IMG/VR virus record: IMGVR_UViG_2579778660_000001
Origin: a virus
Taxonomy: Duplodnaviria; Heunggongvirae; Uroviricota; Caudoviricetes
Strand: one strand, 5' to 3'
DNA length: 64,000 bases
Shown: one piece after another, positions 1-64,000 of the stretch
How the letters are laid out: each line of letters starts with the position of its first letter
How positions within the stretch are numbered: the stretch's first letter is position 1
Notes under the pieces: generated by a model
What the model saw: the letters and a program-made list of their open reading frames with translations, nothing else
Database searches by the model: none
What the model was told of the DNA's origin: nothing
Made by a program: the position numbers and the translations under genes

Positions 1-233
1 CGCAATGGCTGGCAGAGCGCCGGGCGGATGTGGCAACCATTGTTGAAGAATTGGGGTGCGGAGATTACGACCGCAATGGCGAGCGTAAAGCTGGAGAATT
101 CGAGGCCAACGACGAAGAGCTGGATATTGACCCTTCGGCAACGGCTGAAATTTACGGTGATTATGATGCATCTGATGCAGGGTATGACGCCGGAGATGAT
201 GATATCGCGATAGAACCGCCGGAGGATGATTAA
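1..233 (+). CDS. partial CDS (5' end outside window), acidic C-terminus; possible small terminase subunit
   Basis: Frame open to window edge; Asp/Glu-rich tail (DASDAGYDAGDDDIAIEPPEDD); stop overlaps terL start (TAATG at 231-235). Confidence 0.35.
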   Translation, partial: QWLAERRADVATIVEELGCGDYDRNGERKAGEFEANDEELDIDPSATAEIYGDYDASDAGYDAGDDDIAIEPPEDD

Positions 234-1741
234 TGGCTGGCAGGCGCAAGGTTAAATGCGTCACCAGAGATCCACGCTGGCGCGATATGGTAATCAAATA
301 CCGCTACAACTTTACCCAGGCTGTTGTCGATATTTTTGGGATGTTCCCCTCCCACCAGCAGCAGCAGATCATTCAGTCCGTACAGGAAACGGGGAGTAGG
401 ACTACCGTCACGTCCGGACACGGAACGGGGAAGTCGTCCCTTACCGCGATGTTGCTGTTGATTTTTATGATCCTGTTCCCCGATGCCCGTGTCATCATTG
501 TTGCTAACAAGATAGGCCAGGTAAAAACAGGCGTATTCAAATACGTTAAACAGTATTGGGCGAATGCAGTTAAGCGTCATGGGTGGTTGCAGACCTATTT
601 TGTCCTCTCTGACACCATGTTTTATGAGCGCTCCCGTAAGGGGATTTGGGAAGTTCTCTGCAAAGGTTATCGACTCGGCAACGAAGAAGCGCTGGCGGGG
701 GAACACGCGGCACATTTGCTTCTAATTCTGGATGAAGCATCTGGTATATCTGATAAGGCGATCGGCGTAATGACCGGTGCTCTTACTGAAGAAGATAACC
801 GGATGTTGATGCTATCCCAGCCAACAAGGCCAAGTGGTTATTTCTACGATTCGCACCATTCTCGAGCAAAAACCCCAGACAACCCGAAAGGGATCTGGAC
901 AGCAATTGTTCTTAACTCGGAAGAATCACCGTTCGTCACACCACAATTCATCAAGGAGAAGCTTCTGGAATATGGCGGGCGCGATTCTATTGAGTACATG
1001 GTCAAGGTGCTTGGTCAGTTCCCACGAGAAATTAACGGCTATTTGCTTGGTCGTGATGAATGCGATCGCGCTGCTCGCCGCAAGGTGTTGTTGGAGAAAA
1101 ACTGGGGATGGGTGGCAACGGCTGACGTTGGTAATGGGCGAGATAAGTCGGTCCTCAACATCTGCAAGGTATCAGGTCACAGGGATAAGCGGCGCGTTGT
1201 TAACTTTAAGGTAATGGAGATGCCTGGCACTATGGACCCATTGGCCTTTGCTGACTTCATATATAACGAATGTACGCCGGAAAAATACCCGAATATAACA
1301 ATCGCGGTTGATGCTGATGGTTTTGGTTCTGATACGTGTGCGCAGTTGGTGCGTCGTGGTGCGAACCCGGTACGTATTCGGTGGGGAAAACCCATGTTTG
1401 CGAACAAAGACAGGGAGCGATTTGTTAATCAGCGAGCCTACGCAAATATTATGGCGCGTGATGCCATAAAGTCAGGGCGTATGCGGATAGACAGTGACTC
1501 TAAAACGGCAGAGCAAGCGTCAAAAATCCCCTTTTTACTGAATGAAGAAGGGAAAATGGCGATGATGCGCAAAGAGCACATGCGGCAAAAGCTAAACATC
1601 AAATCGCCTGACCGATGGGATACCTACTGCTTCACTATGCTGGTGGACTATGTGCCTGCTAATGAAGATATTGGTGCCGAAATGGCAACTTTCCGAGATC
1701 AGGTTCTGGCGGATATCGAAATGCCGGATCTGGATATATAA
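233..1741 (+). CDS. terL: terminase large subunit (P1 PacB-like)
   Basis: 502 aa; Walker A GHGTGKSS, Walker B LLILDEASG, C-terminal nuclease-type region; coupled to upstream ORF. Confidence 0.85.
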   Translation: MAGRRKVKCVTRDPRWRDMVIKYRYNFTQAVVDIFGMFPSHQQQQIIQSVQETGSRTTVTSGHGTGKSSLTAMLLLIFMILFPDARVIIVANKIGQVKTGVFKYVKQYWANAVKRHGWLQTYFVLSDTMFYERSRKGIWEVLCKGYRLGNEEALAGEHAAHLLLILDEASGISDKAIGVMTGALTEEDNRMLMLSQPTRPSGYFYDSHHSRAKTPDNPKGIWTAIVLNSEESPFVTPQFIKEKLLEYGGRDSIEYMVKVLGQFPREINGYLLGRDECDRAARRKVLLEKNWGWVATADVGNGRDKSVLNICKVSGHRDKRRVVNFKVMEMPGTMDPLAFADFIYNECTPEKYPNITIAVDADGFGSDTCAQLVRRGANPVRIRWGKPMFANKDRERFVNQRAYANIMARDAIKSGRMRIDSDSKTAEQASKIPFLLNEEGKMAMMRKEHMRQKLNIKSPDRWDTYCFTMLVDYVPANEDIGAEMATFRDQVLADIEMPDLDI

Positions 1742-1743
1742 AA

Positions 1744-1760
1744 GCCCCGCAGTGCGGGGC
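1744..1760 (-). terminator. intrinsic terminator hairpin downstream of the 1770-2807 gene
   Basis: GCCCCGCAGTGCGGGGC stem-loop; on minus strand followed by TTTTATATAT. Confidence 0.45.
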
Positions 1761-1769
1761 CGGTGGTGA

Positions 1770-2807
1770 TTACCAGAGCTTTGCGGCGCGCTGCGTTTGG
1801 GGGAATGTGTATCCGTAACGTTCTTCGATTGCTTTGCCGTATTTTTTACGCGCTTCATTCAGTTTGATGCCGGTCAGGTCGTCTCCAGAGGCCATCATTA
1901 CGTCTAACAATTCCAGATCCATTTTATCCAGCCTTGCCATTGCTTCACGCGATGTACGAATCTTACGTTCAATGATATGGCGAATAGCCGGATCGGCATC
2001 CTCCAGCATCTTAGCTGATTTCTGCTTAAGGTTTTCGTTGCGGATATCGATGTTCCTTAAGATATACGACTTCGCAACGTAGCTTGGCTGATGTTTTTCC
2101 AGGTCACGAACACGATATAAGCTAAAGTCGCCGAGAAGGCTGCAAGGCACCGATTCGACGCCAGAATAAATTGTAATGCTACGGCGTTCACCAACATTAT
2201 TGACAACGGGGATCGTTGTCTTCGGTAGTTTTGCGAAAACGAATGCGCCATGTGCGCCAACTCTAAAGCGAGAAAGGGCATTGCTGCCTTCGATGTTTGT
2301 TGTCAGCACAACATCTGTATATGCCTCTTTACGCGCCCGGTAGACCTCGCCTTCAGGCTCAGCTTCAAAGAAGCGCTGTTCTTCTTCAAGAGCACCTACG
2401 ATTTGAGAAAAAACCCTATTTTTCAGGCTTTTCTTTATGATTTTGTCGTATTTTTTGAGCAATTGTTCACGTGTAAATGTACGTGTTGTTGTAGCGCTTT
2501 GCACAACAACATGCGTGCTTTGATTGGTGTCCTCAATGATGAATGGGATCGGAGAATATACAGACTCAACAATGTTAGACGCTTTGCCGTCAGCATTACG
2601 GCACAAGTCAACAAAGGCTTTCCATTCTGCGAGGCACTTTTCAGCTTCTTCTAGTACATTTTGGTCGTGTGTTAGTGCAACGTGGCGGAATTCCTCGCCA
2701 GCATAACTGGTATCATGGAAAACAGAGTTTGCGACCACCAGCTCTTTCCACCGTTCAGCGGTTTGCAGGAACCGTTTGTACTCTTTCTCGATCGACTTCT
2801 TACTCAT
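1770..2807 (-). CDS. hypothetical protein (345 aa), operator motif directly upstream; possible immunity/regulatory function
   Basis: Long ORF convergent with terL; TTTTCTAACAT operator copy 20 bp upstream of start; no recognisable catalytic motif. Confidence 0.6.
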   Translation of the reverse strand: MSKKSIEKEYKRFLQTAERWKELVVANSVFHDTSYAGEEFRHVALTHDQNVLEEAEKCLAEWKAFVDLCRNADGKASNIVESVYSPIPFIIEDTNQSTHVVVQSATTTRTFTREQLLKKYDKIIKKSLKNRVFSQIVGALEEEQRFFEAEPEGEVYRARKEAYTDVVLTTNIEGSNALSRFRVGAHGAFVFAKLPKTTIPVVNNVGERRSITIYSGVESVPCSLLGDFSLYRVRDLEKHQPSYVAKSYILRNIDIRNENLKQKSAKMLEDADPAIRHIIERKIRTSREAMARLDKMDLELLDVMMASGDDLTGIKLNEARKKYGKAIEERYGYTFPQTQRAAKLW

Positions 2808-2821
2808 TATTCCTACTCGAT

Positions 2822-2836
2822 TTAGTTTTCTAACAT
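2822..2836. promoter_or_regulatory. operator-like motif TTAGTTTTCTAACAT (copy 1)
   Basis: Same 15-mer recurs at 20805-20819; core TTTTCTAACAT recurs at 7 loci. Confidence 0.55.
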
Positions 2837-3204
2837 AAAATCCCTATGACAAATCTATGTCGAATAACAGAGTGAGTAAAGGATCGAACTATGATTTTTT
2901 TGTCATCAACTTTAGAAAACCAACCGTTGAAACCACACTTCGCAAATTAAAGACCATGAAGGCAACGTGTTACTGTCCATCATCAATCTATGATGGATTA
3001 CAAAAAAAATCGGCATTTTATAACTTTAAATAATGGGGATTATTTAAAGTTAGGCTATAATCATGTGTAGATGAACAGTATTGACATCACTGAAAATACG
3101 TGCCTCGAATCAAAGGCTTGTATTTTGAAAATTAACTTATAGCTACCCTGTCATTTTTATATTTTTCGCGTAGCGTCATATGTATATAGAGGCGAAATAG
3201 TTTC

Positions 3205-4233
3205 ATGGGAGAATTAATTATCTCTGGCAGTTCCGGTGGTTTTCTGCGCAACATTGGCAAAGAGTACCAGGAAGCCGCAGAAAACTTTATGCGGTTCATG
3301 AATGACCAGGGGGCTTATGCGCCGAATACTCTGCGCGACCTCCGGTTGGTGTTTCATTCCTGGGCGCGCTGGTGTCACGCTCGCCAGCTCGCCTGGTTCC
3401 CGATCTCACCAGAAATGGCCCGCGAGTATTTTCTTCAGCTGCATGATGCCGATCTGGCTTCGACCACCATTGATAAGCACTACGCCATGCTGAACATGCT
3501 GCTTTCGCATTGTGGCCTTCCGCCACTTTCGGATGATAAAAGTGTTTCTCTGGCTATGCGGCGCATCCGGCGCGAAGCGGCAACTGAAAAAGGCGAACGA
3601 ACAGGCCAGGCTATACCGCTGCGGTGGGACGATCTGAAACTGCTCGACGTCCTGTTGTCCAGGTCAGAACGGCTGGTGGACCTGCGCAACCGGGCTTTTC
3701 TCTTTGTTGCATACAATACGCTGATGCGTATGTCGGAAATCTCGCGTATTCGTGTAGGAGATCTGGACCAAACAGGTGACACTGTCACGCTACATATTTC
3801 ACACACGAAGACAATAACGACCGCCGCCGGGCTTGATAAGGTGCTTTCCCGTCGCACTACCGCTGTGCTGAATGACTGGCTGGATGTTTCCGGGCTTCGC
3901 GAACATCGTGACGCAGTGCTGTTCCCGCCGATACACCGTAGCAATAAGGCCAGGATCACGACAACGCCCCTTACTGCACCTGCAATGGAGAAAATATTCA
4001 GCGACGCCTGGGTGTTGCTGAATAAAAGAGATGCTACGCCAAACAAAGGGAGATACCGGACGTGGACCGGGCATAGTGCACGCGTCGGGGCCGCTATTGA
4101 TATGGCTGAAAAGCAGGTGTCTATGGTGGAGATCATGCAGGAAGGAACCTGGAAGAAACCGGAAACACTTATGCGGTATCTGCGCCGTGGCGGTGTGTCT
4201 GTGGGGGCTAATAGCCGCCTGATGGATTCGTAA
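3205..4233 (+). CDS. cre: Cre-type tyrosine site-specific recombinase
   Basis: 342 aa; similar along whole length to P1 Cre as recalled (e.g. LNMLLSHCGLPPLSDDKSVSLAMRRIRRE, NTLMRMSEISRIRVGDL, WTGHSARVGAAIDMA). Confidence 0.9.
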   Translation: MGELIISGSSGGFLRNIGKEYQEAAENFMRFMNDQGAYAPNTLRDLRLVFHSWARWCHARQLAWFPISPEMAREYFLQLHDADLASTTIDKHYAMLNMLLSHCGLPPLSDDKSVSLAMRRIRREAATEKGERTGQAIPLRWDDLKLLDVLLSRSERLVDLRNRAFLFVAYNTLMRMSEISRIRVGDLDQTGDTVTLHISHTKTITTAAGLDKVLSRRTTAVLNDWLDVSGLREHRDAVLFPPIHRSNKARITTTPLTAPAMEKIFSDAWVLLNKRDATPNKGRYRTWTGHSARVGAAIDMAEKQVSMVEIMQEGTWKKPETLMRYLRRGGVSVGANSRLMDS

Positions 4234-4237
4234 ATTA

Positions 4238-4250
4238 AATTTCTAACACA
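4238..4250. promoter_or_regulatory. operator-like motif variant AAATTTCTAACAC (copy 2)
   Basis: Between cre stop and the 4307 operon start; 9/11 match to core motif. Confidence 0.4.
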
Positions 4251-4306
4251 TCTTTTTAGATTAACGCCTTTGATGTAAAGTACCCTCGCCTATTTAGGAG
4301 GGTGCT

Positions 4307-4651
4307 TTGCAGAGTCAAATCACGGAATCAAGACGCTTCAAGGTGGATGGTTACACCGTAACCTTCGCTGCTGGTGTTAAGAACAGTCATGCTGTCGTTG
4401 TGTTCGGCATCATGACCGGGCTTGAGGCCGTCCCTGTGTTTACCCTCGAAAAAAACTGGCGAAATCTGGAGGAAGCAGAAAGCTACGTCCGGAAAGTAAC
4501 CATCATTGCCGCCGAAAAACTCCTGGCCCACTATCAGGAAAATTATCGCACTATGGTCGAGAAGATTAATCTCGCTTTCACTCGCCCCACTACCGGCTTT
4601 ATTGCACCGGATACTAATGCAGGTCGCTATCCTGCAAGGGGGCGTCGGTGA
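4307..4651 (+). CDS. hypothetical protein (114 aa)
   Basis: TTG start with AGGAGG RBS 5 nt upstream; first gene of operon. Confidence 0.55.
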   Translation: MQSQITESRRFKVDGYTVTFAAGVKNSHAVVVFGIMTGLEAVPVFTLEKNWRNLEEAESYVRKVTIIAAEKLLAHYQENYRTMVEKINLAFTRPTTGFIAPDTNAGRYPARGRR

Positions 4652-5124
4652 AAACTTATTACACATCTCTGAATTGTTACCCGTCTTCCTATCCAGAATT
4701 ATCCGGGAAGCTGTTAGCTCTATTAGCTAAAGCACCTACGGAATGGTTTAAGCCAGTCGTTATCAATCCACACTTCCTGGATTACGGATCTGTTCGCACT
4801 CGTAACGAACTCAAAAACCTACTGGCGCATGGATTCATTCGACACCGTGCCGCGAAAGGCTATCAGTTAGCGATTGCGCCAGAAGAGGCTGTGCGGCTAT
4901 TCGCATATCGTGACAGCCAGACAAAAGCTCGGGTAATAGCTCAAATACTTCATAACGGCAGCACCTATGCCCGCCAGTTTGGCGGCGACACGTCGCAGTT
5001 CTTGCGGGCGGTGCGATCGCTGGAGGAGCAAGGAGTTATTGAAAGTTCCTGTCTTCCTGTTCCTACCGTTCCACATATCAAACGTCGGGTTTACACCTTC
5101 ACGCAGAGAGCTAAAAAACAATGA
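4648..5124 (+). CDS. hypothetical protein (158 aa)
   Basis: GTG start after AGGGGG; 4-nt overlap with upstream gene. Confidence 0.55.
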   Translation: MKTYYTSLNCYPSSYPELSGKLLALLAKAPTEWFKPVVINPHFLDYGSVRTRNELKNLLAHGFIRHRAAKGYQLAIAPEEAVRLFAYRDSQTKARVIAQILHNGSTYARQFGGDTSQFLRAVRSLEEQGVIESSCLPVPTVPHIKRRVYTFTQRAKKQ

Positions 5125-5615
5125 TTTACGTAAAAGTGAAACGCCTACATCCGGCAGCAAAACTTCCAGCTTATGCCACCTCCGGATCGGCGGCGATGGA
5201 TTTTGAGGCTGTTGAAATAAAACCATGCGTCGATAGCAATGGTGCAATTTCCTCAAGCTGGTGGGTGTATACCGGACTGGCTATGGAGATCCCGCCCGGC
5301 TGGTGTCTGAAACTCTATCCGCGATCCGGATTGGGCTGCAAAAAACATACTCGCCTGGCTAACTGCGTAGGAATTATCGACTCCGATTATCGCGGCGAAA
5401 TCATGGCAAAACTGATTACTGATCCCGGCGGGGAAGGCGTTTGTCTCAAGCCTGGAATGGCTGTCATGCAAGGAATTTTTGAACGTGTTGAACAAGTCTC
5501 ACTAGTCGAGGTTGAGGAACTCAACGAAACGGAACGTGGTGCTGGTGGCTTTGGTAGCACATCGGAAGGCCACTTTGAAATTAAGCGTTCACCGCTTCAG
5601 TACGAAAAGTTATAA
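5121..5615 (+). CDS. dut: dUTP pyrophosphatase (dUTPase)
   Basis: Motifs YATSGSAAMD, PRSGLG, GIIDSDYRGE, RGAGGFGSTS; overlaps upstream stop (ATGA). Confidence 0.85.
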   Translation: MIYVKVKRLHPAAKLPAYATSGSAAMDFEAVEIKPCVDSNGAISSSWWVYTGLAMEIPPGWCLKLYPRSGLGCKKHTRLANCVGIIDSDYRGEIMAKLITDPGGEGVCLKPGMAVMQGIFERVEQVSLVEVEELNETERGAGGFGSTSEGHFEIKRSPLQYEKL

Positions 5616-5629
5616 GCAGAGAAAAGACT

Positions 5630-6331
5630 ATGAATAACATGGCAACGAAAGAGCTTTTTAAGTTCCTTCCCAAATACAAAGCTCACAAAAACGTTAGTGC
5701 ATCGAAAATCAAAAATGTTGTTATTTTCGGAGTAACTGATGCCCCACTTTGGGGCAGCATCGAACTCGTTGAACCAAAAGGGGCAACAGTTTGTGTTGAC
5801 GCAATGTTTTTACAAAAACACCGACCAAAAACTGGCGGGTATCTGATCGTTTATGAAAACGGTTATCTGTTCTATGCCCCGGAGAAACCATTTGAGGAAC
5901 GCTATGGCCTGGTTAACGACGTCTCCAAAAATGGAACCACGGTCATCATTACGGATGACAACGGCGAGATGATTAATCTTACCGGGAGCGTAACTATTTC
6001 TGCTGGTGGCATCACCACCCAGCAAGAAGAAATCGACCTTGAAGCAGCCGACTTTTCTGACGCGCTGATGTGGCTGAAGGATGGCAAGAAAGTTGCCCGG
6101 CGCGGGTGGAACGGCGAAAACCAATTCTGCTGGCTGGTTCCAGACAAACACGGCGCTTCAAGACTAACCCCTATAAAACATGCCATCAATGGAGAGCTTG
6201 AAATCAATTTCGACTCTCCTCTTGCTCCTTATGGTACGCATTTCGCTTTGAAAAATGCACAAGGTGTAGTTGTTCCGTGGGTGCCTTCTGTAGGCGACTT
6301 ACTGGCATGTGACTGGTTTGTAGTGGAGTGA
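5630..6331 (+). CDS. fusion protein: unknown N-terminal domain + C-terminal DUF2829 (Tad2-like) domain
   Basis: C-terminal FSDALMWLKDGKKVARRGWNG ... VVPWVPSVGDLLACDWFVVE matches DUF2829 hallmarks. Confidence 0.7.
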   Translation: MNNMATKELFKFLPKYKAHKNVSASKIKNVVIFGVTDAPLWGSIELVEPKGATVCVDAMFLQKHRPKTGGYLIVYENGYLFYAPEKPFEERYGLVNDVSKNGTTVIITDDNGEMINLTGSVTISAGGITTQQEEIDLEAADFSDALMWLKDGKKVARRGWNGENQFCWLVPDKHGASRLTPIKHAINGELEINFDSPLAPYGTHFALKNAQGVVVPWVPSVGDLLACDWFVVE

Positions 6332-6337
6332 TTTAAC

Positions 6338-7138
6338 GTGGAAAATACTAAAGCAATTCAATACCGCTTGCGTAATGGCCTGCTGGTGGCTGTTAACGCC
6401 GACATGTCACTGCCGTTTGACACGATTGAACGTACTATCATGACGTATCTCGGCTTTAATGAAGAGCTGAATGAAGAGCATGGCGTAGCTATATGGAGTG
6501 ATGCAGGAAGCGGCGTTCATCGTTACATCACCGCCAGGGGCAAAGACTACTCTCTGGAAGAACTGTTTACCCTTGCACAGTCTTTCGAATGTGTAGCATT
6601 AGACATGTTTAATGATCCTGCTATAGCGCAACGACTTATACGCGAGCTTGGGCTATCCGTTACACCAATTATCTTTAAGAATGGCAGCCTGACTGGCACA
6701 TGGCGCGTAGAACGCATCTCAAACTACCTTCCATATAACCGACAGTTAAATGGAGTAATCTCCGGCGTTAATCAGCCCGTAGCGTGTGAAAATGTAAACC
6801 TGGTTGCCGCTGTTTTGGCAACCGCATGTCGTGTTATCGGTTTGGCTAAACAGGCTTTTATTCATTTCCCAAATGGTGCAGAAGGTAGCGCAGAGATTAT
6901 CGCGTGTGATTTCGAATTTACCTGGATGCTACGCGAATATCTGGACCAAACAGTGTTCCGCGCCGAAGAACTGGATATGTATATCACGTCAACGATTCCT
7001 GATGATGTACGTGCTGAAGCAATCGCCACAGCAAGGGCCAAATGCCGTGCGGCGATTGCAGAGCAGGCCAAAGAAGAACCGTCCGATGAAGCCGTGGCTG
7101 ATGTTGAAGCAGAGGTAGCGGAGGATGCTGACGCCTAA
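6338..7138 (+). CDS. hypothetical protein (266 aa) with acidic C-terminal tail
   Basis: GTG start with GGAGTGA RBS; last gene of operon. Confidence 0.6.
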   Translation: MENTKAIQYRLRNGLLVAVNADMSLPFDTIERTIMTYLGFNEELNEEHGVAIWSDAGSGVHRYITARGKDYSLEELFTLAQSFECVALDMFNDPAIAQRLIRELGLSVTPIIFKNGSLTGTWRVERISNYLPYNRQLNGVISGVNQPVACENVNLVAAVLATACRVIGLAKQAFIHFPNGAEGSAEIIACDFEFTWMLREYLDQTVFRAEELDMYITSTIPDDVRAEAIATARAKCRAAIAEQAKEEPSDEAVADVEAEVAEDADA

Positions 7139-7189
7139 AAACATCACCGAATTAGCTGGCTGACAGCAGAAAAAATCATTGAGTGATAG

Positions 7190-7222
7190 TAGGAAGCCCG
7201 CCTGGTTGAGCGGGCTTCTTTT
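7190..7222. terminator. bidirectional intrinsic terminator
   Basis: AAGCCCGCctggttgaGCGGGCTT followed by CTTTTC; between convergent 6338-7138 (+) and doc (-). Confidence 0.55.
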
Positions 7223-7602
7223 CAAATATTGGGACCAAATAATTCACGTAGTTTTTCCGCTACTGAAGATACGGGGATTTCACCAGTTGCGGCCCCCACC
7301 GCTAGTTCCACCAGCACGGGAGAATCATATACCTGTATGCCGTTACGGCGTAGAAATAGCAGCGCACTGTTTAGCGCGGTACGCTTATTGGCATCATTGA
7401 ATATATGCCCTCTCGCCGTAGCTACCAGGTAGGTGGCGGAGACTTCGAAAAGGTCGGTGATCTCTTCGTAGGCAACTCTGGCCTGAACTCTACCGATAAT
7501 GGCCTCTGCCCTACCCGGATCTGACATTCCCGGCAGGCCGCCGTAGCGGCTTATATTCGCATCATGAAGCGCAATAAGTTCTTCCGGTGATATATGCCTC
7601 AT
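7222..7602 (-). CDS. doc: Doc toxin (Fic-family kinase), P1-type
   Basis: 126 aa; Fic motif HIFNDANKR; close to P1 Doc as recalled. Confidence 0.9.
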
Positions 7603-7823
7603 TATCGGTTAACCAGTTCCTTGTTGGTGGAGTCCAGGGTGTCAAACAGGGATGCAAATTCAGCATCCAGCGCCGCTTTTTTGTAGGCTTCAAAAGTAGC
7701 CTTGCTGACAATTACTGCTGGCTCTCGGCCTCTGCGGGTGATTTCAACCTCTTCCCCGGCTTCAACATTGTTGAGCACTTCAGAAAGGTTGCCGCGCGCG
7801 GTACGGAAGTTAATGGATTGCAT
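7602..7823 (-). CDS. phd: Phd antitoxin, P1-type
   Basis: [49 protein letters not shown]...; ATG at 7823 with GAGGTG RBS; ORF track start (7829) is an upstream GTG. Confidence 0.9.
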
Positions 7824-7830
7824 AAACACC

Positions 7831-7854
7831 TCATGTACTCGTTATGTGTACACA
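7831..7854. promoter_or_regulatory. putative Phd/Doc operator palindromes
   Basis: TGTGTACACA perfect palindrome (7845-7854) plus ATGTAC half-site in phd promoter region. Confidence 0.4.
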
Positions 7855-7895
7855 ACTATAAACTTCACAGGTATAAAGCACCAGCACTTTGCAGC

Positions 7896-8285
7896 TTAAA
7901 TCACCGGACAATCGTCAAATTCCCCACTTCGGACATCATTGATGACATGAGTGATCACACCAAAAACAGCATTACTCCCCGTGCATCCATCGTCATCCAC
8001 TGGTAACGCCTCTTTCCTCCCGGTGCTTAAATCCTCCAGGTGCTGGCGCGGATACTTCCTGTATCTCTTTATGCGATATTCACCCTCCATAGCGCACACA
8101 AGCAGAGAACCATCAACCGGAGTAAGCGAGGAATCAACCACCAGCAAAGCACCCTGCAATATTCCCTCACGGTGATGGCTATCAGCTGCCCGCATGAAGT
8201 AGGTTGCTGATGGATGCCTGATTAGTTGCTGATCAAGAGAAATTCGGCTTTCAACATAATCCGCCGCAGGAGAAGGGAAGCCCAT
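7896..8285 (-). CDS. humD: HumD (UmuD'-like S24 peptidase-fold protein)
   Basis: 129 aa; LexA/UmuD C-terminal-domain-like sequence; LexA box immediately upstream. Confidence 0.75.
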   Translation of the reverse strand: MGFPSPAADYVESRISLDQQLIRHPSATYFMRAADSHHREGILQGALLVVDSSLTPVDGSLLVCAMEGEYRIKRYRKYPRQHLEDLSTGRKEALPVDDDGCTGSNAVFGVITHVINDVRSGEFDDCPVI

Positions 8286-8303
8286 AGCGTTTTACCTCAA
8301 TGA

Positions 8304-8323
8304 TACTGTTTATTCATACAGTA
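8304..8323. promoter_or_regulatory. LexA (SOS) box
   Basis: TACTGTTTATTCATACAGTA = CTGT-N8-ACAG consensus, 19 bp upstream of humD ATG. Confidence 0.7.
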
Positions 8324-8383
8324 TACATTAAAGATGCTTGAAGTGTGCAATAGCGCGATGCTTTGCGCTCGCCTGGTGGTGCG

Positions 8384-8635
8384 TTATTTTTTGGCTATAT
8401 CTTCTTTCTGATACACCGGATCGCTCCCTTTTGGCAACTGGAGGCTTAACTGCCGGTAGTGCCGTAGCCGTTCCATGAAATAGGCGCGCAGGTTTTCCGG
8501 TTGCTCACGGGCCACCTGCTCTGCAATCACAGGTATATTCAGCCGTTCTTTGTAAGCAACGCCGCTGGCGGCAAGGTCTACGTTCACCTTGTCTCGCTCT
8601 TCCTGGCTTTTAGCTGCTATATTTCGATCTGACAC
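8384..8635 (-). CDS. hot: Hot protein, homologue of DNA Pol III theta subunit (HolE-like)
   Basis: 83 aa; [45 protein letters not shown] resembles E. coli HolE as recalled. Confidence 0.7.
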
Positions 8636-8667
8636 AAGAAACCTCCAGGAGTTAGTGGATCAGGCAC

Positions 8668-9018
8668 ATGCACAACAACGTTCTCAATGTTAGCCGTTCA
8701 ATTCAGACAATCAGAGACTGCACCAGTGTGGTGGCATCAATCCCATTGCGAAACAGCATAGACGAACTGCAAATTCGTGTATTGAATCTGAATCAGGCTA
8801 ATAAGCAATTGCGCTTTATTTTGACGCTGAAAAGTGAAACAGAGGGGATAAAGCACAGCGTAAAAGTATTTTCTGAGGCCATTCTGCTTAATGAGAAGCT
8901 CCGGCATCTGGTAAGGCCAGAACGTCAATATCCTGACGTCCTGGCGCGTGAAAAAGACCTTCTTTCTGAAGTTCAGGATAGGGTGATCGATTTCGTCAAA
9001 TGCTATCCCCTGCATTGA
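8668..9018 (+). CDS. hypothetical protein (116 aa), uncertain
   Basis: Only plus-strand ORF inside a minus-strand block; weak/distant RBS. Confidence 0.3.
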   Translation: MHNNVLNVSRSIQTIRDCTSVVASIPLRNSIDELQIRVLNLNQANKQLRFILTLKSETEGIKHSVKVFSEAILLNEKLRHLVRPERQYPDVLAREKDLLSEVQDRVIDFVKCYPLH

Positions 9019-9287
9019 GGGCAGGTGTTCCCTTCCGCAAAGTAGGGAAAACTGCTATCAAGTTCATCACACCATCTGCGATGGTCGTAGCACCAAAACG
9101 CCTCCCACGGTGCACGGAAATACTTCATCCACCAGGACACTCGATCAGGTATATCTGCTGGTGGCAGTTCTTCTGGCAATAATTTGCCTGATAATTCCCT
9201 TTCCGCCCGCGACAGCATTTTTTTGAGGCTCGCGTTCTCTTTTTCAAGCTCATCTACGCGCACCTGTAATTCAGCTTTCGTTGGCAT
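9003..9287 (-). CDS. hypothetical coiled-coil/Cys-rich protein
   Basis: ATG at 9287 (MPTKAELQ...) with GAGG RBS; C-terminal CYDHRRWC...CPQC. Confidence 0.45.
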   Translation of the reverse strand: MPTKAELQVRVDELEKENASLKKMLSRAERELSGKLLPEELPPADIPDRVSWWMKYFRAPWEAFWCYDHRRWCDELDSSFPYFAEGNTCPQCRG

Positions 9288-10209
9288 GGCCCGCCTCATG
9301 CTTTTCAGCCACCAGCGGCAATAAAGCCCTGGCCATCTTATGAACCAATAGTGCATCAATAATGCCAAGCGTATGCCCCGGCTTAATGTTTAATGCCGCC
9401 TCAAGGTGACACCTTTCCAGGCCACTTTTCTCGGCTTGTTTATGATGATCTGGTGTAATAACGTCGCCCAAAACACGGCTAATTCTTTCTCGTAATTGCT
9501 GGGTGCCAGCACACTTGATCGCTGTATCGTGGAGACGGTTAACCAGTTCGCGATAAACATGCGGCTTAATTCGGATACGTTCACCGGTGACGCCCTTTCC
9601 TGGCGCTGGCACCGAACTATCCGGAATATCCGGATAGTTGCCAGCCTCGTAAGCTACCCGCAGCCAGTGCATGAATGTTTCAGTGGACACACAACCACAG
9701 TCCACATCGATTTTCCCGCGTTGCTGTTCCAGCCATTGCCCAAAATCCAACCTGTAAGTCTTACTTTCAAGTTCATCACCATTGAACTCGACTTTCTGCG
9801 ACGCTATGAGAGCTGATTCGTATTGTTCGCGAGTGACAACTGACTGGTATTCATCGCTATCAAGGTCACCAATTGGAAGCTCAATCTCACAACAAAAATT
9901 GCGCCCAAAGAAAGTGTCTTTTTTGTGGTCTGAGCCAAAAGCAAAAGTCGCGCATGGTGCCATTAAATTGACACTGGGTAGGTAACAATAACTCATTCCA
10001 TCAGGCCACCCGCCGCACTTAGGCAGCTCCTTCACTAACAAGTCGATAAGCTTCATTTTTTTATCATCTTTGCAAGCCGCCAAAGCCATTTGGGCAAGTG
10101 CCAATACTTCATCTGCCGTATATCCAGCACCGTGACCATACATTTCGATACGGGAAATAATCTCTGATATACGCTCTTCAGTGATTCTGGTCATTTCTTT
10201 TTGCGCCAT
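9271..10209 (-). CDS. hypothetical protein (312 aa); C-terminal region shared with 19350-19959 product
   Basis: HVYRELVNRLHDTAIKCAGTQQLRERI here vs HIYRELVNALRDIAAVYHGTEQLRERL in the DUF4406 protein. Confidence 0.6.
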   Translation of the reverse strand: MAQKEMTRITEERISEIISRIEMYGHGAGYTADEVLALAQMALAACKDDKKMKLIDLLVKELPKCGGWPDGMSYCYLPSVNLMAPCATFAFGSDHKKDTFFGRNFCCEIELPIGDLDSDEYQSVVTREQYESALIASQKVEFNGDELESKTYRLDFGQWLEQQRGKIDVDCGCVSTETFMHWLRVAYEAGNYPDIPDSSVPAPGKGVTGERIRIKPHVYRELVNRLHDTAIKCAGTQQLRERISRVLGDVITPDHHKQAEKSGLERCHLEAALNIKPGHTLGIIDALLVHKMARALLPLVAEKHEAGHANES

Positions 10210-10565
10210 TTCTTTTCACATTCCTTAGTCCATTTTTCAATGTTCATTTTGGCAATATCAGTCATTCCATCACCTAAGAAATACTTTCTCCGGTATGTCT
10301 TGCACTTAAACCACACTACAACAGCCACCAGCCAGAAAATAAAAGGCCATACAGCAATACCAACGACAGCCGCGATAAAGCCCAATATCCATAAATGAAG
10401 CTCTCCAACTTCTGTTTCCGGCAATATTCTTAAAGAATTAAACAGCAGGCTGAACGAATGGTCGTATGCATTGGCAGTATAAGACATGCAATCCATATAA
10501 TTAAAGTCATAGCCTGCGGCTGCCGCCCATAATGGGCGGTCAAGAAAATGTTTTAGTGTCATCAT
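10191..10565 (-). CDS. hypothetical membrane protein
   Basis: Two hydrophobic helices (WILGFIAAVVGIAVWPFIFWLVAVVVWF), basic C-terminus. Confidence 0.5.
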   Translation of the reverse strand: MMTLKHFLDRPLWAAAAGYDFNYMDCMSYTANAYDHSFSLLFNSLRILPETEVGELHLWILGFIAAVVGIAVWPFIFWLVAVVVWFKCKTYRRKYFLGDGMTDIAKMNIEKWTKECEKKWRKKK

Positions 10566-10571
10566 ATTAAT

Positions 10572-10961
10572 TTAAGGTTCAGACCAGTTATCTTCAATAG
10601 CAATGCTTAATCTTTGTAGCCATTCTGCTAATTTCAGCATTGCTTCTCTTTCGCTTAAACCACGAGGAAAATCATCAAGCGATATTGTTGGCTTGAAGCC
10701 CCCGTAATTATCCATTTCAACGGTCAGATTTTGCTCCAGTACGGTATTCCTTACGCGGCTATTGTGGCGAAGCAAATATACTGAACGTGATTTATTGGTT
10801 TTGTGGTCGAGCTGATGTTCGGTAAGTATCATCTGGCTTTTGCCATGACTATTACCTCTCCACATACTTACCTCACTTAATAAAACAACTCCATACGTAG
10901 TTGATGATTTTTTCCCACGTAATATAAATCTGCACTCCGGCAGTAAAACCAAAGCCAACAA
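10572..10961 (-). CDS. hypothetical protein (start uncertain, possibly internal Met near 10865)
   Basis: ORF track; N-terminal 32 aa overlap a 41-aa hydrophobic ORF in another frame. Confidence 0.4.
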   Translation of the reverse strand: MLALVLLPECRFILRGKKSSTTYGVVLLSEVSMWRGNSHGKSQMILTEHQLDHKTNKSRSVYLLRHNSRVRNTVLEQNLTVEMDNYGGFKPTISLDDFPRGLSEREAMLKLAEWLQRLSIAIEDNWSEP

Positions 10962-10995
10962 TTGCTGAAAAAATCAAAACATTTACTTTTGACAT
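10872..10995 (-). CDS. small hydrophobic peptide (41 aa), candidate
   Basis: MSKVNVLIFSAIVGFGFTAGVQIYITWEKIINYVWSCFIK; below ORF-track size cut-off. Confidence 0.25.
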
Positions 10996-11043
10996 TATAA
11001 ATTTTCTCTCGGTGTCGTAGGTGATAGCACCATAATTGATAAT

Positions 11044-11295
11044 TTAGTGAGTTAGCAGTTCCATTTTTTGGATGATTTCCGCATGAGCATCATCGTTATC
11101 AACACTTAACTCGTTTAATGCCTCTCGCACCACATCAACTTCTTCTGGTTGGAAGAAATCATCTCGGTAGTCACCAAATAGAACCGAAACAAGCCTGCCA
11201 CCAGCAACATCAAGATTGGCGCTAACAGGTGGCTCTTTACCATCCTCAAATTCGACTACAAAAGTTATTTTTCCCATCGTTACCACCAGCGACAA
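11044..11295 (-). CDS. hypothetical protein (83 aa)
   Basis: ORF in co-directional early block. Confidence 0.45.
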   Translation of the reverse strand: MSLVVTMGKITFVVEFEDGKEPPVSANLDVAGGRLVSVLFGDYRDDFFQPEEVDVVREALNELSVDNDDAHAEIIQKMELLTH

Positions 11296-11359
11296 ATTGA
11301 ATACAAACCCAGTGCTGCCGCCATCACAATTCCTACCGTGGTGAATGCTTCAGGCCAGC

Positions 11360-12202
11360 TCATTGATTCACCTCCTGCGGCGGTTCTGGTAGCGGCATCC
11401 AGTGGGTTACCTCTTTGAGATGCAGGTCTTCGCCGTCGCCGTCATCCCACGTTGGATTGCCATCATCAAACCAGTCGCCATATACGCCAACCTGAGTGTT
11501 TGGTATGTTGGGCCAATAGTTATTTTTGAAATCAGCAGCTAATACATAGCGCTGCTTTTCACCCATTTCCGGCATCCGCTCGCTTACCGGAATCCATTTA
11601 CCCGGCACGGTAGCGGGTTCACTGCCGGGTAGTTGCGGCGCGGCTGCGAGCATGGCCTCGGTTTCCGCAATCAGGTTGTGAGGTAGTTGGCATCCTGCAT
11701 TTTGCATGCCGTGGCCAAATGCCAGCCAGCGCCGAAGCATGTCCGCTGAACCATCCGGAATTACCGGAGAGTTGCCAGCCAGCGCGTTCAACTTGTAAGC
11801 CTGGCTTACAGGTTCGGCACTATGAAGCATGGCAGCTCGGCAGGCGTTCCAGCCAGATGTTCGCCCAAGCGCGTAAACTTCAGATGGCTCAAGATAATCA
11901 ATGTCATGCCCGTCCTCATCGTCGTTCTCAGGTAATGCAGCAGGTACTACCGGTACTGGCGGGGCGGCATAAACAGGAATAACGTCCGATTGCTCTTTAT
12001 TGCTTTCATCCGTTAAAGCCCAGAATAATTTTCCAGCCGGATGTTTGAAAATATAAGCAACTGGTTCTGCTTCCAGCGATGCCAGAGCAATTCGTGCCAG
12101 TTCTTCCGCTTCTTCTGCTGGCAGTACAACGTTGCTACCAGGTCCGTATGTTTCGCGCCACTGCTTGATTGTCAGCAGTCGCTCTTTGGTAATAGTGGTC
12201 AT
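11360..12202 (-). CDS. hypothetical protein with DUF551-like C-terminus
   Basis: C-terminal WIPVSERMP...THWMPLPEPP pattern typical of lambdoid DUF551 proteins. Confidence 0.55.
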   Translation of the reverse strand: MTTITKERLLTIKQWRETYGPGSNVVLPAEEAEELARIALASLEAEPVAYIFKHPAGKLFWALTDESNKEQSDVIPVYAAPPVPVVPAALPENDDEDGHDIDYLEPSEVYALGRTSGWNACRAAMLHSAEPVSQAYKLNALAGNSPVIPDGSADMLRRWLAFGHGMQNAGCQLPHNLIAETEAMLAAAPQLPGSEPATVPGKWIPVSERMPEMGEKQRYVLAADFKNNYWPNIPNTQVGVYGDWFDDGNPTWDDGDGEDLHLKEVTHWMPLPEPPQEVNQ

Positions 12203-12540
12203 TTGTTAATCCTCAAAACTTTATGCCCGGGCGCAAAAGCACGCGTTTTGTCTTTGCTTATTCGCCAGCCATCCTTGCGCGCCTCTTTTGCACAGCCAGC
12301 CCATGACGTACCTATATACTCACCGAAGTCTGGCGACTTATATTTGCCATCTGTACACTGGAGGCAGTCACAATAGAGATGCATGGTGTAACTTGCGGCA
12401 ATAGCCATATCACTCTCCTTTAGTGCGCAAATGGTTTTTTCCAGCGGTTTTGCGCCGCGCTGGGCTTTTTGCAAAAACCACAATCCATCATCCCGTAATA
12501 TTTCATCAACCCCATCCGTCGGTTGCTGAGTCTCACCCAC
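12199..12540 (-). CDS. hypothetical Cys-rich protein (113 aa)
   Basis: CDCLQC motif; 4-nt overlap with downstream gene. Confidence 0.5.
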   Translation of the reverse strand: MGETQQPTDGVDEILRDDGLWFLQKAQRGAKPLEKTICALKESDMAIAASYTMHLYCDCLQCTDGKYKSPDFGEYIGTSWAGCAKEARKDGWRISKDKTRAFAPGHKVLRINK

Positions 12541-12771
12541 TGCCAGACGCCAGGAGCGTTTCTACGAACTAACAGAATCTTTGCTTTACGGTTTTTCATC
12601 GCTTTGCTCTCCTGCGTCTCTTTGCTGCTCGTCGTGCCGCTGCAATACCGGTATGGCGGCGCTTTGGTGCCGGGATGATGTTGTCAGCCATCAGGACATG
12701 TGGCTTTGCAATTAGCGCAGAAGCCCAAAAACGAGTCGGGTACGGTAACAAGCCGATACATGCCACACGCA

Positions 12772-13029
12772 TTACTCACCTCCTTTAATGCGAATGCCAG
12801 CGGCGCGGATGGCGTCAGCGCAATAATCGATAGCGCAGTTGTGTCCTTTGCCGAAATCATCCTCAGCCATCACTTTGTCATCGAGTTTTATCTCGATAGC
12901 TGCGCGAGATGCCTGCCATGCCCTCCATGCCATTTCCGTGGATGAATAAACATACCCGCAATCACCATATACAAGGCTTAAATTTTGCTTTTTCGCGAAC
13001 TCCAAAAACTGCTTTCTTGATTCGTCCAT
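12772..13029 (-). CDS. Ea22-like C-terminal-domain paralogue (85 aa)
   Basis: Ends ...AIRAAGIRIKGGE; ATG at 13029 one nt after upstream stop. Confidence 0.45.
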   Translation of the reverse strand: MDESRKQFLEFAKKQNLSLVYGDCGYVYSSTEMAWRAWQASRAAIEIKLDDKVMAEDDFGKGHNCAIDYCADAIRAAGIRIKGGE

Positions 13030-13030
13030 A

Positions 13031-13933
13031 TCACTCTCCTTTGATGCGAATACCAGCAAGCCAGTTTCTTATGCCGATATATTCAGCATTCCTGAAACCG
13101 CTTTTTACATATATAAATGGCAAGCGAAGATTGTGACCATTGGCTGCCAGGTAGTCTTTACAACCCTGTTCGGTGAAACAGCAGGTAACGAATTCATCAA
13201 TATCTTTCACAGCAACGCGCCGCCATTTTTCTGGTGGCTCTCGAAAGTTTTCGTGAAGTAGTTCGAGACGACGACTTTGGCGTTTATTGGCTTCATTGCC
13301 ATCTTCATCAACCCAGACAATCCGGTCATAGTCATAATCAGCATCAACAACGATTTCGCGCTTTTGATACACACAAAACATAGGGTCTGACGTTATTCGA
13401 TTATCCTGTGTTCGAATATTTTCACCGATGATGCCAAACGAATCTGGTGCAGATTTTGTCTGCAACTCTTCGATACGTTCAGCCATCGCAGCACACTCTT
13501 CAAAGTTGCTTAATGCTTTTCGCTCCGATTCAGCGCATTGTTTTTCCAGTTCTGCTATGCGCTTACCTCCATCCGCGATTACTCCCTCGTAATGCTCGCG
13601 CTGCTCGTTGAGTTTTGATTTTGCCGACTCCAGTTGTTTTGTTAGTTCCACAATACGGCAAACATCGTTGATACGCGTTTCCTCTAATGCGTTGATCTCA
13701 TCCAGTAGTGCCAGTGCAACTTTTGGTGGGATAGCCGCGATATAACGGGCATTGGCACTAGCGTTCCTCTGTCCATCAATGCCAGGCCAGTCAATAAAGT
13801 ATCCGCAATGCCTACCCTCAGACGTGCGCGCAGGATAAATGCCGTTATGTCCCGGCAAAATATATGCTACCCATTCATCTTGCGTTGCCTGCTCCGCTGC
13901 CTCGCGCAACTCCTGATAGTTAGTTTCACTCAC
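13031..13933 (-). CDS. Ead/Ea22-like protein (300 aa)
   Basis: Coiled-coil centre; C-terminus ...NWLAGIRIKGE. Confidence 0.6.
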   Translation of the reverse strand: MSETNYQELREAAEQATQDEWVAYILPGHNGIYPARTSEGRHCGYFIDWPGIDGQRNASANARYIAAIPPKVALALLDEINALEETRINDVCRIVELTKQLESAKSKLNEQREHYEGVIADGGKRIAELEKQCAESERKALSNFEECAAMAERIEELQTKSAPDSFGIIGENIRTQDNRITSDPMFCVYQKREIVVDADYDYDRIVWVDEDGNEANKRQSRRLELLHENFREPPEKWRRVAVKDIDEFVTCCFTEQGCKDYLAANGHNLRLPFIYVKSGFRNAEYIGIRNWLAGIRIKGE

Positions 13934-14120
13934 TATCTGCTCCTTCCGCTTTCTCTGCTTTATCCGCCATGATTTCCAGCTTTTGTGCTGCTGATGCCGC
14001 TAACATTTGAAATTCTTCATCTGTTTCAACTGGAATTGGTACAAACCTGACTCCAATTTGAGCAAGGCTATGCGCCATCTCTAGACTTGCTCTTAACTCT
14101 GCTGGTGAGGCTTTATTCAT
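13926..14120 (-). CDS. hypothetical protein (64 aa)
   Basis: GAAGGAGGAAG RBS upstream of ATG at 14120. Confidence 0.5.
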   Translation of the reverse strand: MNKASPAELRASLEMAHSLAQIGVRFVPIPVETDEEFQMLAASAAQKLEIMADKAEKAEGADSE

Positions 14121-14216
14121 TTGGCTTCCTCCTTCCGATACATCATGATTGCCAGACCTCCCTTTGTAGTAATGCGGATGGTGCTGCCTGGCTCCATGCT
14201 CATGCCTTTATCCCAA

Positions 14217-15212
14217 TCAGTTATTAAACGTGATTACTCCGCGCTCGATGGCGAAGTCAAAAAGCTGGTTAGCGGCTACGTAAAGGCGTATGCCATGTGC
14301 TTTTTCCCATGCCCGGACATCGTTTTCTGCGCTTCTGGCGCAGTCATCGCAAAGAGGAACAGCCCAGCGGTCGTGTTCGTTTAACGAGCGGGCGCGGTAC
14401 ATGAACGGGTGGTTAACTTTGCCACCGCATCCGATGCACGGACGAGAAACCACAAACCGGAGATAAGCCGGGCTTTTACCGAGGACCGCTTTTGGTCGGC
14501 GCATATAAAGCAGGCCGGAATCCTCATCTACAGACAGGTTGACGATCTGCTCTGCGGTTATGTCCACCAGCTCGCGGGTACTGTGCTCCCAGGTGATATC
14601 TGATTCTTTCAGCGTACCGGTAGGGATTTCAGTTTTTGGCTGACAAAATGCAATGCGACCGGCTTCATCTGGCAGCTCATCTTTCAGATTCCGGCGAATG
14701 GCCCAAAAAGTGAGTTCAACCATACTCAGATCGCGTTCTGGCGGTAGTTTTAACTCGCTCGCAGCCCAGTTCATAACCCAGTTGGCACGATTCAGGGATA
14801 ACTGGTCGTCCAGCTTGCTGTACCCCTTCATCATGTATTCCGCATCATGCTTCCAGCACAGGCGAACGGCAGAGCCGTTATAGAAATGAGTGGTTAGCTG
14901 GTGGCTGCAATCGCGCTTATCGTGCGCCTGGCAATCGTGGATATTGGAACTTACCCAATGAACAAGCGAATCTTCACCGCCCAACGCGTTAAATACGCGC
15001 TCGCTTTGAAAAAACGGTTTCAGAGACTGGTTGGCAACCAGCGAATAATTCAGATCCACTACGCCATCTGGAGTGTTTTCAGCCTGTTCACGCGGAAGTG
15101 GGGAGATAATGAAACGGCGACCTGCGCCAATGTAGTTACTGGTGGGCTTGTCTACCGGAAAGACAGCCACACCAGCTCCGTTTACGAAATGAGGTGTGAT
15201 TATTGCACTCAT
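14217..15212 (-). CDS. hypothetical protein (331 aa), DUF968-like Cys-rich C-terminus
   Basis: C-terminal CIGCGG...CDDCARS cluster. Confidence 0.55.
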   Translation of the reverse strand: MSAIITPHFVNGAGVAVFPVDKPTSNYIGAGRRFIISPLPREQAENTPDGVVDLNYSLVANQSLKPFFQSERVFNALGGEDSLVHWVSSNIHDCQAHDKRDCSHQLTTHFYNGSAVRLCWKHDAEYMMKGYSKLDDQLSLNRANWVMNWAASELKLPPERDLSMVELTFWAIRRNLKDELPDEAGRIAFCQPKTEIPTGTLKESDITWEHSTRELVDITAEQIVNLSVDEDSGLLYMRRPKAVLGKSPAYLRFVVSRPCIGCGGKVNHPFMYRARSLNEHDRWAVPLCDDCARSAENDVRAWEKAHGIRLYVAANQLFDFAIERGVITFNN

Positions 15213-15253
15213 AATGTATACCGACTCTGTTTTGTTCCGAGCGGTAAAATAAT

Positions 15254-15285
15254 ATGTTAGAAAACTAAAATCAACGTTCTAACGT
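15254..15285. promoter_or_regulatory. operator-like motifs (copy 3: ATGTTAGAAAA plus variant CGTTCTAACGT)
   Basis: Perfect reverse-complement of core motif at 15254-15264; second half-site 15275-15285. Confidence 0.5.
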
Positions 15286-15310
15286 AATTTTGAGTGCGTA
15301 AATGATTTGA

Positions 15311-16003
15311 TCAGACTTTAAGCTGCCCTCCCTTCACCTGCATTAGCGTCAGATTTCCGCAAAAAACCGCGCCCGTGTCTATGTAGTGCTGATTCCAGTA
15401 TGCTTTTGGTCTTCGTACCGGTGTGTGCCCAAAGATAAAGCGATCTGCGCCTGTGATTTCTCCACCAATGCCATCTATCGAATCACCGACGCGACTGCGC
15501 GACCAGACAACATCAAAAAGCGACACATCCTTACCGAACTGGTACTCTCCACCTGGATAGTCGGCATGGGCTATAACGATAGTTTCATGCCCGGTGTTCA
15601 GCTCAATGATATAGGGCAGACGCTTTACCAGCTCCACCAGCGCCCAGGCTAATATTTCCTGATCAGTGTCCAGCATGAAGAACCATTGTCCGCCATTCAT
15701 TAGCCAGTTATTCACGTTGCCATCAGGACTTAACGCATCAAGCATCAACCGCTCATGGTTCCCCATTACTGCCCTGAACCAGGGCATCTGCAATAGTTCC
15801 AGACATTCGACATTTTCAGTACCGCGATCGATAAGGTCGCCAACCGATATCAGTAAATCCTGCGCCGGGTCAAAATCCACACGATGGAGTTCGGACATCA
15901 GTCTGGTGTAGCAACCATGCAGATCACCAACAACCCATATGTTTCTATAGCCAGAACCATCAATACGGCTATATAAATTCACTTCATGCAGAGCCTGGGT
16001 CAT
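15311..16003 (-). CDS. Ser/Thr protein phosphatase (lambda-type calcineurin-like)
   Basis: GDLHGC, GDLIDRG, GNHE metallophosphoesterase motifs. Confidence 0.85.
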
Positions 16004-16311
16004 GCGGCAACCTTCTCACGCAGCCAGATACAAACCGGACCATCTTCAGTGTCATGAATAGAGCCAACAAACCAGCCTTCACCCTCTGGTCGCTCCGGTT
16101 CCCAGGCGGCAATATCGGGACCAGCTGCGTCCAGATCAAAATCATCTTCATCCATACTGCGAATAGTCCACTGAAGATTATTTTCCTTCATCCAGGCGTC
16201 AAATTCCTCAGTGGAAATATATTCACGGCCTGCGCAAAACTTTTCATACTCCGGATGTGTCCAGCAGCCATATTCATCACGTTCTACCGGCATTTCTTTA
16301 ATTGTGCTCAC
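16000..16311 (-). CDS. hypothetical protein (103 aa)
   Basis: 4-nt overlap coupling with neighbours. Confidence 0.5.
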
Positions 16312-16532
16312 TCTTCATCCTCCAAGTCGGCAACGGCCTCCATCACATCAGAACCGCGAATAAACTCAAAAGCACGGCAAGCCATTTCAAACACCTGTTG
16401 TTCTTGCGGATGCGGTGACTCCCAATACTTAAAACCAGGTCGATGCTCGTAACCCATCATGGAATAAAAATCGCCAGCAAGTTCAATCGCGGCATCAACA
16501 AGTTCGCGATTTGTCATCGTTTGTTCTGTCAT
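16308..16532 (-). CDS. hypothetical protein (74 aa)
   Basis: ORF in operon. Confidence 0.5.
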   Translation of the reverse strand: MTEQTMTNRELVDAAIELAGDFYSMMGYEHRPGFKYWESPHPQEQQVFEMACRAFEFIRGSDVMEAVADLEDEE

Positions 16533-16837
16533 TTTGTTTTCTCCTGTCTGAACATCACTATCATCAGGTCGCCTTTTGTCGCTATCCTCGCTGTTGTGCC
16601 TGGTTCAATGCTGCCAAGTTCAAATGCGTCATAGAACGCTTCTAATGCCTTCTGGCGTAGTTCCTGTTTGCGCCGTTTTTTCCACTGTTTCAGGAAAATG
16701 GAACCCAGCCATCGCCATGTACGGGACATGATGAAAAACCAACCGAGAAGTGCCAGACCGGTATTCAGGAGCGTATCGATCGTTATTGTCGTGTCGATAT
16801 TCACTGGCTGCTTCCGTTGCGAATCTGTTCCGCCCAT
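16529..16837 (-). CDS. hypothetical membrane protein (102 aa)
   Basis: One TM segment (LLNTGLALLGWFFIM) then basic stretch. Confidence 0.45.
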   Translation of the reverse strand: MGGTDSQRKQPVNIDTTITIDTLLNTGLALLGWFFIMSRTWRWLGSIFLKQWKKRRKQELRQKALEAFYDAFELGSIEPGTTARIATKGDLMIVMFRQEKTK

Positions 16838-17733
16838 TCTTCAAGGGATTTCTCCGCATATTCACCGGACAGGCCATCAAGCGGATGCGGTTCATTAGCC
16901 AACTCTTCTTTCGCTGACAAAATCATGCGTGTAACGTCGAAAACTTCACGCAAAGACTTATTGATAAATCCGTGATTGAACGCAGCAGCAAGACGGCTTG
17001 CGGTGTAGTTAATCCCCTCGTTGCGTGCCTCCGCACGTACTTCAGCCAGGAAAGCGTCGGTTGCTGGGGTGTCGATATTAGGCAGAAGCGCATAATCGCA
17101 AATCGTATCGATCGCAGGATCACAACAGTCATCCTCGTTGCGTGGTCGTTCGCCAACCTTCGTTGACGATTGCATGATGATTCCCCAGCAAATACTATCG
17201 ACCTCTTCGCTCCATCCATCGCAAGCATCACCGCGATAGTCGTCGATTGCAGCCTCAGCCGATTCGATAGCTTCCTCAGCAGTTTTGTGCCATTCGAAAT
17301 TATGCTCAGAGCCATATGAGAAATATGAATGTCCCGCCTTCAGCCCCGCATTCTCCGCCGCCAGCGCCGCGCAATTACCCTCCAGCTCTGCAATGCGCTG
17401 TTTTGCGGCATCAAGTTCAATCGATAATTTTTCCAACTGCTCTTTATGCTTCTTGTATTCCTGATATGCGTGCCAGGACTGACCTTTGCGCACACTATCA
17501 GTAATATCAGTAATCTGTTCTGGTGTTAGCGTGGTCAGTGGCTGTGCTGGGAAAATCAGCACTTTCCCGGAATCCCAATCAAAACCAGCGTGAATTGACT
17601 GAACCTCAACTGAAGGTGTTGAACCAATGCTGCCAGGCGAATGAACAACGATCGTTACATCCATATCGCGACGATGGCTGTGGTTGTTGGACAAAATACG
17701 ATTCACCAACTCAGAAAATTTGGAAAATTTCAT
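16801..17733 (-). CDS. hypothetical protein (310 aa); C-terminal domain paralogous to 18537-19046 product
   Basis: ATG at 17733 overlaps upstream stop (ATGA); shared [11 protein letters not shown]...[10 protein letters not shown] domain. Confidence 0.55.
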
Positions 17734-18053
17734 GCTGATTCCCTTTGATCTTCCTGGATAATGTTGTTGCAATCTTTCACGCACTCGTTGCAGATGAAAG
17801 CGTTGTCCCCAGCAATTAACTTTTTAACGGTGTGCTGGGATTTGTTGCAGAAGCTGCAATAAAGCGTTGGACTGGCTGATACGGATGGTGCGCCAGATGT
17901 CAGCCGCGCGATGTCGTTCTTGCGACGCAATATCACACGGCTGCACTCAACCAGCATCTCCGGGGATATACCCTCCTCCGTGGCGAGCGCCTCCAGACGT
18001 TCGAGCAAGCGAAATACTTTTTCCTGGGTGATTGCATAATGCGATGTGGTCAT
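17730..18053 (-). CDS. ClpX N-terminal zinc-binding-domain-like protein (no AAA+ module)
   Basis: [39 protein letters not shown] vs ClpX ZBD (LYCSFCGKSQHEVRKLIAG...ICDECV, as recalled); ATG at 18053. Confidence 0.65.
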
Positions 18054-18054
18054 C

Positions 18055-18540
18055 TCACTCTCCTTTGATGCGAATGCCTGTTGCAATGCTGTTTATGATG
18101 CTGTCAGTGCATGGGGTAGAAAGCTGGGCATCTCCAGCAATTTTCATGACATCAACATCTGCATATCGAATACCGAGGTGTATCAGACCGGCTATACCTG
18201 ACTTAAGCCGAGCATTTTCCATAAACAGATCCTTTGCCCGCTGTTTTTCTGCCTCAAGCTCAACGCGCAACTTCCCTACCGTTAGCGCAATATCCTCGTT
18301 CTCCTGGTCGCGGCGTTTGATGTACTGCTGGTTTCTTTCCCGTTCATCCAGTAGTGCCAGCACGGTTTCTGGTCCGGCCAGAAATTTGAAGGCGTTGAGC
18401 GCATCAATATCCACACCGTAATCTTTAAGTTCCTGTTCACTTAACAAATCATCATCAGCTGGCAACATTAACAGGCGTTCCATTGCTGGAATTGCACGTT
18501 CCGCCGCCTCACGCAGTGCCTGATAATCAATCTTGCTCAT
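18055..18540 (-). CDS. Ea22-like protein (161 aa)
   Basis: Ends ...[10 protein letters not shown]; conserved 24-bp junction sequence at 3' end. Confidence 0.6.
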
Positions 18541-19046
18541 TGGATGACTCCTTTACGAAGCTGTTCGGCGATATCTTCGAGAACGCCATCAGAGAATGAG
18601 CGGTCAAAATCGCCTTCCGGCGCATTAGCCATAAACTCAGTAGAGGTAAGAATCATCCGGGCAATATCCGCGGCGTTCTTCGCAGTATCATCAATAAAAC
18701 CAGCTACCCAGGCAGCCAGCATTCTGTTCGCCACAAAGTAAGCGCCCTCCTTGCGTGCTTCAGTCTTCACTTCATCCAGGAAAGTGTCGGTCGCAGGAGT
18801 AGTTTTTTGTGGTGATAGGGCGATACGAATTGTTTCAAGAGCTGGATCTATTTCCACTGTTGGCACCTTGATAAAACCAAGCTGCACGCCATTCATAATG
18901 AACGTGCGGCGATCCTCACATATCGCCTTCAGTCTCGCATTCTCCGCAGCCAGCGCCGCGCGCTCTTTCTCAAGTCGGGAAATTTCCGTTACATACTCAG
19001 CGTTACGCTCTGCCAGTTGTGCGGGCGTTAAACCTTCAGACTTCAT
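18537..19046 (-). CDS. hypothetical protein (169 aa), paralogue of 16801-17733 C-terminal domain
   Basis: Shared C-terminal domain; N-terminal coiled coil. Confidence 0.55.
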   Translation of the reverse strand: MKSEGLTPAQLAERNAEYVTEISRLEKERAALAAENARLKAICEDRRTFIMNGVQLGFIKVPTVEIDPALETIRIALSPQKTTPATDTFLDEVKTEARKEGAYFVANRMLAAWVAGFIDDTAKNAADIARMILTSTEFMANAPEGDFDRSFSDGVLEDIAEQLRKGVIQ

Positions 19047-19353
19047 ACACTCTCCTTTCGAAATAAACGTACTGATTAATCATGCCCAGGGGCATTTCGA
19101 GTTTTTCTGCGATCTCACGGCGGGGAACACCACACCGATGAAGCTGCCGTGCCAGTTCTATATCGCCCTGCCGGTATTTGGCTGACGGGTGAAAGTCTCC
19201 TTTCAGAATCATGCAGATCCGCAGTTGCCGCGCTTTGGTTCTGACAGCACTACCGGTACGCCCGATCAGCCTCCCAATACTCTCGACTGTCATAGTCCCG
19301 GCGCACTGGCGGAGTATCATGATTTCTGCCCTTCCCCATCCCCGCCAGCTCAC
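19036..19353 (-). CDS. putative HTH DNA-binding protein (105 aa)
   Basis: Helix-turn-helix-like ARQLHRCGVPRREIAEKLEMPLGMINQYV. Confidence 0.5.
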   Translation of the reverse strand: MSWRGWGRAEIMILRQCAGTMTVESIGRLIGRTGSAVRTKARQLRICMILKGDFHPSAKYRQGDIELARQLHRCGVPRREIAEKLEMPLGMINQYVYFERRVYEV

Positions 19354-19959
19354 ACAGAACTCCTTCTAACCAAAAGAACGCCATCTTCAGAAACAACGTT
19401 GCAGGACTTCAGGTAATTCATTGCCTCTTTCGGTAATGGATTCTTTGGATCGGCGTTTGCCAGGGATTTCGATAACCTCATGATAAATTTGATCATTACC
19501 TTCTGGCGGAGCTTGTGCTCATGAGATAAAGACAGGTAATAGGAAATGGTATGGGCTAAACGCTCACGAAGCTGTTCTGTGCCGTGATATACAGCAGCGA
19601 TATCACGCAGTGCATTGACCAGTTCCCGGTAAATATGCGGAGCAACCTGGCATTCAATGTTGGTTGGTGACTCATAAATTACATTCAGCCCCAGCTTTTT
19701 AGCCAGCTCGTGCTCTGCACGAGCGCCAACTGATTCCTCCCACCCCTTGAGCAAATAGACCGCATTAGCCGAACGCACCATTGCAAGGCAAATATCCATG
19801 TATTCGCTCTGGCAGAGGCCAGCAGGTAACAGCGCCGGATTCATAACAATATGCCCTACCTCCATCAGCTCTTTTGCTTTCGAAAAAAACGCTGTGCGGT
19901 TGTAGTCGGGATAACCAGTCATCGGACCCGCGATGTAAATTTTCATAATGCGTTTTGAC
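19350..19959 (-). CDS. DUF4406 (nucleoside 2-deoxyribosyltransferase-like) protein
   Basis: N-terminal IYIAGPMTGYPDYNRTAF; ATG at 19959 overlapping upstream stop (TGATG); track start 19988 is upstream. Confidence 0.6.
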
Positions 19960-19960
19960 A

Positions 19961-20116
19961 TCAAAGTTTCCCCAGGAACGTTACGCAAAAGTTGATGAGA
20001 GCAAAGAGTTCAATGCCCAGCTCAAACAACGCCAGGACAGTGAAAAACAGGACATATAGCAACCCAATTTCTGTATCGGATTGCTGGTGGATTGCACTAA
20101 TTGCGACAAGCATCAT
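19961..20116 (-). CDS. small hydrophobic membrane peptide (51 aa), first gene of leftward operon
   Basis: MMLVAISAIHQQSDTEIGLLYVLFFTVLALFELGIELFALINFCVTFLGKL; stop overlaps next ATG. Confidence 0.4.
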   Translation of the reverse strand: MMLVAISAIHQQSDTEIGLLYVLFFTVLALFELGIELFALINFCVTFLGKL

Positions 20117-20157
20117 GACCTCCTGATATAGCGTCTGAAAAAAGTATCTTCATTTTG

Positions 20158-20187
20158 TGTTAGAAAATCAATTTTGATTTTCTAACA
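20158..20187. promoter_or_regulatory. 30-bp perfect palindromic operator between divergent operons
   Basis: TGTTAGAAAATCAATTTTGATTTTCTAACA, two inverted copies of core motif. Confidence 0.65.
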
Positions 20188-20190
20188 TGT

Positions 20191-20808
20191 TTGATCAACC
20201 ATAGCGGCTATGTAGACAAACCGGGTATTTCTATGAAGCAAAGCTATTGGGAGAAACAGACACAAAAAGCCCTGCAAAAACTGGCTGATCCGAAATGGCG
20301 GGAGGAACAAAGGGCAAAGCGTCTTCAGCAAGCTCAACGCCAGCAGCAGCGTGCGCGAGAAAAAGCCGCATCGCCTGAATATCGGCAAAAGAAAATTGAA
20401 AAAGCGAAGCAATATGAACAGCGAAGAAAAGAGAAGGCCGCTTCTGCTCCTGTCAAAAAAACTCGCGCGTCACGCGGCCTGAAAGGCAGAACACTCACAG
20501 CAGATGAGCGCCGGATACAAACTGCCATCGGTGCTCTCCCCTGCATTGCCTGCCATATGCACGGACAGCATAGCCCTGTGGTATCCCTGCACCACATCTT
20601 CGGAAGAACAGCAGAGAACGCGCATAAATACGTCCTCCCTTTGTGTAAATGGCACCATCAACACGCAGCGCCAGCAGAGATCCGCGAGCAATACCCCTGG
20701 TTGGTTCCTGTTCATGCTGATGGAAAAATAGGCGGTAAAGCAGATTTCAGGCGGCACAATGCTGATGAAATGACGTTGTATCAGATGGCGATTGAATTGA
20801 CGAATTAG
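20191..20808 (+). CDS. ref: Ref-like HNH endonuclease (recombination enhancement function)
   Basis: Basic low-complexity N-terminus then Cys/His HNH core (CIACHMHGQHSP...LCKWHHQH); likely ATG at 20233. Confidence 0.65.
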   Translation: MINHSGYVDKPGISMKQSYWEKQTQKALQKLADPKWREEQRAKRLQQAQRQQQRAREKAASPEYRQKKIEKAKQYEQRRKEKAASAPVKKTRASRGLKGRTLTADERRIQTAIGALPCIACHMHGQHSPVVSLHHIFGRTAENAHKYVLPLCKWHHQHAAPAEIREQYPWLVPVHADGKIGGKADFRRHNADEMTLYQMAIELTN

Positions 20809-20819
20809 TTTTCTAACAT
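20805..20819. promoter_or_regulatory. operator-like motif TTAGTTTTCTAACAT (copy 5)
   Basis: Identical 15-mer to copy 1; overlaps ref stop codon. Confidence 0.55.
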
Positions 20820-20822
20820 TTT

Positions 20823-21139
20823 AAGTTGAATTATAAATTTCTCCGATGTACATTCACTACCGATTGGCACACCGGTCAACTTTTTGAGACAAACTGTATA
20901 GTTTTTCGTATTATTGCCGCCGCCATACCTATGGCGGTGCAATATAGGTGGCTGAAAAGCCCCCGTTGACTCACGGTGTTCCAGCCTTTATTGCGCCGCC
21001 ACCAGACCGTGGAACAGTCGATGGCGGCTCCGAAAGCAAGGAGTCACTACACTATGAACAGCTACTGTCTTTTCCCGTCACTCGTTGTCCGCCACTCACG
21101 CGATAATCTGCATTCTTTACTCGCGCTGGGGGTGTCAAA
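20823..21139 (+). ncRNA. candidate structured regulatory RNA region (antisense-type), speculative
   Basis: No ORF; paired hairpins CCGCCATacctATGGCGG and GCCGCCA-N19-TGGCGGC with shared 7-nt words; follows an operator. Confidence 0.2.
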
Positions 21140-21307
21140 ATGACCGTTCGCTACCTCAACTTTCAAATCCAGAACATCACTGGCGGTTGCTATGACTGGT
21201 TTGTCACTCTCGGAAAAGAAGTGATCACCGGGAAGCTGGATGAAGTGAAAGCTAAAGCAATGGCCTACGCCTGCAAGCAAGCCCGGAAGAAATCCGCCAA
21301 AGCATAA
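21140..21307 (+). CDS. small protein (55 aa), candidate
   Basis: ATG after GGGGG; MTVRYLNFQIQNITGGCYDWFVTLGKEVITGKLDEVKAKAMAYACKQARKKSAKA. Confidence 0.3.
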   Translation: MTVRYLNFQIQNITGGCYDWFVTLGKEVITGKLDEVKAKAMAYACKQARKKSAKA

Positions 21308-21694
21308 AATACTGACTTTTGCGCCCTGGCATTATCGTGGGGTATATTTCTACGGCACCTTAGAAAAACGGGTGCCGGGATTGGAACCTCACGCGGTAGC
21401 TCCTTAACTTAGTCAAAGGAGGCTGCCAATATCGCTACTATCCCCACCCCAACTCATTCTGAATTTATCTGGCGTTTCTATTCCTGCCAAAAACACCTGT
21501 ATATCTGCGTCATGGCTGCAACCGAAGCAGAAGCTCGTTCATACCTTCCCCTGGCGGAACGGGGCGTAATTGGTGATAAACAGATACTGGGAAACAGTGG
21601 AACTACATGAGGCGGGAGTAATTCGTGACCTGATGGAGAATTCCGTTCCCCGCCGCTATCGTGCAGGGAACGGCATCTCCGTGGTTAAAGGTGT

Positions 21695-22087
21695 TTAAAG
21701 CTCACCTGCGCGCTGTTTTTCAAGCACAGATTTAACATTTGGCGCTTTCCCTTTAAAAGAATGGAAAGTGCCACATTTTTCTGTTTTAACCTCGCGCAGA
21801 GCTTCGCCGTCGGCGTTCTGCCATTGATGGGATAATGTCATATCACCGCGAGAAGGAACATCCAGCGAGTACAGCGTGTAAGTTCCCCCCATCTCCGCAT
21901 ACTCCTGGAACACATAGCTCATTACGTCAGATTCAGTTTTTCGGTGTGCGTTATCAACCTTATTCCCATTCAGAAATATGGCATCTGGATAGATTTTTAT
22001 ATCAAACCGACCGCACTTAACTTGTAAATCTCCGGCGCTCGCGATCAAAGGGAAAGACGCCAGTAAAGCAATAGCCAATCTTTTCAA
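21695..22087 (-). CDS. exported protein with signal peptide (130 aa)
   Basis: N-terminal MKRLAIALLASFPLIASA signal sequence. Confidence 0.6.
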   Translation of the reverse strand: MKRLAIALLASFPLIASAGDLQVKCGRFDIKIYPDAIFLNGNKVDNAHRKTESDVMSYVFQEYAEMGGTYTLYSLDVPSRGDMTLSHQWQNADGEALREVKTEKCGTFHSFKGKAPNVKSVLEKQRAGEL

Positions 22088-22107
22088 TTCTGCCTCCGCT
22101 GCGTAAC

Positions 22108-22731
22108 TTATTGCCCGTATTTTTTACACCATTGCTCTGCCATTTGTTTGGCTAAAGGCCCGGCTACTGCACTGTATTCTGCTGTTTTACTTTGCACACA
22201 TGAAGCAGATGGTTTTTTATTTCGCTGCTCGGTTAGTTTGCGCTCATAAGCCATCATGCTATCGAACCCGGCAATATCACTTTGGCGAAGCATTCCCTTT
22301 TTAACCAAAAATTGCTGCCCCTCTGGCACCAACGCAAGCATAAAAAGAGGTTGCAATAACTCACCTAATCCTTGCTGGCGATACACTTCGAATTGCTGCC
22401 ATCCCTGACTTAATCTGGAAAGAGTATCTTTGGTTGAATAACCTGTTTTTGTTATAGCTTTGTCCGTCAGATATGCTGTATATGCAAAAACGCAAAAGTC
22501 AGTTTTACCAATAAACTGAGTTCCAACAGGCCGTAATGGAATGCCCTCCCTCTTGCAAAAGTCCATAATGGCCGCTTGTGAATGAACTCCACCAGCGTTA
22601 TTCATAACCTGCTGCCCTGCCCTGAATTGTGCAGGTAACGCAGTTGCATTGGCAGTATTAGCAGATACGCATCCCAACATAGCCGCGAGCGCGGCCCCTA
22701 AAGCCCTTAACTTCACTACACCATCCTTCAT
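22108..22731 (-). CDS. putative lipoprotein (207 aa)
   Basis: Signal peptide with lipobox-like AAMLGC. Confidence 0.6.
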   Translation of the reverse strand: MKDGVVKLRALGAALAAMLGCVSANTANATALPAQFRAGQQVMNNAGGVHSQAAIMDFCKREGIPLRPVGTQFIGKTDFCVFAYTAYLTDKAITKTGYSTKDTLSRLSQGWQQFEVYRQQGLGELLQPLFMLALVPEGQQFLVKKGMLRQSDIAGFDSMMAYERKLTEQRNKKPSASCVQSKTAEYSAVAGPLAKQMAEQWCKKYGQ

Positions 22732-22935
22732 GCAAACAAAATGAAGTTTTATGTTATAAAAACAATTAACTACATAAACATGATTTAGGCCAAATTTCGG
22801 TTAAAAAATAAAATCCACCAAAAGTGGTTGACACTATTTTGGAAATCACAAACTGCACATAATCCATCGCGCTAACGGCTCCCGTTGAAGGTTCTTTTGA
22901 CGATTAACTTTCAGCCGAAGCGCGGTAGGGAGTCA

Positions 22936-22962
22936 TAACGCCAAAGCAGGCCGCCATGTGCG
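22936..22962 (+). terminator. intrinsic terminator in divergent intergenic region
   Basis: AGGCCGCcatgtGCGGCCT followed by TTTTTTT. Confidence 0.5.
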
Positions 22963-22996
22963 GCCTTTTTTTGTATCCGTCATCCGTGGAGGAAGG

Positions 22997-23653
22997 ACAA
23001 TGGAAAAGATCGCAATATTCAGCCTGACCACCAGCAAGCCTCAAATGCTCACTGCAATACTGAAAGACGGTGCTCTCATTATTAACGAAGTAAAACCCCT
23101 TCCCGCGTCAGCATTGGAGCAAAAGCAAAAAATTCCTCCAGCTATAGCAGCCCTGCGGAAAAGCAAATTTAAGGTACTGGTAGACGAAATTACGCCAACG
23201 ATCTCCGCTGGCACCGGAGCAAGCCAGGTGACTCTCAAGACCCGTCATGCCGATGGCAGAGCAGCAATCATCGTCGGGATGGAAAGATACAGAGAGTTAA
23301 AACTCCAGAAGCTATTATCCCTGCCGCAAAATAACAAAGGTGCTTTCGAAATCCCTGACTCCATCGTTGACACCGAATACAACGGTAACGGAGAAGAAGT
23401 CTACCGGGTGAACTGGCAGGATATCAGGCCGGAGCATATTTTGATGATCCTGTGTTGCTACGCGACCGTATACCACAATGTAGCCAGTGCGGATTACGTA
23501 GAGCAGATGACCGGTACAGTCGAGAAAGAGCAAAAAACAGGCATACTCGCTTCGTTCCTGTCCATTATTGGGCATGAAAAAGTTAAAGCAGGCACCTCCC
23601 AGCCAAAGGCACTGACTGGGAAAGAAGTTGATGAAGATACCGTGATACTTTGA
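22997..23653 (+). CDS. hypothetical protein (218 aa)
   Basis: ATG at 22997 with GGAGGAAGG RBS; track start 22958 is a GTG inside the terminator. Confidence 0.6.
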   Translation, partial: TMEKIAIFSLTTSKPQMLTAILKDGALIINEVKPLPASALEQKQKIPPAIAALRKSKFKVLVDEITPTISAGTGASQVTLKTRHADGRAAIIVGMERYRELKLQKLLSLPQNNKGAFEIPDSIVDTEYNGNGEEVYRVNWQDIRPEHILMILCCYATVYHNVASADYVEQMTGTVEKEQKTGILASFLSIIGHEKVKAGTSQPKALTGKEVDEDTVIL

Positions 23654-23788
23654 TCACATTAGTAGCTTTGTTAACTCCCTCAATACCAGGTAGAAGAGTA
23701 ACAAAAATATTGACGCCAGTATTTGCGTGGTCAATGAAGCGTTCATAAACAGATCAATTAGCATTAATAATTCGAAGATAACATCCAT
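23654..23788 (-). CDS. small hydrophobic peptide (44 aa), candidate
   Basis: MDVIFELLMLIDLFMNASLTTQILASIFLLLFYLVLRELTKLLM; GGAGTG RBS. Confidence 0.3.
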   Translation of the reverse strand: MDVIFELLMLIDLFMNASLTTQILASIFLLLFYLVLRELTKLLM

Positions 23789-23886
23789 GTCATTCACTCC
23801 GTTTAATTTTTAATCTAATGCCAGCAAATGAAGCTGGCCCCCGCATAAAGATTAATGAAAGTCACTTGTCACCAGTGAGGGGATTT

Positions 23887-23970
23887 ATGAACCACATCCC
23901 CCTGAACTGGTGTCCTGTCTGTTTCTCGCATTTCACACCCTGCATACAGTTTCCCCCAGGTTATGACTGA
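23887..23970 (+). CDS. small Cys-containing peptide (27 aa), candidate
   Basis: MNHIPLNWCPVCFSHFTPCIQFPPGYD; GAGGGG RBS 5 nt upstream; sits inside a long imperfect hairpin. Confidence 0.25.
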   Translation: MNHIPLNWCPVCFSHFTPCIQFPPGYD

Positions 23971-23981
23971 GAGGCTTTGTT

Positions 23982-24311
23982 ATGGGCTATAGCAGACTCG
24001 ACGATAGGTACATTGAAGACGATATTTTTCGTGCGCTGTTTCACCAGGAAATGATTAAGCGGGTATCGGAGTATCACTCTGATAATTTCCAGTACACGAT
24101 AAAGATTGATGAAGTATATCGTTCAGACCTTGCAGCCTACAGGGCGTATGGCAATGCAGATTTGCGCTGGGTATTCCGGGTGCTGGTGGGCCATGAGTCA
24201 GAAATGGAAGAAATGCCCGCCGGGACCACGTTAACTCTTCCTGATGTGGCATGGCTGAGGAACAAGATCCGTGATTACGCGAGCGCGGAACCGGAGATAG
24301 AAAATGCCTGA
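23982..24311 (+). CDS. hypothetical protein (109 aa)
   Basis: GAGG RBS; 8-nt overlap with downstream gene. Confidence 0.55.
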   Translation: MGYSRLDDRYIEDDIFRALFHQEMIKRVSEYHSDNFQYTIKIDEVYRSDLAAYRAYGNADLRWVFRVLVGHESEMEEMPAGTTLTLPDVAWLRNKIRDYASAEPEIENA

Positions 24312-25497
24312 TTTCCTGAAAAAACAGGACGGGCGCTATATCACTGACGGCCTGTCCTCTAAGGACTTCACGCGTTTATTCGAGATTATCAGGAAAGAAC
24401 AAACCCGTAAGCGCCGACAAGCTCACCGGACGCTGACGCCAGGTAGACTGAGGAACAAATCCGCCGAAGATATTCTCAAGTTAGGGAAGAAAAAAGGCGG
24501 CACGTTCTTCACGCGAGACGACCTGAAAGGTTTCGAAAAGCTACGGAGTAAAACGCGCGAAAAATATGACAGCAAGACGGCTGGCATCACATACGCCCAG
24601 CTGGTGGCATCCAGCCAGGCAATCGATATTAAGCGTGCAAATAACGCCGTGGATGACGGATCTGGTATCAAAAGAGCTACCCCCGTATCTCTTCGCCACA
24701 ATGTGATTAATATCCGCGTAGAAGCATCGGATATATCCGTCCACCAGCACCATATCGTCCGGATACGCTTTGAAGAATGGGATCAGATGGTTGATGACAT
24801 CGCAGAAGACGATAAATCAGCTCTCAAAATCACTAAATCACTGTGCGCCGGGCGAGTGTCTTTCGATTGTGACTGTGGTCGTCATCAATACTGGTATCGT
24901 TACATCGCCACTGCGGGTAACTTTGCCCTGGCACCGCCAAAAGAATACGCCTATCCAAAAGTTCGCAACCCGAACCTGCAAGGCGTCGCCTGTAAACACG
25001 TGATCCACTCAATGACGCGGTTACAGTCCGCCAGTTGGCAAATGAGTATTGCTCGTGCGCTACAAAAGGCTGCAACGCAAATTGCATTTGGTGACGATCG
25101 CCGCCGTACAACCAAACACTTCTCAAAAGAAGACGAGAAGGAGTTTAATCGCAATCGTAGCAGTAAAACGAACGTTGAAGCCGCCAAACGCGAATGGAGA
25201 CTCTATCAGAAGCGCCAGGCAGCTTTAAGTTCAAAACTGGCAAAGGACAACGGCAAGATCGACAAGCTACGTGACCAATTGACCAGGGCCAGAAAGTTGT
25301 CAGACGCACAGAAAAAACGGGCGGCTGCAAAAGAAGCGGCCTTGCAACGAGAGAAGCAGAAAAACAAGGAGCTTCAGCAACGCCTTGCCGATCAGTTCGC
25401 ACTGAAGAAGCAGGCGTTCATTGATGCGCTTGTCATGGCAGGAACGTCACCTGAGCAAGCTGAAAAAATGTTTATAGAGTACGTGAAAAAAGCATAA
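24304..25497 (+). CDS. hypothetical protein with SWIM-like zinc-finger motif and basic coiled-coil C-terminus
   Basis: FDCDCGRH...VACKHVIH (CxC...CxH); Lys/Arg/Glu-rich C-terminal third. Confidence 0.55.
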   Translation: MPDFLKKQDGRYITDGLSSKDFTRLFEIIRKEQTRKRRQAHRTLTPGRLRNKSAEDILKLGKKKGGTFFTRDDLKGFEKLRSKTREKYDSKTAGITYAQLVASSQAIDIKRANNAVDDGSGIKRATPVSLRHNVINIRVEASDISVHQHHIVRIRFEEWDQMVDDIAEDDKSALKITKSLCAGRVSFDCDCGRHQYWYRYIATAGNFALAPPKEYAYPKVRNPNLQGVACKHVIHSMTRLQSASWQMSIARALQKAATQIAFGDDRRRTTKHFSKEDEKEFNRNRSSKTNVEAAKREWRLYQKRQAALSSKLAKDNGKIDKLRDQLTRARKLSDAQKKRAAAKEAALQREKQKNKELQQRLADQFALKKQAFIDALVMAGTSPEQAEKMFIEYVKKA

Positions 25498-25530
25498 ACC
25501 ACACATAGCCTAGTAGTTTATGCTGGGCTT

Positions 25531-26259
25531 TCATTTTTTTGAAAGATCAATTCCAGTATTATCAAATAAACTGGAAATATCAGACACCAATTTATTAAAA
25601 TGCTTGTCATCATTATAGAATGATGTGCTTTTTATAGCGACTATAAAATCACATAAATCTTGCGGAGATTCAATGCTAACACCCTTATTTTTATATAGTT
25701 CAATAATACTGCCAACATCAGTATGCAATAGTTTTATCGCACCACAAATTTCTCGCTGTTTCGTAGCTAGGTCATTAAGTTTATTTTCATTTTCATCTAA
25801 TATTTGTTTTGAATATTTAGCGTCATTGGTTGCTTGATTTAACTTTGTTTTCTTTCTTTGCAATTCTATTCTTTTATCATAATCAGCAACTTCATCTAAA
25901 TATCTTATTTCAGTGTATAATTTACTTGTTAGCTTAGATATCGTCAGTGTGAGAATAGGAGCTAATACAGATGCAAATACTCCATAAATAAATGGGATTA
26001 CAACGTGACAAACCCACGGGGGTACAATCCAATTATCAAAGAACGGTACATTACCACCAACAAAAACAATAGATAATGTATATAGGATGTCGTCCTTTGA
26101 CTTTAATATAATTAAAATATCCTTCCAGTTAAGGATTAGAAAAGAAATGACAACATATGCAAAAACCTTGTTAAATATTTTATCTTTTATTATTTCAGAA
26201 AATGATTTTAGTTCTGTTTCATTTATAGACGGATTATCTTTAACTTTTTCTGACATCAT
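25531..26259 (-). CDS. AT-rich hypothetical membrane protein (242 aa); candidate exclusion/abortive-infection-type cargo
   Basis: Visibly lower GC than flanks; 2-3 N-terminal TM helices, helical C-terminus; AGGAT RBS. Confidence 0.65.
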   Translation of the reverse strand: MMSEKVKDNPSINETELKSFSEIIKDKIFNKVFAYVVISFLILNWKDILIILKSKDDILYTLSIVFVGGNVPFFDNWIVPPWVCHVVIPFIYGVFASVLAPILTLTISKLTSKLYTEIRYLDEVADYDKRIELQRKKTKLNQATNDAKYSKQILDENENKLNDLATKQREICGAIKLLHTDVGSIIELYKNKGVSIESPQDLCDFIVAIKSTSFYNDDKHFNKLVSDISSLFDNTGIDLSKK

Positions 26260-26280
26260 AGCTTATCCTGATTACTTTTA

Positions 26281-26481
26281 TTATGGATAGTTAAAAGATT
26301 CAACAGGTGATGGTGGCTGAATTGGGTAATGTTTCTTCTCGTACTCCTCAATGAGAAGACTCATAACCTCAAAGAAATCACCTTCCGGAGTATTCATTTC
26401 CGGTTCGTTATCGAACATCGGTTCGACCGCACGCAGTGCGGCCTCATAATCTTGTTCTGTACGGATAGGTTTAATGTTCAT
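26281..26481 (-). CDS. antitoxin-like N-terminal domain ORF lacking HTH (possible truncated HigA-type antitoxin)
   Basis: IRTEQDYEAALRAVEPMFDNEPEMNTPEGDFFEVMSLLIEEYEKKH resembles antitoxin N-domain; ends where an HTH would start; 21 nt upstream of AT-rich gene. Confidence 0.45.
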   Translation of the reverse strand: MNIKPIRTEQDYEAALRAVEPMFDNEPEMNTPEGDFFEVMSLLIEEYEKKHYPIQPPSPVESFNYP

Positions 26482-26491
26482 TAATTACAAA

Positions 26492-26518
26492 GGAAAGCCC
26501 ACTTGCTAAGTGGGCTTT
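26492..26518. terminator. stem-loop between higA and downstream ORF
   Basis: AAAGCCCACTtgctAAGTGGGCTTT; T-run on plus side. Confidence 0.4.
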
Positions 26519-26537
26519 TTGTATGTGTTTTACTATA

Positions 26538-26876
26538 TCAGGCTGCTTTTTTATTCATGTTCCGCTGAGAAATAAATTTTTCAGCAGTATTGATACGACT
26601 TAACTCTTCCTGAACGCGCATATCATTTTCGACTTCCCACAGATCTACTGCGGTCTGAAGATTAATCCAAAAATCTACAGAAGTATCGAATGCTTTTGCC
26701 AGGCGATATGCCATATCCATCGTTAGCTTACGATTATTATTAACAAGAGCACTTACGGTGTTACGATGAACATGAAGTATTTCTGCTAACTCGTTGATCT
26801 TCAGCTCTAACGGCTCCAGGTATTCGTACAGCAGGATATCACCTACGGTCGTCGGTTTTCTGGTTGCCTGTTTCAT
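26538..26876 (-). CDS. higA: HigA-family antitoxin (XRE HTH)
   Basis: VGDILLYEYLEPLELKINELAEILHVHRNTVSALVNNNRKLTMDMAYRLAKAFDTSVDFWINLQ. Confidence 0.8.
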   Translation of the reverse strand: MKQATRKPTTVGDILLYEYLEPLELKINELAEILHVHRNTVSALVNNNRKLTMDMAYRLAKAFDTSVDFWINLQTAVDLWEVENDMRVQEELSRINTAEKFISQRNMNKKAA

Positions 26877-26947
26877 TTTTTTGCCCTTACTAGCGTGCGT
26901 ATTAAGTGGACTCTGGTCAGAACCCGGTCCGTAACCGGGTATCTGTT

Positions 26948-27250
26948 TTAGTATTTGTGAGGGTCGAGATACAAGTCCTCGGCCTTTCCGTTAACCCACT
27001 TAAAAATTAACCTATATTGCTTATTCACCCTTACTGATGAATAGCCATTTAGCTTCCCTGACAGTTCCTCATACCGATTACCTGGTGGTGATCTTAAATC
27101 CTTACAGGTAGTTGCGGCATTGATAATGTCCAACTTCCGTGACAATGTCATATGAATATCAGGAGGTATCTTTCTATGTGGTGTTGAAAATTCAAAAAAA
27201 TCATCAAGCCACGCATCCCTGAAATCCTTTATGTTAATTTTTTTGGTCAT
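26948..27250 (-). CDS. higB: HigB-family toxin (RelE/ParE superfamily)
   Basis: 100 aa; ...LRSPPGNRYEELSGKLNGYSSVRVNKQYRLIFKWVNG...; toxin-first order. Confidence 0.8.
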   Translation of the reverse strand: MTKKINIKDFRDAWLDDFFEFSTPHRKIPPDIHMTLSRKLDIINAATTCKDLRSPPGNRYEELSGKLNGYSSVRVNKQYRLIFKWVNGKAEDLYLDPHKY

Positions 27251-27296
27251 TAGTCATTTGATCCTCCGTGATGATTACCGAATGCCATAACTATAG

Positions 27297-27324
27297 CGCA
27301 CCGTTGCACTGTGCGCAAGTGCAT
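27297..27324. promoter_or_regulatory. putative higBA operator (overlapping inverted repeats)
   Basis: GCGCAC-N9-GTGCGC and TGCACT-N7-AGTGCA, 45-75 bp upstream of higB. Confidence 0.4.
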
Positions 27325-27412
27325 TTTATGAATTCCCCCTCCTTCATCCAAAATCACAATCTCCCGAAAATCTTCCTTTCGATACCTGACAGATCGACCT
27401 TTGAGGATGCTT

Positions 27413-28204
27413 ATGGGCCGTTTTGACGAATGGTTTGCTGACGATGCAAACCTGGCAAGTAAGGAGTCAGAACATGACAGCACGCAGAGAGAAACGCCAG
27501 CGCCGATTGAAGCGAATGCAGGAGGCGCGCCGGAACATGGCAATACCGGTTCGGATTCATTCAGCATTCTGGAAGAGCAACCCGCCGCCAAAGCTGATAG
27601 CCATGATAATTTTGCTGATAGCAACGGTGGCCTTACTCCGGATGCTGGCGAATCAGATATAGCCATACTTCCACCTTCCCTGGCTGGCAGAGAACCAACT
27701 CCACAGCTAAAAGCACGCTATAACGGGCATAAAGCCTTTAACGACCAAATCCGCGCAGACTGGATGCTGATTATTGAATCCAGCCCAGACGCGTTTCAGG
27801 CTCTCTTATATCGACCAGATGTTGGCACATATGGGGTAGTCAGCGACGAAACAGGAGAAGAGTCATTCACTGAACTGGATAACAACCAACGCGAACTGAC
27901 TTACCAGGAACCTGAAATCGTTTATGTGCTGGATAACCCTGACGGACGTGACTCTTTCCATGCGATTGACGCAGACGGTGAGCAGGATGGCTTAACCGAT
28001 GATGTTCTGATTCTGCGTATTGCAGCAAATAACGTCCCCGTCGGCTCAATTCTTGAATGGAATGAAGAGATGGTAAACGGCGTAGCCCGCCGCTGGTGGT
28101 ACGTGCACCGTATTTTTAGCTACGGCACACAGCATGTTGGTTCGCTTTACTACTGCATACCTGCCAGGAATTTTGATACGACTCAAAACGGAGTGATCGA
28201 ATGA
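27413..28204 (+). CDS. virion/baseplate-module protein (about 263 aa)
   Basis: First gene of a 4-gene coupled block ending in a spike-like protein; ATG at 27413 after GAGG. Confidence 0.5.
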   Translation: MGRFDEWFADDANLASKESEHDSTQRETPAPIEANAGGAPEHGNTGSDSFSILEEQPAAKADSHDNFADSNGGLTPDAGESDIAILPPSLAGREPTPQLKARYNGHKAFNDQIRADWMLIIESSPDAFQALLYRPDVGTYGVVSDETGEESFTELDNNQRELTYQEPEIVYVLDNPDGRDSFHAIDADGEQDGLTDDVLILRIAANNVPVGSILEWNEEMVNGVARRWWYVHRIFSYGTQHVGSLYYCIPARNFDTTQNGVIE

Positions 28205-28968
28205 CTTCAAATAAAACCCTCCTGGCGCGAACAGGTGAATGGCAAACCTCACGCACAGGAAAATTCCAGACCACGGGCTTTGAAAACGTGGATAACGCGT
28301 TTGCGACGCTAATCAGCAACATTTTTTCTGATATCTTACTGGTGGCCCCCGCGCCGGAAGAAAAACGCTTTGCGTCATTCCTGAATCGTCCACCAGCAGA
28401 GCGTGTCTATGTGGCCCGTTTCGACAATGCGATCGAGTTTCTTAAAGCAGTTCGTCGCGCAAATGCCGGGCAAGGGAGAAAACCTGAAAACCAGAACATT
28501 AACCGGGATGCTCTCCCCCTGGTCAATATCTCACGCACTATGGATATCAATTATATCAACGATGATCAGCAGATTGACCGCAAAAAAGTAGCCAGTTTTT
28601 GCGAACCAGATACCGGAATGCCTTTAGCAGAACTGGAATACACCCAGGCCATTCTGACGTATGACGTTACGTTAATGGCAACTGATAAAGCGACCATGAG
28701 TCTGATGTGTAATTCGCTGGGCGCACGGCTTCGCCTGATGACAGGTACACAATTTGAAGCAACCACTCACCTTGTTCGTGTCCCGGTCCCGCTGATTTGC
28801 TCGATACAGGATGCCAAAGAAGTCGGCTTTACGGATGTTTCAGCACCAATTGGAGAAGAGCGTATTTATGCCACACAAGCGCCGATAAGTGTGATTGCAG
28901 ACGTGATCACAGCATGGGAGTTGGACGCAAAACGTATTATTACCGAAACCTCGATATCTATGGGGTGA
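28201..28968 (+). CDS. virion/baseplate-module protein (255 aa)
   Basis: ATGA overlap with upstream gene. Confidence 0.5.
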   Translation: MTSNKTLLARTGEWQTSRTGKFQTTGFENVDNAFATLISNIFSDILLVAPAPEEKRFASFLNRPPAERVYVARFDNAIEFLKAVRRANAGQGRKPENQNINRDALPLVNISRTMDINYINDDQQIDRKKVASFCEPDTGMPLAELEYTQAILTYDVTLMATDKATMSLMCNSLGARLRLMTGTQFEATTHLVRVPVPLICSIQDAKEVGFTDVSAPIGEERIYATQAPISVIADVITAWELDAKRIITETSISMG

Positions 28969-28971
28969 TAA

Positions 28972-29952
28972 GTGGCCCAGGAGTTACAACAATATTTTCT
29001 ACAGTCAGTGCTCATTAACGATAACAAAGTGCCACGAGACTGGATTTTTACCGCAGTATATGTAGAAAAAACCAGCCTCAAAGCCCCTTTGCTAAAACTG
29101 GAAATTCATGACGCTACCGGCACCGTAATTGATGACTGGAAAGCCAAATACGGTGCATCGCTGGTGGCTGAAATGGGCGATCCAAACGGTAATGCAGGCA
29201 CTTTTAAAACAGATTTCTTTGTTACGTCTGCAATGCTGGCTGGTGATGTTGTTACCGTTATTGCTGTCAGTGAAGACGTGCGCAGGTTTAAGATCCCCTC
29301 CCCGCGCACAAATTTACATACCAACAAAACACCAGACGCTATATTCAAGGCATATTCCGGCAAACTTAAAATTACCAGCAGCGTGCTAAAACGCGCAGTT
29401 ACATATCATCTGAATGCTGGTGACAAACCGTCAAAAATGCTTTCGGAGATAGCGCGAGACAAAGGTGCATTGTGTTGGGTATGTCGGGGGGAATTTAACT
29501 TTTACACCCTGGCTGATCTGATGAAGCAAACGCCATCATTTACCTACGAGGGGAATAACCCTAAAGCAGAATACACTTTGTCCAAAATGCGCCTACTCCA
29601 ACAGGAACATGCGACAACAGCAAAGAATCAATATCGTTTTGTTGGGTATTCCATGACCGATGGCTACGTCGAATATGGCGATAGCTCACTCCCAGTGCGT
29701 TATATATCCGACTCTGATATGGAAACTCTTCGCAATATGCAGCTGTCTCTCGTCCCCAAAATGGATATAGAAGTCGCAGGCAATCCTGATATAAAACCGG
29801 GGATGGTAATAGAGATTATCGTATACCGCTATGACCAGGAAAACCGCATTGATGAATCAATGCCCCGTAAGCTGATAGTAAAAAATGTTGCGCACTTTGA
29901 GGACCGCGTAGGCTACACAACACGAATGATATTGGGAGTGCCTAACAAATGA
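28972..29952 (+). CDS. virion/baseplate-module protein (326 aa)
   Basis: GTG start after GGGGTGA. Confidence 0.5.
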   Translation: MAQELQQYFLQSVLINDNKVPRDWIFTAVYVEKTSLKAPLLKLEIHDATGTVIDDWKAKYGASLVAEMGDPNGNAGTFKTDFFVTSAMLAGDVVTVIAVSEDVRRFKIPSPRTNLHTNKTPDAIFKAYSGKLKITSSVLKRAVTYHLNAGDKPSKMLSEIARDKGALCWVCRGEFNFYTLADLMKQTPSFTYEGNNPKAEYTLSKMRLLQQEHATTAKNQYRFVGYSMTDGYVEYGDSSLPVRYISDSDMETLRNMQLSLVPKMDIEVAGNPDIKPGMVIEIIVYRYDQENRIDESMPRKLIVKNVAHFEDRVGYTTRMILGVPNK

Positions 29953-30602
29953 AGCGTAGAGCGCAAATTGTTGGAACTGTGCACCCGGCAGGGCTTATGC
30001 GTGCTCAAGTCCGTGTTTTACCTGACTGGAATGGCGTTCCTGATGACGATCTACCCTGGGCGGAATACCAGTTACCCATCGGGAACGCTTTTGTACCTAC
30101 AGTCAAAGGTGACCTGGTCTGGGTAGAGTTTCCTTATTTAGATGTTAACGGTCGAATAGACACCAGACGCCCAATGATAGTTGGTGCCGCTCAGGATGCG
30201 CCAGGCGGAGTTCCAAACGTCGCGCCGGAGGCGTCAGGCAATGGTAGCGGCTGGACGCCGCCTGAAGTAGACGGAGCGCCTCCCCGCCCGCAATTTTCGG
30301 CGACAAAAGATTTCGTTATTCACCGCAATAATGTGCTAGAAGTGCGAACGGCTGGCGGTGGATATGAAATAGCCAATACGGCAGCAGGTTCAAGGATTGG
30401 CATGAATGAGTCCGGGCAGATATATATCATTGGTCCGGCTGATGTAATCGTGAATGCAGGAGGGAGTGTTAACGTCAAATCAGCCAACAACATCAATGTT
30501 AATGGGGAAAATATTGCTGTCACCGCTAACGGGGACATAGCTTTCAAGGCAGGGGGAACCTTTCAGGCCACTGCTGGCAACTTCGATTTCAAGAAAGGAT
30601 AG
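29949..30602 (+). CDS. baseplate central spike protein (gpV-like)
   Basis: 217 aa; Gly/Asn-rich beta-repeat C-terminus (VIVNAGGSVNVKSANNINVNGENIAVTANGDIAFKAGG). Confidence 0.6.
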   Translation: MKRRAQIVGTVHPAGLMRAQVRVLPDWNGVPDDDLPWAEYQLPIGNAFVPTVKGDLVWVEFPYLDVNGRIDTRRPMIVGAAQDAPGGVPNVAPEASGNGSGWTPPEVDGAPPRPQFSATKDFVIHRNNVLEVRTAGGGYEIANTAAGSRIGMNESGQIYIIGPADVIVNAGGSVNVKSANNINVNGENIAVTANGDIAFKAGGTFQATAGNFDFKKG

Positions 30603-30616
30603 AAAATGCACCCATT

Positions 30617-30649
30617 TGTGTTAGATAATTAACGCGTATTTTCTAACAT
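30617..30649. promoter_or_regulatory. operator-like motif pair (copy 6)
   Basis: TGTGTTAGATAA (variant, inverted) and TATTTTCTAACAT directly upstream of rdgC. Confidence 0.5.
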
Positions 30650-30661
30650 AAATGGTGAGAA

Positions 30662-31567
30662 ATGAGATCAGTCGCTTTCAAAAATATCTTCATCTATCGT
30701 CTTTCACGCGAAGTTAACTGGGATACCGCAGAAGTAAATGCAGCCCTTAGCAAGTTTGTGTTTACCCCATGCGGTTCTCAGGATATGGCTAAAGCTGGTT
30801 GGACCCCAATTCTTGGCGACAACCTCACCCATGAATACCAGGGTTTTCTTCTGATGCAGCATAAACGAGAGGAAAAAATCCTGCCTTCTCAAGTACTCAA
30901 AGAAGAGTTACAGAAAAAAATCCTGAAACTTGAAGAAGAGCAAGACAGAAAGCTGAAGAAGACCGAAAAAGATTCGCTGAAGGATGAAGTGCTTCACTCT
31001 CTTCTTCCTCGCGCTTTCACGAGAAAATCAGTCGCTAAAATCCTGATAGACCGAAGCAATCATCTGGTTTTTGTCGAGGCCAGCAGTGCTAAAAAAGCAG
31101 AGGATCAGCTGGCTTTGTTACGGAAATCGCTTGGCAGCTTGCCCGTTGTCCCCTTCTCTCCGAAAGACCCATTAGAACTGACCATCACTGGCTGGATTAA
31201 AGATGGCTTCCCGAACGGTTTCCGTGCTGGTGAGGAAGCGACTTTAAAAGCATTGCTTGATGATGGCGGCGCGGTCCGCTGCAAAAAAGTGGACCTGCTA
31301 TCCGACGAGATCATGAGTCATATAGAAGCTGGTAAGGTTGCAACCACAGTTGCGGTTAACTGGCAAGACCGTGCATTTTTCAGACTGAATGACGATATGA
31401 GTATCAAGGCTTTGTCGTTCAGCGACGAATTGTACGACCAAAACGACGATATTGATCGAGAGGATGTAGCGCAACGATTTGACGCTGACTTTATCCTGTT
31501 TACTGCTGAATTATCAGCCATGTTCACTTCGCTAGTGGAGGCCGTTGGTGGTGAAGCAGAACGTTAA
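30662..31567 (+). CDS. rdgC: RdgC-family recombination-associated protein (divergent from host copy)
   Basis: 301 aa; [66 protein letters not shown]. Confidence 0.75.
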
Positions 31568-33839
31568 CCTTAGATATGGTTCTGTTTGCAGTGGAATTGA
31601 AGCAGCGAGCATTGCCTGGGAACCGTTGGGTATGCGTCCGGCGTGGTTTGCTGAAATCGAGCCTTTTCCATCTGCCGTTCTTGCGCACCGCTGGCCCCAT
31701 GTCGCCAACCTTGGCGATATGACAAAACTTGCCAAAAAAGTCCTGGCTGGGGAAATCGAATCCCCTGATGTGCTCGTCGGGGGAACACCTTGTCAGGCAT
31801 TCAGTATCGCGGGATTACGTGGTGGGCTTGATGATGAGCGTGGCGCGCTAACTTTAAAGTATGTGGAGCTTGCAAATGCAATTGACGACAAACGGGCTGA
31901 GTCATTTCTCAAACCAGCCGTTATCGTCTGGGAAAATGTCCCAGGAGTCTTGTCATCGGCAGATAACGCCTTCGGATGTTTCCTTGCCGGATTGGCTGGA
32001 GAAGATGCGCCATTCGAACCAGGTGCTCGACCTGAATCACGAAAAAGTAACGCGTTCTGGCGGTGGGATGTCAAAACCAGTTGCCATGCTCCAAAGTGGC
32101 CGCAGTGTGGTTGTATTTATGGACCGCAGCGAAAAGTGGCCTGGAGAATCCTTGATGCCCAATACTTCGGAGTGGCACAACGACGCCGACGCGTGTTTGT
32201 TGTCGCAAGTGCTCGAACAGACCTCGATCCCGCAACGATACTTTTTGAGTTCGAAGGCGTGCGCCGGAATATTGCGCCGAGCCGAAAAAAGAAGGAAATC
32301 GCTTCCGCCATTATTGCAAATGGCGCTGCAATCAGTGGCGAAAGTCTAAATCCATGCCTACACGCTGACATGCCCCCCGGTATGAAATCGACGAAAGCCG
32401 TAAACGCTTTCAGGATGGCGGCATTTGGGGAATATATTGACGATGAAACCGCATCGACAGTAAAGGCAAGAGACTTTAAAGATGCCACTGACCTTGCCGT
32501 TTTTAGCAGCACAGGAGCAGGTTTTTGGTCAGAGGGGCATGGTACATTGCGGGCGCGTGAGCAAGAAAGCCATGAGCATCTTGTTACATTAGCTTTTCCT
32601 GAGCATATGAGCGGTACACAACATGCTGCAACTAAGAATACTTCACCATCTCTAATGGCTCAAAATCCAACAGCCGTTTGCTATGAAGCAAGAAACGCAA
32701 AAGTAGCTGTTCGCCGTCTTACCCCTGTCGAATGTGAAAGGCTGCAAGGTTTTCCTGATGGGCATACGTTGATCCCTACGGAAAAGCGTAAAACAATTTC
32801 CTCAGATGAACTGGCATACCTTCGCAATCACTATCCAGATTTAAGCGAAGAAGAGGCCGCGATGCTCGCTGCTGACGGGCCGCGTTACAAAGCGATTGGC
32901 AACAGCATGGCAGTTCCTGTTATGCAATGGATTGGGTGTTGCATTCTTGCGACTGTGGAAGCTAAACAGCCAAAAACAATAAATACCATTACCTACACAA
33001 GAATACTCCGGACTCCGGATGAATATGAGCGTCCGATCTTCAAATGGGTAGGAGGTAAATTCTCAGAGTTACCTACAGTGCTTGAGCATCTACCACACGG
33101 CAAGCGGTTAATAGAACCATTCGTTGGTGGCGGTTCCGTATTTACGAATGCAGGATTTCGCCACAACCTGCTTAATGATATTAACGGTGACCTGATTAAC
33201 TTCTATCAGACATTGCAGCGAGAAGGACATTCGCTCGTCACGCTGTCATATAGTTTTTTCCAAAATTACAACAACGCTGACGCTTACCTCGAAGTGCGTG
33301 AGGCATTTAACAGAGGAAAGTATGACCAGCTACATCATGCTGCCGCCTTTTTGTACCTTAATCGGCACTGTTTTAATGGCGTAACGCGGTACAACCAAAA
33401 TGGCGAGTTCAACGTGGGGTATGGCAAATACAAAGCGCCCTACTTCCCACATGCAGAGATGGAGGCATTTTTGGCTGATGACGTACTCAAAAACACGTCC
33501 TTTGTATCAGGTGACTTTGCTGGCGTCATCGAGGCGGCTGGTGAAGGCGATGTGATTTTTTGCGATCCGCCGTATGAACCGCTGCCGGATACAGAAGGGT
33601 TTACCAGTTATTCAGGAAATAGCTTCCGTTTCGACGAACAGAAACGGCTGGTATCTCTATTGGTGGAAGCCCACCAGCGCGGCGCTAAGGTAGTGATTAC
33701 AAATAGTGGTGCGCCAAACATCCGTGAACTATATGAAGGAAACGGGTTTAAAGTACATCATATGGCAGCCAGACGGTCGGTTTCCTGCAAGGCGTCAACA
33801 CGTGTAGTTGCTAACGATATAATTGCAATAATGAAGTAA
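31548..33839 (+). CDS. dmt: bifunctional DNA methyltransferase (N-terminal C5-cytosine MTase + C-terminal Dam-like N6-adenine MTase), P1 Dmt-like
   Basis: [12 protein letters not shown] and ENV in N-half; Dam-like [14 protein letters not shown] and DPPY in C-half; GTG start after GGAGG. Confidence 0.85.
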
Positions 33840-33842
33840 AAA

Positions 33843-33872
33843 ACGCCGCAGTAGCGGCGTTTACTTTTTTAT
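33843..33872. terminator. bidirectional intrinsic terminator (dmt / glnS)
   Basis: ACGCCGCagtaGCGGCGT flanked by A-run and T-run. Confidence 0.6.
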
Positions 33873-33887
33873 GTGGCGAAATACCTA

Positions 33888-35549
33888 TTAACCTAACTTC
33901 GCCCAGGTATCACGCAGCCCAACGGTGCGGTTAAATACCGGTTTTTCCGCCGTAGAATGGCGGCTGTCGAGGCAGAAATAACCTTCACGCTCAAACTGGA
34001 ATGCTTTACCAGCTACCGCTTCTTTCAGCGACGGTTCAGCAAAGCCCTGTTTGATCACCAGCGATTCCGGGTTAATCACCGACAGAAAATCATCCGCAGC
34101 ACCTGGGTTCGGTACACTGAACAGACGGTCGTACAGGCGAATTTCAACCGGCAGCGCATGGGCCGCGCTTACCCAGTGGATAACGCCTTTCACTTTACGA
34201 CCATCTGCCGGATCTTTGCTTAAAGTATCGGCATCGTAGGTACAGAAGATGGTGGTGATATTGCCTTCGGCATCTTTCTCCACGCGTTCAGCCTTAATGA
34301 CGTAAGCATTACGCAGACGCACTTCTTTACCCAGCACCAGACGTTTGTACTGCTTGTTAGCTTCTTCGCGGAAATCGGCGCGGTCGATCCAAATCTCACC
34401 GCTAAACGGCACCTGACGGCTACCCATTTCCGGTTTGTTCGGATGGTTCGGCATGGTGACCATTTCGCCTTCGCCCTGGTAGTTTTCGATAACCAGTTTC
34501 ACCGGATCGATAACCGCCATTGCGCGCGGCGCATTTTCGTTGAGATCTTCACGGATGCAGGATTCCAGCGACGCCATCTCAATGGTGTTGTCCTGCTTGG
34601 TCACGCCGATGCGTTTGCAGAACTCACGAATAGAAGCCGCAGTGTAACCACGACGACGCAGACCGGAAATGGTCGGCATACGCGGGTCATCCCAGCCTTC
34701 AACGTGCTTGTCGGTCACCAGCAGGTTCAGCTTACGCTTGGACATCACAGTGTATTCCAGATTCAGGCGCGAGAATTCGTACTGGCGCGGGTGAACAGGA
34801 ATGGTGATGTTGTCCAGCACCCAGTCGTACAGGCGACGGTTGTCCTGGAACTCAAGCGTACACAGAGAGTGCGTAATACCTTCCAGCGCATCGCTGATGC
34901 AGTGGGTGAAGTCGTACATCGGGTAGATGCACCACTTGTTGCCAGTCTGGTGGTGTTCAGCAAACTTAATGCGGTACAGCACCGGATCGCGCATCACGAT
35001 AAACGGCGACGCCATGTCGATTTTCGCACGCAGGCAGGCTTTACCTTCTTCAAAACCACCGGCACGCATTTTTTCGAACAGCGCCAGGTTCTCTTCAACG
35101 CTGCGATCGCGGTACGGGCTGTTTTTACCCGGCTGCGTCAGGGTGCCGCGGTATTCGCGGATCTGTTCCGGCGTCAGTTCGTCAACATACGCCAGGCCTT
35201 TGTTGATCAGTTCAACAGCATAGGCGTGGAGCTGATCAAAATAATCGGAGGAGTAACGGACGTTACCAGACCAGTGAAAACCTAACCATTCAACGTCGTT
35301 TTTAATCGACTCGACGTACTCGATATCTTCTTTTACCGGGTTAGTGTCGTCGAAACGCAGGTTGCACTGGCCTTTATAGTCCTGGGCGATCCCGAAGTTC
35401 AGGCAGATAGATTTCGCATGACCAATATGCAGATAGCCATTCGGTTCCGGCGGGAAACGGGTATGTACTGTGGTGTGCTTACCACTTGCCAGATCTTCAT
35501 CGATGATCTGACGAATAAAGTTAGTCGGGCGGGCTTCTGCCTCACTCAT
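33888..35549 (-). CDS. glnS: glutaminyl-tRNA synthetase, host-type
   Basis: 553 aa; essentially E. coli GlnS as recalled ([20 protein letters not shown]..., HIGH, VMSKR); higher GC than flanks. Confidence 0.9.
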
Positions 35550-35708
35550 TGTGGATTCCTCAAAGCGTAAAAAACGTATAACAGCGTATGATCTTATAAG
35601 CCGAATAGGCTGACAACCACTAGTTGATTAGAAATTGCTTTCTATCGTTATTTCAATAATGAGCTTTTTCATGAAGCCCACTTTTGCGCATAAGTAAATT
35701 AATGACAA

Positions 35709-35784
35709 ATGGTACACAATTGGAACCAAAAAGGATGTAAAGGTGCACCAAATTAGTGGTGTATTGGTGCATCTTTGGTTCAAG
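35709..35784. repeat. cluster of short GGTGCACC/TGGAACCA-type repeats downstream of parG
   Basis: TGGTACAC, TTGGAACCA, GGTGCACCA, TGGTGTATTGGTGCATC, TGGTTCAAG within 76 bp. Confidence 0.4.
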
Positions 35785-35817
35785 ATTTTTTAAGTTCTAA
35801 AACCACCCTGAAAGACT

Positions 35818-36105
35818 TTATTTTGCTTCCTCAGACTCCGCTAACATGAGGATAGCATGGCGGATCATATTCAATTTGCTGCGATTATGCTTTTTACTTA
35901 ACGCATCAAGTACCTGGTACTCGTATTCATTGAAACCAACACGAATAGATTTAAAATCACGTGGAGCGTCCTTATCGAGCACTTTGTTGTCTTCTGGTTG
36001 CTCACCCGGCACCAAATCAGCCTTACTTGCAAAATCCTCAATTCGGCGTTCAAGATCGGGGTCTTTTACTTCGGGGGCTTTTACCGATTTACGAGGTTTA
36101 ATCAC
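35818..36105 (-). CDS. ParG-like partition DNA-binding protein
   Basis: 95 aa; directly downstream of and overlapping parA; C-terminal ribbon-helix-helix assumed from size and position. Confidence 0.55.
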   Translation of the reverse strand: MIKPRKSVKAPEVKDPDLERRIEDFASKADLVPGEQPEDNKVLDKDAPRDFKSIRVGFNEYEYQVLDALSKKHNRSKLNMIRHAILMLAESEEAK

Positions 36106-36739
36106 TTAATAACTCCTTAACCAACATCTGGATTTCACCTTTAGCTTTCCCGTTGTCCATCTCAACAACGCCCTTCCCTTCAGCCATGCAATCGCGGTAA
36201 ACCTTACGATCACGAATGATGGTTTTCAGCAACTTCAGTTGCGGATATTCAGCCAGGTACTCTTTGGCCTCATTGGTTTCATTCACAACCGGATTGGATG
36301 GGGCCATTGTTAAGACTGCGAACGCCTTAATGCTAGGATTAGGCATCAGGTCCAAAGCCTCTTCAAACACTTCAACAAAGTGTGCCAGCGTGTCTAAATC
36401 TGGTTGAGATGGTCTGAATGGGACCAACACAATATCTGCAGCGGTTATGCCTGTACGCATCTCTTTGCTATCGCGCCCGGCTGTATCAACAACTACAAAT
36501 TCATAACGCTTATCCAGATCGAGAAGTGTTTCTCGAATATTACCAAACTTCTGGACACAATGAATTACAGGAGAAACCTCTGCCGTGTTACGGTCAGCGG
36601 CCCAGCGGGCAGCTGTTCCTTGCTTGTCTGCATCTAGTAACACTACATCCTTATTTTCGCGGGCAAGCTCCGCACAGATGTTTACGCTTGTGGTTGATTT
36701 TCCACAGCCACCTTTTTGGCTGACTACCAATATAATCAT
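36098..36739 (-). CDS. parA: ParA/ParF-type small partition ATPase
   Basis: 213 aa; deviant Walker A KGGCGKS. Confidence 0.85.
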   Translation of the reverse strand: MIILVVSQKGGCGKSTTSVNICAELARENKDVVLLDADKQGTAARWAADRNTAEVSPVIHCVQKFGNIRETLLDLDKRYEFVVVDTAGRDSKEMRTGITAADIVLVPFRPSQPDLDTLAHFVEVFEEALDLMPNPSIKAFAVLTMAPSNPVVNETNEAKEYLAEYPQLKLLKTIIRDRKVYRDCMAEGKGVVEMDNGKAKGEIQMLVKELLSD

Positions 36740-36760
36740 ATCCGTTCCTCGGTGTTATTT

Positions 36761-36976
36761 TGGTATCAAACTGGTTCCAAACAGAAGCCTTATTGATGCA
36801 GTTTTGGCTCTATAGTGGAGTCATTATGCTTTGCAAAAGTATAACACTAATCATTCTAAATTTGCCCTCTGTTGCATCCTGTTTAACACGAAATCAGCCC
36901 TAAATTGGAACCAGATACAAAACTGCACCATAACAGCACCTAACCGGTGCCAGATTAACACCAATTAGGCACCATT
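36761..36976. repeat. repeated (G/A)CACCA / GGAACCA motifs upstream of parA (putative centromere/operator)
   Basis: TGGTTCCA, TTGGAACCAG, CTGCACCAT, CGGTGCCAG, ACACCAATT, GGCACCATT. Confidence 0.4.
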
Positions 36977-37026
36977 AAGGCATAAAAAAGGCTGCAATTT
37001 GCAGCCTTAAACCAGCACATCTTCTG

Positions 37027-37371
37027 TCAATCAGGTAGAGAGTCAGCCAGATTGCGCGCCGACGCGCTTTTGGCAACAACTTGCTCCTTCACTGGCTCAA
37101 TGGAGGCAGGGCGCTCCTCAACCGCAGCTGGTAGTTCCAGGAAGGATGCCAGCATTTTTCGGATCAGCTCCGGATTATTATCTTCGGTCAGCAGGGAAGC
37201 CAGTAATCCTGGAAGCCTGCTATCGACTTCTCCCAGCGCAAGCCCTGCCAACAATGCGGTTCTTGCCATATCGCTATGTTTTTTTATCTTCTCGCTCGCC
37301 GCCTTTTCATTGGCATAAGCCTCTGGGCGAAGATAAATCATCACTTTCTTACGTTCCTGAGACATGGACAT
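37027..37371 (-). CDS. parR: ParR-like partition adaptor
   Basis: 114 aa, immediately downstream of parM. Confidence 0.55.
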   Translation of the reverse strand: MSMSQERKKVMIYLRPEAYANEKAASEKIKKHSDMARTALLAGLALGEVDSRLPGLLASLLTEDNNPELIRKMLASFLELPAAVEERPASIEPVKEQVVAKSASARNLADSLPD

Positions 37372-37378
37372 TACCTCG

Positions 37379-38359
37379 TTAACCGATTGCTTTCAGGCCA
37401 TGAACAAGAGCAAGTTGCGGGTCATCCGCCACGAAGAAACGGTCATCACGAATATTAACTTGCTCGCGAATTGCATCTGCCACCAGCGGTGCGCCACCAC
37501 CGATCACCATGACATGCGTATATCCTTTAAAGTCGCCAATCACATCAAGAACGCGGGTACGCAGACGGTCAATGCTTGCGGCAATGGCCTTTTTCACATC
37601 ACCAATCGCTGATGGGTCATTGATATTGTCGTTCAGATAATCTTCATCGTGGCGGTTAATAATGAGCTGATCGACATTGTAATTTGACGTTTCGGTATTG
37701 GCCCTTGCAAGTGCTTGCCTTACTTCCCTGGTGACCAGTGATACACCAAGATTCGAATCGCCAAAAACACGGGAAACTGCCGTCATTTGCCCGGCGACCA
37801 TTGAAACATCAAGGGTAGTTCCACCCAAATCGACGATAAGAACAGAATGGGCAGGGTTCAGATTGTCGCACAGGCCAATTCCTGCCGGAATAGACTCCGG
37901 TCGTACCGTAACTTTCTTAATCGTGAACACATTGCCTTTATTCAGCGTGACGGGGCGCATAAGACTGGCTTTCTTGCGCTCGATGTTATCGAGATTGTAT
38001 TGCGCGTCGTCGTCGTAAAACTCCGCCAGAGGCAGCGTGACCACAATTTCTACTTCCTGCGGCTCAATGCCACTTGTCAGCAGGGCATGGTGAACAGCCA
38101 GGACGTTAAGCGGGCTGTATTGCCATTCCACGTTATTCGTCGGCAGAACATCTGGCGAGATCAAATCATACGAATACTTTTCGTCGTCAATGACATAGTT
38201 AAACGGCTTGCCCGCACCAAATGTTGCTGACCATCCGCGCTTAAAGCTGTTAGGGCTGATGTGAGTGCGAGTTTCCCCGTCGTGCTCCCACAGCATTTTG
38301 ATATTGGTTGAACCATCATCGATAAAAATGCGCATCTTCTTGCTCCACTTCTGAGACAC
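37379..38359 (-). CDS. parM: ParM/StbA actin-like partition ATPase
   Basis: MRIFIDDGSTNIKMLWEHDGETRTHISPNSFKRGW... close to R1 ParM/StbA N-terminus as recalled. Confidence 0.8.
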   Translation of the reverse strand: MSQKWSKKMRIFIDDGSTNIKMLWEHDGETRTHISPNSFKRGWSATFGAGKPFNYVIDDEKYSYDLISPDVLPTNNVEWQYSPLNVLAVHHALLTSGIEPQEVEIVVTLPLAEFYDDDAQYNLDNIERKKASLMRPVTLNKGNVFTIKKVTVRPESIPAGIGLCDNLNPAHSVLIVDLGGTTLDVSMVAGQMTAVSRVFGDSNLGVSLVTREVRQALARANTETSNYNVDQLIINRHDEDYLNDNINDPSAIGDVKKAIAASIDRLRTRVLDVIGDFKGYTHVMVIGGGAPLVADAIREQVNIRDDRFFVADDPQLALVHGLKAIG

Positions 38360-38360
38360 A

Positions 38361-38520
38361 TTTGAGAATCATAATGCAATTTTAAAAGAGAAGCCCCCAA
38401 AAATCCACACCAAAAGAGATAAAAAAAGAGTGATTATTGAGTTCATTTTGAGAATACCTTAATCACCCAATGAATTATGGTCTGACAGTGAGATTTATTT
38501 GAGAATGAAGTGAGAATACA
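38361..38520. repeat. parC-like centromere repeats (TGAGAAT units)
   Basis: TTTGAGAAT at 38371, 38447, 38498 and GTGAGAATA at 38510, upstream of parM. Confidence 0.5.
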
Positions 38521-38602
38521 GAAATATTCCGAAATTTAACTCTCAGTTTGAATGATGAAATAACAAAGTGATGACAATAGGAGGATAACCCGGAGGTGAA
38601 GA

Positions 38603-38887
38603 ATGAGCGCAATAGCCACCAGCGACACCCTTTGTTCTGGTCACGGAGGATTTCCGCCGCGACTGGTAGCTGAAACTGTTCCCTGGTTCACCGTTAACGG
38701 TAAGCCAATTGTTGTAGATGGTGCCATGTTTCCCAGTCACACTGACGGTAACAGTGCACATCCAGGGGCAGCTGTATCGACGCGAGTATGGTTTTCGATA
38801 GGTGGAAAGGGAGTTGTCTGTGTAGGCGATCCGCTTTCTTGTGGTTCTGTTATCGCCAACGGCGAGGATATTTTTCAGGTTGCATAA
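38603..38887 (+). CDS. PAAR-like spike-tip protein
   Basis: 94 aa; Gly/Cys pattern (CSGHGG, VNGKPIVVDGAM, GGKGVVCVGDPLSCG). Confidence 0.55.
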   Translation: MSAIATSDTLCSGHGGFPPRLVAETVPWFTVNGKPIVVDGAMFPSHTDGNSAHPGAAVSTRVWFSIGGKGVVCVGDPLSCGSVIANGEDIFQVA

Positions 38888-39690
38888 TGCTTGATTCAAT
38901 AGGTGAAGTTAAAGCCTTCAAAATTCTGTCAGATGCCGGTATCTCTACACCAGAATCTATAACCATAAGCCGGGCAGCGTCTGTAAAAGCCTCATCACTC
39001 GCCAGCGCCATACAGGGAATAGTTCACGCCGATAAAACCTATCCTGATTCTGTTTCGGCCTGGACTACTCAATTGCTTGGCTTTTCTGAACAGCTCAATG
39101 AGGCCAGCAAAGCGTCTTCATTACTGGCTGATTCTCTTTCCCCATACACCAAGCCATCAGAGCTGTTACAGATGAAGATTGGCTGGGAATGCTACGTAAA
39201 AGGTAACGAGCTGACCCCCATACCTGCTTTCGCCCTTGTTGAGGGGATGGGGAATGTTTCCATTCCGCAATCTCTAACGGACGCATTGACGGCGCTAAAA
39301 CTTGATGCTCTGAAAACCGCCATGAACGCCATTAACGCAAAAATAGAAGCTGCTGGAAGTGCTGGTGGTGATAGCAATGGTGGACAGGGTGGTGCTGGGG
39401 GCGCTCAGGCTCCAGTCATTACTCAGGATGAAATTGATGCTCTACGGGAAGCAGTGACAGCCGCCGAAGTTTTACTCTCCGAAATTAACTCAGCAAGTGA
39501 GAGTGTCGTAGCCCTTACAGGTCGCATTAAAACGTCAACCACTCAGGCAACCAAAGGTTTAGAGAACGCTGTCGCCATCACGTTAACTGGTTCTCTACTG
39601 GATGATGCAGTAATGAGTCCGGCAATCAGTTTAATCATGCCACAAGGCGTTATCGATGCGCTCCAAAAGAACACCAAAAAGGAACAATAG
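38887..39690 (+). CDS. hypothetical protein (268 aa), coupled to PAAR-like gene
   Basis: TAATG overlap; helical with Gly-rich linker GSAGGDSNGGQGGAGGAQ. Confidence 0.55.
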   Translation: MLDSIGEVKAFKILSDAGISTPESITISRAASVKASSLASAIQGIVHADKTYPDSVSAWTTQLLGFSEQLNEASKASSLLADSLSPYTKPSELLQMKIGWECYVKGNELTPIPAFALVEGMGNVSIPQSLTDALTALKLDALKTAMNAINAKIEAAGSAGGDSNGGQGGAGGAQAPVITQDEIDALREAVTAAEVLLSEINSASESVVALTGRIKTSTTQATKGLENAVAITLTGSLLDDAVMSPAISLIMPQGVIDALQKNTKKEQ

Positions 39691-39760
39691 CAACACCACT
39701 TAGGAACACAAAAGGATGTAAATTGGTACATGTTTAACACCAATAGTAAACCTGAAGAGG

Positions 39761-40219
39761 ATGGTTTTGAAAAAGATAATTTTGATTGTAATTGCTCTTT
39801 TAGCCATTTCTGGAATTTACCGAACAACGACGGCAGTTATCGAACACATCAGGTATGTCCGATCGCTTGAAGACTCAAAATCACAACTGGAAAGCACGAA
39901 CAACACGCTTTCTACCGCATTACAGTTAAGTGAGAACGCTCGCTCAGCCATGCTGACCGAAAACGAAAGAATTAAAGCACTGGAAAAGGAGTACCAACGC
40001 AAAACAGCAGAACTGAATGCCAACCTAATCAAACAACGGGAGGAAAGCCAGAATGAAATCACTCGTCTTGAAAATGCGTTACGCCGTGCTGGGATTAACG
40101 ATGTACGTGTGCCTGATGACGTTATCAGGATGCAGCGGGAACGGGCAAAAGCCATCAACCAGCGTGCCAGTGAAAATTACCGTAGAAGCCACCAGCAGGC
40201 CGCAGGCAAATCTGATTGA
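39761..40219 (+). CDS. i-spanin (Rz-like)
   Basis: N-terminal TM anchor then coiled coil; contains start of o-spanin in +1 frame. Confidence 0.65.
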   Translation: MVLKKIILIVIALLAISGIYRTTTAVIEHIRYVRSLEDSKSQLESTNNTLSTALQLSENARSAMLTENERIKALEKEYQRKTAELNANLIKQREESQNEITRLENALRRAGINDVRVPDDVIRMQRERAKAINQRASENYRRSHQQAAGKSD

Positions 40220-40385
40220 CTACTCCCCTTGTTTAGTGCCAGAAGACACGCCAGTGCTGTTAAACAAGTATCCGACATACGCTGAACAGTTATTCAGCAC
40301 GATCGACGAATGCAACCAACGAAACGCACTGAATAACCAAAAAAACAGGGAGATTTGGGAAGGGAAGGGGGATCAAGGCTCCTGA
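40053..40385 (+). CDS. o-spanin (Rz1-like lipoprotein)
   Basis: Lipobox LSGC after signal peptide; starts inside i-spanin and extends beyond it. Confidence 0.65.
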   Translation: MKSLVLKMRYAVLGLTMYVCLMTLSGCSGNGQKPSTSVPVKITVEATSRPQANLIDYSPCLVPEDTPVLLNKYPTYAEQLFSTIDECNQRNALNNQKNREIWEGKGDQGS

Positions 40386-40831
40386 AGCCAGATGTCCTGG
40401 CTGTCAGCTTCTTCGAAACCGTGACAGACGTTAAAGTCACTCAAACGATACTGACGCTGACGGCCCCTATTTCGCTCATGCCAATGCATATATCCACCAG
40501 CAAATGCCAGCGGACAATCGCTATAGTCTATGTAACCAATACCATTCCCCAAACGTGCTTCGCGCGCACCAGCTTTCCAGGACAGTAGAAAAGAGTCACG
40601 ATCCGCCAGCATAACAACAAAATCGTCCGGTTCTCCGATACAGTGAAGAATACCTGCCTTACATAACTGCTTGAGCGCTTTTGACTGGCTCAGGATGTCT
40701 TCTCCGTAATACTGAAAACAATCATCAACAACAGCGGGATAGCCTGTCGGGGGATTCAGGCTGGTTGGTATAGCTGACGCGATCGCCAGCATTAAGCGAT
40801 ATTGTGTTTTTGAGGGGTTAACGTGACTCAT
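40373..40831 (-). CDS. hypothetical protein (152 aa)
   Basis: Second gene of operator-controlled leftward pair. Confidence 0.5.
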   Translation of the reverse strand: MSHVNPSKTQYRLMLAIASAIPTSLNPPTGYPAVVDDCFQYYGEDILSQSKALKQLCKAGILHCIGEPDDFVVMLADRDSFLLSWKAGAREARLGNGIGYIDYSDCPLAFAGGYMHWHERNRGRQRQYRLSDFNVCHGFEEADSQDIWLQEP

Positions 40832-40847
40832 TTTGTCCCTTGTTTAC

Positions 40848-41240
40848 TCATTGTCGCCATGCATTTTTTAACTCAGGAATATCTGCCATTTCAATTAACT
40901 TGCGAAGTCCAGCACTGACTTTCCCATTGCCAACCATAGCAAGCCAATCTCTTACAGCTTTCGGCATGTAGAGCGTTGCAGTTACCGGCTCTTCAACCCT
41001 GGCAGGACATCCGCATACAGGCCATTTAATTGATTCCATAACTTCGGATGCCGGGGTGAGGGTGGGGACATTGAGTATATCTCTACCAGAAAACTGGATA
41101 ACGATCCGTTCAGCGAGCGAGAGTATCTCACTTTCGGCAAGAATTGATGCCAACTGCGCCTCAACAAGAAAGCGACTTGTTGTGTTCAGAGAGTGGCTCT
41201 TAGCGCCATTTTTATATGAAACAAAGATTCGATACGCCAT
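40848..41240 (-). CDS. hypothetical protein (about 130 aa)
   Basis: ATG at 41240 (MAYRIF...); operator copy overlaps 5' region. Confidence 0.5.
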   Translation of the reverse strand: MAYRIFVSYKNGAKSHSLNTTSRFLVEAQLASILAESEILSLAERIVIQFSGRDILNVPTLTPASEVMESIKWPVCGCPARVEEPVTATLYMPKAVRDWLAMVGNGKVSAGLRKLIEMADIPELKNAWRQ

Positions 41241-41253
41241 AACTCTAATGTTT

Positions 41254-41266
41254 TGTGTTAGAAAAT
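41254..41266. promoter_or_regulatory. operator-like motif TGTGTTAGAAAAT (copy 7)
   Basis: Shares TTTTGTGTTAGAAAAT with left arm of the 20158 palindrome. Confidence 0.5.
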
Positions 41267-41398
41267 TAAAATTAAAACACATAACAACATGACTGTTAAT
41301 AGATTTTATTTTACTAAAACTATTGACTAAATCACAAAGTAGGTATTGTTAGCCCGTCAAAAGAACCTTCACGCCGCGCCCGAATTTAGGGCTTAACC

Positions 41399-43096
41399 GT
41401 GAATAAAAACATTCAGCCAGCTCGTGATCGCGAGCGCGAGATTATGAATCGGGCGGCAAGCGTCATGGCTATGACCGTCGATCCGACCACCGATGCAGCA
41501 GGCAACATGATTGCTGACCAGGCAGTAATGATGGAAAACCTGGATAAAGCAATCCAGAAAGTGCCTATGTTTGAAGGCGTAAATCCAGAGGTCGCTCGTC
41601 AGATCACTGGTGGGTGGGCTATGTCTCTGCATGAGTATAAACGTCAACATGGTCATTACCCGGCAAGTGACATCCTGGCGAACGCACACATGGCTCTTGA
41701 ACGCCTGATGACTGAATGTGCCAGTGATACCCATGAAGGCACGGGTAAGGCAATGTTTGAGTCTGTCGCGCAATCAATGCGTAGCTCTGACGGCGTAATG
41801 AAAGTTGCTCAATATGCTGCTCTAATTCTGCCTGCTTCTCTGGGCGCTGCTACCAGTGATGCCTGTACTTTTGTTCCTTGTGATCGTGACGAGTCAAATA
41901 TTTATGAACTGGTCAACGTAGCAGGCACAAAATTCGGCACCTTCAACCAAGGTGACGAACTGAATATGCAGTCAGCTGGTGTTTATTCTCAAATGAAGCG
42001 CCTGTATACCCTTACCACTAAAGGGGATGGCAGCACCAAAACCTTCCAGTTCAACATCCAAAATTTTGAGGGGCAATCCTGCCCGCTTCGCGCTGGTTAT
42101 AACAAACTGCTGATCAACCGCAAACCGTCCAAAGTTGACGACGGCGATGGCAACCTTTATTTCAATGCTAAAGACAGCAAAGGTAATGCTTTCTCAGCGA
42201 CTGCCAAAGTTGCTTATGACACTGGTGTCATTGACATTACATTTACCCAGGCTCCGCCAGAAGGTACTGAAATTGCTGTTCAGGTCGAAATTAACATCGA
42301 GCGCAATCCAAGCCTGATTCCGGTGATCAACCAGGCTATGCGTAAGTACGAAGTTCGTCCGTCCCAGTACGTACTTGCTTCCGAACACACGGTAATGTCC
42401 GCATCCGATTTAAGCCGTGAGCACGGCCTTGAATTAGCGGCACTTCAGTTCTCCGCGATGCGTAACTGGATCTCCCATGAAACCGACATCATGCGTCTGC
42501 GCACCCTGGTATTCCATACCGTTTATGGTCGTGAATTTGATGTGGCTCTGCCGGAAGCTCAAAACTATGAGTCCTGGGTCGGCCTCCTGCGTCACGTAGT
42601 AAACGCTCTGTCTCAAGAAATGGCAAATCGTACCCTGACAACGGGTATTCGTGGCGGCTTTGCTGGTAGTGACGCCGCGAACTTCCTGCGCTCTTTGCCT
42701 CCACAGCACTTCCAGATCGCACCAGGTTACGTTCAGTCGCCGTATGTACAGTACATCGGCACCCTGTTTGGCACGATTCGTATTTACGAAGTGCCGCAAC
42801 CTGTCTGTGAGCAATTCAAGGCACAGGGATATGACTTCGGGCTGGATGACATCTTCTTCTATGGGCGTGGCGAAGGCATCGGTAAAGCCGGGCTGATTGC
42901 TGGTGATGCAGTCCCAGCAATCCCTTACGTTCACGAAACCAATCCGTCTCTCGTTAACCGTACCACTCTCTGGGGCAGTGCCATCAACGAAGTACATCCT
43001 CGCAACGGTGAAAACTACTTCACCCGCCTGCGTCTGACTCGTGCCAAAGAAGGTGCTATCGACATGCTGACAGGCAAGGTTAACGAAAAAAAGTGA
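41399..43096 (+). CDS. major virion structural protein, putatively major capsid protein
   Basis: 565 aa at head of late structural block; assignment by size/position only. Confidence 0.45.
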   Translation: MNKNIQPARDREREIMNRAASVMAMTVDPTTDAAGNMIADQAVMMENLDKAIQKVPMFEGVNPEVARQITGGWAMSLHEYKRQHGHYPASDILANAHMALERLMTECASDTHEGTGKAMFESVAQSMRSSDGVMKVAQYAALILPASLGAATSDACTFVPCDRDESNIYELVNVAGTKFGTFNQGDELNMQSAGVYSQMKRLYTLTTKGDGSTKTFQFNIQNFEGQSCPLRAGYNKLLINRKPSKVDDGDGNLYFNAKDSKGNAFSATAKVAYDTGVIDITFTQAPPEGTEIAVQVEINIERNPSLIPVINQAMRKYEVRPSQYVLASEHTVMSASDLSREHGLELAALQFSAMRNWISHETDIMRLRTLVFHTVYGREFDVALPEAQNYESWVGLLRHVVNALSQEMANRTLTTGIRGGFAGSDAANFLRSLPPQHFQIAPGYVQSPYVQYIGTLFGTIRIYEVPQPVCEQFKAQGYDFGLDDIFFYGRGEGIGKAGLIAGDAVPAIPYVHETNPSLVNRTTLWGSAINEVHPRNGENYFTRLRLTRAKEGAIDMLTGKVNEKK

Positions 43097-43243
43097 TGGT
43101 GGCGAACGTGTCGGTATCACCAACATCACTTGACGTAGATGAAGGTGAAACTATCGCCGCGAACACTTCAAAGGCACAGAAAAAAACAAAGCAGAAGTAA
43201 GGCAAAAACACGCCCCTGATTAAGGGGCGTTCAGGAGAAAAAA

Positions 43244-43522
43244 ATGGCAAACATTCAAGTAACTATCACGCCATCTGACGCAACAGACAAATCTTTCACT
43301 GTTGAGTCAGATCACCCTGATATTGTCCAGGTTGATGGCACTACATGTACCGCTCTTAAGGCCGGGCAGGCAGTGCTGACAATCAAAACAAATGACGGCA
43401 ATAAAACCGCACAGTGCACAGTCACTGTTAGGGAGGCACATAAAAGCGTAAGCGCCGTCAGTGTTGAACCAACTACGAAAGAAGTAACCGTAGGCGATAA
43501 CTTCACGGTAAGCGAATCCTGA
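43244..43522 (+). CDS. Ig-like (Big_2-type) domain protein, possible decoration protein
   Basis: 92 aa beta-rich (VTITPSDATDKSFTVESDHPDIVQVDG...ALKAGQAVLTIKT). Confidence 0.5.
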   Translation: MANIQVTITPSDATDKSFTVESDHPDIVQVDGTTCTALKAGQAVLTIKTNDGNKTAQCTVTVREAHKSVSAVSVEPTTKEVTVGDNFTVSES

Positions 43523-43589
43523 TCAGAGGCTGCCCATTAACCGTGGGTAGCCTTGCCTCGTTCTCTCGCTTTAGAGGATAAGAACCAGC

Positions 43590-45248
43590 ATGAATAAGAT
43601 TAGTTTTTCGGTAGGGCAGGCAGCTGGCGTTGCTGTAATGTCAGTAAATGCTGACGCTAACCTCACCAATACCAGCGGTGGCGCATCCGTCTTTGCTGGG
43701 CTTGTAATATCGCGTCGTGGCGCACCGGGTAAGGTACTGAAAGTTGACGATACGACTTATCAAAGCGTATTAGGTTCACCGATTCACCCTCGCCTGGGCG
43801 CGGCTTTTGAACCATATCGCCACGTGGAGCGTGCAGTAAAAGGCGGCTCTGGATATGTCGTTCGAGTTTGCGCTAAAGACATGAAGGTGCCGGGTATTTC
43901 TGTTTCCGTTGTGGGCAAAGTAAAAGCGGCAAAGGCGAGTAAAGAACTTTCCGTTGAACCAACTGAAACCACAGTAAATCCAGGTGTCACATTAAGCGTT
44001 GGTGTTGCTTCAACTGCAACGACTCAATCAGTGACCTTCACACCCAAAGAGACGCCCCAGATTAAAGGTGAAGAGAAGGCATTATTCTTCATCAAAGATG
44101 GTGATGCATCTCAAAATCGCACGTTATCACTAACTCGCGATGATGAAGAAAGCGAACTCTTTACGCTGACGCTGAAAGAAAAACAAACCGATGGGTCCAT
44201 TGAGGTGCTGGAAAGCCACCAGGTGTCTTTCAATCCAGAAGGCACTAACGACATGGGCCAACCAGCATGGATTCCGACACTGCTTGAAAGCCAGTCCACT
44301 CGCATTGGTGCCGTACTGGCAGATAATGCAGAAGCATCCGCTGCTCAACTCATTTTTGAGGATGTAGCTTTTGAAGGTGGTACTGATGGAAATCTGTCCG
44401 AAATTGGCGCTGCAGACTATCTGGAAGCATTAAAGGTTCTCGAAGCTTCAGAGGTTAATTACACCGCATTGCTGTCATTGGGTTGTTATGACGCATCCGC
44501 CTTAGCCGCAATCAAAAAGCTGGCTGAAGATGTTCGCGTAGACATGTTCTATGACCTGAAGGGCAACCAGACACCTGAAAACGCTATTTCAGAAGCGAAA
44601 AGCCATAATTTTGGCGGCTCACATCAACCAAGCCGTTACTACTTCCCGCTCTCCTGCCGAGATACTTTCACTGGAATGAATGTCGTCTATGGCATTAGCT
44701 GCGACGCATTCGTAGCGAAGGCAAAAGGAGTGGCGCTGGTACCGGATGTTGGTGGTTGGCATTACGCACCGGCAGGTATATCACGCGCGATTATTGATCG
44801 ACAGAACATTGCCCGAATTCCAAATATCGGTGCAGTTGATCGTGAAGCGTTCGTTCTTGCGCGCATTAATCCAGTTTCAGTTGCTGCTGACGGGTCCGTT
44901 TACATTGACGACTCTTTAACAACTTACAGCAAAAACAACTATCTGCGATTCCAGCATGTGTCTTCCTTGATGAACGCCATCGCCAGAGATTTCTATGAAG
45001 TAGCTCAGGCGATTAAGCACGAACCGGATGGCATTACCAAAGAAGCGCTAATGAAAGCAATGACTGAATTGCTTGACCGTTACGTTGCAGCCGGTGCGCT
45101 GGTTACTCCACGTGACAAGTCCCAGGGTGAAGATCCATATGTTGTTCAGGTTGCCCAAAAGGACATCGATCTGTGGGAAGTGGCCTGGTCTGTTTGTCCG
45201 ACCGGTACAGCTCGCCGAATCGTCGGTAAGCCAATTCTGATGCGCTGA
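43590..45248 (+). CDS. putative tail sheath protein
   Basis: 552 aa, upstream of tube-like genes; by size/position. Confidence 0.45.
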   Translation: MNKISFSVGQAAGVAVMSVNADANLTNTSGGASVFAGLVISRRGAPGKVLKVDDTTYQSVLGSPIHPRLGAAFEPYRHVERAVKGGSGYVVRVCAKDMKVPGISVSVVGKVKAAKASKELSVEPTETTVNPGVTLSVGVASTATTQSVTFTPKETPQIKGEEKALFFIKDGDASQNRTLSLTRDDEESELFTLTLKEKQTDGSIEVLESHQVSFNPEGTNDMGQPAWIPTLLESQSTRIGAVLADNAEASAAQLIFEDVAFEGGTDGNLSEIGAADYLEALKVLEASEVNYTALLSLGCYDASALAAIKKLAEDVRVDMFYDLKGNQTPENAISEAKSHNFGGSHQPSRYYFPLSCRDTFTGMNVVYGISCDAFVAKAKGVALVPDVGGWHYAPAGISRAIIDRQNIARIPNIGAVDREAFVLARINPVSVAADGSVYIDDSLTTYSKNNYLRFQHVSSLMNAIARDFYEVAQAIKHEPDGITKEALMKAMTELLDRYVAAGALVTPRDKSQGEDPYVVQVAQKDIDLWEVAWSVCPTGTARRIVGKPILMR

Positions 45249-45291
45249 TTTATAACCCCCGCTAAATGATGCGGGGGAGAGAGGTTTGAAT

Positions 45292-46026
45292 ATGAAAAAT
45301 TATACTGCTGATCCTTTTATGCGTGCGATTTTCGGTTCTGGCTGCTTTGAAAGCGGTGATAAATCCACTCAGGACAATAATGATAACGCCATGCTGGAAA
45401 GCGCAGGACAGAAAGGAAAGGACACTCAACCAAAGCCCAAAGACGACATTGAAACCGCGATGATGGAAGCGGTTGAATCCCGTGCACAAGGTGATATGCG
45501 CAGCCTGGCAGCGTCCATGCTTGCTGGTTGGGTTGAAGATGGTGATCCGGAGGCTGACTCATTTGATGCATTAGCAATCACTATGGCTGGCCTGGCTGAT
45601 ATCGATGAAGGCACCGATTTCACCGATGAACAAATCGATGCTTATAACGATGCTCTCGCAGCTCTTGCTGATGCAGCTGTTGCGCTTGGCGCTGATCAGG
45701 ACGATGTAACCGAAATGATCGACGATGAAGATGACTCAGCTGCCGAACGTGTTTTTGACGCTCTTTCCGAAAGCGACACCGACATGATGGAAACAGCTAT
45801 TGCCATTTACACCGTTGCTGGTGGTGATAGCGCAATGCTGGAAGCGGTACGTAAAAAAGTGGTTCGTGATGGCAAGGTTACCATCATCCGTAAACGCCCG
45901 CGTCCTCGCCGCATGACGTCATTGCAAAAACAGGCGCTGAAAAAAGCACGCCGCAAAGCGCATACATCCGTAGCGAATATCAACCGCAAAAAATCAATGC
46001 GCATTCGCAAAAAACGCGGTTTGTAA
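45292..46026 (+). CDS. acidic protein with strongly basic C-terminal tail
   Basis: Asp/Glu-rich body then RKRPRPRRMTSLQKQALKKARRKAH...RKKRGL; ATG at 45292 after GAGAGG. Confidence 0.5.
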   Translation: MKNYTADPFMRAIFGSGCFESGDKSTQDNNDNAMLESAGQKGKDTQPKPKDDIETAMMEAVESRAQGDMRSLAASMLAGWVEDGDPEADSFDALAITMAGLADIDEGTDFTDEQIDAYNDALAALADAAVALGADQDDVTEMIDDEDDSAAERVFDALSESDTDMMETAIAIYTVAGGDSAMLEAVRKKVVRDGKVTIIRKRPRPRRMTSLQKQALKKARRKAHTSVANINRKKSMRIRKKRGL

Positions 46027-46075
46027 GTGACATAGGCCGCCTGCAAAGGTGGCCTCTACCTGGGAGAAATAGCGT

Positions 46076-46666
46076 TTGATTTGCGGCGCGATAATGCCTG
46101 ACGGAATAAGTCCGTTAATGAAGGTTTATATCCTCTCTTCAGAGGATATGGTCGTCGGTTATATCGGTGAAGGATCTACCGCAGAGCTATCATCAATGTG
46201 GCAATCACCATTTGAAAACCAGTCAGTAGGAGGTTTGCTTGGTGGTATTAGCGCTGCGGCTGGCTCTCTTGCAGATACGCTTCAGACCGCAACCGGCGTA
46301 ACAACAAAAACCCTCTTCAACTCAATGCTTGTTTGGGAAGGTCAGCAACCGCCTGAATTTAATCTGGTAATTGATTTCATGGCGACAACGAACGCGCAAC
46401 TTGAAGTGAACGCAGCCATTACAGCATTGCTGAAGATGGAATCGCCGGAACTGAACAATGTAGCGCCATTCGGTCGTCGCCCGGAGACAGTAACGTTAAA
46501 CATAGGTAGGAACATAGCCCTTACCGACGTTGTTATCAAAAGCGTGAGTTACCAACTGGACGCCCCGCGCACACCAGAAGGCTATTTCACTCATAACACG
46601 GTAACCCTGCAATGCAGCGGTAATACATCGATCAACCGTAGCAATATCTCATCTGTTTTTGTGTAG
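46076..46666 (+). CDS. virion structural protein (196 aa), start uncertain
   Basis: TTG start in track; alternative internal ATGs. Confidence 0.45.
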   Translation: MICGAIMPDGISPLMKVYILSSEDMVVGYIGEGSTAELSSMWQSPFENQSVGGLLGGISAAAGSLADTLQTATGVTTKTLFNSMLVWEGQQPPEFNLVIDFMATTNAQLEVNAAITALLKMESPELNNVAPFGRRPETVTLNIGRNIALTDVVIKSVSYQLDAPRTPEGYFTHNTVTLQCSGNTSINRSNISSVFV

Positions 46667-46674
46667 GAGTATTT

Positions 46675-47166
46675 ATGTCCGGTTTTGCAAATACAAAAGC
46701 CGATATGGCCTTTCTAAAATCCCGGTTTAATAAAAACCTGGCTGCAGGCGAAAAACTTATTGGTTCTGAATATTGGATGACCATTAAGGGTTACGAACAT
46801 CTGTCTGTACTTGTTCGTTCCACTCAGTTACCAGAAATGACACGCGAAGATGTGGAGGATTACGCCCCTGGCGGCATGAAATTCAACCAGCACGGACCAT
46901 TACGCAACTCTGGTGAATTTCAGGTCACATGCGCGGAAACTATCGAAGGCGCAGTTCTCGCCGCTGTAAAACAGATGGTATACGGAAAAGAATATCTGGA
47001 AATTACCTTACAGGCGGCGGCGGAATCGAATAGCGGTAACCATAAAGGTCTGATCCGCACATATTCTCATTGCAAAGTGTATTCCGACGCCGTGGACTTC
47101 TCATCCGAAGACGTAACAGCGGTCGTTAAGCCTTCCCTGCGTATTGTTTACAACTGGGTAGAGTGA
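46675..47166 (+). CDS. putative tail tube protein
   Basis: 163 aa; size and C-terminus resemble myovirus tube proteins. Confidence 0.45.
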   Translation: MSGFANTKADMAFLKSRFNKNLAAGEKLIGSEYWMTIKGYEHLSVLVRSTQLPEMTREDVEDYAPGGMKFNQHGPLRNSGEFQVTCAETIEGAVLAAVKQMVYGKEYLEITLQAAAESNSGNHKGLIRTYSHCKVYSDAVDFSSEDVTAVVKPSLRIVYNWVE

Positions 47167-47218
47167 TCTTTTTCCCGCCCTTGTGGCGGGAATTCCTTGT
47201 ATTTGAGTTGTAGGTACG

Positions 47219-47770
47219 ATGACACCAACCGAATTATTAGAAAGCGTTAAAGCACGATTTAATCCACTGCTTGTGCGTGAAGAAGAAACGCTGAAAGCCT
47301 TCCTGATCAAAGCTCTGACCACGTATCAGGACAGGGCAGGGGTAGTGAAAACGTTAAAACTTGAAAAAGCTGGTGGTACTGCAATCCCGTTGCCAGAAGA
47401 TTATCTCTCTCTGGTTCATGTTACCGACAACAATGGCTTGTTGGTCTATTCGGATGAATTATCCGGATTTATTGAATTAGAGCTAACAGGTTCAGAACGC
47501 TGGCCTTTTCGAATGCTGTATCTGGTTAATCTACGCGACAGAAAGCTGGATGAATGGCAAGTGCCTCCTGCAATCATTGGAATGCTGGAGGAATATCTGG
47601 AGGCGCTTATCAATGTAAGAAATGTCGCCCGGCAGCGTAGAGCGTCCATCGACGGGAAATTTGACTACTCCGATCTGCCCGATGAAGCCACGCTATATGC
47701 CCGCGTGCAGGAGATTGAGGAAAAAATGTCCTCAAACCGGGCCATTATTCCGGGGGCTACCATTTTTTAA
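47219..47770 (+). CDS. virion structural/assembly protein (183 aa)
   Basis: ORF in late block. Confidence 0.5.
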   Translation: MTPTELLESVKARFNPLLVREEETLKAFLIKALTTYQDRAGVVKTLKLEKAGGTAIPLPEDYLSLVHVTDNNGLLVYSDELSGFIELELTGSERWPFRMLYLVNLRDRKLDEWQVPPAIIGMLEEYLEALINVRNVARQRRASIDGKFDYSDLPDEATLYARVQEIEEKMSSNRAIIPGATIF

Positions 47771-47785
47771 CGCTGGAGGCGCAGA

Positions 47786-48493
47786 GTGAGTATTTTCAGC
47801 AGCGTTGGTAGAACGTTGACCACCGCATTGTCATTTAACACGAAATCATTCACCAGCAACCTCATTAGCGACATTCTTGATAAAGCCATATCAGGCGGCG
47901 GGGTAAGCGGGAATTACAGTAGCGATATTGCCTACGGGAAAAATATTGTTGCTGCCGCTATGCGTATCCGTTACGCCCAGGGGTGGCAGTGGACCGTTGA
48001 AGTGGATGGTCTGAACGGCTTCGATATGTTCGTGAAGGATATCACCTACAGCAGTGGGAACATCGAGACAGAAAGCAAGGTGATCGGCAGCGTAGAATTC
48101 AGCAAGCCAACCTATGTTAGCGCCGGACCGGTCACTATGACCGTGAGGGATACCGAAGATGGCAAGATCATGGACTGGTTCAAAGAGCGTCGTTCTCGTG
48201 TAACAAATCCTGATGGAACAATAAACCTTCCTCCGGAATATCTGATGAAAATCCGTGTCTACCGGGTAACTCAGGACGGCGGAAAAGAACTGGAAGAAGA
48301 AATGCGCGTATTTCCTACTCAACTTGGGGAAATCACTCGCTCACGTGATCAGGTGTCAGAGTTCTTGTCATACCCAATCACTTTCCAGAAATACACATCC
48401 GCAGGCTCAGGTGTTTCTGCTTTGGTCAACGGTGCCGCTGGCATGGCTACAAGTGCGTTAAAGGGGGCTGTGAGTGGAGTGATCAAATTCTGA
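47786..48493 (+). CDS. virion structural protein (235 aa)
   Basis: GTG start after GGAGG. Confidence 0.5.
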   Translation: MSIFSSVGRTLTTALSFNTKSFTSNLISDILDKAISGGGVSGNYSSDIAYGKNIVAAAMRIRYAQGWQWTVEVDGLNGFDMFVKDITYSSGNIETESKVIGSVEFSKPTYVSAGPVTMTVRDTEDGKIMDWFKERRSRVTNPDGTINLPPEYLMKIRVYRVTQDGGKELEEEMRVFPTQLGEITRSRDQVSEFLSYPITFQKYTSAGSGVSALVNGAAGMATSALKGAVSGVIKF

Positions 48494-48583
48494 ATAGCTT
48501 TAATTATGTGTGCTGGAGGGTTGCTCATTTCCCGTCAGCACCCACGACCTCAACGATAGCGGGTAGGGAAGGTAGCGCAATGT

Positions 48584-48878
48584 TGAGGGCATTTTTTACA
48601 TCATCAATCCATCAGCAATGAAGGCATTCTTTACATATTTCAATAATATCAATCAGTTAACACAGTGAATGATAATAAAAAAGCGCAATAAGAATGCACG
48701 ATACGCACGATATTGGTTGAGGGCGATTTTTACATAATCCTTACATATCAATATGTTATATAAAAACACAACTTGCTAATAACGAGATACATGCAATTAA
48801 GATGTAAAAATTGCCCTCAATTGCCGATCGTTAAGGGCAAATTCTACACCTTGAGAGGGGTGTAAAAATTGCCCTTAA
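48584..48878. repeat. iteron cluster downstream of repA (incA-like), both orientations
   Basis: TGAGGGC-N-TTTTTACA copies at 48584, 48717, inverted 48801; near-perfect 20+20 bp inverted pair 48832-48878 overlapping repA stop. Confidence 0.6.
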
Positions 48879-49630
48879 GACTGCTGATAGGTAAATTTTA
48901 TCCTGGTAACTTTGCCGCCTTCCGTCACCTCTGAGAAGACTATTTTCATTTTTGTATTTTTTTCAATCTCTGCTACAGCCTTCGTTAAAAAACTTCTCTT
49001 AAATTCGGCATACCGCTGATAACTTTTTGGTAACCCATAACGCTCCCGCATCCATTCGACGCCAAGTATGGCAAAGCCGCTTCCATCATCCTTCCTGTAC
49101 TGGCATAAGGACTCATAAAGCCGCATAGAATAAGGATTTGTAAGGCGAGATACTTCGGTAAAATTCAGCCTTGTGAATCTCTTATCAAGCAGAGTAAAAA
49201 ACGGCATGAGATATGGATTAAGATGAATAATGTAAGTCCCGCGCCGTGGTGAATAGGCATCCTTAATCATCCAGGGATAAGACTCATAACTGTCTTCTGA
49301 TTCGGTCGATTCATCAGGGTTATATATCGTAACTTTCTTCTCGCTAAGACCTGAAATGGCCTTACGAATATCCTTGCTGGCTTCAGCAGAGGGCAAATTA
49401 TACATCTCTGCATATTCGTTGACCGTCAACTCACAGGCACCTGAACCAAGAACGCCATCCTTAGAAGCATAGCGAAGTCTTCCCACCACAATAAACAACA
49501 GTCGCTTTTGGTCGCGAGTCAGGTGATAAGCAGCCTCCGTGATCTCATTGGCTTGTGCCAGACTACGACTAATAGGTGTCGCTGACTCAATCAGGCTGAC
49601 GGCTTTTGCTGTTAATTCCGCTCTGTTCAT
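48875..49630 (-). CDS. repA: RepA iteron-binding replication initiator
   Basis: Iterons on both sides; ATG at 49630 (MNRAELTAK...); track start 49663 is a TTG inside iteron 1. Confidence 0.8.
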   Translation of the reverse strand: MNRAELTAKAVSLIESATPISRSLAQANEITEAAYHLTRDQKRLLFIVVGRLRYASKDGVLGSGACELTVNEYAEMYNLPSAEASKDIRKAISGLSEKKVTIYNPDESTESEDSYESYPWMIKDAYSPRRGTYIIHLNPYLMPFFTLLDKRFTRLNFTEVSRLTNPYSMRLYESLCQYRKDDGSGFAILGVEWMRERYGLPKSYQRYAEFKRSFLTKAVAEIEKNTKMKIVFSEVTEGGKVTRIKFTYQQS

Positions 49631-49654
49631 AACCCTGTGTGATCCTTCAAATGG

Positions 49655-49772
49655 TGAGGGCAATTTTTACACCACTTTGAGGGCAATTACTACACCTTTT
49701 GAGGGCAAATCTTACACCTTCTGAGGGCAAATCTTACACCGATCGTATTTAATTGAGGGCAAATCTTACACC
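49655..49772. repeat. origin iterons, 5 direct repeats TGAGGGCAA(A/T)TNTTACACC
   Basis: Copies at 49655, 49678, 49700, 49722, 49754 (22-23 bp phasing); inverted degenerate copy at 49895-49914. Confidence 0.75.
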
Positions 49773-49865
49773 AGCCTCCTCTACAGCCCGCGCCACTACT
49801 GGCCCCAGCGACGCCTAAAAAGGATCTAAAAAGGATTAAAAATGGAAAAAGGTTTATAAAAATAC

Positions 49866-49874
49866 TCTGTGGAT
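49866..49874. promoter_or_regulatory. DnaA-box-like site in origin region
   Basis: TGTGGATAT = reverse complement ATATCCACA, 8/9 match to TTATCCACA; adjacent A-tract repeats 49815-49860. Confidence 0.35.
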
Positions 49875-50018
49875 ATGTGAGTAGCGTCACTTAAGGTGTA
49901 AAAATCACCCTCAATAATCGCTTCTCGACCGGCAAAGATCTTCATTCAATCCCCATCGCAAATCACACACTCCCTATCCTCTGGAAAATGAACAGATACC
50001 TGCTTTTCGGAGGAATAA

Positions 50019-50840
50019 TTGAACATTCCAAAATTCCCATTGCCTTCCCGTCCTGAGACAGAAATTCAGTTCCACGCCCCTACCGTGAAGGATGCGCTGA
50101 AATATTCTGACCTGAACCCGGCAGAAGATGAGGCAACGACTACAGAGTACCTTAACTCTATGCAGGATGGTGAAATTAACGACAGTGCTAACTGGACAGT
50201 TCAGGATCGCAGAACTGCTCTTTGGTGGATATTTGTTAATTCGCGCCCCGATGCTGTAATGACCTACTCCTATGAGTGCAGTCACTGCGGTAATACGCAT
50301 CATGCCGATATTAACCTGAGCGACCTGGCCCAAACAGTAGAAATACTCACTGTACCTCCTTACGTGAAAACCAACGTACCAGTAAATGGAGTACCAACTG
50401 ACTGGATACTTAAACCATTAACCGGGAAAGGCGCGGAACTCCTTGAACGAATGCGAGCGTCACTTCCTGATATGAAAAGTCCCGAATACAGTGCTGGCGT
50501 AGCACGGATGCGAATTGCTGAACTCGCTTTATGCACGGCGCTTAAAGACGATCCGGAGGACTTCACGCAGGCCGCTAACCGACGCTTTGACATCATTGAA
50601 AGCATGGCGCTTGAAACCGAATTTACCCCGCTTGTGGCTCGCATACAGCTTATGCAAAAAGACCTACGCCACGGCCTGAAAATGTCTATTGAGAGAGGCT
50701 CAAGCCGACTGATCCTGCCTCCGCAACATTGCAAAAACGCTAAGGAGGGTGCAGATGTGACAACCACACTGTACGTCCCCTTTCTCAATAGAGAGTTTAT
50801 CCCATCAATTAGATCTGAATGGATGGCTAACCATTATTAA
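50019..50840 (+). CDS. hypothetical protein (273 aa)
   Basis: TTG start 5 nt after GGAGGA; Cys/His cluster YSYECSHCGNTHH. Confidence 0.55.
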   Translation: MNIPKFPLPSRPETEIQFHAPTVKDALKYSDLNPAEDEATTTEYLNSMQDGEINDSANWTVQDRRTALWWIFVNSRPDAVMTYSYECSHCGNTHHADINLSDLAQTVEILTVPPYVKTNVPVNGVPTDWILKPLTGKGAELLERMRASLPDMKSPEYSAGVARMRIAELALCTALKDDPEDFTQAANRRFDIIESMALETEFTPLVARIQLMQKDLRHGLKMSIERGSSRLILPPQHCKNAKEGADVTTTLYVPFLNREFIPSIRSEWMANHY

Positions 50841-50894
50841 CAACCTGACTCTGTATGGATATCAGCCCGTTAGTGACGTTGAACAATTGCCACA

Positions 50895-53800
50895 ATGGCG
50901 AGCACTCCATATGTCAAAAGCCCTGGAAGAAAAATACAAAGCTCAAGCCGGGAAACGTTGATCGCCGCTGGCAAAAGAGAGGTTATTTTGAAAGAGAATA
51001 AAGACCGTATCGCAATAATTGACGCTATTCAGGGGGCGAGCACAAACGAACTTAACGCTCTTGCTGAGATCAAAGACGCCATTCTCTCTGGTAGAGGGTC
51101 TATAACTCAACTTGGTGAAAATCAAGGTAAAGTAAGTCAAAGACTATCCCGTAGACTCATAGCAAGCGAACCCTATGTCTCTGATGATGCCAAGAATACC
51201 CAAGCTAACCCATATATAAAACGCCTTCCGATGAAAAAAGGGAGGACGCAGATCAACAACGGAGAAGAACGTCTCATTGTTGCAACCAACACATCAGAGC
51301 GCGTTCATTTTTCGTCATCACGCCAATCCGCCCAAAAGTTGAAAGGTTCTGTGCCAGTAGCCGCTAATTCTGCTCCTCTTGAACCACAATCCCCCCAAAG
51401 CCAAAAAGGACCGCTTCGGGATAGTAACGGACGCTTTGTATCCCAGAAAAACAACGAAGATATAGCCAGAAAAAAAGAATGGCAGAAAGCACGTAAGGCT
51501 GACGCCAAACTACAAGAAGGCTTCCTCCGAAAATTAGGCTCCATTATAGGGGTAGATGGCAATCAGTCTTCCAGTGAAGAGTCTTTAACAGATGCCGCAG
51601 GTGTTGGCGCTGGTGGTCCGTTGTGGATGGCTGCTCGCGGCATGTACGACATTACTAAAGAGATCACAGGTAAAGCAGTATCTCTTAAAGAATGGGTAGA
51701 AAAGGGGAAAGGTGAGGCTTCACCTTCGAAAGCGACATCTCCAGCTATCGCTTATCCGGCGGTGGTGAACACTCAAAAAGCAACCTCTGCAACAGCATTT
51801 AATAATGCTGTTGAGACAAAATCAGCACAAGCAGTAGAAGAGCAAACAAAAATTCTTCAGACCAATGACAACAAAATCATTGATGGTCTGGAAAATGTCT
51901 CCGACGAAGTAGTTAAGCTACGCAAATCAGTATCTTCTGGGAATAAGTTCGGCTTAAGTGATCTCTGGAAAAATCGAGCAAGCAGAAGAAATAAAATCAA
52001 TATTGGCGATCAGGCTGGTAAAAATAAACGGAACAAACCGAAAAGGAAAGGTCGCAATCTGGGGAAAAAAGCCCTTTCTGTTGGTGAAAAAGCCGCTGCC
52101 GGAACCGCTGCTGCTGGAGCTGGTGCCGTAGCTGCAAAGACTGTTAAAACAAAGGTTAGTAAAGCCAAAGACATCAGCACCACAAGCGACGCATCTAAGG
52201 GTATTGCTAAAGAAACAAAAAACACAACAAAGGCAGTTAAGTCAGCAGGTGTTGTTGCCGAAGAGGCCACAATTAAAACAGGTGAAACTGTTGCAAAGAA
52301 AAAAACCGAATCCTTAGCACTCAAAAGTGCTGCAAAAATAGGTGTTAAATCAGCTGCTTCTACAGCTGCAAGAGCTATCCCGATCATCGGCTCAGTGGCT
52401 ATGGCGGGATATGACGCTATAGATGGTTACACTGATACAGATGCGCAAAAGGCAGCCTTTGGATTAAGTGACGATGATGCTGTATCCGAACAGCAAAAAA
52501 CGGCTTACGCAACAGCTAATGTGCTCGATATGGGGGGCTTGGTGTCGGGCGCAACTAACTTGATAGGGAAAGGAATTTCTGCGCTAGGATTTGAAAGAGC
52601 AGGTGAAAAACTTCAGGATTTTGATACCGGAGATATTGCTCGTGGTGTTAACGGCGCGGTAGATATCACCAAATCTGTTTTTGGTAGCCTTAAGGATACA
52701 TTTTTATCCACTGACGAAAACACGAAACAAGTAAAAAAAGCTGTTGAAGACGGCACCAAAAAAACTGTCGATGCGATTCATTCTCTAGGTGAACAATTAC
52801 AAGGTGGGCGTAATGGCGAGGATGGAGTTGGTGAGCACGGGTATACTTCTCCAACTGAATTTAGTGCACCTGCCAACAACACCATTGCAGCGGATCTGAA
52901 TATTGGCGGCAGCAACGCTAAAAACCGCAATTACCGAAATAATAATCTCGGCAATCTTGTTTTTGCCAACCAGGAAGGGGCGACACTGGAATCGCCAAAT
53001 GCAAAAGGTGAACAACGTTTTGCGCGATTTAACACACCTGAAGAAGGGATCAGGGCACTGGCAAACCAGGTTTCCAGCTATTACAACGGCACCAGTGCCG
53101 CAGCGGGATATCAGAAGTTGCAGACGGTATCCAGCATCATTTCAAAATGGGCACCGCCAAATGAAAACAATACTAACCAATATATTGATAACGTCAGTAA
53201 ATATCTTGGTGTATCGCCTAATGAAAAAATAGATGTCAGCAAACCAGAGGTTATGACGCAATTAGTTCGTGCAATTGCGACGAAAGAAGGCGGAAATCCG
53301 GCAGTTAATAATGAGTTCATTAAGAACGCACTTGGAGCATTTAACACAAACACTGGTCGATGGGAGGGACAATTCTCTGACGAAACATTGGCGCGGATTA
53401 ATAAAATTCAGAAAGAAAATGGTGGTCAGCTAATTGCCCGCGATTCGCAATATAGTGTTGGTCGCAAGGTAAAATATGCTAATGGAAAATCTCCAGCTCA
53501 ACCAGTTTTGAATGCCGTTCCGACAGCAACACAACAGCCAATTGAGGTTGCACAACATGCCCAGGCAGTCAAAAAGCCACAAAAAACAGGTAACCAACCA
53601 CAACCGATTAATCCAGAGAACGCTGATGTTAATACCGGCTCTCCATCGAGTTTGCTTGAGCGGTTAATCGCAATAAATGAAAGCGGAATCAGTGGTGCAA
53701 GTAATTTATTTGGCGGCGCGGCTACCAGCCTTGCTGGAACAAGTCTGGATCTGGTAAAGGATTTTGCGTTGGCTACTTCGTTTGGTTCTATATCTTCGCT

Positions 53801-55100
53801 TTCCGAAAAAGCGAAAGGAATGGATCAGGCTCTTACTGAAAAGATATCCGGCTTAACCGGTAAATCTTTTGGATTTAAAAAAGCTTCTCAAGTGGCTGAT
53901 ATCGCAACAGCCATACAACAAAAACGCACTGTTAATCACGATACAGAAATCATTGATCTACTTCCGGGAGATCAAGTATCCCCTTTTACTCCGAAAACCC
54001 CACAGCAGGAGCAGGCTATAGCAATCAGCCAGGCTATGGCGGGCTTTTCGTCTGCAGCGCCAGCACCGAAAACCCCACAGCAGGAGCAGGCTATAGCAAT
54101 CAGCCAGGCTATGGAGGGCTTTTCGTCTGTAGCGCCAGCACCGAAAACCCCACAGCAGGAGCTGGCTCTAGCAATCAACCAGGCTATGGCGGGCTTTTCG
54201 TCTGCAGCGCCAGCACCGAAAACCCCACAGCAGGAGCAGGCTATAGCAATCAGCCAGGCTATGGAGGGCTTTTCGTCTGCAGCACCAGCACCGAAAACCC
54301 CACAGCAGGAGCAGGCTCTAGCAATCAACCAGGCTATGGCGGGCTTTTCATCTGCAGCACCAGCACCGAAAACCCCACAGCAGGAGCAGGCTCTAGCAAT
54401 CAACCAGGCTATGGCGGGAGCTGCGCCAGTAGTTACCTCTGGAAAACGAACTGTCACGGCACCAAGTGATGTGCAGATTTATGACAACGGCTACAAGGTG
54501 GTTACAGGTGAGGATAAGAGCTTCTTTGGTTCGCTATTTGATTCCACGGTGTCAGGGCTTAAACAGGCAGCAACCGCAGTAATTCCTGCCGTTGGCGATA
54601 ACCTTTCACGACTTGTTGGGGGGATTGATAGTACAGGGATATTGAACGATCTTGTAATGCAGTCTACTGGGCAGAATAGTGCGATTGCGCGAGCTATTAG
54701 CCCATTAACAAGAAATGTTGGAGACTGGCTGAATGGGGGGATTCAACAAACCGCTAATAGCATTAGGGGAATAGCAACTGGTGCCAATAACGCCATATTT
54801 GGCTCTGCTTCAGCTGTGCAAGAACCTTTTCTTGCTATGCCGCCACAACTCCCTACTGTAACCGATCTCGCACGAAGCGGAATAAGACAACCATTAACTA
54901 CTGACACTATAAATAACGATCCTGCTATGTTGAAGGCGCTGGATAACATCTGCTCTATCCTGAACGATCTGCTGAATGTGAACAAGAACAATACAAAAGG
55001 CGATCCGGATAATGTTGTCAAAACATCGCAGCCGCAGCCGCGACCACGTGCGAGCGCAACTATTAATGACCAGTCGCTGGATGCTCTGCTTGAGGATTAA
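50895..55100 (+). CDS. giant Sit/tape-measure-like protein with internal tandem repeats
   Basis: 1401 aa; Ala/Gly/Lys-rich helical N-part; central conserved region (NRNYRNNNLGNL...ATKEGGNP); six 25-aa repeats. Confidence 0.7.
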   Translation: MASTPYVKSPGRKIQSSSRETLIAAGKREVILKENKDRIAIIDAIQGASTNELNALAEIKDAILSGRGSITQLGENQGKVSQRLSRRLIASEPYVSDDAKNTQANPYIKRLPMKKGRTQINNGEERLIVATNTSERVHFSSSRQSAQKLKGSVPVAANSAPLEPQSPQSQKGPLRDSNGRFVSQKNNEDIARKKEWQKARKADAKLQEGFLRKLGSIIGVDGNQSSSEESLTDAAGVGAGGPLWMAARGMYDITKEITGKAVSLKEWVEKGKGEASPSKATSPAIAYPAVVNTQKATSATAFNNAVETKSAQAVEEQTKILQTNDNKIIDGLENVSDEVVKLRKSVSSGNKFGLSDLWKNRASRRNKINIGDQAGKNKRNKPKRKGRNLGKKALSVGEKAAAGTAAAGAGAVAAKTVKTKVSKAKDISTTSDASKGIAKETKNTTKAVKSAGVVAEEATIKTGETVAKKKTESLALKSAAKIGVKSAASTAARAIPIIGSVAMAGYDAIDGYTDTDAQKAAFGLSDDDAVSEQQKTAYATANVLDMGGLVSGATNLIGKGISALGFERAGEKLQDFDTGDIARGVNGAVDITKSVFGSLKDTFLSTDENTKQVKKAVEDGTKKTVDAIHSLGEQLQGGRNGEDGVGEHGYTSPTEFSAPANNTIAADLNIGGSNAKNRNYRNNNLGNLVFANQEGATLESPNAKGEQRFARFNTPEEGIRALANQVSSYYNGTSAAAGYQKLQTVSSIISKWAPPNENNTNQYIDNVSKYLGVSPNEKIDVSKPEVMTQLVRAIATKEGGNPAVNNEFIKNALGAFNTNTGRWEGQFSDETLARINKIQKENGGQLIARDSQYSVGRKVKYANGKSPAQPVLNAVPTATQQPIEVAQHAQAVKKPQKTGNQPQPINPENADVNTGSPSSLLERLIAINESGISGASNLFGGAATSLAGTSLDLVKDFALATSFGSISSLSEKAKGMDQALTEKISGLTGKSFGFKKASQVADIATAIQQKRTVNHDTEIIDLLPGDQVSPFTPKTPQQEQAIAISQAMAGFSSAAPAPKTPQQEQAIAISQAMEGFSSVAPAPKTPQQELALAINQAMAGFSSAAPAPKTPQQEQAIAISQAMEGFSSAAPAPKTPQQEQALAINQAMAGFSSAAPAPKTPQQEQALAINQAMAGAAPVVTSGKRTVTAPSDVQIYDNGYKVVTGEDKSFFGSLFDSTVSGLKQAATAVIPAVGDNLSRLVGGIDSTGILNDLVMQSTGQNSAIARAISPLTRNVGDWLNGGIQQTANSIRGIATGANNAIFGSASAVQEPFLAMPPQLPTVTDLARSGIRQPLTTDTINNDPAMLKALDNICSILNDLLNVNKNNTKGDPDNVVKTSQPQPRPRASATINDQSLDALLED
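53991..54425 (+). repeat. 75-bp tandem repeat, about 5.8 copies, in frame
   Basis: Unit CCGAAAACCCCACAGCAGGAGCAGGCT...; encodes PKTPQQEQAIAISQAMAGFSSAAPA. Confidence 0.85.
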
Positions 55101-55105
55101 TACTG

Positions 55106-55480
55106 ATGCTTTACGAAATAGACGCAAGACTTCAAACGAATGAGAGCGGTGTCATTATTGCAGAAGGAAGTACCGCAGCATGGATGGCCCGACTTGACGA
55201 GTGGCTACGAACCCCTGAAGGGAGTGTTTATGGTTTACCCTCCTGGGGGAGTCCAATGGAAGAATTTAAGCACGAACCATTCGGTTCTGAAACTTCGCAT
55301 ATAGTTGAAGTGGCTATCGAAGGGAGAATGATGACAAAACTACGACAAGACCTACCCGGTTTAGATGTTCAGGGGATTCGCTGTACATCCATTTCTGAAG
55401 ATTCTTTATTAATCAGTTTTTATGCGAAAGGTGGGAGCATGGATATTGTTATGCAGAAATCAAGCGAGGTGGGTGCGTGA
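55106..55480 (+). CDS. putative baseplate wedge protein (gp25/W-like)
   Basis: 124 aa directly after tape-measure-like gene. Confidence 0.45.
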   Translation: MLYEIDARLQTNESGVIIAEGSTAAWMARLDEWLRTPEGSVYGLPSWGSPMEEFKHEPFGSETSHIVEVAIEGRMMTKLRQDLPGLDVQGIRCTSISEDSLLISFYAKGGSMDIVMQKSSEVGA

Positions 55481-56907
55481 CGATTACCGAATTACTCGAC
55501 AAATTTAATACCAAGCTGAATGAAAATTCCTGGTGGTCACGGTTTGTAAACAGTCAGTTTGTACAGATGCAGGCGGTGTTCGGTGCGCAGGTGATTTATA
55601 TTGCACGTACATTTGCAAGTCGTGCTCTGACCGAGGGATTTATTTCAACTGCCACACGGAGAGCAAGCATTTTAGCGGGAGCTGAAGACCGCAGTTACGT
55701 CGGGAGATTTGTGAGTGCTTCATACGGAACAACTTCGATAACGAATAAAACAGATCGGGATGTAACGCTGCCTGCAGGAGCTGAGTTGCTTGCCAGCGAC
55801 CAAACGCCACTTGCAATTATTAACAGTGTTGTTGTTCCAGCCGGGGGGACTGTACACGGTGTCGAAACCAAACAGCATGAAGCTGTGAGCGTGGCATTTG
55901 ATATTGAAAAAGAAACCCCCTTTCTTACGCTGTTGCTTTCCAGGGAACTGACAAAAGAAGTGTCCAGCCTCGATGTTACTGTGATTATTAATGGTGCAGA
56001 AGAGAAATGGACCTACAACCCATTATTTCGAATGTCAAGGGACAAGAGCAAACACTATGTATTGGCATATAAGCCAACGGAACAACTTGGCGTTAAATTT
56101 GGCGATGGTTCTATGGGGATGATGCCGCCAGCTGGGTGCCAGGTGCGAATTGATGTAATGGCAAGCCTCGGTGACTACACTTTGGCTGAAGGTCAAAAGT
56201 TAGAACCTGCTGGAAATATTGCGCAATATGTGGAGTCACTGGAATTTAAAACCGATTCGATTATTACCGGAGGCGGTGGAATGGAAACCACAGAAGAAAC
56301 CCGAAACCGTGCACAGTATTATGTTGCCTACGATGAACAAGTCGTATGGGGAGGTGATTATCGTCAATTCATTCAGAACGCGGTACACGGTACGTCATGG
56401 CTTAACGTTTGGGGTGAAGCGTTACAAGAAAAAATAACCGGATTTGATGTGCGCAACATCAATAAGATTTTCTTTTGTGGGCATAAGCCGGGCGTAAGCC
56501 AGGAACAATTAAAGTCAGAAATACTTAAAGCCCTGGAGAATGTGCCCAATGAATTGAACAAGCGGTTCGAATATGTGGACACAAATGAACAGCCATTTAC
56601 TATAAATTTCACAGGTATTGCACGTAAAAACGTTCTGATAGATGACGCCAAAAACACCATTAGAAAGGCGTTAGAGGATAATTTTGGTCGTGATTCATCT
56701 TCATTTAGTTTGTTGTTACAGAGTGATGATGATTCCCAGCAATGCTATGCGCAGGTAAAAGTTAAAGATATTTGGCGTGTTATAGAGTCACTGGATATGT
56801 TTCTCTCTTACGATATTACAACACAGAATATGAAGGATGCTGTTTACTTCAATGACTTTATTTATCTTGACGTAAATTCATCTGTATTCAATATTTCCTA
56901 TCCGTAA
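55477..56907 (+). CDS. putative baseplate J-like protein
   Basis: 476 aa; GTGA overlap with upstream gene. Confidence 0.5.
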   Translation: MTITELLDKFNTKLNENSWWSRFVNSQFVQMQAVFGAQVIYIARTFASRALTEGFISTATRRASILAGAEDRSYVGRFVSASYGTTSITNKTDRDVTLPAGAELLASDQTPLAIINSVVVPAGGTVHGVETKQHEAVSVAFDIEKETPFLTLLLSRELTKEVSSLDVTVIINGAEEKWTYNPLFRMSRDKSKHYVLAYKPTEQLGVKFGDGSMGMMPPAGCQVRIDVMASLGDYTLAEGQKLEPAGNIAQYVESLEFKTDSIITGGGGMETTEETRNRAQYYVAYDEQVVWGGDYRQFIQNAVHGTSWLNVWGEALQEKITGFDVRNINKIFFCGHKPGVSQEQLKSEILKALENVPNELNKRFEYVDTNEQPFTINFTGIARKNVLIDDAKNTIRKALEDNFGRDSSSFSLLLQSDDDSQQCYAQVKVKDIWRVIESLDMFLSYDITTQNMKDAVYFNDFIYLDVNSSVFNISYP

Positions 56908-56917
56908 TGAGGCTGAA

Positions 56918-57763
56918 ATGAAAGAGAATTGGTTTAAGGAGCGGTTAACTAAAGCAAAACAGGATTCTAAGCTCTGGAGCGCCTTTATAGGCGCTTTACA
57001 TGACGTCTGGGATGAAGCTGTAGAACCAATATTAACAAGAATAAGTAACAGAAAATCCTTCTTCACTATGGACAGTGAGGATATGGATGCCCGCATTGCT
57101 GAATACGGGCGTTTTTTCGTTATCACTGAAAAAGATAAGGCCCGTAGGCCAATGCTTCTGGCACAACGTTTAGATGAAGTGCACTTTAAAGGCACTATCC
57201 TGCCTATTGAGCAGACATTCTGGCGTGAATTCGGTTGTATTCCTGTAAGTTGGGAACCGCTGTATGCTCCTGTAAATTTAGAAAAACACCCCTATGGTTC
57301 ATATTTTGCGACCGAAATAGAGATACCTACAGCACAGTCTCAATTCGGTGAGTTCTTCCTGACATCAAGGGGGCTGGTCGTTGTTGATCAGAACAAGCTA
57401 TATCGCTCATATGGAGAGCAGGATCGAGAAGCTGCTGTGCAGAAATTGTTATCTGACTTCGAAACAGTAATAGCCCCATTGTTGCCATTGCATATTGTTT
57501 TTGATGGCGCCTCGTTTCGGCTTAGTGCAGTATTCCCTGAAGTGGCAGAAATACTAAATTGCTTGTCTACGGATATTTCGGTAATTGAAGGTGTTTATGT
57601 TACTGAGAGTATGGCTGATATGCTATCCCATAGTGATACCTCCAGCCAGGTAGACAATATTCCTCTTAACGCCATACCGAACCGAACGGCAGAAAAGCAA
57701 TTACATCTTGATGTAACCCCACTCGATGCGTGGCCTTTGGATTACCACCTTCAACCTGTTTAA
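56918..57763 (+). CDS. putative baseplate/tail-fibre attachment protein
   Basis: 281 aa between baseplate and fibre genes. Confidence 0.4.
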   Translation: MKENWFKERLTKAKQDSKLWSAFIGALHDVWDEAVEPILTRISNRKSFFTMDSEDMDARIAEYGRFFVITEKDKARRPMLLAQRLDEVHFKGTILPIEQTFWREFGCIPVSWEPLYAPVNLEKHPYGSYFATEIEIPTAQSQFGEFFLTSRGLVVVDQNKLYRSYGEQDREAAVQKLLSDFETVIAPLLPLHIVFDGASFRLSAVFPEVAEILNCLSTDISVIEGVYVTESMADMLSHSDTSSQVDNIPLNAIPNRTAEKQLHLDVTPLDAWPLDYHLQPV

Positions 57764-57857
57764 TAATTCTTCCCCCGCATTTGGGGGAAGAACAACGGAA
57801 ATCACAAACTGAGCATACTCTCCTTTGGTTCATTGCTTATGAAGGGGCTATGTTCGT

Positions 57858-58304
57858 ATGGCTGAAAATTTAAAGGTAAGAGATGGTAACCGCCTGTATA
57901 AGGCGCAATTGCTTTCCTACTATTATTCACGCCGCGCTGAGTCGGCGATCGGCAAAGGTGCGCGTTTTGTTATCTCTAAGGCGTATTGGTGCAAATCTAG
58001 TCTGGTAACTGCTAATGGTGCAGGAGGCTGGAATATAGCGGACATTCCACTCAATTTTAAATTGAGTAACGCTCAACAGTTTGCTGTGTCCGATCTGATA
58101 TTGTCCAGTGTGGATGGGATTATCACTATCAATGCAGCCTTCCCTCAAGAAAGAATGCCGGAGAACACGCCTTACGCCTTTAACACGCTTGTGCTTGTTG
58201 ATGCTGAGGAACAGGCTTTTGCTGTGCTTTGCACCCAGCAAGACACCCTCTATAAAGGTAAACGTTACAGTATTCTCATGACAATCGAGCAAGTTGAGGG
58301 TTGA
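57858..58304 (+). CDS. hypothetical virion protein (148 aa)
   Basis: Precedes fibre gene; GGGG RBS. Confidence 0.45.
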   Translation: MAENLKVRDGNRLYKAQLLSYYYSRRAESAIGKGARFVISKAYWCKSSLVTANGAGGWNIADIPLNFKLSNAQQFAVSDLILSSVDGIITINAAFPQERMPENTPYAFNTLVLVDAEEQAFAVLCTQQDTLYKGKRYSILMTIEQVEG

Positions 58305-58306
58305 TT

Positions 58307-61300
58307 ATGGGTGCTGATAAAACGAACAACATAATGACACTATCCTCTGGTGTCTCACAGCCGTTGCTTGCTGATGTTCAATATTTCGAACTCTATAGTA
58401 GTTCTGCTCTTAACAGAAAACTTAAAAATATTGTTTTGCCGGGCTTTTACTGTGGATTTGAACCAGTTCCCGGCACAGGGTTGAGCGTCCGTATAACTTC
58501 TGAAAACTCAGAAGGTAAAGGGGCTGCTTCAGTAGATGTAAATAATGTTCAGATATCCATTCAGCAAATAGAAGATGTGACTGTCTCGGTAAAGGCTGGG
58601 GCTACCAACATTATTGTGCTGGAAGCCAATTTTGAACATGGTGTAAAAACGACACAGGTAGAGAGCGCATCTTCTGTCAGTGCTGCAAGAATTTACGCGC
58701 GTAGGGACAATACTATTGGGCAGAATCAAATTGAATTATGTCGAGTTATCGTGCCTAGCGGCGCAACGGCTGTGACTAAAGAAATGATTGTGCTTAAATA
58801 CCGAGTTAACCGTGCTGTTGGTGTCGAATTCTCTAATGAAATAAGCAGTACAGAAGAAAGAAAAGCGGCTACACCTCTGGCTGTCAAAACTCTTCATGAT
58901 TTGGTTGATACAAAAGCTCCGCTCAATAGTCCGCATCTGTCAGGTACGCCGACAGTGCCTACGGCCTCACAAGGCACAAATAGCACGCAGATCGCAAATA
59001 CAGCCTTTGTTAAGGCAGCTATAACGGCACTTATCAACGGTGCACCTGGCACACTGGATACGCTTAAAGAAATAGCGGCTGCGATCAATAACGACCCGAA
59101 TTTCAGCACAACTATCAACAATGCTCTGGCTCTTAAAGCTCCTTTGGCAAGCCCGGCGTTCACCGGTACGCCGACAGTGCCTACGGCCTCACAAGGCACA
59201 AATAGCACGCAGATTGCAAATACAGCCTTTGTTAAGGCAGCTATAACGGCACTTATCAACGGTGCACCTGGCACACTGGATACGCTTAAAGAAATAGCGG
59301 CTGCGATCAATAACGACCCGAATTTCAGCACAACTATCAACAATGCTCTGGCTCTTAAAGCTCCTTTGGCAAGCCCGGCGTTCACCGGTACGCCGACAGT
59401 GCCTACGGCCTCACAAGGCACAAATAGCACGCAGATTGCAAATACAGCCTTTGTTAAGGCAGCTATAACGGCACTTATCAACGGTGCACCTGGCACACTG
59501 GATACGCTTAAAGAAATAGCGGCTGCGATCAATAACGACCCGAATTTCAGCAAAACTATCAACAATGCTCTGGCTCTTAAAGCTCCTTTAGCAAGTCCTG
59601 CATTAACGGGAATACCTACTGCGCCTACCGCTGCACAGGGTACGAATAACACGCAGATTGCTACGACCGCTTATGTAAGAGCTGCTATCTCTGCATTGGT
59701 CGGCTCATCACCTGAAGCTCTTGATACCCTGAATGAGCTTGCAGCAGCACTGGGCAATGACCCGAACTTTGCGACAACAATGACAAATGCGCTGGCAGGC
59801 AAACAGCCACTTGATGCAACTTTAACCGCGCTTGCTGGGCTTGCGACAGGCGCAAATAAATTGCCGTACTTTACCGGTACAGACACTGTTTCCCAGACTG
59901 ATTTAACGTCAGTCGGTCGCGATATCCTGGCTAAAACAAGCACACTGGCTGTTATCCAATACCTTGGTTTAAGAGAAATCGGAACCAGCGGCGAAAAGAT
60001 CCCCCTGTTGAGCACAGCTAATACCTGGAGTTCTCAACAGACTTTCAAAGGTAAGACAGCGTTTTCAGCCGCTGCTACATTCAGTGCCGGGATAGCAGGA
60101 GCCATCGATCCGGAAGACATTGGCGGCCAGACGGTTGATCTTAACAACCTGACCATCATCTCAGATGTCGGGGCAATTAAATATTATTGTTGTCCAACCT
60201 TTGGAGGTGGTGCAAATATCACCAACAAGCCTGACGGTGTAACCGGTAACTTTTTGCTCCGTGTAGAGTCGACTCGCAAAGTTTCTGCTTCGGATTATGC
60301 GAACATGCAAACGCTGATCAGCAACGACACAAAACGTATATACGTTCGCTTTGTTGTTAATGGAAGCTGGGCAGCGTGGAGTCAGGTTGTTGTTTCCGGA
60401 TGGGGTCAGGATGTAAGTGTTAAGTCTCTTCGTGCCGTGGCTCTTAGTGGATCTTTGACAGGTAATGCATCCACCGCCACAAAACTGCAAACAGCACGCA
60501 CAATCGGCGGAGTGTCGTTCGATGGTAGTGCCAATATCGACCTGCCGGGCGTGAATAAAGCAGGTAATCAGAGCACTACCGGCAATGCTGCAACCGCTAC
60601 GAAACTGCAAACAGCACGCACAATAGGTGGAGTGTCATTCGATGGTAGTGCCAATATCGACCTGCCGGGCGTGAATAAAGCAGGTAATCAGAGCACTACC
60701 GGTAATGCTGCAACCGCTACAAAACTGCAAACAGCCCGCACAATCAACGGTGTTAAGTTTGATGGTTCTGCGAACATTTCGATACCAACAATCACGTCCA
60801 GAGGGCGTGTTACTGCGCTCACCGATACAACACAAGGTGCTGCTACTGGATTGCAGATGTATGAGGCGTACAACAATAGCTACCCGACCGCGTATGGCAA
60901 CGTATTGCACATGAAAGGTGCGAGTGCTGCTGGTGAGGGCGAGTTGCTTATTGGCTGGAGTGGTACGAGCGGTGCACATGCGCCGGTTTTCATTCGCTCC
61001 CGAAGAGATTACGCTGATGCGGCATGGTCAGCGTGGGCGCAGGTATATACATCAAGGGACTCCATTCCTGGTGTGAATGCCACTGGCAATCAGAATACAA
61101 CTGGCAATGCAGCAACTGCTACAAAACTACAGACGGCAAGAACTATCGGCGGAGTTAGCTTTGATGGTACTGCGAATATTAATTTACCTGGTGTTAACGT
61201 TGCGGGTAATCAGAATACATCCGGTAACGCGGCTACAGCGACCAAGTTACAAACCGCGAGAACTATAAATGGGGTGTCGTTTGACGGTTCTAAAAACATT

Positions 61301-64000
61301 GAGCTAACTCCAAGGTCTATAGGCACGATCAACTCAACAACAATGTCTTTTAGTGGTGGTGCTGGATGGTTCAAGCTGGCAACTGTAACCATGCCACAGG
61401 CCAGTTCTATGGTTTACATAAGCCTGATTGGTGGTGCTGGATATAATGTTAACTCCCCTATGCAGGCTGGTATATCTGAACTTGTTCTTCGTGCGGGAAA
61501 TGGGAATCCAAAAGGTCTTACCGGTGCGTTATGGCGACGGACATCGGTTGGATTTACTAATTTTGCATGGGTGAATACATCCGGTGATACCTATGATGTT
61601 TATGTTGAAATAGGTAATTACGCCACGGGTGTAAATATCCAGTGGGATTATACCAGGAACGCCAGCGTAACGATTCATACATCACCATCTTATACAGCGG
61701 ATAAACCAACAGGCCTGACAGATGGAACTGTATATGTCATTTACAGTTCGCACATTAAACCGACCGCCACGGATGTCGGCGCATTCCCAATAACCGGAGG
61801 AAATCTCAAAGGCGGTTTAACGGCTACTGGTGAGATCATTTCAAAATCGGCGAATGGTCAGCGCATTGCCTACGGAAACTACGGATTCTTTATCCGAAAC
61901 GATGGTTCACACACATTTTTCATGTTGACCGATTCGGGTAACAGCCTGGGAACCTATAATAATTTAAGGCCGCTTATTATTAACAACGCCAATGGTACTG
62001 TTACGATCGGTAATGGACTCAATGTTACTGGCGGCATCAATGGTAGTTTGAACGGTAATGCTGCAACTGCAACAAAACTGCAAACAGCACGCACAATCGG
62101 CGGAGTGTCATTCGATGGTAGTGCCAATATCGACCTGCCGGGCGTGAATAAAGCAGGTAATCAGAGCACTACCGGCAATGCTGCAACCGCTACGAAACTG
62201 CAAACAGCACGCACAATAGGTGGAGTGTCATTCGATGGTAGTGCCAATATCGACCTGCCGGGCGTGAATAAAGCAGGTAATCAGAGCACTACCGGTAATG
62301 CCGCAACCGCAACGAAACTACAGACTGCACGCACAATCGGCGGCGTGTCGTTCGATGGTAGTGCCAATATCGACCTGCCGGGCGTGAATAAAGCAGGTAA
62401 TCAGAGCACTACCGGCAATGCTGCAACCGCAACAAAACTGCAAACAGCACGCACAATAGGCGGAGTGTCATTCGATGGTAGTGCCAATATCGACCTGCCG
62501 GGCGTGAATAAAGCAGGTAATCAGAGCACTACCGGTAATGCTGCAACCGCTACAAAACTGCAAACAGCCCGCACAATCAACGGTGTTAAGTTTGATGGTT
62601 CTGCGAACATTTCGATACCAACAATCACGTCCAGAGGGCGTGTTACTGCGCTCACCGATACAACACAAGGTGCTGCTACTGGATTGCAGATGTATGAGGC
62701 GTACAACAATAGCTACCCGACCGCGTATGGCAACGTATTGCACATGAAAGGTGCGAGTGCTGCTGGTGAGGGCGAGTTGCTTATTGGCTGGAGTGGTACG
62801 AGCGGTGCACATGCGCCGGTTTTCATTCGCTCCCGAAGAGATTACGCTGATGCGGCATGGTCAGCGTGGGCGCAGGTATATACATCAAGGGACTCCATTC
62901 CTGGTGTGAATGCCACTGGCAATCAGAATACAACTGGCAATGCAGCAACTGCTACAAAACTACAGACGGCAAGAACTATCGGCGGAGTTAGCTTTGATGG
63001 TACTGCGAATATTAATTTACCTGGTGTTAACGTTGCGGGTAATCAGAATACATCCGGTAACGCGGCTACAGCGACCAAGTTACAAACCGCGAGAACTATA
63101 AATGGGGTGTCGTTTGACGGTTCTAAAAACATTGAGCTAACTCCAAGGTCTATAGGCACGATCAACTCAACAACAATGTCTTTTAGTGGTGGTGCTGGAT
63201 GGTTCAAGCTGGCAACTGTAACCATGCCACAGGCCAGTTCTATGGTTTACATAAGCCTGATTGGTGGTGCTGGATATAATGTTAACTCCCCTATGCAGGC
63301 TGGTATATCTGAACTTGTTCTTCGTGCGGGAAATGGGAATCCAAAAGGTCTTACCGGTGCGTTATGGCGACGGACATCGGTTGGATTTACTAATTTTGCA
63401 TGGGTGAATACATCCGGTGATACCTATGATGTTTATGTTGAAATAGGTAATTACGCCACGGGTGTAAATATCCAGTGGGATTATACCAGGAACGCCAGCG
63501 TAACGATTCATACATCACCATCTTATACAGCGGATAAACCAACAGGCCTGACAGATGGAACTGTATATGTCATTTACAGTTCGCACATTAAACCGACCGC
63601 CACGGATGTCGGCGCATTCCCAATAACCGGAGGAAATCTCAAAGGCGGTTTAACGGCTACTGGTGAGATCATTTCAAAATCGGCGAATGGTCAGCGCATT
63701 GCCTACGGAAACTACGGATTCTTTATCCGAAACGATGGTTCACACACATTTTTCATGTTGACCGATTCGGGTAACAGCCTGGGAACCTATAATAATTTAA
63801 GGCCGCTTATTATTAACAACGCCAATGGTACTGTTACGATCGGTAATGGACTCAATGTTACTGGCGGCATCAATGGTAGTTTGAACGGTAATGCTGCAAC
63901 TGCAACAAAACTGCAAACAGCACGCACAATCGGCGGAGTGTCATTCGATGGTAGTGCCAATATCGACCTGCCGGGCGTGAATAAAGCAGGTAATCAGAGC
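58307..64000 (+). CDS. tail fibre protein, 3'-truncated by window edge (at least 1898 codons)
   Basis: ATG at 58307 after GAGGG; first ~600 codons checked stop-free by hand, rest inferred from in-frame repeat translation; phage tail fibre repeat motifs; absent from ORF track because no stop in window. Confidence 0.8.
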   Translation, partial: MGADKTNNIMTLSSGVSQPLLADVQYFELYSSSALNRKLKNIVLPGFYCGFEPVPGTGLSVRITSENSEGKGAASVDVNNVQISIQQIEDVTVSVKAGATNIIVLEANFEHGVKTTQVESASSVSAARIYARRDNTIGQNQIELCRVIVPSGATAVTKEMIVLKYRVNRAVGVEFSNEISSTEERKAATPLAVKTLHDLVDTKAPLNSPHLSGTPTVPTASQGTNSTQIANTAFVKAAITALINGAPGTLDTLKEIAAAINNDPNFSTTINNALALKAPLASPAFTGTPTVPTASQGTNSTQIANTAFVKAAITALINGAPGTLDTLKEIAAAINNDPNFSTTINNALALKAPLASPAFTGTPTVPTASQGTNSTQIANTAFVKAAITALINGAPGTLDTLKEIAAAINNDPNFSKTINNALALKAPLASPALTGIPTAPTAAQGTNNTQIATTAYVRAAISALVGSSPEALDTLNELAAALGNDPNFATTMTNALAGKQPLDATLTALAGLATGANKLPYFTGTDTVSQTDLTSVGRDILAKTSTLAVIQYLGLREIGTSGEKIPLLSTANTWSSQQTFKGKTAFSAAATFSAGIAGAIDPEDIGGQTVDLNNLTIISDVGAIKYYCCPTFGGGANITNKPDGVTGNFLLRVESTRKVSASDYANMQTLISNDTKRIYVRFVVNGSWAAWSQVVVSGWGQDVSVKSLRAVALSGSLTGNASTATKLQTARTIGGVSFDGSANIDLPGVNKAGNQSTTGNAATATKLQTARTIGGVSFDGSANIDLPGVNKAGNQSTTGNAATATKLQTARTINGVKFDGSANISIPTITSRGRVTALTDTTQGAATGLQMYEAYNNSYPTAYGNVLHMKGASAAGEGELLIGWSGTSGAHAPVFIRSRRDYADAAWSAWAQVYTSRDSIPGVNATGNQNTTGNAATATKLQTARTIGGVSFDGTANINLPGVNVAGNQNTSGNAATATKLQTARTINGVSFDGSKNIELTPRSIGTINSTTMSFSGGAGWFKLATVTMPQASSMVYISLIGGAGYNVNSPMQAGISELVLRAGNGNPKGLTGALWRRTSVGFTNFAWVNTSGDTYDVYVEIGNYATGVNIQWDYTRNASVTIHTSPSYTADKPTGLTDGTVYVIYSSHIKPTATDVGAFPITGGNLKGGLTATGEIISKSANGQRIAYGNYGFFIRNDGSHTFFMLTDSGNSLGTYNNLRPLIINNANGTVTIGNGLNVTGGINGSLNGNAATATKLQTARTIGGVSFDGSANIDLPGVNKAGNQSTTGNAATATKLQTARTIGGVSFDGSANIDLPGVNKAGNQSTTGNAATATKLQTARTIGGVSFDGSANIDLPGVNKAGNQSTTGNAATATKLQTARTIGGVSFDGSANIDLPGVNKAGNQSTTGNAATATKLQTARTINGVKFDGSANISIPTITSRGRVTALTDTTQGAATGLQMYEAYNNSYPTAYGNVLHMKGASAAGEGELLIGWSGTSGAHAPVFIRSRRDYADAAWSAWAQVYTSRDSIPGVNATGNQNTTGNAATATKLQTARTIGGVSFDGTANINLPGVNVAGNQNTSGNAATATKLQTARTINGVSFDGSKNIELTPRSIGTINSTTMSFSGGAGWFKLATVTMPQASSMVYISLIGGAGYNVNSPMQAGISELVLRAGNGNPKGLTGALWRRTSVGFTNFAWVNTSGDTYDVYVEIGNYATGVNIQWDYTRNASVTIHTSPSYTADKPTGLTDGTVYVIYSSHIKPTATDVGAFPITGGNLKGGLTATGEIISKSANGQRIAYGNYGFFIRNDGSHTFFMLTDSGNSLGTYNNLRPLIINNANGTVTIGNGLNVTGGINGSLNGNAATATKLQTARTIGGVSFDGSANIDLPGVNKAGNQS
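58943..59608 (+). repeat. 3 near-identical tandem copies of a 222-bp (74-aa) unit inside tail fibre gene
   Basis: Unit starts GGTACGCCGACAGTGCCTACGGCC at 58943, 59165, 59387; a diverged 4th copy follows. Confidence 0.85.
60461..64000 (+). repeat. 1833-bp tandem duplication containing 120-bp sub-repeats, inside tail fibre gene
   Basis: 60635-60979 = 62468-62812 and 62054-62167 = 63887-64000 (offset 1833); 120-bp units at 60461, 60581, 62054, 62174, 62294, 62414. Confidence 0.85.

What the first reader, a model, noticed from the sequence alone, without database searches (positions are those of the whole stretch)
21695..22731. Pair of exported proteins (one lipoprotein) in an accessory position
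Two adjacent leftward genes encode proteins with clear signal peptides, one with a lipobox, and no structural-module context. Prophage-encoded periplasmic proteins are frequently superinfection-exclusion or host-interaction factors.
Basis: partly seen in the sequence, partly recalled or inferred. Interest (0 to 1): 0.4.

Follow-up and report, generated by a model that had tools for sequence, protein, structure and literature searches.

The report
Paired exported proteins in phage-plasmid sim slot
Two small co-transcribed genes of a D6/P1-like E. coli phage-plasmid encode secreted proteins of unknown fold that work as a unit and sit in the slot where relatives carry a 'superimmunity' (Sim) gene, which makes them a reasonable but untested candidate for blocking incoming phages.

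Summary
Two adjacent minus-strand genes, orfA (22108-22716, 202 aa from a GTG start) and orfB (21695-22087, 130 aa from a TTG start), each begin with a Sec-type signal peptide. Both are under purifying selection.

The window is a D6-like (P1-related) phage-plasmid. The lipobox in orfA (AMLG|C16) is real in this allele but absent from many homologs. All homologs instead keep an AXA-type signal peptidase I site just before a conserved (A/P)(L/M)P motif, so "lipoprotein" is not a family property.

- **One functional unit:** the two proteins are fused into a single gene at the same slot in Enterobacter hormaechei, and in two metagenomic proteins.
- **The slot is the D6 "simB" slot:** the cassette replaces D6 orf80 plus the simB-like gene, using the same upstream region and the same first ~14 codons.
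- **orfA also pairs with SimB-like genes:** this occurs in E. coli pF719-4 and in a Citrobacter plasmid.

Neither protein has relatives in Pfam, NCBIfam, PADLOC, PDB or BFVD. The orfA family has only 22 representatives among 1.84 billion.

Function is inferred, not shown. A Sim-like periplasmic exclusion or envelope-defence module is most likely (about 0.35). It is moderately interesting and uncharacterised, but of a familiar kind.

The parts
22108..22716 (-). orfA coding sequence (202 aa from GTG; the maximal ORF reaches the ATG at 22731). The predicted mature protein is all-alpha, with 4 cysteines conserved among close homologs.
   Evidence: ORF list. RefSeq start and length. Homolog alignments. 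AF2 mean pLDDT 83.7, pTM 0.70, ten helices. dN/dS 0.10-0.41.
22645..22716 (-). orfA signal peptide (residues 1-24: MKLRALGAALAAMLGCVSANTANA). It has an ANA|T signal peptidase I site directly before the conserved ALPA motif.
   Evidence: Sequence. The AXA-type site before (A/P)(L/M)P is conserved in all homologs.
22669..22671 (-). Cys16 codon of the lipobox-like motif A-M-L-G-C. It is allele-specific and not conserved.
   Evidence: the position is Gly in P0002/P0003/P0008, and the motif is absent in P0007 and the distant members.
22724..22728 (-). AAGGA ribosome-binding site, 7 nt upstream of the GTG start of orfA.
   Evidence: Read directly from the sequence.
21695..22087 (-). orfB coding sequence (130 aa, TTG start). 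The predicted mature protein is small and beta-rich, with 2 invariant cysteines.
   Evidence: AF2 pLDDT 64, seven strands. dN/dS 0.08-0.12.
22034..22087 (-). orfB signal peptide (MKRLAIALLASFPLIASA|GD).
   Evidence: Sequence, heuristic scan, conserved in homologs.
22093..22097 (-). GGAGG ribosome-binding site of orfB, inside the 20-nt gap after the orfA stop codon. This points to a tightly linked operon.
   Evidence: Read directly from the sequence.
21658..22673 (.). The cassette that differs from phage D6. It replaces D6 orf80 plus the simB-like orf79. The right-hand junction (about 22674) lies inside the orfA signal-peptide codons.
   Evidence: blastn of the D6 locus against the window. D6 orf79's annotated N-terminus, VKLMVLGTALAA, is a remnant of the orfA start. 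pF719-4 shows the undeleted orfA + simB-like arrangement.
22717..22999 (.). Divergent intergenic region shared with mat. It must hold the orfA-orfB promoter, but only a weak sigma-70 match was found (GTGTCA-18-TATTTT, 22834..22805, minus strand). It is shared at about 92-96% identity with the region upstream of the D6 simB-like gene.
20927..21006 (+). Context: C4-type antisense RNA of an immI-like immunity region, upstream of the truncated icd.
   Evidence: Rfam RF01695, 40.2 bits (gathering score 45), E 1.3e-5.
21431..21550 (+). Context: truncated icd-like gene, convergent with orfB. The ant and pmgF genes of D6 are missing here.
   Evidence: RefSeq annotation of a 99.2% identical plasmid. 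D6 comparison.

Best explanation
orfA and orfB form a two-gene operon of a D6-like (P1-related) phage-plasmid.

Supported by sequence and comparative evidence here:
- Both products carry Sec-type signal peptides. Export itself is predicted, not demonstrated.
- orfA is probably cleaved by signal peptidase I after Ala24. In this allele it could alternatively be lipidated at Cys16.
- The two proteins act as one unit, most likely a disulfide-stabilised periplasmic complex. Related elements encode them as a single fused polypeptide at the same locus.
- The operon occupies the 'sim slot' of these phages, beside the immI immunity region and divergent from mat. Other D6-like elements carry a SimB-family exported protein there, either alone or together with orfA.
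- orfA alleles are swapped by recombination between otherwise near-identical backbones.

Inferred mechanism: the complex sits in the periplasm of the cell carrying the prophage. Like P1 Sim, it interferes with a post-adsorption, envelope-crossing step of an incoming phage, for example transit of the tail tip or the DNA through the periplasm and peptidoglycan. On this reading orfA would be the common scaffold, and orfB or SimB-like the interchangeable partner.
For: Export:
- Signal peptides are present in both proteins and in all full-length homologs.
- Conserved cysteines come in even numbers.

One functional unit:
- A 20-nt gap with a GGAGG separates the two genes.
- orfA::orfB fusions exist: P0024, P0027 and P0042.
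- The annotated 277-aa fusion gene in Enterobacter hormaechei p60214CZ_1 is divergent from mat at the same slot.
- orfA-like followed by an apparently frameshifted orfB-like gene persists in a Vibrio plasmid.

Sim-slot link:
- D6 is colinear with the window except that orf80 plus simB-like is replaced by orfB plus orfA, with the junction inside the orfA signal-peptide codons.
- E. coli pF719-4 has orfA followed by a 270-aa SimB-like gene that is 90% identical to D6 orf79. D6 itself is a clean deletion of the orfA body.
- A Citrobacter freundii plasmid has an exported 123-aa protein, then orfA-like, then a SimB homolog (42% identity, E 4e-31) on one strand.
- P1 simA, simB and simC all encode signal-peptide proteins next to c4/icd/ant.
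- Sim is cited as preventing superinfecting phages from injecting their DNA (Kliem & Dreiseikelmann 1989, cited in PMC8546580).
- The simB vicinity is already reported as a variable region in D6-like prophages (PMC6799933).

Immunity context: C4 RNA and an icd remnant lie immediately next to the pair.

Allelic turnover: orfA is 58-66% identical between plasmids whose mat or orfB are 96-100% identical, while dN/dS stays below 1.
Against: - Neither protein resembles SimA, SimB, SimC or any characterised exclusion or defence protein.
- SimB's own role is only 'putative accessory'. The proven P1 exclusion factor corresponds to SimC, which has no homolog in the window and was found only in P1 and two close relatives among deposited phages.
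- No convincing sigma-70 promoter, P1 C1 operator or P1 late-promoter box was found upstream, so the timing of expression is unknown.
- orfA-like and orfB-like genes also occur alone, some outside recognisable phage-plasmids. P0007 lies on IS-rich E. coli plasmids that also carry Ail/Lom-like and M60-like (AcfD/SslE-type) genes. P0043 sits among metabolic genes on a short metagenomic contig.
- Whole-gene dN/dS is below 1, so there is no direct sign of positive selection.
- Signal peptides were judged by rule and by conservation, not with SignalP or LipoP.
Confidence: 0.35

Rival explanations
1. Envelope-protection or immunity module that is not aimed at phage entry. The periplasmic pair would neutralise an externally delivered envelope-acting enzyme or toxin, such as a lysozyme, a lytic transglycosylase, a colicin or a T6SS effector. 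orfB would be the small beta-barrel inhibitor.
For: - In Serratia pJSRIV002_3 an orfB-like gene is followed by an unknown 232-aa protein, a DUF2645 membrane protein and an Hcp gene.
- Periplasmic location and allelic diversity would suit an immunity protein.
Against: - No toxin or effector gene adjoins the pair in the window or in most other loci.
- Pfam and PADLOC find nothing.
Confidence: 0.2
2. Host-fitness or lysogenic-conversion 'moron' with no role in phage or toxin defence. Examples would be a periplasmic stress, adhesion or virulence-associated factor that benefits the carrier bacterium.
For: - An orfA homolog (P0007) stands alone, flanked by IS elements, on 94-168-kb E. coli plasmids near Ail/Lom-like and M60-like (AcfD/SslE-type) genes.
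- Other homologs occur singly.
- The cassette is an accessory: it is present in only 38 of 5426 complete E. coli genomes at 80% or more coverage.
Against: - The great majority of homologs are in non-mobilizable plasmids of roughly 78-140 kb (mostly 85-98 kb), the several inspected here being P1/D6-like, at the same slot beside immunity genes.
- Even the P0007 loci carry P1 remnants, such as a RepL fragment.
- The repeated association with Sim-family genes would go unexplained.
Confidence: 0.2
3. Function in the phage's own lytic cycle. The pair could be a periplasmic accessory for lysis timing or release, or could prevent progeny from adsorbing to debris of lysed cells.
For: - The operon is divergent from mat, the maturation control gene, and next to baseplate/tail genes 26/25.
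- P1-type phages encode several periplasmic proteins of unknown role, such as ppfA, mlp and plp.
- No lysogenic-type promoter or operator was found.
Against: - The slot is freely replaced or deleted in the viable phage D6, so the pair is not needed for growth.
- No P1-type late-promoter box lies upstream.
- The P1 sim genes at the analogous position are non-essential (PMC10695390).
Confidence: 0.15
4. Decaying or non-functional cargo: ORFs kept only by linkage to the plasmid backbone.
For: - The neighbouring immI region is visibly decayed: icd is truncated and ant is lost.
- Some copies are fragmentary or frameshifted (P0010, P0021, H46, H49).
Against: - dN/dS is 0.08-0.41 across alleles whose synonymous sites are saturated.
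- Signal peptides, cysteines and motifs are conserved out to about 25-30% identity, and the domain fusion is retained.
Confidence: 0.05

Closest known systems
P1 sim (superimmunity) operon simA-simB-simC
   Same: - An operon of small proteins that all carry Sec signal peptides.
- It lies beside the immI (c4-icd-ant) immunity region of a P1-type plasmid prophage.
- It is non-essential.
- orfA-family genes are found in the same operon as SimB-family genes in two independent contexts.
   Different: - orfA and orfB show no sequence or profile similarity to SimA, SimB or SimC.
- The window has no Sim homolog at all.
- In P1 the operon is divergent from c4. Here the pair is convergent with the icd remnant and divergent from mat.
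- The exclusion phenotype is documented only for P1 sim (literature cited).
Phage D6 orf79 ('similar to P1 simB', putative superimmunity accessory protein) and its pF719-4 ortholog
   Same: - Same locus, same strand, and the same upstream region at about 92-96% DNA identity.
- The same first ~14 codons.
- It is also an exported protein.
- In pF719-4 it is the gene immediately downstream of orfA, exactly where orfB sits in the window.
   Different: - It is unrelated in sequence to orfB.
- It is a 270-298-aa two-domain protein whose N-terminal domain is SimB-like (51-52% identity).
- D6 itself lacks orfA, through a deletion.
Periplasmic or membrane superinfection-exclusion proteins of other phages (T4 Imm/Sp, HK97 gp15, T5 Llp and phi80 Cor lipoproteins); named from general knowledge
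   Same: They are small, prophage- or phage-encoded envelope proteins in accessory positions, and they are typically orphan families.
   Different: - orfA and orfB match only two PHROGs of unknown function, and nothing in Pfam or PADLOC.
- Llp and Cor block outer-membrane protein receptors. As I recall it, P1-type phages adsorb to the LPS core, so a different step would have to be targeted.
- No direct sequence comparison with these proteins was run.
MliC/PliC-type periplasmic lysozyme inhibitors and VirK-like small beta-barrel proteins
   Different: The scores are at noise level and come from a low-confidence model. There is no Pfam match and no conserved inhibitor loop motif was identified.

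Membership tests
P1 Sim (SimC) superinfection-exclusion protein | Sequence homology to SimC | tested here: not met
   BLASTP gives only chance-level short segments. hhalign of the orfA profile against SimC gives probability 0.05%. tblastn of SimC against the window finds nothing.
P1 Sim (SimC) superinfection-exclusion protein | Sec signal peptide, with the processed protein located in the periplasm | tested here: met
   Both proteins have n-h-c regions and AXA-type sites, conserved in their homologs. This rests on rule-based prediction and conservation only. Export was not shown.
P1 Sim (SimC) superinfection-exclusion protein | Location beside the immI immunity region of a P1-type prophage | tested here: met
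   C4 RNA lies at 20927-21006 and the truncated icd at 21431-21550, directly next to orfB. The orientation differs from P1.
P1 Sim (SimC) superinfection-exclusion protein | Blocks infection after adsorption when expressed | not testable with these tools
   This needs plating, adsorption and DNA-entry assays.
SimB family (P1 SimB, D6 orf79) | Sequence homology to the SimB domain (DCNS...CYG.Y.[FY]SDG...Y[KP]NSLG) | tested here: not met
   By contrast, the neighbours of orfA homologs at L005 6509-6850 and L018 3123-3935 do meet it (E 4e-31 and 5e-25).
Bacterial lipoprotein (Lgt/LspA substrate) | Lipobox [LVI..][ASTVIL][GAS]C at the end of a short signal peptide | tested here: met
   orfA has A-M-L-G-C16 after MKLR+ALGAALA. 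It fits the PROSITE PS51257-type rule, applied from memory. The -3/-2 residues (M, L) are atypical.
Bacterial lipoprotein (Lgt/LspA substrate) | The lipobox Cys is conserved across the family | tested here: not met
   The position is Gly in P0002/P0003/P0008. The motif is absent in P0007, P0022, P0024, P0027-P0043. An AXA site before (A/P)(L/M)P is conserved instead.
Bacterial lipoprotein (Lgt/LspA substrate) | Acylation and globomycin-sensitive processing | not testable with these tools
   This needs palmitate labelling or globomycin treatment.
Known anti-phage defence systems (PADLOC-DB v2) | Match to any defence-protein model | tested here: not met
   Neither protein matches any family at E up to 1.
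MliC/PliC lysozyme-inhibitor fold | Significant structural or sequence similarity | tested here: inconclusive

The most novel reading that the evidence does not exclude
orfA and orfB would define a new, structurally novel class of periplasmic two-component exclusion or defence module in P1/D6-like phage-plasmids. A common alpha-helical subunit (orfA) would pair with interchangeable partner subunits (orfB or SimB-like proteins, sometimes fused to it) that set specificity. The 'sim slot' would then be a combinatorial hot spot for envelope-level anti-phage functions.
Probability: 0.2. Interest if true: 0.6.

Novelty: new variant of a known kind. Interest (0 to 1): 0.38.

Why it matters
Superinfection exclusion by P1-type phages (Sim) has been known since the 1980s, yet its mechanism is still not explained.

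This locus shows that the sim slot of P1/D6-like phage-plasmids holds a rotating set of unrelated exported proteins. It also shows that one of them (orfA) partners physically or functionally with either orfB or a SimB-family protein.

That gives a concrete, small experimental system for asking how periplasmic proteins stop phage entry:
- two genes, with natural fusions;
- natural allelic series on near-identical backbones;
- a natural orfA deletion in D6.

These phage-plasmids are also common carriers of resistance genes in Enterobacteriaceae (for example PMC9603915 and PMC9837566, listed). Determinants of which phages and plasmids can enter a carrier cell therefore have practical relevance.

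If the pair has no exclusion phenotype, it remains an ordinary orphan moron.

Tried and rejected
- **Family libraries:** Pfam, NCBIfam and PADLOC scans of both proteins, and Pfam scans of every member of the extended alignments, gave nothing above noise. PHROGs gave only two families of unknown function.
- **PDB by sequence:** profile searches found nothing.
- **Sim proteins:** direct and profile comparisons with P1 SimA/B/C and with D6 orf79 showed no similarity, apart from the shared N-terminal remnant in D6 orf79.
- **Regulatory motifs:** no P1 C1 operator occurs anywhere in the window. The late-promoter -22/-10 box occurs at chance frequency and not upstream of the pair. The consensus sigma-70 scan found only a weak candidate.
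- **Genome-collection scan:** a scan of genome contigs with the broad alignment failed because no stretch was conserved enough.
- **Neighbouring genes:** Pfam scans of neighbours of the distant homologs, made to look for a toxin or effector partner, were uninformative.
- **Deposited phage genomes:** neither protein is encoded in any of 50,697 records.
- **Literature:** a search by protein accession and by PHROG id found no paper. The D6 genome paper was not held in the library.
- **Rejected ideas:** a spanin pair was rejected because the genes do not overlap or nest, neither mature protein has a predicted transmembrane anchor, and a separate spanin-like pair lies at 39761-40385. A virion structural role was rejected because both proteins carry signal peptides and the slot is dispensable in D6.

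Full report
**1. What is there**

The span 21695-22731 holds two minus-strand ORFs.

- orfA is 207 aa from the ATG at 22731. That ATG has no Shine-Dalgarno sequence.
- The GTG at 22716 is preceded by AAGGA with a 7-nt spacer. RefSeq uses this start, giving 202 aa. Distant homologs also begin here.
- orfB (130 aa) starts at a TTG 5 nt after a GGAGG, only 20 nt beyond the orfA stop codon. The two genes therefore form a tight operon.

Both products begin with classical Sec signal peptides:
- orfA: MKLR-ALGAALAAMLG-C16-VSANTANA|TALPA.
- orfB: MKR-LAIALLASFPLIASA|GD.

A crude signal-peptide rule flags only 6 of 123 ORFs of at least 90 aa in the window. orfB is one of them. orfA shows the same features when scored from the GTG start.

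**2. The element**

- The region is 99.8% identical to ~89-kb E. coli plasmids, and almost all matches are plasmid-borne.
- The annotated relatives carry ref, an icd-like pseudogene, mat, P1 genes 26, 25, 7 and 24, rdgC and dam.
- The window is colinear with phage D6, a P1 relative.
- A C4-type antisense RNA lies at 20927-21006. The icd gene is truncated, and D6's ant and pmgF are missing.
- The pair therefore sits between a decayed immI immunity region and mat plus the baseplate/tail genes, and is transcribed divergently from mat.

**3. Real genes, narrow families**

- Between alleles, dN/dS is 0.10-0.41 for orfA and 0.08-0.12 for orfB, against 0.03-0.09 for mat.
- Word-indexed searches of 5.8 billion proteins found only 10-11 clusters each, all from Enterobacteriaceae.
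- An exhaustive profile search of 1.84 billion representatives found 22 proteins for orfA.
- tblastn finds orfA in 67 plasmid records and orfB in 86. Nearly all are non-mobilizable plasmids of about 78-140 kb (mostly 85-98 kb) from Escherichia, Shigella, Salmonella, Citrobacter, Enterobacter and Leclercia, plus one each from Serratia and Vibrio.
- This allele of the cassette is in 38 of 5426 complete E. coli genomes.
- Neither protein is encoded in any of 50,697 deposited phage genomes.
- Pfam, NCBIfam and PADLOC give nothing. PHROGs gives two families of unknown function.

**4. Lipoprotein or not**

The motif A-M-L-G-C16 fits a lipobox rule. However, the Cys is Gly in three allele clusters (P0002, P0003 and P0008, with 28, 80 and 52 member sequences). 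It is absent in P0007 and in every distant member.

What is conserved is an AXA-type site (ANA, ATA, TYA, AYA, GYS, FAQ...) directly before an (A/P)(L/M)P motif. The family is therefore a signal peptidase I-processed periplasmic protein. Lipidation is at most an allele-specific extra. If it did occur, the +2 Val would direct the protein to the outer membrane (general Lol sorting rule, from memory).

Conserved cysteines come in even numbers:
- orfA has four among the close homologs, of which C54 and C75 are invariant across the whole family.
- orfB has C25 and C105, both invariant.

This fits disulfide-bonded periplasmic proteins.

**5. Structure**

- orfB is predicted as a seven-stranded beta protein at low confidence (pLDDT 64).

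**6. The two proteins are one unit**

- Three proteins (P0024, P0027, P0042) join an orfA domain, lacking its C-terminal helical hairpin, through a short linker to an orfB domain.
- One such fusion is the annotated 277-aa gene of Enterobacter hormaechei p60214CZ_1. It sits divergent from mat and next to icd and ref, which is the orthologous slot.
- In a Vibrio parahaemolyticus plasmid, an orfA-like gene (30% identity) is followed by a gene that starts like orfB and then diverges. This is probably a frameshift.
- This is Rosetta-stone evidence plus conserved-adjacency evidence for a joint function, most simply a complex.

**7. Link to Sim**

- Compared with D6, the window replaces D6 orf80 plus orf79 ('similar to P1 simB') by orfB plus orfA.
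- The right-hand junction falls inside the orfA signal-peptide codons. The annotated N-terminus of D6 orf79 (VKLMVLGTALAA) is a remnant of orfA.
- E. coli pF719-4 shows the intact intermediate: orfA followed by a 270-aa SimB-like gene that is 90% identical to D6 orf79. D6 is a clean deletion of the orfA body.
- Independently, a 94.8-kb Citrobacter freundii plasmid contig has, on one strand, an exported 123-aa protein, an orfA-like gene and a short SimB homolog (42% identity to P1 SimB, E 4e-31).
- In P1, simA, simB and simC all encode signal-peptide proteins beside c4-icd-ant.
- sim is described as a superinfection-exclusion function acting on DNA injection (references 56 and 57 of PMC8546580). 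It is non-essential (PMC10695390).
- A population study of D6-like prophages already noted that the simB vicinity is variable and can be replaced by uncharacterised hypothetical proteins (PMC6799933).
- orfA and orfB themselves have no detectable similarity to SimA, SimB or SimC, and the window encodes no Sim homolog.

**8. Allelic turnover**

- Plasmids L016 and L019 have identical mat and orfB, yet their orfA differs at 20% of residues.
- The window and pF719-4 have 99% identical Mat but 58% identical orfA.
- The orfA C-terminal hairpin exists in two unrelated versions.
- orfA is thus a recombination hot spot on otherwise conserved backbones, while remaining under purifying selection overall.

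**9. Interpretation**

Supported by the sequence evidence: a conserved two-gene, functionally coupled pair with predicted signal peptides, located in the sim slot of a D6-like phage-plasmid.

Inferred: the pair acts in the periplasm of the carrier cell, most plausibly as a Sim-like block to an incoming phage (about 0.35).

Rivals:
- protection against envelope-acting enzymes or toxins (0.2);
- a host-fitness moron (0.2), supported by lone copies on IS-rich E. coli plasmids and on a short metagenomic contig among metabolic genes;
- a role in the phage's own lytic cycle (0.15);
- non-functional cargo (0.05).

Expression timing could not be determined. There is no P1 C1 operator in the window, no late-promoter box upstream, and only a weak sigma-70 candidate.

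**10. Verdict**

- The lipoprotein label is allele-specific.
- The exclusion idea is now backed by locus-level association rather than by generic expectation, but it remains untested.
- The proteins are orphan families with an apparently new fold.
- The kind of thing, an accessory periplasmic protein cassette beside a prophage immunity region, is familiar.
- Rating: a new variant of a known kind, of moderate interest.

Noticed in passing
window 22855-22976 (+), just upstream of mat (start 23000): A non-coding stretch of about 120 nt ends in a strong intrinsic-terminator hairpin (AGGCCGCCATGTGCGGCCT followed by seven T) directly before the mat ribosome-binding site. It is almost invariant among E. 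coli, Shigella and D6 copies whose mat genes are saturated at synonymous sites (dS 1.3-2.4). In Enterobacter hormaechei it is conserved with a stem sequence that differs but still pairs. There is no Rfam match. The predicted fold is -42.3 kcal/mol (z -2.1). It may be a small RNA or a leader/attenuator that controls mat.
   Followed up: partly
window 20927-21006 (+) and 21431-21550 (+): There is a C4-type antisense RNA (RF01695, 40.2 bits, just under the gathering score) downstream of ref, followed by a truncated icd. The ant (Rha/KilA-type) and pmgF genes present in D6 and in sister plasmids are deleted. This element therefore appears to have lost its antirepressor arm of immI.
   Followed up: partly
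L002 (phage D6) 5141-6037, orf79: The annotated start of the D6 simB-like gene (VKLMVLGTALAAKMVRYGVNE...) is a leftover of the deleted orfA. The real start is probably the internal Met (MFFIKNGKRF...TLTFA|YDF), which gives a normal signal peptide, as in the pF719-4 ortholog.
   Followed up: yes
window 39761-40219 (+) and 40053-40385 (+): These are two overlapping ORFs. One has an N-terminal membrane anchor (MVLKKIILIVIALLAISG...). The other, in a different frame, has a textbook lipobox (LTMYVCLMTLSG|C). They look like an i-spanin/o-spanin pair of the lysis module.
   Followed up: no
L012 (Serratia sp. pJSRIV002_3) 4001-6022: A distant orfB-like gene stands without orfA. It is followed by an unknown 232-aa cytoplasmic-type protein, a DUF2645 membrane protein and a convergent Hcp (T6SS) gene. 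This could hint that orfB-type proteins serve as periplasmic immunity proteins.
   Followed up: partly
L015 (Vibrio parahaemolyticus pLH214-1) 4531-5307: An orfA-like gene on a conjugative (MOBC/MPF_T) plasmid also carries RepL and an Icd-like gene. The gene after it begins like orfB (signal peptide plus YKFACGNKTFRF) and then loses similarity. This is probably a frameshifted orfB.
   Followed up: partly
window 25531-26259 (-) and 26538-27250 (-): Accessory genes are inserted among the tail/baseplate genes. One is a 242-aa protein of unknown function with hydrophobic segments (D6 orf73 equivalent). The others are the D6 orf70/orf71 toxin-antitoxin equivalents (annotated HigB/HTH antitoxin in sister plasmids).
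   Followed up: no

What the first reader, a model, noticed from the sequence alone, without database searches (positions are those of the whole stretch)
23887..25497. Possible three-gene operon: 27-aa Cys peptide, 109-aa protein, 397-aa SWIM-like zinc-finger protein
A strongly RBS-preceded 27-aa ORF inside a long hairpin leads into two overlapping genes, the larger with a CxC...CxH motif and a highly basic coiled-coil tail. The function is unknown and the block lies within the accessory island.
Basis: partly seen in the sequence, partly recalled or inferred. Interest (0 to 1): 0.4.

Follow-up and report, generated by a model that had tools for sequence, protein, structure and literature searches.

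The report
P1-type tail genes 26 and 25
The block is the ordinary late operon of a D6/P1-family phage-plasmid, encoding the baseplate plug protein gp26 and the poorly understood zinc-finger "tail stability" protein gp25, and the 27-codon ORF in front of it is most likely promoter and hairpin DNA, not a gene.

Summary
The window is a D6-like P1-family phage-plasmid, 92-98% identical to phage D6.

**The two real genes**
- The 109-aa ORF (23982-24311) is the homolog of P1 gp26. This is the T4-gp53-like baseplate "plug", solved in PDB 9ay5/9vzk.
- The 397-aa ORF (24304-25497) is the homolog of P1 gp25 ("tail stability"). It is 97.7% identical to D6 orf74.
- They overlap by 8 nt and form a two-gene late operon with its own terminator. 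The pair is adjacent in about 77 of 80 related viral contigs.

**The 27-aa ORF**
- It exists, but it is not conserved as a gene. Relatives lose its start, its stop or its frame, replace its 5' half with a toxin-antitoxin insert, or lack it entirely. All of its cysteines vary.
- Its invariant 3' part coincides with a D6-type late promoter (ATTTCACA-N7-TACAGT, 23930-23950).
- Its "RBS" is one arm of a hairpin stem.

**The zinc-finger call**
CxC-x36-44-CxH is present in 135 of 135 full-length family representatives.
- Pfam SWIM is only sub-threshold.

The mechanism of gp25 remains unknown. I favour an assembly factor or low-copy virion protein.

The parts
23857..23925 (+). Imperfect hairpin. Core stems are CACCAGU/ACUGGUG (23870-23876 / 23906-23912) and GGGGAU/AUCCCC (23879-23884 / 23896-23901), with loop 23885-23895 holding the small-ORF ATG. 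Possibly a terminator or insulator between the upstream unit and the gene-26 promoter.
   Evidence: Fold dG -23.3, z -1.6; consensus fold of 4 relatives. Variants with a toxin-antitoxin (TA) insert carry a different, clean terminator-like hairpin at the same spot (z -3.8).
23887..23970 (+). 27-codon ORF (MNHIPLNWCPVCFSHFTPCIQFPPGYD). Judged non-coding.
   Evidence: Start lost in the S. dysenteriae plasmid. The 5' half is replaced, with an in-frame stop and no start, in the TA-insert variants L009/L010 and L040-L042, L044. Stop lost in L038/L039/L047 and a frameshift in L026. Absent in pJBIWA008_2/L046. Cys9 is Trp in 19 of the 20 viral contigs with an intact ORF; Cys12 and Cys19 also vary.
23930..23950 (+). 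Predicted D6-type late (Lpa-type) promoter of gene 26. Box ATTTCACA is at 23930-23937 and the -10 TACAGT at 23945-23950. The predicted transcription start is about 23957.
   Evidence: Motif AAATCACA-N7-TAnnnT occurs 7 times in the window, all on the + strand and all in front of late operons; shuffles give a mean of 1.5 and 0/100 reach 7. Leave-one-out PWM score 11.7 bits, rank 8 of 128k positions. Box and -10 are kept in the D6-like relatives scanned while the spacer varies. Geometry matches P1 LP26: 31 nt against 29 nt from the -10 to the ATG.
23971..23974 (+). Shine-Dalgarno GAGG of gene 26, 7 nt before the ATG.
   Evidence: Read from the sequence.
23982..24311 (+). Gene 26 homolog (109 aa): baseplate 'plug', a T4 gp53-like LysM-type protein.
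   Evidence: PDB 9ay5_S/9vzk 'Gp26', E 1e-16. PHROG 1269, E 2e-36. D6 orf75 'similar to P1 gene 26'. Role in the P1 baseplate.
24304..25497 (+). Gene 25 homolog (397 aa). It has a basic N-terminal helical region, a beta/alpha core with a SWIM-like zinc finger, and a basic C-terminal helical tail.
   Evidence: 97.7% identical to D6 orf74 and 56% to P1 gp25 over aa 1-334. PHROG 1722, E 5e-195. AF2 model pLDDT 82.5.
24868..24999 (+). Coding region of the CxC-x38-CxH motif (C189, C191, C230, H232).
25507..25539 (+). Intrinsic terminator closing the 26-25 operon: a 9-bp stem followed by TTCATTTTTT.
   Evidence: Terminator scan. Downstream genes are on the opposite strand.

Best explanation
The region is a two-gene late morphogenesis operon of a D6-like P1-family phage-plasmid.

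**Transcription (inferred).** A D6-type late promoter (ATTTCACA-N7-TACAGT, 23930-23950) is presumably activated by the phage's Lpa homolog. It would start transcription near 23957. That is inside, and downstream of the start codon of, the 27-codon ORF, which is therefore not a gene.

**Translation (shown and inferred).** The mRNA encodes gp26 (shown by homology to the solved P1 protein). In P1, gp26 is the six-copy baseplate plug that glues the wedges to the hub. Through an 8-nt overlap (shown) that suggests translational coupling (inferred), it also encodes gp25. An intrinsic terminator at 25507-25539 ends the unit.

**gp25 (shown and inferred).** It is a basic protein with a zinc-finger core of the SWIM type and a long helical tail. 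The motif is shown; the fold is predicted.

**Mechanism (inferred, about 45% likely).** I propose that gp25 is a morphogenetic partner of the baseplate/tail proteins. It would be either an assembly cofactor that mostly leaves, or a low-copy, flexible virion protein. It would use the zinc finger for protein-protein (or DNA) contact.

**Upstream hairpin (inferred).** The hairpin and its G-rich arm are structural or insulating DNA/RNA at the edge of a small inserted module, not a ribosome-binding site.
For: **Identity of the element.** blastn to D6 and the D6 annotation.

**gp26.** PDB hit with E 1e-16. The P1 cryo-EM papers place gp26 in the baseplate.

**gp25 orthology and family.**
- tblastn and PHROG matches.
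- The family holds 660 clusters at 50% identity.
- A gp26 homolog lies upstream of the gp25 homolog in 80/80 viral contigs and ends within about 100 nt of it in 77. The pair is also adjacent in Acinetobacter phage ABMM1 and metagenome contig L014.

**Late promoter.**
- Seven + strand sites, each upstream of a late operon: mat, 26, 7, upfC, 23, pmgB and R.
- Box and -10 are invariant while the spacer varies.
- A more distant relative has only AAATCACA-N7-GACAAT, a hairpin and an SD in the 59 nt between mat and gene 26.
- The right junction of the toxin-antitoxin (TA) insert lies just upstream of the box.

**Small ORF not conserved.**

**SWIM-like finger.**

**gp25 as low-copy or non-structural.**
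- Two peptides in P1 virions and no HHpred match.
- Absent from both P1 cryo-EM models, which account for nearly all virion proteins.
- CRISPRi efficiency of plating (EOP) about 0.1 for genes 25 and 26.
Against: - The gene-26 promoter site is a weak variant (ATTTCACA instead of AAATCACA). At 11.7 bits, about 2.6 equal-or-better hits per 64 kb are expected by chance. No transcript data exist here.
- Read-through from mat could still carry the small ORF on an mRNA. In 20 of 29 D6-like viral contigs the ORF is intact.
- Nothing here shows what gp25 binds. The 'tail stability' label rests on old amber-mutant mapping that I could not read, and could partly reflect polarity on genes 7 and 24 in P1.
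Confidence: 0.8

Rival explanations
1. The 27-aa ORF is a genuine translated micro-protein or leader peptide, co-transcribed with genes 26 and 25 as a three-gene operon.
For: An ATG with GAGGGG 4 nt upstream. The ORF is intact in 20 of 29 D6-like viral contigs, and a few of the substitutions are synonymous in its frame. In the S. dysenteriae plasmid a new in-frame ATG appears five codons downstream.
Against: Relatives lose the start, the stop or the frame, and four lineages with a toxin-antitoxin (TA) insert lack the 5' half. The ORF is absent in pJBIWA008_2/L046. All cysteines vary (C9W in nearly all; C12Y; C19Y/S). The conserved 3' part is explained by the promoter box and -10. The SD is paired in a hairpin stem. 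Such ORFs are common by chance.
Confidence: 0.06
2. gp25 is a low-copy DNA-binding protein that is packaged or ejected. It would sit in the tail lumen, baseplate centre or head, leave with the DNA, and bind or protect DNA ends. This is functionally like Mu gpN, or like the unidentified protein that circularises abortively transduced P1 DNA.
For: pI 10 over the whole protein and a basic helical tail. SWIM fingers occur in DNA-binding proteins (established knowledge, Makarova et al. 2002, from memory). The virion mass-spectrometry signal is comparable to that of proteins present in 3-12 copies (gp7, gp6, gp24), yet gp25 is invisible by cryo-EM. The gene sits among baseplate and tail genes.
Against: No sequence or fold similarity to any DNA-end-binding or ejection protein. 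Two peptides could be contamination. No experiment links gp25 to DNA.
Confidence: 0.15
3. gp25 is a head-side protein, either scaffold-like or a minor head protein next to the portal, not a tail protein.
For: In Acinetobacter phage ABMM1 and Xanthomonas phage Rb1 the homolog lies between the terminase/portal-region genes and the major capsid gene. Long charged helices are typical of scaffolds.
Against: In those phages head and tail genes are interleaved. A tape-measure-like gene (in Rb1) or a gp26-like gene (in ABMM1) is the immediate upstream neighbour. In P1/D6 and L014 the gene is embedded in the 26-25-7-24-6-5 block. P1 genetics assigns it a tail phenotype (record annotation).
Confidence: 0.07

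Closest known systems
Phage P1 gp25 ('tail stability' protein; PHROG 1722) and D6 orf74
   Same: Orthologous. It is 97.7% identical to D6 orf74 and 56% to P1 gp25 over aa 1-334. The length and the position after gene 26 are the same, and the CxC...CxH motif is the same.
   Different: The C-terminal ~60 residues are too diverged from P1 to align by tblastn. In P1 the gene is followed directly by genes 7-24-6-5. Here a terminator and about 1.8 kb of minus-strand accessory genes separate it from gene 7, which has its own late promoter.
Phage P1 gp26 / T4 gp53 (baseplate plug, LysM-like)
   Same: Clear homolog of the solved P1 protein (PDB 9ay5/9vzk, E 1e-16). It falls in the same PHROG, and the gene is in the same position upstream of gene 25.
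   Different: It is 109 aa against 125 aa in P1, with a shorter N-terminus.
SWIM zinc finger (Pfam PF04434; e.g. human ZSWIM8, PDB 9rwz)
   Different: The spacer between CxC and CxH is 36-44 residues, longer than I recall for classical SWIM domains. No Pfam hit reaches threshold; the best E is 0.11, in 5 of 26 members. The context is a phage morphogenesis operon, not a helicase, transposase or ubiquitin-ligase protein.
P1 Lpa-dependent late promoters (LP26 and others)
   Same: An activator box replaces the -35 and sits a fixed short distance upstream of a TAnnnT -10. One such promoter lies about 30 nt upstream of gene 26.
   Different: The box sequence and spacing differ. P1 has AAGTGACTT-N4-(-10); D6 type has AAATCACA-N7-(-10). 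The gene-26 site is the weakest of the seven.

Membership tests
P1 gp25 family (PHROG 1722, 'tail stability'/'phage tail protein') | Full-length sequence homology to P1 gp25 / D6 orf74 | tested here: met
   PHROG 1722, E 5e-195, covering residues 2-396. tblastn gives 97.7% to D6 and 56% to P1.
P1 gp25 family (PHROG 1722, 'tail stability'/'phage tail protein') | Gene immediately downstream of the gp26 (baseplate plug) gene | tested here: met
   8-nt overlap here. A gp26 homolog lies upstream in 80/80 viral contigs and ends within about 100 nt of the gp25 homolog in 77. The pair is also adjacent in ABMM1 and L014.
P1 gp25 family (PHROG 1722, 'tail stability'/'phage tail protein') | Tail-defective phenotype of mutants / presence in the virion | not testable with these tools
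   Known only from P1 literature: a 'tail stability' annotation, two peptides by LC-MS/MS, and absence from the cryo-EM models.
P1 gp26 / T4 gp53 baseplate plug | Sequence homology to the structurally solved P1 Gp26 | tested here: met
   PDB 9ay5_S, E 1e-16, residues 4-99. PHROG 1269, E 2e-36.
SWIM zinc finger (PF04434) | CxCxnCxH ligand signature, conserved across the family | tested here: met
   C189, C191, C230 and H232 are invariant in A4. Present in 135/135 representatives, with n = 36-44.
SWIM zinc finger (PF04434) | Match to the Pfam SWIM model at the gathering threshold | tested here: not met
   No hit at E <= 1 for the window protein. Only sub-threshold hits in 5 of 26 family members, best E 0.11.
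SWIM zinc finger (PF04434) | Fold similarity to a solved SWIM domain | tested here: inconclusive
SWIM zinc finger (PF04434) | Zinc binding | not testable with these tools
   Needs metal analysis of purified protein.
Lpa-type late promoter (D6 variant) | Conserved box at a fixed distance from a TAnnnT -10, upstream of a late operon on the coding strand | tested here: met
   Seven sites, all + strand and all upstream of late operons; 0/100 shuffles reach 7. The box and -10 at gene 26 are invariant in relatives. The site is weak by leave-one-out PWM.
Lpa-type late promoter (D6 variant) | Lpa-dependent transcription start | not testable with these tools
   No transcript data are available. The D6 genome paper (PMC5800970) and the P1 genome paper (PMC523184) were not available.
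Small protein-coding gene (the 27-aa ORF) | ORF (start, frame, stop) preserved in relatives, with purifying selection | tested here: not met
   Relatives lose the start, the stop or the frame, replace the 5' half, or lack the ORF. Non-synonymous changes affect all Cys residues.

The most novel reading that the evidence does not exclude
The gp25 family has at least 660 sequence clusters and is encoded next to the baseplate-plug gene in the P1/D6-type relatives examined and in at least one distant phage (ABMM1). It may be a previously unrecognised class of zinc-finger (SWIM-type) phage morphogenesis protein. One possibility is a chaperone that loads the gp26 plug during baseplate closure. Another is a low-copy basic protein that travels with the DNA. 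Either would explain why P1 gp25 gives a virion mass-spectrometry signal but is invisible in two cryo-EM reconstructions.
Probability: 0.3. Interest if true: 0.5.

Novelty: already known. Interest (0 to 1): 0.25.

Why it matters
As a genome feature this is ordinary. Both genes are annotated orthologs of P1 genes 26 and 25 in a known phage type, and the small ORF is best dropped.

The useful residue is about gp25. It is one of the few P1 morphogenesis proteins still without a role after proteomics and two cryo-EM studies. An invariant four-ligand zinc-finger signature, a confident predicted core fold and strict linkage to the plug gene give concrete, cheap experiments: Cys/His point mutants, zinc analysis, and gp25-gp26 pull-downs.

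The analysis also yields a working consensus for D6-type late promoters. It shows that the region between mat and gene 26 is an insertion hot-spot.

Tried and rejected
**Searches on the 397-aa protein that found nothing useful**
- Pfam and NCBIfam: no significant family.
- PADLOC: only a weak hit to the helical tail.
- PDB sequence searches: a single-sequence search gave only a chance-level match (pectin lyase B, E 0.2), and a profile search matched only coiled-coil proteins.
- Foldseek against PDB: nothing, E >= 0.19.
- The AlphaFold-database library was not available.

**P1-type late promoter for gene 26**
- I tested whether the P1 consensus explains the region. On the + strand the box is followed by no -10. 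The good match is on the minus strand and belongs to the neighbouring small gene.

**Gene downstream of gp25 in distant phages**
- I tested whether this gene (PHROG 4597) is a remote homolog of the stopper gp7, which would extend the conserved synteny. hhalign gave a probability of 0.5%, so I rejected it.

**Context of distant family members**
- Three of the four look-ups (P0200, P0237, P0250) gave contigs too short to be informative.

**Papers not available**
- The P1 genome paper, Walker & Walker 1983 and the D6 genome paper were not in the library.
- I therefore could not read the primary basis of 'tail stability'. I also could not check whether the D6 late-promoter consensus is already published.
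- A literature search for a SWIM finger in phage tail proteins found nothing relevant.

Full report
**What the window is.** Megablast of the region and blastn of the whole window show a D6-like member of the P1 family of phage-plasmids. It is 92-98% identical to Escherichia phage D6 over most of its length, in reverse orientation to the D6 record. In the D6 annotation the finding region corresponds to:
- orf78, 'similar to P1 gene mat';
- two tiny hypothetical ORFs on the opposite strand (orf77, orf76);
- orf75, 'similar to P1 gene 26';
- orf74, 'similar to P1 gene 25'.

These are followed by four opposite-strand accessory genes, which include a HigB/HigA pair, and then genes 7, 24, 6 and 5.

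**Checking the observation.** The 109-aa and 397-aa genes overlap by 8 nt (ATGCCTGA). GGAG lies 7 nt before the gene-25 ATG, and GAGG lies 7 nt before the gene-26 ATG.

The CxC...CxH motif is C189-x-C191 ... C230-K-H232. The last 137 residues are basic (pI 10.2) and predicted as long helices.

The hairpin is real but statistically ordinary: dG -23.3 kcal/mol and z -1.6. The G-rich 'RBS' forms the inner stem (GGGGAU/AUCCCC), and the ATG sits in the loop.

Short SD-preceded ORFs are frequent in this window. There are 474 ATG ORFs of 20-40 codons. Of these, 41 have an SD-like 4-mer upstream and 6 have a strong 5-mer.

Genes 26 and 25 have the GC content of the phage core, 49-51%. The adjacent minus-strand block is at 31-34%. 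The 'accessory island' description therefore fits the neighbours, not these genes.

**The 27-codon ORF is not a gene.** I compared the mat-to-gene-26 spacer in D6, four plasmids, two plasmids with a toxin-antitoxin (TA) insertion, a more distant Enterobacter plasmid, and 29 D6-like viral contigs. The ORF is intact in 20 of the 29 viral contigs. The other relatives show these changes:
- The start is ATT in a Shigella dysenteriae plasmid.
- The stop is TGT in L038, L039 and L047.
- L026 has a frameshift.
- In six relatives with a RelE/HigA insertion, the 5' half is replaced by unrelated sequence that has an in-frame TAA and no start codon.
- The whole segment is missing in pJBIWA008_2 and L046. 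There, mat and gene 26 are only 59 nt apart.

The peptide's cysteines are not conserved either. Cys9 is Trp in every relative except one contig identical to the window. Cys12 becomes Tyr, and Cys19 becomes Tyr or Ser, in others. Synonymous and non-synonymous changes are about equally frequent.

**What the conserved part of that ORF is.** P1 late promoters consist of a 9-bp box (consensus AAGTGACTT), 4 nt, and a TAnnnT -10 (record annotation and alignment). That consensus is almost absent from D6 and from the window.

The upstream regions of D6 late operons instead share AAATCACA-N7-(T/C)AnnnT. In the window this pattern occurs seven times. Every site is on the + strand and lies just upstream of a morphogenesis operon:

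| Position | Operon |
|---|---|
| 22843 | mat |
| 23930 | gene 26 |
| 27351 | gene 7 |
| 38558 | upfC |
| 41329 | gene 23 |
| 49960 | pmgB |
| 57799 | R |

Shuffled sequence gives a mean of 1.5 matches, and none of 100 shuffles reaches seven.

The gene-26 site (ATTTCACACCCTGCATACAGT) is the weakest of the seven. A matrix built from the other eleven D6 sites scores it at 11.7 bits. That is rank 8 of 128,000 positions, and about 2.6 such hits per 64 kb are expected by chance. The motif alone is therefore suggestive, not proof. Four further points support it:
- **Position.** Its -10 ends 31 nt before the ATG. P1's LP26 ends 29 nt before its ATG.
- **Conservation pattern.** The box and -10 are unchanged in the D6-like relatives scanned, while the 7-nt spacer varies.
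- **Insertion junction.** The TA insertions end just upstream of the box.
- **Distant relative.** The Enterobacter plasmid keeps only AAATCACA-N7-GACAAT, a hairpin and an SD in front of gene 26. It also uses the ATTTCACA variant upstream of mat.

The predicted start, near 23957, lies downstream of the small ORF's ATG.

**gp26.** The 109-aa protein matches P1 Gp26 in PDB entries 9ay5/9vzk with E 1e-16, and PHROG 1269. Two P1 cryo-EM studies place six copies between the hub and the wedges, as a T4-gp53-like 'plug'.

**gp25: what is known.** The 397-aa protein is the ortholog of P1 gp25. In P1:
- It is annotated 'tail stability' from amber mutants.
- It gave two peptides (8.4% coverage) in purified virions but no HHpred match. 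The authors left open whether it is structural or an assembly cofactor.
- It does not appear in either cryo-EM model. Those models assign gp7 as stopper, gp24 as terminator and gp26 as plug. It also has no PDB sequence match.
- CRISPRi knock-down of gene 25 or gene 26 lowered plating about ten-fold.

**gp25: what was added here.** The family is large. A profile search found 660 clusters at 50% identity with E <= 1e-3, and 201 with E <= 1e-30. All 135 full-length representatives examined carry CxC-x36-44-CxH. The four ligands, plus G192, R193, W197, K231 and others, are invariant in a 28-sequence alignment.

AlphaFold2 gives a confident model: pLDDT 82.5 for the full length and 88.5 (pTM 0.85) for the core, residues 88-262. 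The model has a three-stranded sheet and a fourth strand ending in CxC. The CKH sits at the start of a helix.

**Synteny.** A gp26 homolog lies upstream of the gp25 homolog in all 80 viral contigs retrieved. It ends within about 100 nt of the gp25 homolog in 77 of them. The pair is also adjacent in Acinetobacter phage ABMM1 (PHROG 1269 followed by the gp25 homolog) and in a distant metagenomic contig that keeps the P1 order 26-25-7-24-6-5. Tight linkage, often with overlapping or abutting stop and start codons, suggests coupled expression and a functional partnership.

**Most likely mechanism.**
- *Shown:* a two-gene unit with SD sequences, overlapping codons and a downstream intrinsic terminator.
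- *Shown:* orthology to P1 genes 26 and 25.
- *Shown:* a conserved zinc-finger signature.
- *Inferred:* late, Lpa-type transcription from 23930-23950.
- *Inferred, about 45% likely:* gp25 acts with the baseplate/tail proteins. It would be an assembly cofactor, or a flexible low-copy component that uses the finger for protein (or DNA) contact.
- *Rivals:* a packaged or ejected DNA-binding protein (15%), a head-side scaffold-like protein (7%), and a translated 27-aa peptide (6%).

**Verdict.** This is a known pair of P1-family morphogenesis genes. The proposed third gene is an artefact of reading a promoter-and-hairpin region as coding. The SWIM-like finger in gp25 is a correct and mildly useful observation about a protein whose role is still open.

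Noticed in passing
window 23654-23788 (-) and 23849-23870 (-): A 44-aa hydrophobic ORF (= D6 orf77) with a good SD looks like a real small membrane-protein gene. 29 database homologs were found, nearly all 44 aa long, and the ORF is kept even where its N-terminal half has diverged in variants with a toxin-antitoxin (TA) insert. About 55 nt upstream, on the same strand, is the only P1-type late promoter in the window and in all of D6: GACAAGTGACTT-TCAT-TAATCT, PWM 17.8, chance 0.09 per 64 kb. It is conserved in every D6-like relative checked. Every other late operon uses the D6-type box. It may be a moron that responds to a P1-type Lpa.
   Followed up: partly
window 22843, 23930, 27351, 38558, 41329, 49960, 57799 (+): The D6-type late promoter consensus is AAATCACA-N7-(T/C)AnnnT. 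It differs from P1's AAGTGACTT-N4-TAnnnT in both box and spacing. There are seven sites in the window and twelve in D6, all upstream of late operons. I could not check whether the D6 genome paper already reports it.
   Followed up: partly
L009 1657-2534, L010, L040-L042, L044 (equivalent to window 23716-23921): In several relatives a RelE/ParE-HigA toxin-antitoxin pair with its own clean terminator hairpin is inserted between mat and gene 26. It replaces the hairpin and the 5' half of the 27-aa ORF, but keeps the P1-type promoter, a diverged orf77 and the gene-26 promoter. The spacer is an insertion hot-spot.
   Followed up: yes
window 25531-27250 (-): A low-GC (31-34%) accessory block splits the P1-type 26-25-7-24-6-5 operon. 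It holds a 242-aa predicted membrane protein with no family match and a 66-aa ORF matching only the first 65 positions of PADLOC PD-Lambda-2_B (E 2.5e-16). It also holds an HTH antitoxin (HigA-like, 112 aa) and a HigB-like toxin (Pfam E 4e-35).
   Followed up: partly
window 23862-23945 (-) = D6 orf76: The D6 record annotates a different 27-aa ORF on the opposite strand, across the same hairpin.
   Followed up: partly
L075-L077 (viral contigs): In three related contigs the gp26 homolog ends about 760 nt upstream of the gp25 homolog, which suggests an insertion between the two genes.
   Followed up: no
L006 (pSa1423-90k, NZ_MK356557.1): This plasmid record shows many small indels relative to all other relatives, and its annotation is broken into short hypothetical proteins. 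It is probably a low-quality assembly, so I gave its differences little weight.
   Followed up: no

What the first reader, a model, noticed from the sequence alone, without database searches (positions are those of the whole stretch)
25531..27330. AT-rich membrane-protein gene placed directly behind a truncated antitoxin-like ORF, next to an intact higBA
The 242-aa gene at 25531-26259 is far more AT-rich than its flanks and encodes N-terminal TM helices plus a helical cytoplasmic domain with no recognisable family. Twenty-one nt upstream sits a 66-aa ORF that looks like the N-terminal domain of a HigA-type antitoxin but stops where the HTH should begin. Either an insertion truncated an older TA locus, or this is an uncharacterised two-gene membrane-effector module (exclusion or abortive infection).
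Basis: partly seen in the sequence, partly recalled or inferred. Interest (0 to 1): 0.65.

Follow-up and report, generated by a model that had tools for sequence, protein, structure and literature searches.

The report
Antitoxin relic beside hypervariable phage membrane gene
In this D6-like E. coli phage-plasmid the 66-aa ORF is a dead remnant of an older toxin-antitoxin pair, and the AT-rich gene behind it is a separate membrane-protein gene of unknown function that varies sharply between near-identical phage backbones, which suggests a role in phage exclusion or defence.

Summary

The window is a D6-like (P1-related) phage-plasmid. The minus-strand island sits between tail genes 25 and 7, which are contiguous in P1.

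The 66-aa ORF is the N-terminal, toxin-binding domain of an E. coli K-12 (YgjM)-type HigA. Related elements show a decay series:
- PF09907 HigB + 119-aa HigA + membrane gene.
- The toxin gene replaced by the present PF05015 higBA, leaving an orphan 119-aa HigA (phage D6).
- The orphan cut down (window type, 71 PLSDB plasmids; two further independent disruptions elsewhere).

So the AT-rich gene did not truncate the TA locus. It is present in every variant.

The more interesting result concerns the membrane gene. It forms at least 9 allele classes (29-63% aa identity) inside backbones that are 95-100% identical, with sharp boundaries. Its TM part is conserved and its cytoplasmic coiled coil and C-terminus are variable. 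It is under purifying selection.

Distant relatives are stand-alone antisense genes in P2-like and lambdoid prophages and in islands. No known family matches. I infer an exclusion or abortive-infection determinant, which is untested. Interest is moderate.

The parts
24304..25497 (+). Left flank: tail gene, homologue of P1 gene 25 (397 aa)
   Evidence: 97.7% aa identity to D6 orf74 'similar to P1 gene 25' and 56% to P1 gp25. In P1, gene 25 abuts gene 7 with no island between them.
25507..25529 (.). Terminator-like hairpin between the convergent gene 25 and the membrane gene
   Evidence: Consensus scan: 9-bp stem followed by a T-run.
25531..26259 (-). AT-rich, hypervariable gene for a 242-aa protein with two predicted TM segments, a long coiled-coil helix and a small helical C-terminal domain (allele class A)
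   Evidence: GC 0.288. AF2 pLDDT 76. At least 9 allele classes at 29-63% identity in the same slot of 95-100% identical backbones. pN/pS 0.30 within class A. No family except phrog_8191.
26260..26280 (-). 21-nt spacer carrying an AGGA Shine-Dalgarno-like motif before the membrane gene. The higA-distal terminator hairpin found in other variants is missing here.
   Evidence: Sequence. Comparison with D6, L017, L012 and L016. Hairpins in L017 and L022.
26281..26481 (-). 66-aa relic: N-terminal (toxin-binding) domain of an E. coli K-12 (YgjM)-type HigA antitoxin. The HTH is deleted, the cognate toxin is gone and the Shine-Dalgarno sequence is lost.
   Evidence: PD-Lambda-2_B positions 1-65, E 2.5e-16. 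91% identity to D6 orf72 residues 1-65. orf72 matches PDB 5IFG/5YCL HigA. High DNA identity to D6 ends near 26305-26320. GGAG is present in type I loci and absent here.
26494..26518 (-). Terminator-like hairpin closing the intact higBA operon
   Evidence: 11-bp stem with 5 GC pairs, then a T-rich tail. It belongs to the segment that replaced the PF09907 higB gene.
26538..26876 (-). Intact HigA antitoxin (112 aa), partner of the PF05015 HigB
   Evidence: TIGR02607 E 7.9e-30 and HTH_3 E 8e-11.
26948..27250 (-). Intact HigB toxin (100 aa), RelE-like, PF05015 type
   Evidence: PF05015 E 4.4e-35. Identical across all 11 type III loci.
27401..28204 (+). Right flank: tail gene, homologue of P1 gene 7
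   Evidence: 99% aa identity to D6 orf69 'similar to P1 gene 7'.

Best explanation
The region is an antisense accessory island wedged into the late tail operon of a D6-like phage-plasmid, between the homologues of P1 genes 25 and 7. It has three layers with separate histories.

1. A working addiction module, PF05015 HigB with a TIGR02607 HigA, ending in its own terminator-like hairpin.

2. The wreck of an older addiction module. This was originally a PF09907 (YgjN-type) HigB with a two-domain 119-aa HigA (N-terminal toxin-binding domain plus C-terminal HTH). Layer 1 replaced the toxin gene and the antitoxin's Shine-Dalgarno sequence. In this lineage the orphan antitoxin then lost everything after about codon 58. 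The 66-aa ORF is that relic, not a partner of the gene behind it.

3. A stand-alone, AT-rich gene for a protein with two predicted TM segments. The predicted topology is N-in, with a cytoplasmic coiled-coil stalk of about 85 residues and a helical C-terminal head of about 50 residues. The gene is exchanged as a sharply bounded cassette and is kept as many old alleles.

Inferred mechanism: the protein is made in the lysogen and oligomerises through the coiled coil. The conserved TM part acts as anchor or effector and the variable cytoplasmic part sets specificity. It then either blocks superinfecting phage or phage-plasmid DNA at the inner membrane or aborts the infection.

Shown: the layering, the decay series, the hypervariability, purifying selection, independence from HigA and restriction to mobile elements.

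Inferred: the topology, the oligomerisation and the exclusion/defence role.
For: Replicon and slot: phage D6 at 89.8% identity and 122 PLSDB plasmids. In P1, genes 26-25-7-24 are contiguous.

Decay series:
- Type I loci have PF09907 HigB (E 2e-34) overlapping an intact 119-aa HigA with a GGAG Shine-Dalgarno sequence.
- Type II loci (D6) have the PF05015 higBA plus hairpin in place of the PF09907 higB.
- Type III is the window. No PF09907 toxin and no HTH remnant occur anywhere in the 64 kb.
- The orphan was disrupted three independent times (window deletion, L016 nonsense mutation, L021 frameshift). All five loci that keep the toxin have an intact antitoxin.

The TA pair is self-contained: 85%-identical HigBA pairs on IncX4 and IncF plasmids have no membrane gene downstream. 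Hairpins follow higA in L017 and L022.

Cassette behaviour:
- DNA identity is 95-100% in the flanks and 30-70% over about 730 bp.
- Pairwise aa identity between allele classes is 29-63%. By region it is 65% for TM1, 52% for TM2, 24% for the coiled coil and 34% for the C-terminus.
- The same pattern appears in a second backbone: L022 and L038 have HigBA 98-100% identical but membrane proteins only 49% identical.
- The gene is functional: pN/pS 0.30. All 71 plasmids with allele A carry the same junction.

Context of distant homologues, each antisense to the flanking phage operons or lying in an island:
- A P2-like Klebsiella prophage, between gpV and gpS.
- A lambdoid prophage, between the replication and late-regulation genes.
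- Islands with WYL, H-NS, methylase or AAA_13 genes.

Rarity: only 44 clusters among 1.84 billion representatives.
Against: - The membrane gene does travel with YgjM-type higBA in two diverged lineages and into Klebsiella conjugative plasmids. A functional link to the TA pair is therefore not excluded.
- All three disruptions of the orphan antitoxin spare the N-terminal domain. That could mean the fragment is still used.
- Promoters for the membrane gene were not identified.
- Topology rests on hydropathy and charge counts only.
Confidence: 0.6

Rival explanations
1. Two-gene module. The 66-aa N-terminal fragment (or the full 119-aa HigA in D6) is the antitoxin or regulator of the membrane protein, which is a membrane-damaging toxin or Abi effector.
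For: The ORFs are 21 nt apart in all 71 type III plasmids. HigA lies directly upstream of the membrane gene in every D6-like variant and in the Enterobacter/Klebsiella lineage. Three independent truncations all keep the N-terminal domain.
Against: The antitoxin has its own cognate PF09907 toxin in type I loci. It shows no co-variation with the membrane protein: HigA is 93-99% identical against 33-60% for the membrane protein. A terminator-like hairpin lies between the two genes in the ancestral forms. The orphan lost its Shine-Dalgarno sequence. Close HigBA pairs occur without the membrane gene, and distant membrane homologues occur without HigA.
Confidence: 0.1
2. Three-part system. PF09907 HigB, HigA and the membrane protein work together, in the way PD-lambda-2 or TAC systems carry a third component. 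The window holds a degenerate version in which only the effector and an adaptor fragment survive.
For: The order higB-higA-membrane gene is conserved across two HigBA lineages whose toxins are only 26% identical. The three genes moved together into Klebsiella conjugative plasmids: 96% DNA identity over 1352 nt. PD-lambda-2 sets a precedent for a HigB/HigA-like pair plus a third gene in defence (PMC9519451).
Against: Both lineages occupy the same slot of related backbones, so the shared order may simply be inherited. The Klebsiella copy is one event, and there the membrane gene is cut by an IS. The commonest variant (71 plasmids) has lost both the toxin and the HTH yet keeps the membrane gene under purifying selection. 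The module is absent from PADLOC.
Confidence: 0.1
3. The membrane protein is not an exclusion or defence factor. It is some other accessory function, such as a lysis or holin-like modulator, a morphogenesis helper, or a modifier of host envelope physiology.
For: It lies inside tail-gene clusters in two unrelated phage types. The fold is a generic TM hairpin plus coiled coil. The BFVD list includes holins, though only at non-significant scores.
Against: The gene is antisense to the late operons in the phage contexts examined. P1 assembles the same tail without it. It is truncated in some otherwise intact elements: L018, L023, L037. Extreme allelic diversity in identical backbones is not expected of a structural helper. 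No holin or lysis family matches.
Confidence: 0.15
4. The 66-aa fragment is kept on purpose as an anti-addiction decoy. A toxin-binding domain without DNA binding would neutralise the PF09907 HigB of competing type I phage-plasmids, so this element can displace them without the host being killed.
For: In the modular antitoxin VcHigA2 the N-terminal segment alone neutralises its toxin (PMC5416850). All three independent disruptions fall between codons 52 and 69, just after that domain. The ORF is intact in all 11 type III loci examined.
Against: The Shine-Dalgarno sequence is lost and a terminator lies immediately upstream. Diversity is too low to show selection (6 synonymous and 3 non-synonymous pair-differences). 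Three events is a small, post hoc sample. VcHigA2 is a different HigA subfamily from the one here.
Confidence: 0.1

Closest known systems
E. coli K-12 HigB/HigA (YgjN/YgjM; PDB 5IFG, 5YCL) and the widespread plasmid-borne PF09907 HigB + two-domain HigA pairs
   Same: The full-length orthologue of the 66-aa ORF (D6 orf72, 119 aa) aligns with K-12 HigA over both domains. In type I loci it follows a PF09907 toxin in toxin-first order. Several hundred plasmids carry relatives.
   Different: In the window only the N-terminal domain survives. There is no HTH, no cognate toxin and no Shine-Dalgarno sequence.
Rts1-type HigB/HigA (PF05015 / TIGR02607), reported as the D6 post-segregational killing system (PMC6799933)
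   Same: The intact pair at 26538-27250 passes both curated cut-offs and has the toxin-first order. The D6 literature already lists it as an addiction module.
   Different: Nothing notable. It is an ordinary member, but here it overwrote the toxin gene of the older module.
PD-lambda-2 (Vassallo et al. 2022, PMC9519451)
   Same: The 66-aa ORF matches the first 65 positions of component B, the HigA-like N-terminus. That system likewise combines HigB/HigA-like parts with a third gene.
   Different: Component B is about 400 aa with an HTH and an ImmA/IrrE peptidase domain, both absent here. Components A and C gave no PADLOC match among the proteins tested. The third gene of PD-lambda-2 is not a membrane protein.
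Prophage-encoded inner-membrane exclusion or abortive-infection proteins (P22 SieA, lambda/P22 SieB, T4 Imm, lambda RexB). This comparison is from my own knowledge.
   Same: A small membrane protein encoded by a temperate element as an antisense or independently transcribed accessory gene, dispensable for virion production, and diverse between related phages.
   Different: No sequence or fold similarity was detected to any of them (Pfam scan of 19 members; PADLOC). Most of this protein is a cytoplasmic coiled coil plus a head domain. No function has been tested.
Entry-exclusion proteins of SXT/R391 elements (Eex), where a variable cytoplasmic C-terminus of an inner-membrane protein sets exclusion specificity. 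This comparison is from my own knowledge.
   Same: A conserved membrane anchor with a variable cytoplasmic C-terminal part, and discrete allele groups among closely related mobile elements.
   Different: No homology. That mechanism is conjugative and not phage-related. The analogy is one of design only.

Membership tests
HigB/HigA, PF05015 + TIGR02607 type (26538-27250) | RelE-fold HigB toxin domain | tested here: met
   PF05015 E 4.4e-35, 120.5 bits against a cut-off of 27.
HigB/HigA, PF05015 + TIGR02607 type (26538-27250) | HigA antitoxin with HTH, encoded downstream of the toxin | tested here: met
   TIGR02607 102.5 bits against a cut-off of 47.7. Gene order is toxin then antitoxin on the minus strand.
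HigB/HigA, PF05015 + TIGR02607 type (26538-27250) | Toxin activity neutralised by the antitoxin | not testable with these tools
   Requires expression experiments.
YgjM-type (E. coli K-12) two-domain HigA antitoxin, tested on the 66-aa ORF | N-terminal toxin-binding domain | tested here: met
   91% identity to residues 1-65 of D6 orf72, which aligns to PDB 5IFG/5YCL HigA. PD-Lambda-2_B positions 1-65, E 2.5e-16.
YgjM-type (E. coli K-12) two-domain HigA antitoxin, tested on the 66-aa ORF | C-terminal Xre-type HTH and dimerisation domain | tested here: not met
   No Pfam hit for the 66-aa ORF, whereas orf72 has HTH_3 at residues 63-115. No remnant of the HTH sequence occurs in the window.
YgjM-type (E. 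coli K-12) two-domain HigA antitoxin, tested on the 66-aa ORF | Cognate PF09907 HigB toxin immediately upstream | tested here: not met
   Present in L017, L019, L020, L022, L023 and L024. Absent from the whole window.
PD-lambda-2 defence system | Component B with HigA-like N-terminus, HTH and ImmA/IrrE peptidase (about 400 aa) | tested here: not met
   Only profile positions 1-65 of 402 are matched. There is no peptidase.
PD-lambda-2 defence system | Components A and C present | tested here: not met
   No PADLOC hit to PD-Lambda-2 A or C among the four island proteins.
Known superinfection-exclusion, Abi or holin membrane families in Pfam (e.g. SieB, Imm, RexB, holins), tested on the 242-aa protein | Profile match to the family | tested here: not met
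   No such family appears at E <= 0.5 in any of 19 diverse members. The matches seen are scattered one- or two-member hits, mostly to coiled-coil families, with no family shared across members.
Known defence effectors (PADLOC v2, including 2TM effectors), tested on the 242-aa protein | Profile match shared by family members | tested here: not met
   No hit for the window protein. The rest are scattered single-member coiled-coil matches: JetC, LmuB, one '2TM effector' at 4e-4, and PD-Lambda-1 at 1.8e-5 in P0038 only, over its coiled-coil region.
Tetrameric cation-channel pore domain (KcsA-like), tested on the 242-aa protein | TM1 - pore helix - selectivity filter - TM2 fold with significant structural similarity | tested here: not met
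Type II toxin-antitoxin pair made of the 66-aa ORF and the 242-aa protein | Conserved two-gene linkage across homologues, with co-variation | tested here: not met
   Distant homologues lack HigA. HigBA homologues lack the membrane gene. There is no co-variation.

The most novel reading that the evidence does not exclude
The slot holds an uncharacterised family of lysogen-expressed inner-membrane proteins. Its conserved TM module is coupled to a rapidly diversifying cytoplasmic coiled coil and head. In this reading it acts as an allele-specific exclusion or abortive-infection determinant in competition among D6-like phage-plasmids, and in P2-like and lambdoid prophages. Alongside it, the orphan HigA is repeatedly trimmed to its toxin-binding domain because that fragment serves as an anti-addiction decoy against rival elements carrying the PF09907 toxin. 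Together this would make the island a two-pronged inter-element competition locus.
Probability: 0.12. Interest if true: 0.7.

Novelty: new member of a known kind. Interest (0 to 1): 0.4.

Why it matters
D6-like phage-plasmids are common in E. coli, Salmonella and Shigella. At least 71 PLSDB plasmids carry this exact arrangement. Such elements are studied as vehicles of resistance genes and as competitors of other phages and plasmids.

One small gene differs by 40-70% in protein sequence between otherwise near-identical elements. That marks it as a candidate for whatever decides which element or phage can enter an occupied cell. It is easy to test by cloning or swapping alleles. If it is an exclusion or defence gene, it adds a family that current defence catalogues (PADLOC) do not contain, and one that also sits in P2-like and lambdoid prophages.

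The TA part gives a clear worked example of addiction-module turnover: a toxin gene replaced, then the orphan antitoxin decaying three separate times. By itself that part is ordinary.

Tried and rejected
- Word-indexed homology search found only close E. coli relatives. The exhaustive HMM search was needed to reach distant ones.
- The search for related loci failed with the 19-sequence alignment. With 8 sequences it found nothing in genome contigs but 22 viral loci.
- AlphaFold2 with 3 sequences was unusable (pLDDT 49.6). With 19 sequences it reached pLDDT 76.
- The channel-pore resemblance among non-significant Foldseek hits was considered and rejected as evidence.
- Pfam and PADLOC scans of all 19 members gave only scattered single-member matches, mostly to coiled-coil families.
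- I rejected the idea that the AT-rich gene inserted into and truncated the TA locus, because the gene is present downstream of the intact antitoxin in all variants.
- P2 itself and other sequenced phages do not carry a homologue. Only D6 does, among 50,697 phage records.
- The D6 genome paper (PMC5800970) is not held. No paper mentions the protein accessions or the PHROG.
- tRNA and Rfam scans of the window found nothing.
- Consensus promoter scans were no better than shuffled sequence.
Full report
**1. Observation**

- A 242-aa ORF at 25531-26259.
- A 66-aa ORF at 26281-26481, 21 nt upstream of it.
- A 112-aa ORF at 26538-26876.
- A 100-aa ORF at 26948-27250.

The 242-aa gene has GC 0.288 and GC3 0.21. 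The two flanking plus-strand genes have 0.49-0.50 and the window 0.472. It has two hydrophobic stretches, at about residues 32-54 and 77-108, and matches no Pfam, NCBIfam or PADLOC family. Its only hit is phrog_8191, of unknown function.

The 100-aa and 112-aa proteins are a canonical HigB (PF05015, E 4e-35) and HigA (TIGR02607, E 8e-30).

The 66-aa ORF matches the first 65 positions of PADLOC's PD-Lambda-2_B (E 2.5e-16). Vassallo et al. describe that component as a HigA-like domain fused to a peptidase (PMC9519451).

**2. What the replicon is**

The region is 89.8% identical to phage D6, a P1 relative. It is 95-99% identical to many non-mobilisable plasmids of about 90 kb from E. coli, Salmonella and Shigella.

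The flanking genes are the homologues of P1 tail genes 25 (24304-25497) and 7 (27401-28204). In P1 itself genes 26-25-7-24-6-5 are contiguous. Gene 7 starts 4 nt after gene 25 ends.

The minus-strand block is therefore an accessory island inserted antisense into a late tail operon. The D6 literature lists higA-higB as a post-segregational killing system and says nothing about the two genes behind it (PMC6799933).

**3. The 66-aa ORF is a relic of an older toxin-antitoxin pair**

In D6 the same gene (orf72) is 119 aa. Residues 1-58 are nearly identical to the window ORF. Residues 63-115 are an HTH_3 domain. Its best solved relative is E. coli K-12 HigA (5IFG, 5YCL; E 8e-8). The alignment spans residues 6-112 of orf72, covering both the part upstream of the HTH and the HTH itself.

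Twenty-two related loci from IMG/VR, plus plasmid records, sort into a series.

| Type | Arrangement upstream of the membrane gene | Loci |
|---|---|---|
| I | PF09907 (YgjN-type) HigB (E 2e-34) overlapping an intact 119-aa HigA, with a GGAG Shine-Dalgarno sequence | L017, L019, L020, L023, L024 |
| I' | A diverged PF09907 HigB (103 aa) + HigA (139 aa) in the same slot of a more distant backbone | L022, L028, Enterobacter plasmid L038 |
| II | PF09907 toxin gene replaced, up to its stop codon, by the PF05015 higBA plus a terminator-like hairpin; the GGAG is removed and the 119-aa HigA is left orphaned | D6 (L001/L011), L012, L013, L014, L018 |
| III | The orphan is cut to 66 aa | window, L002-L010, L015 |

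High DNA identity to D6 ends near 26305-26320, inside the gene. About 200 bp, including the HTH and the downstream hairpin, are missing.

No PF09907 toxin and no HTH remnant exist anywhere in the 64-kb window.

The orphan was also disrupted independently in two other loci. L016 has a CAG-to-TAG change that leaves a 68-aa ORF, and L021 has a +1 frameshift at codon 52/53. All five loci that retain the cognate toxin keep the antitoxin intact. This is the pattern expected once an antitoxin loses its toxin.

Close relatives of this HigBA pair (85% identity) sit on IncX4 and IncF plasmids with nothing resembling the membrane gene downstream. Hundreds of plasmids carry the pair. It is a self-contained TA module.

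**4. The AT-rich gene: a hypervariable cassette**

This is the more interesting result. The membrane gene is present in every variant, directly downstream of the HigA gene, whether that gene is intact or not.

Sharp boundaries:
- Backbones are 95-100% identical at the DNA level up to the end of higA.
- Identity then falls to 30-70% across about 730 bp.
- It returns to at least 95% in gene 25.

Allele diversity:
- The proteins fall into at least nine classes with 29-63% pairwise identity.
- In the same loci gp25 is about 97% identical and gp7, in most of them, 97-100%.
- The same pattern recurs in the second backbone lineage. L022 and L038 have HigB and HigA 98-100% identical but membrane proteins only 49% identical.

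Divergence is uneven along the protein:

| Region | Mean pairwise identity |
|---|---|
| TM1 region | 65% |
| TM2 | 52% |
| Loop between the TMs | 44% |
| Coiled coil | 24% |
| C-terminal domain | 34% |

The gene is functional. Within class A, pN/pS is 0.30, against 0.07-0.12 for most neighbouring genes and 0.39 for gp24.

All 71 PLSDB plasmids with a class A allele (at least 95% identity) carry the identical truncation junction. Type III arose once and is now the commonest form.

The gene is occasionally broken: L018, L023, and Klebsiella plasmids where an IS cuts it. It is therefore dispensable.

**5. Structure and wider family**

AlphaFold2 with 19 homologues (mean pLDDT 76) gives helices at 31-43 and 45-53, a short helix at 58-67, one continuous helix from 81 to 192 (TM2 running into a long coiled coil; pLDDT about 95 for residues 121-170) and a small helical C-terminal domain.

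Charge distribution is compatible with an N-in, C-in topology. That would place the variable two-thirds of the protein in the cytoplasm. This is an inference.

Fold searches gave nothing specific:
- Foldseek against PDB and BFVD found nothing significant.
- The top, non-significant Foldseek hits were cation-channel pore domains. There is no conserved filter motif, so I do not count this as evidence.

An exhaustive profile search found only 44 clusters among 1.84 billion representatives. The distant members lie on mobile elements and have no HigA neighbour:
- A P2-like Klebsiella prophage, between gpV and gpS, antisense.
- A lambdoid prophage, between the replication genes and the late-regulation and lysis genes, antisense.
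- Islands with WYL regulators, H-NS, a methylase or an AAA_13 ATPase.
- One chromosomal site.

Among 50,697 phage genomes only D6 has a homologue.

**6. Are the two ORFs a functional pair?**

Evidence for a link:
- They are adjacent.
- The order higB-higA-membrane gene holds in two diverged lineages.
- The three genes moved together into Klebsiella conjugative plasmids (96% DNA identity over 1352 nt).
- All three disruptions of the orphan spare the N-terminal domain.

Evidence against a link:
- The antitoxin has its own toxin.
- It does not co-vary with the membrane protein.
- Terminator-like hairpins separate higA from the membrane gene in L017 and L022.
- The orphan lost its Shine-Dalgarno sequence.
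- Each partner occurs widely without the other.
- The HTH, or more of the antitoxin, was lost three times without damage to the membrane gene.

I conclude that the two are neighbours, not partners, with about 0.1 left for each linked-function rival.

**7. Most likely mechanism**

The following points are typical of genes that temperate elements express in the lysogen to exclude or abort other phages:
- A dispensable, AT-rich gene with its own terminator-like hairpin, found on mobile elements of several kinds, including three prophage types.
- Antisense orientation relative to the flanking phage operons wherever those were seen.
- Many old alleles kept in a sharply bounded cassette.
- A conserved membrane part with a variable cytoplasmic part.

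I therefore propose an inner-membrane oligomer whose variable cytoplasmic stalk and head set target specificity. The conserved TM module would either block incoming DNA or ejected proteins at the membrane, or compromise the membrane on sensing infection.

None of this is tested. No promoter was identified and there is no homology to any characterised exclusion or defence protein. I put the layered-history part at about 0.8 and the exclusion/defence role at about 0.4. The combined statement is scored 0.6.

**8. Novelty and score**

The TA components are known families, and the relic is ordinary gene decay. The membrane protein is an unannotated family. If the inference holds, it is a new member of a known kind: prophage-encoded membrane exclusion or Abi proteins. 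The hypervariable cassette and the repeated trimming of the orphan antitoxin are worth a bench test but would not astonish a specialist. Interest 0.4.

Noticed in passing
window 26281-26481; L016:4512-4871; L021:4558-4920: The orphan 119-aa HigA was inactivated three independent times: a deletion, a CAG-to-TAG nonsense mutation and a +1 frameshift. Each event falls between codons 52 and 69, just after the N-terminal toxin-binding domain and before the HTH. The sample is small, but the clustering is more than a uniform expectation would give.
   Followed up: partly
L037:3153-4363 (K. pneumoniae pAZS099-NDM-IMP); about 54 Klebsiella plasmids: Large Klebsiella plasmids (the one examined in detail is conjugative, IncFIB/IncHI1B) carry higB-higA plus the first 134 codons of the membrane gene. 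The segment is 96% DNA-identical to the Enterobacter-type phage-plasmid L022 and is then cut off, with IS903B adjacent in many records. This suggests transfer of the cassette between a phage-plasmid and a conjugative plasmid.
   Followed up: partly
L021:5811-6290: One variant has an extra segment of about 800 bp, with a 159-aa ORF that has no Pfam match, inserted between the membrane gene and gene 25. The slot accepts further cargo.
   Followed up: no
L029-L032:4001-5576: In P2-like Klebsiella prophages a distant homologue (P0024, 216 aa) lies antisense between gpV and gpS. It is convergent with a 247-aa gene that has a weak HNH_5 match (E 7e-4). This may be a small accessory or defence islet in the P2 tail cluster.
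   Followed up: partly
model m333901929cb8 (window 25531-26259): Many of the top Foldseek PDB hits are cation-channel pore domains (full-length KcsA, TRPV1, Kv, NaK, MthK). They match the TM1 - short helix - TM2 - long C-terminal helix layout, but at E 4-9 and probability <= 0.08. This is a lead only.
   Followed up: partly
P0038 residues 94-221: The most distant family member matches PADLOC PD-Lambda-1 profiles (E 1.8e-5 and 3.2e-5) over its coiled-coil region. No other member does, so this is probably compositional.
   Followed up: no
L018:3889-4634; L023:5001-5402: In two otherwise intact D6-like contigs the membrane gene itself is disrupted (ORFs of 193 and 147 aa), while the upstream 119-aa HigA is intact. 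The gene is dispensable for maintenance of the element.
   Followed up: partly
window 23654-23797 (-): A 47-aa strongly hydrophobic ORF lies between the mat and gene 26 homologues. It corresponds in position to D6 orf77 (hypothetical). It was not examined.
   Followed up: no
window 26260-26330 (-): The type III deletion removed the terminator-like hairpin that follows higA in all other variants. It also brought an AGGA motif and the membrane gene to within 21 nt of the relic ORF. This could raise read-through expression of the membrane gene in the commonest variant.
   Followed up: no
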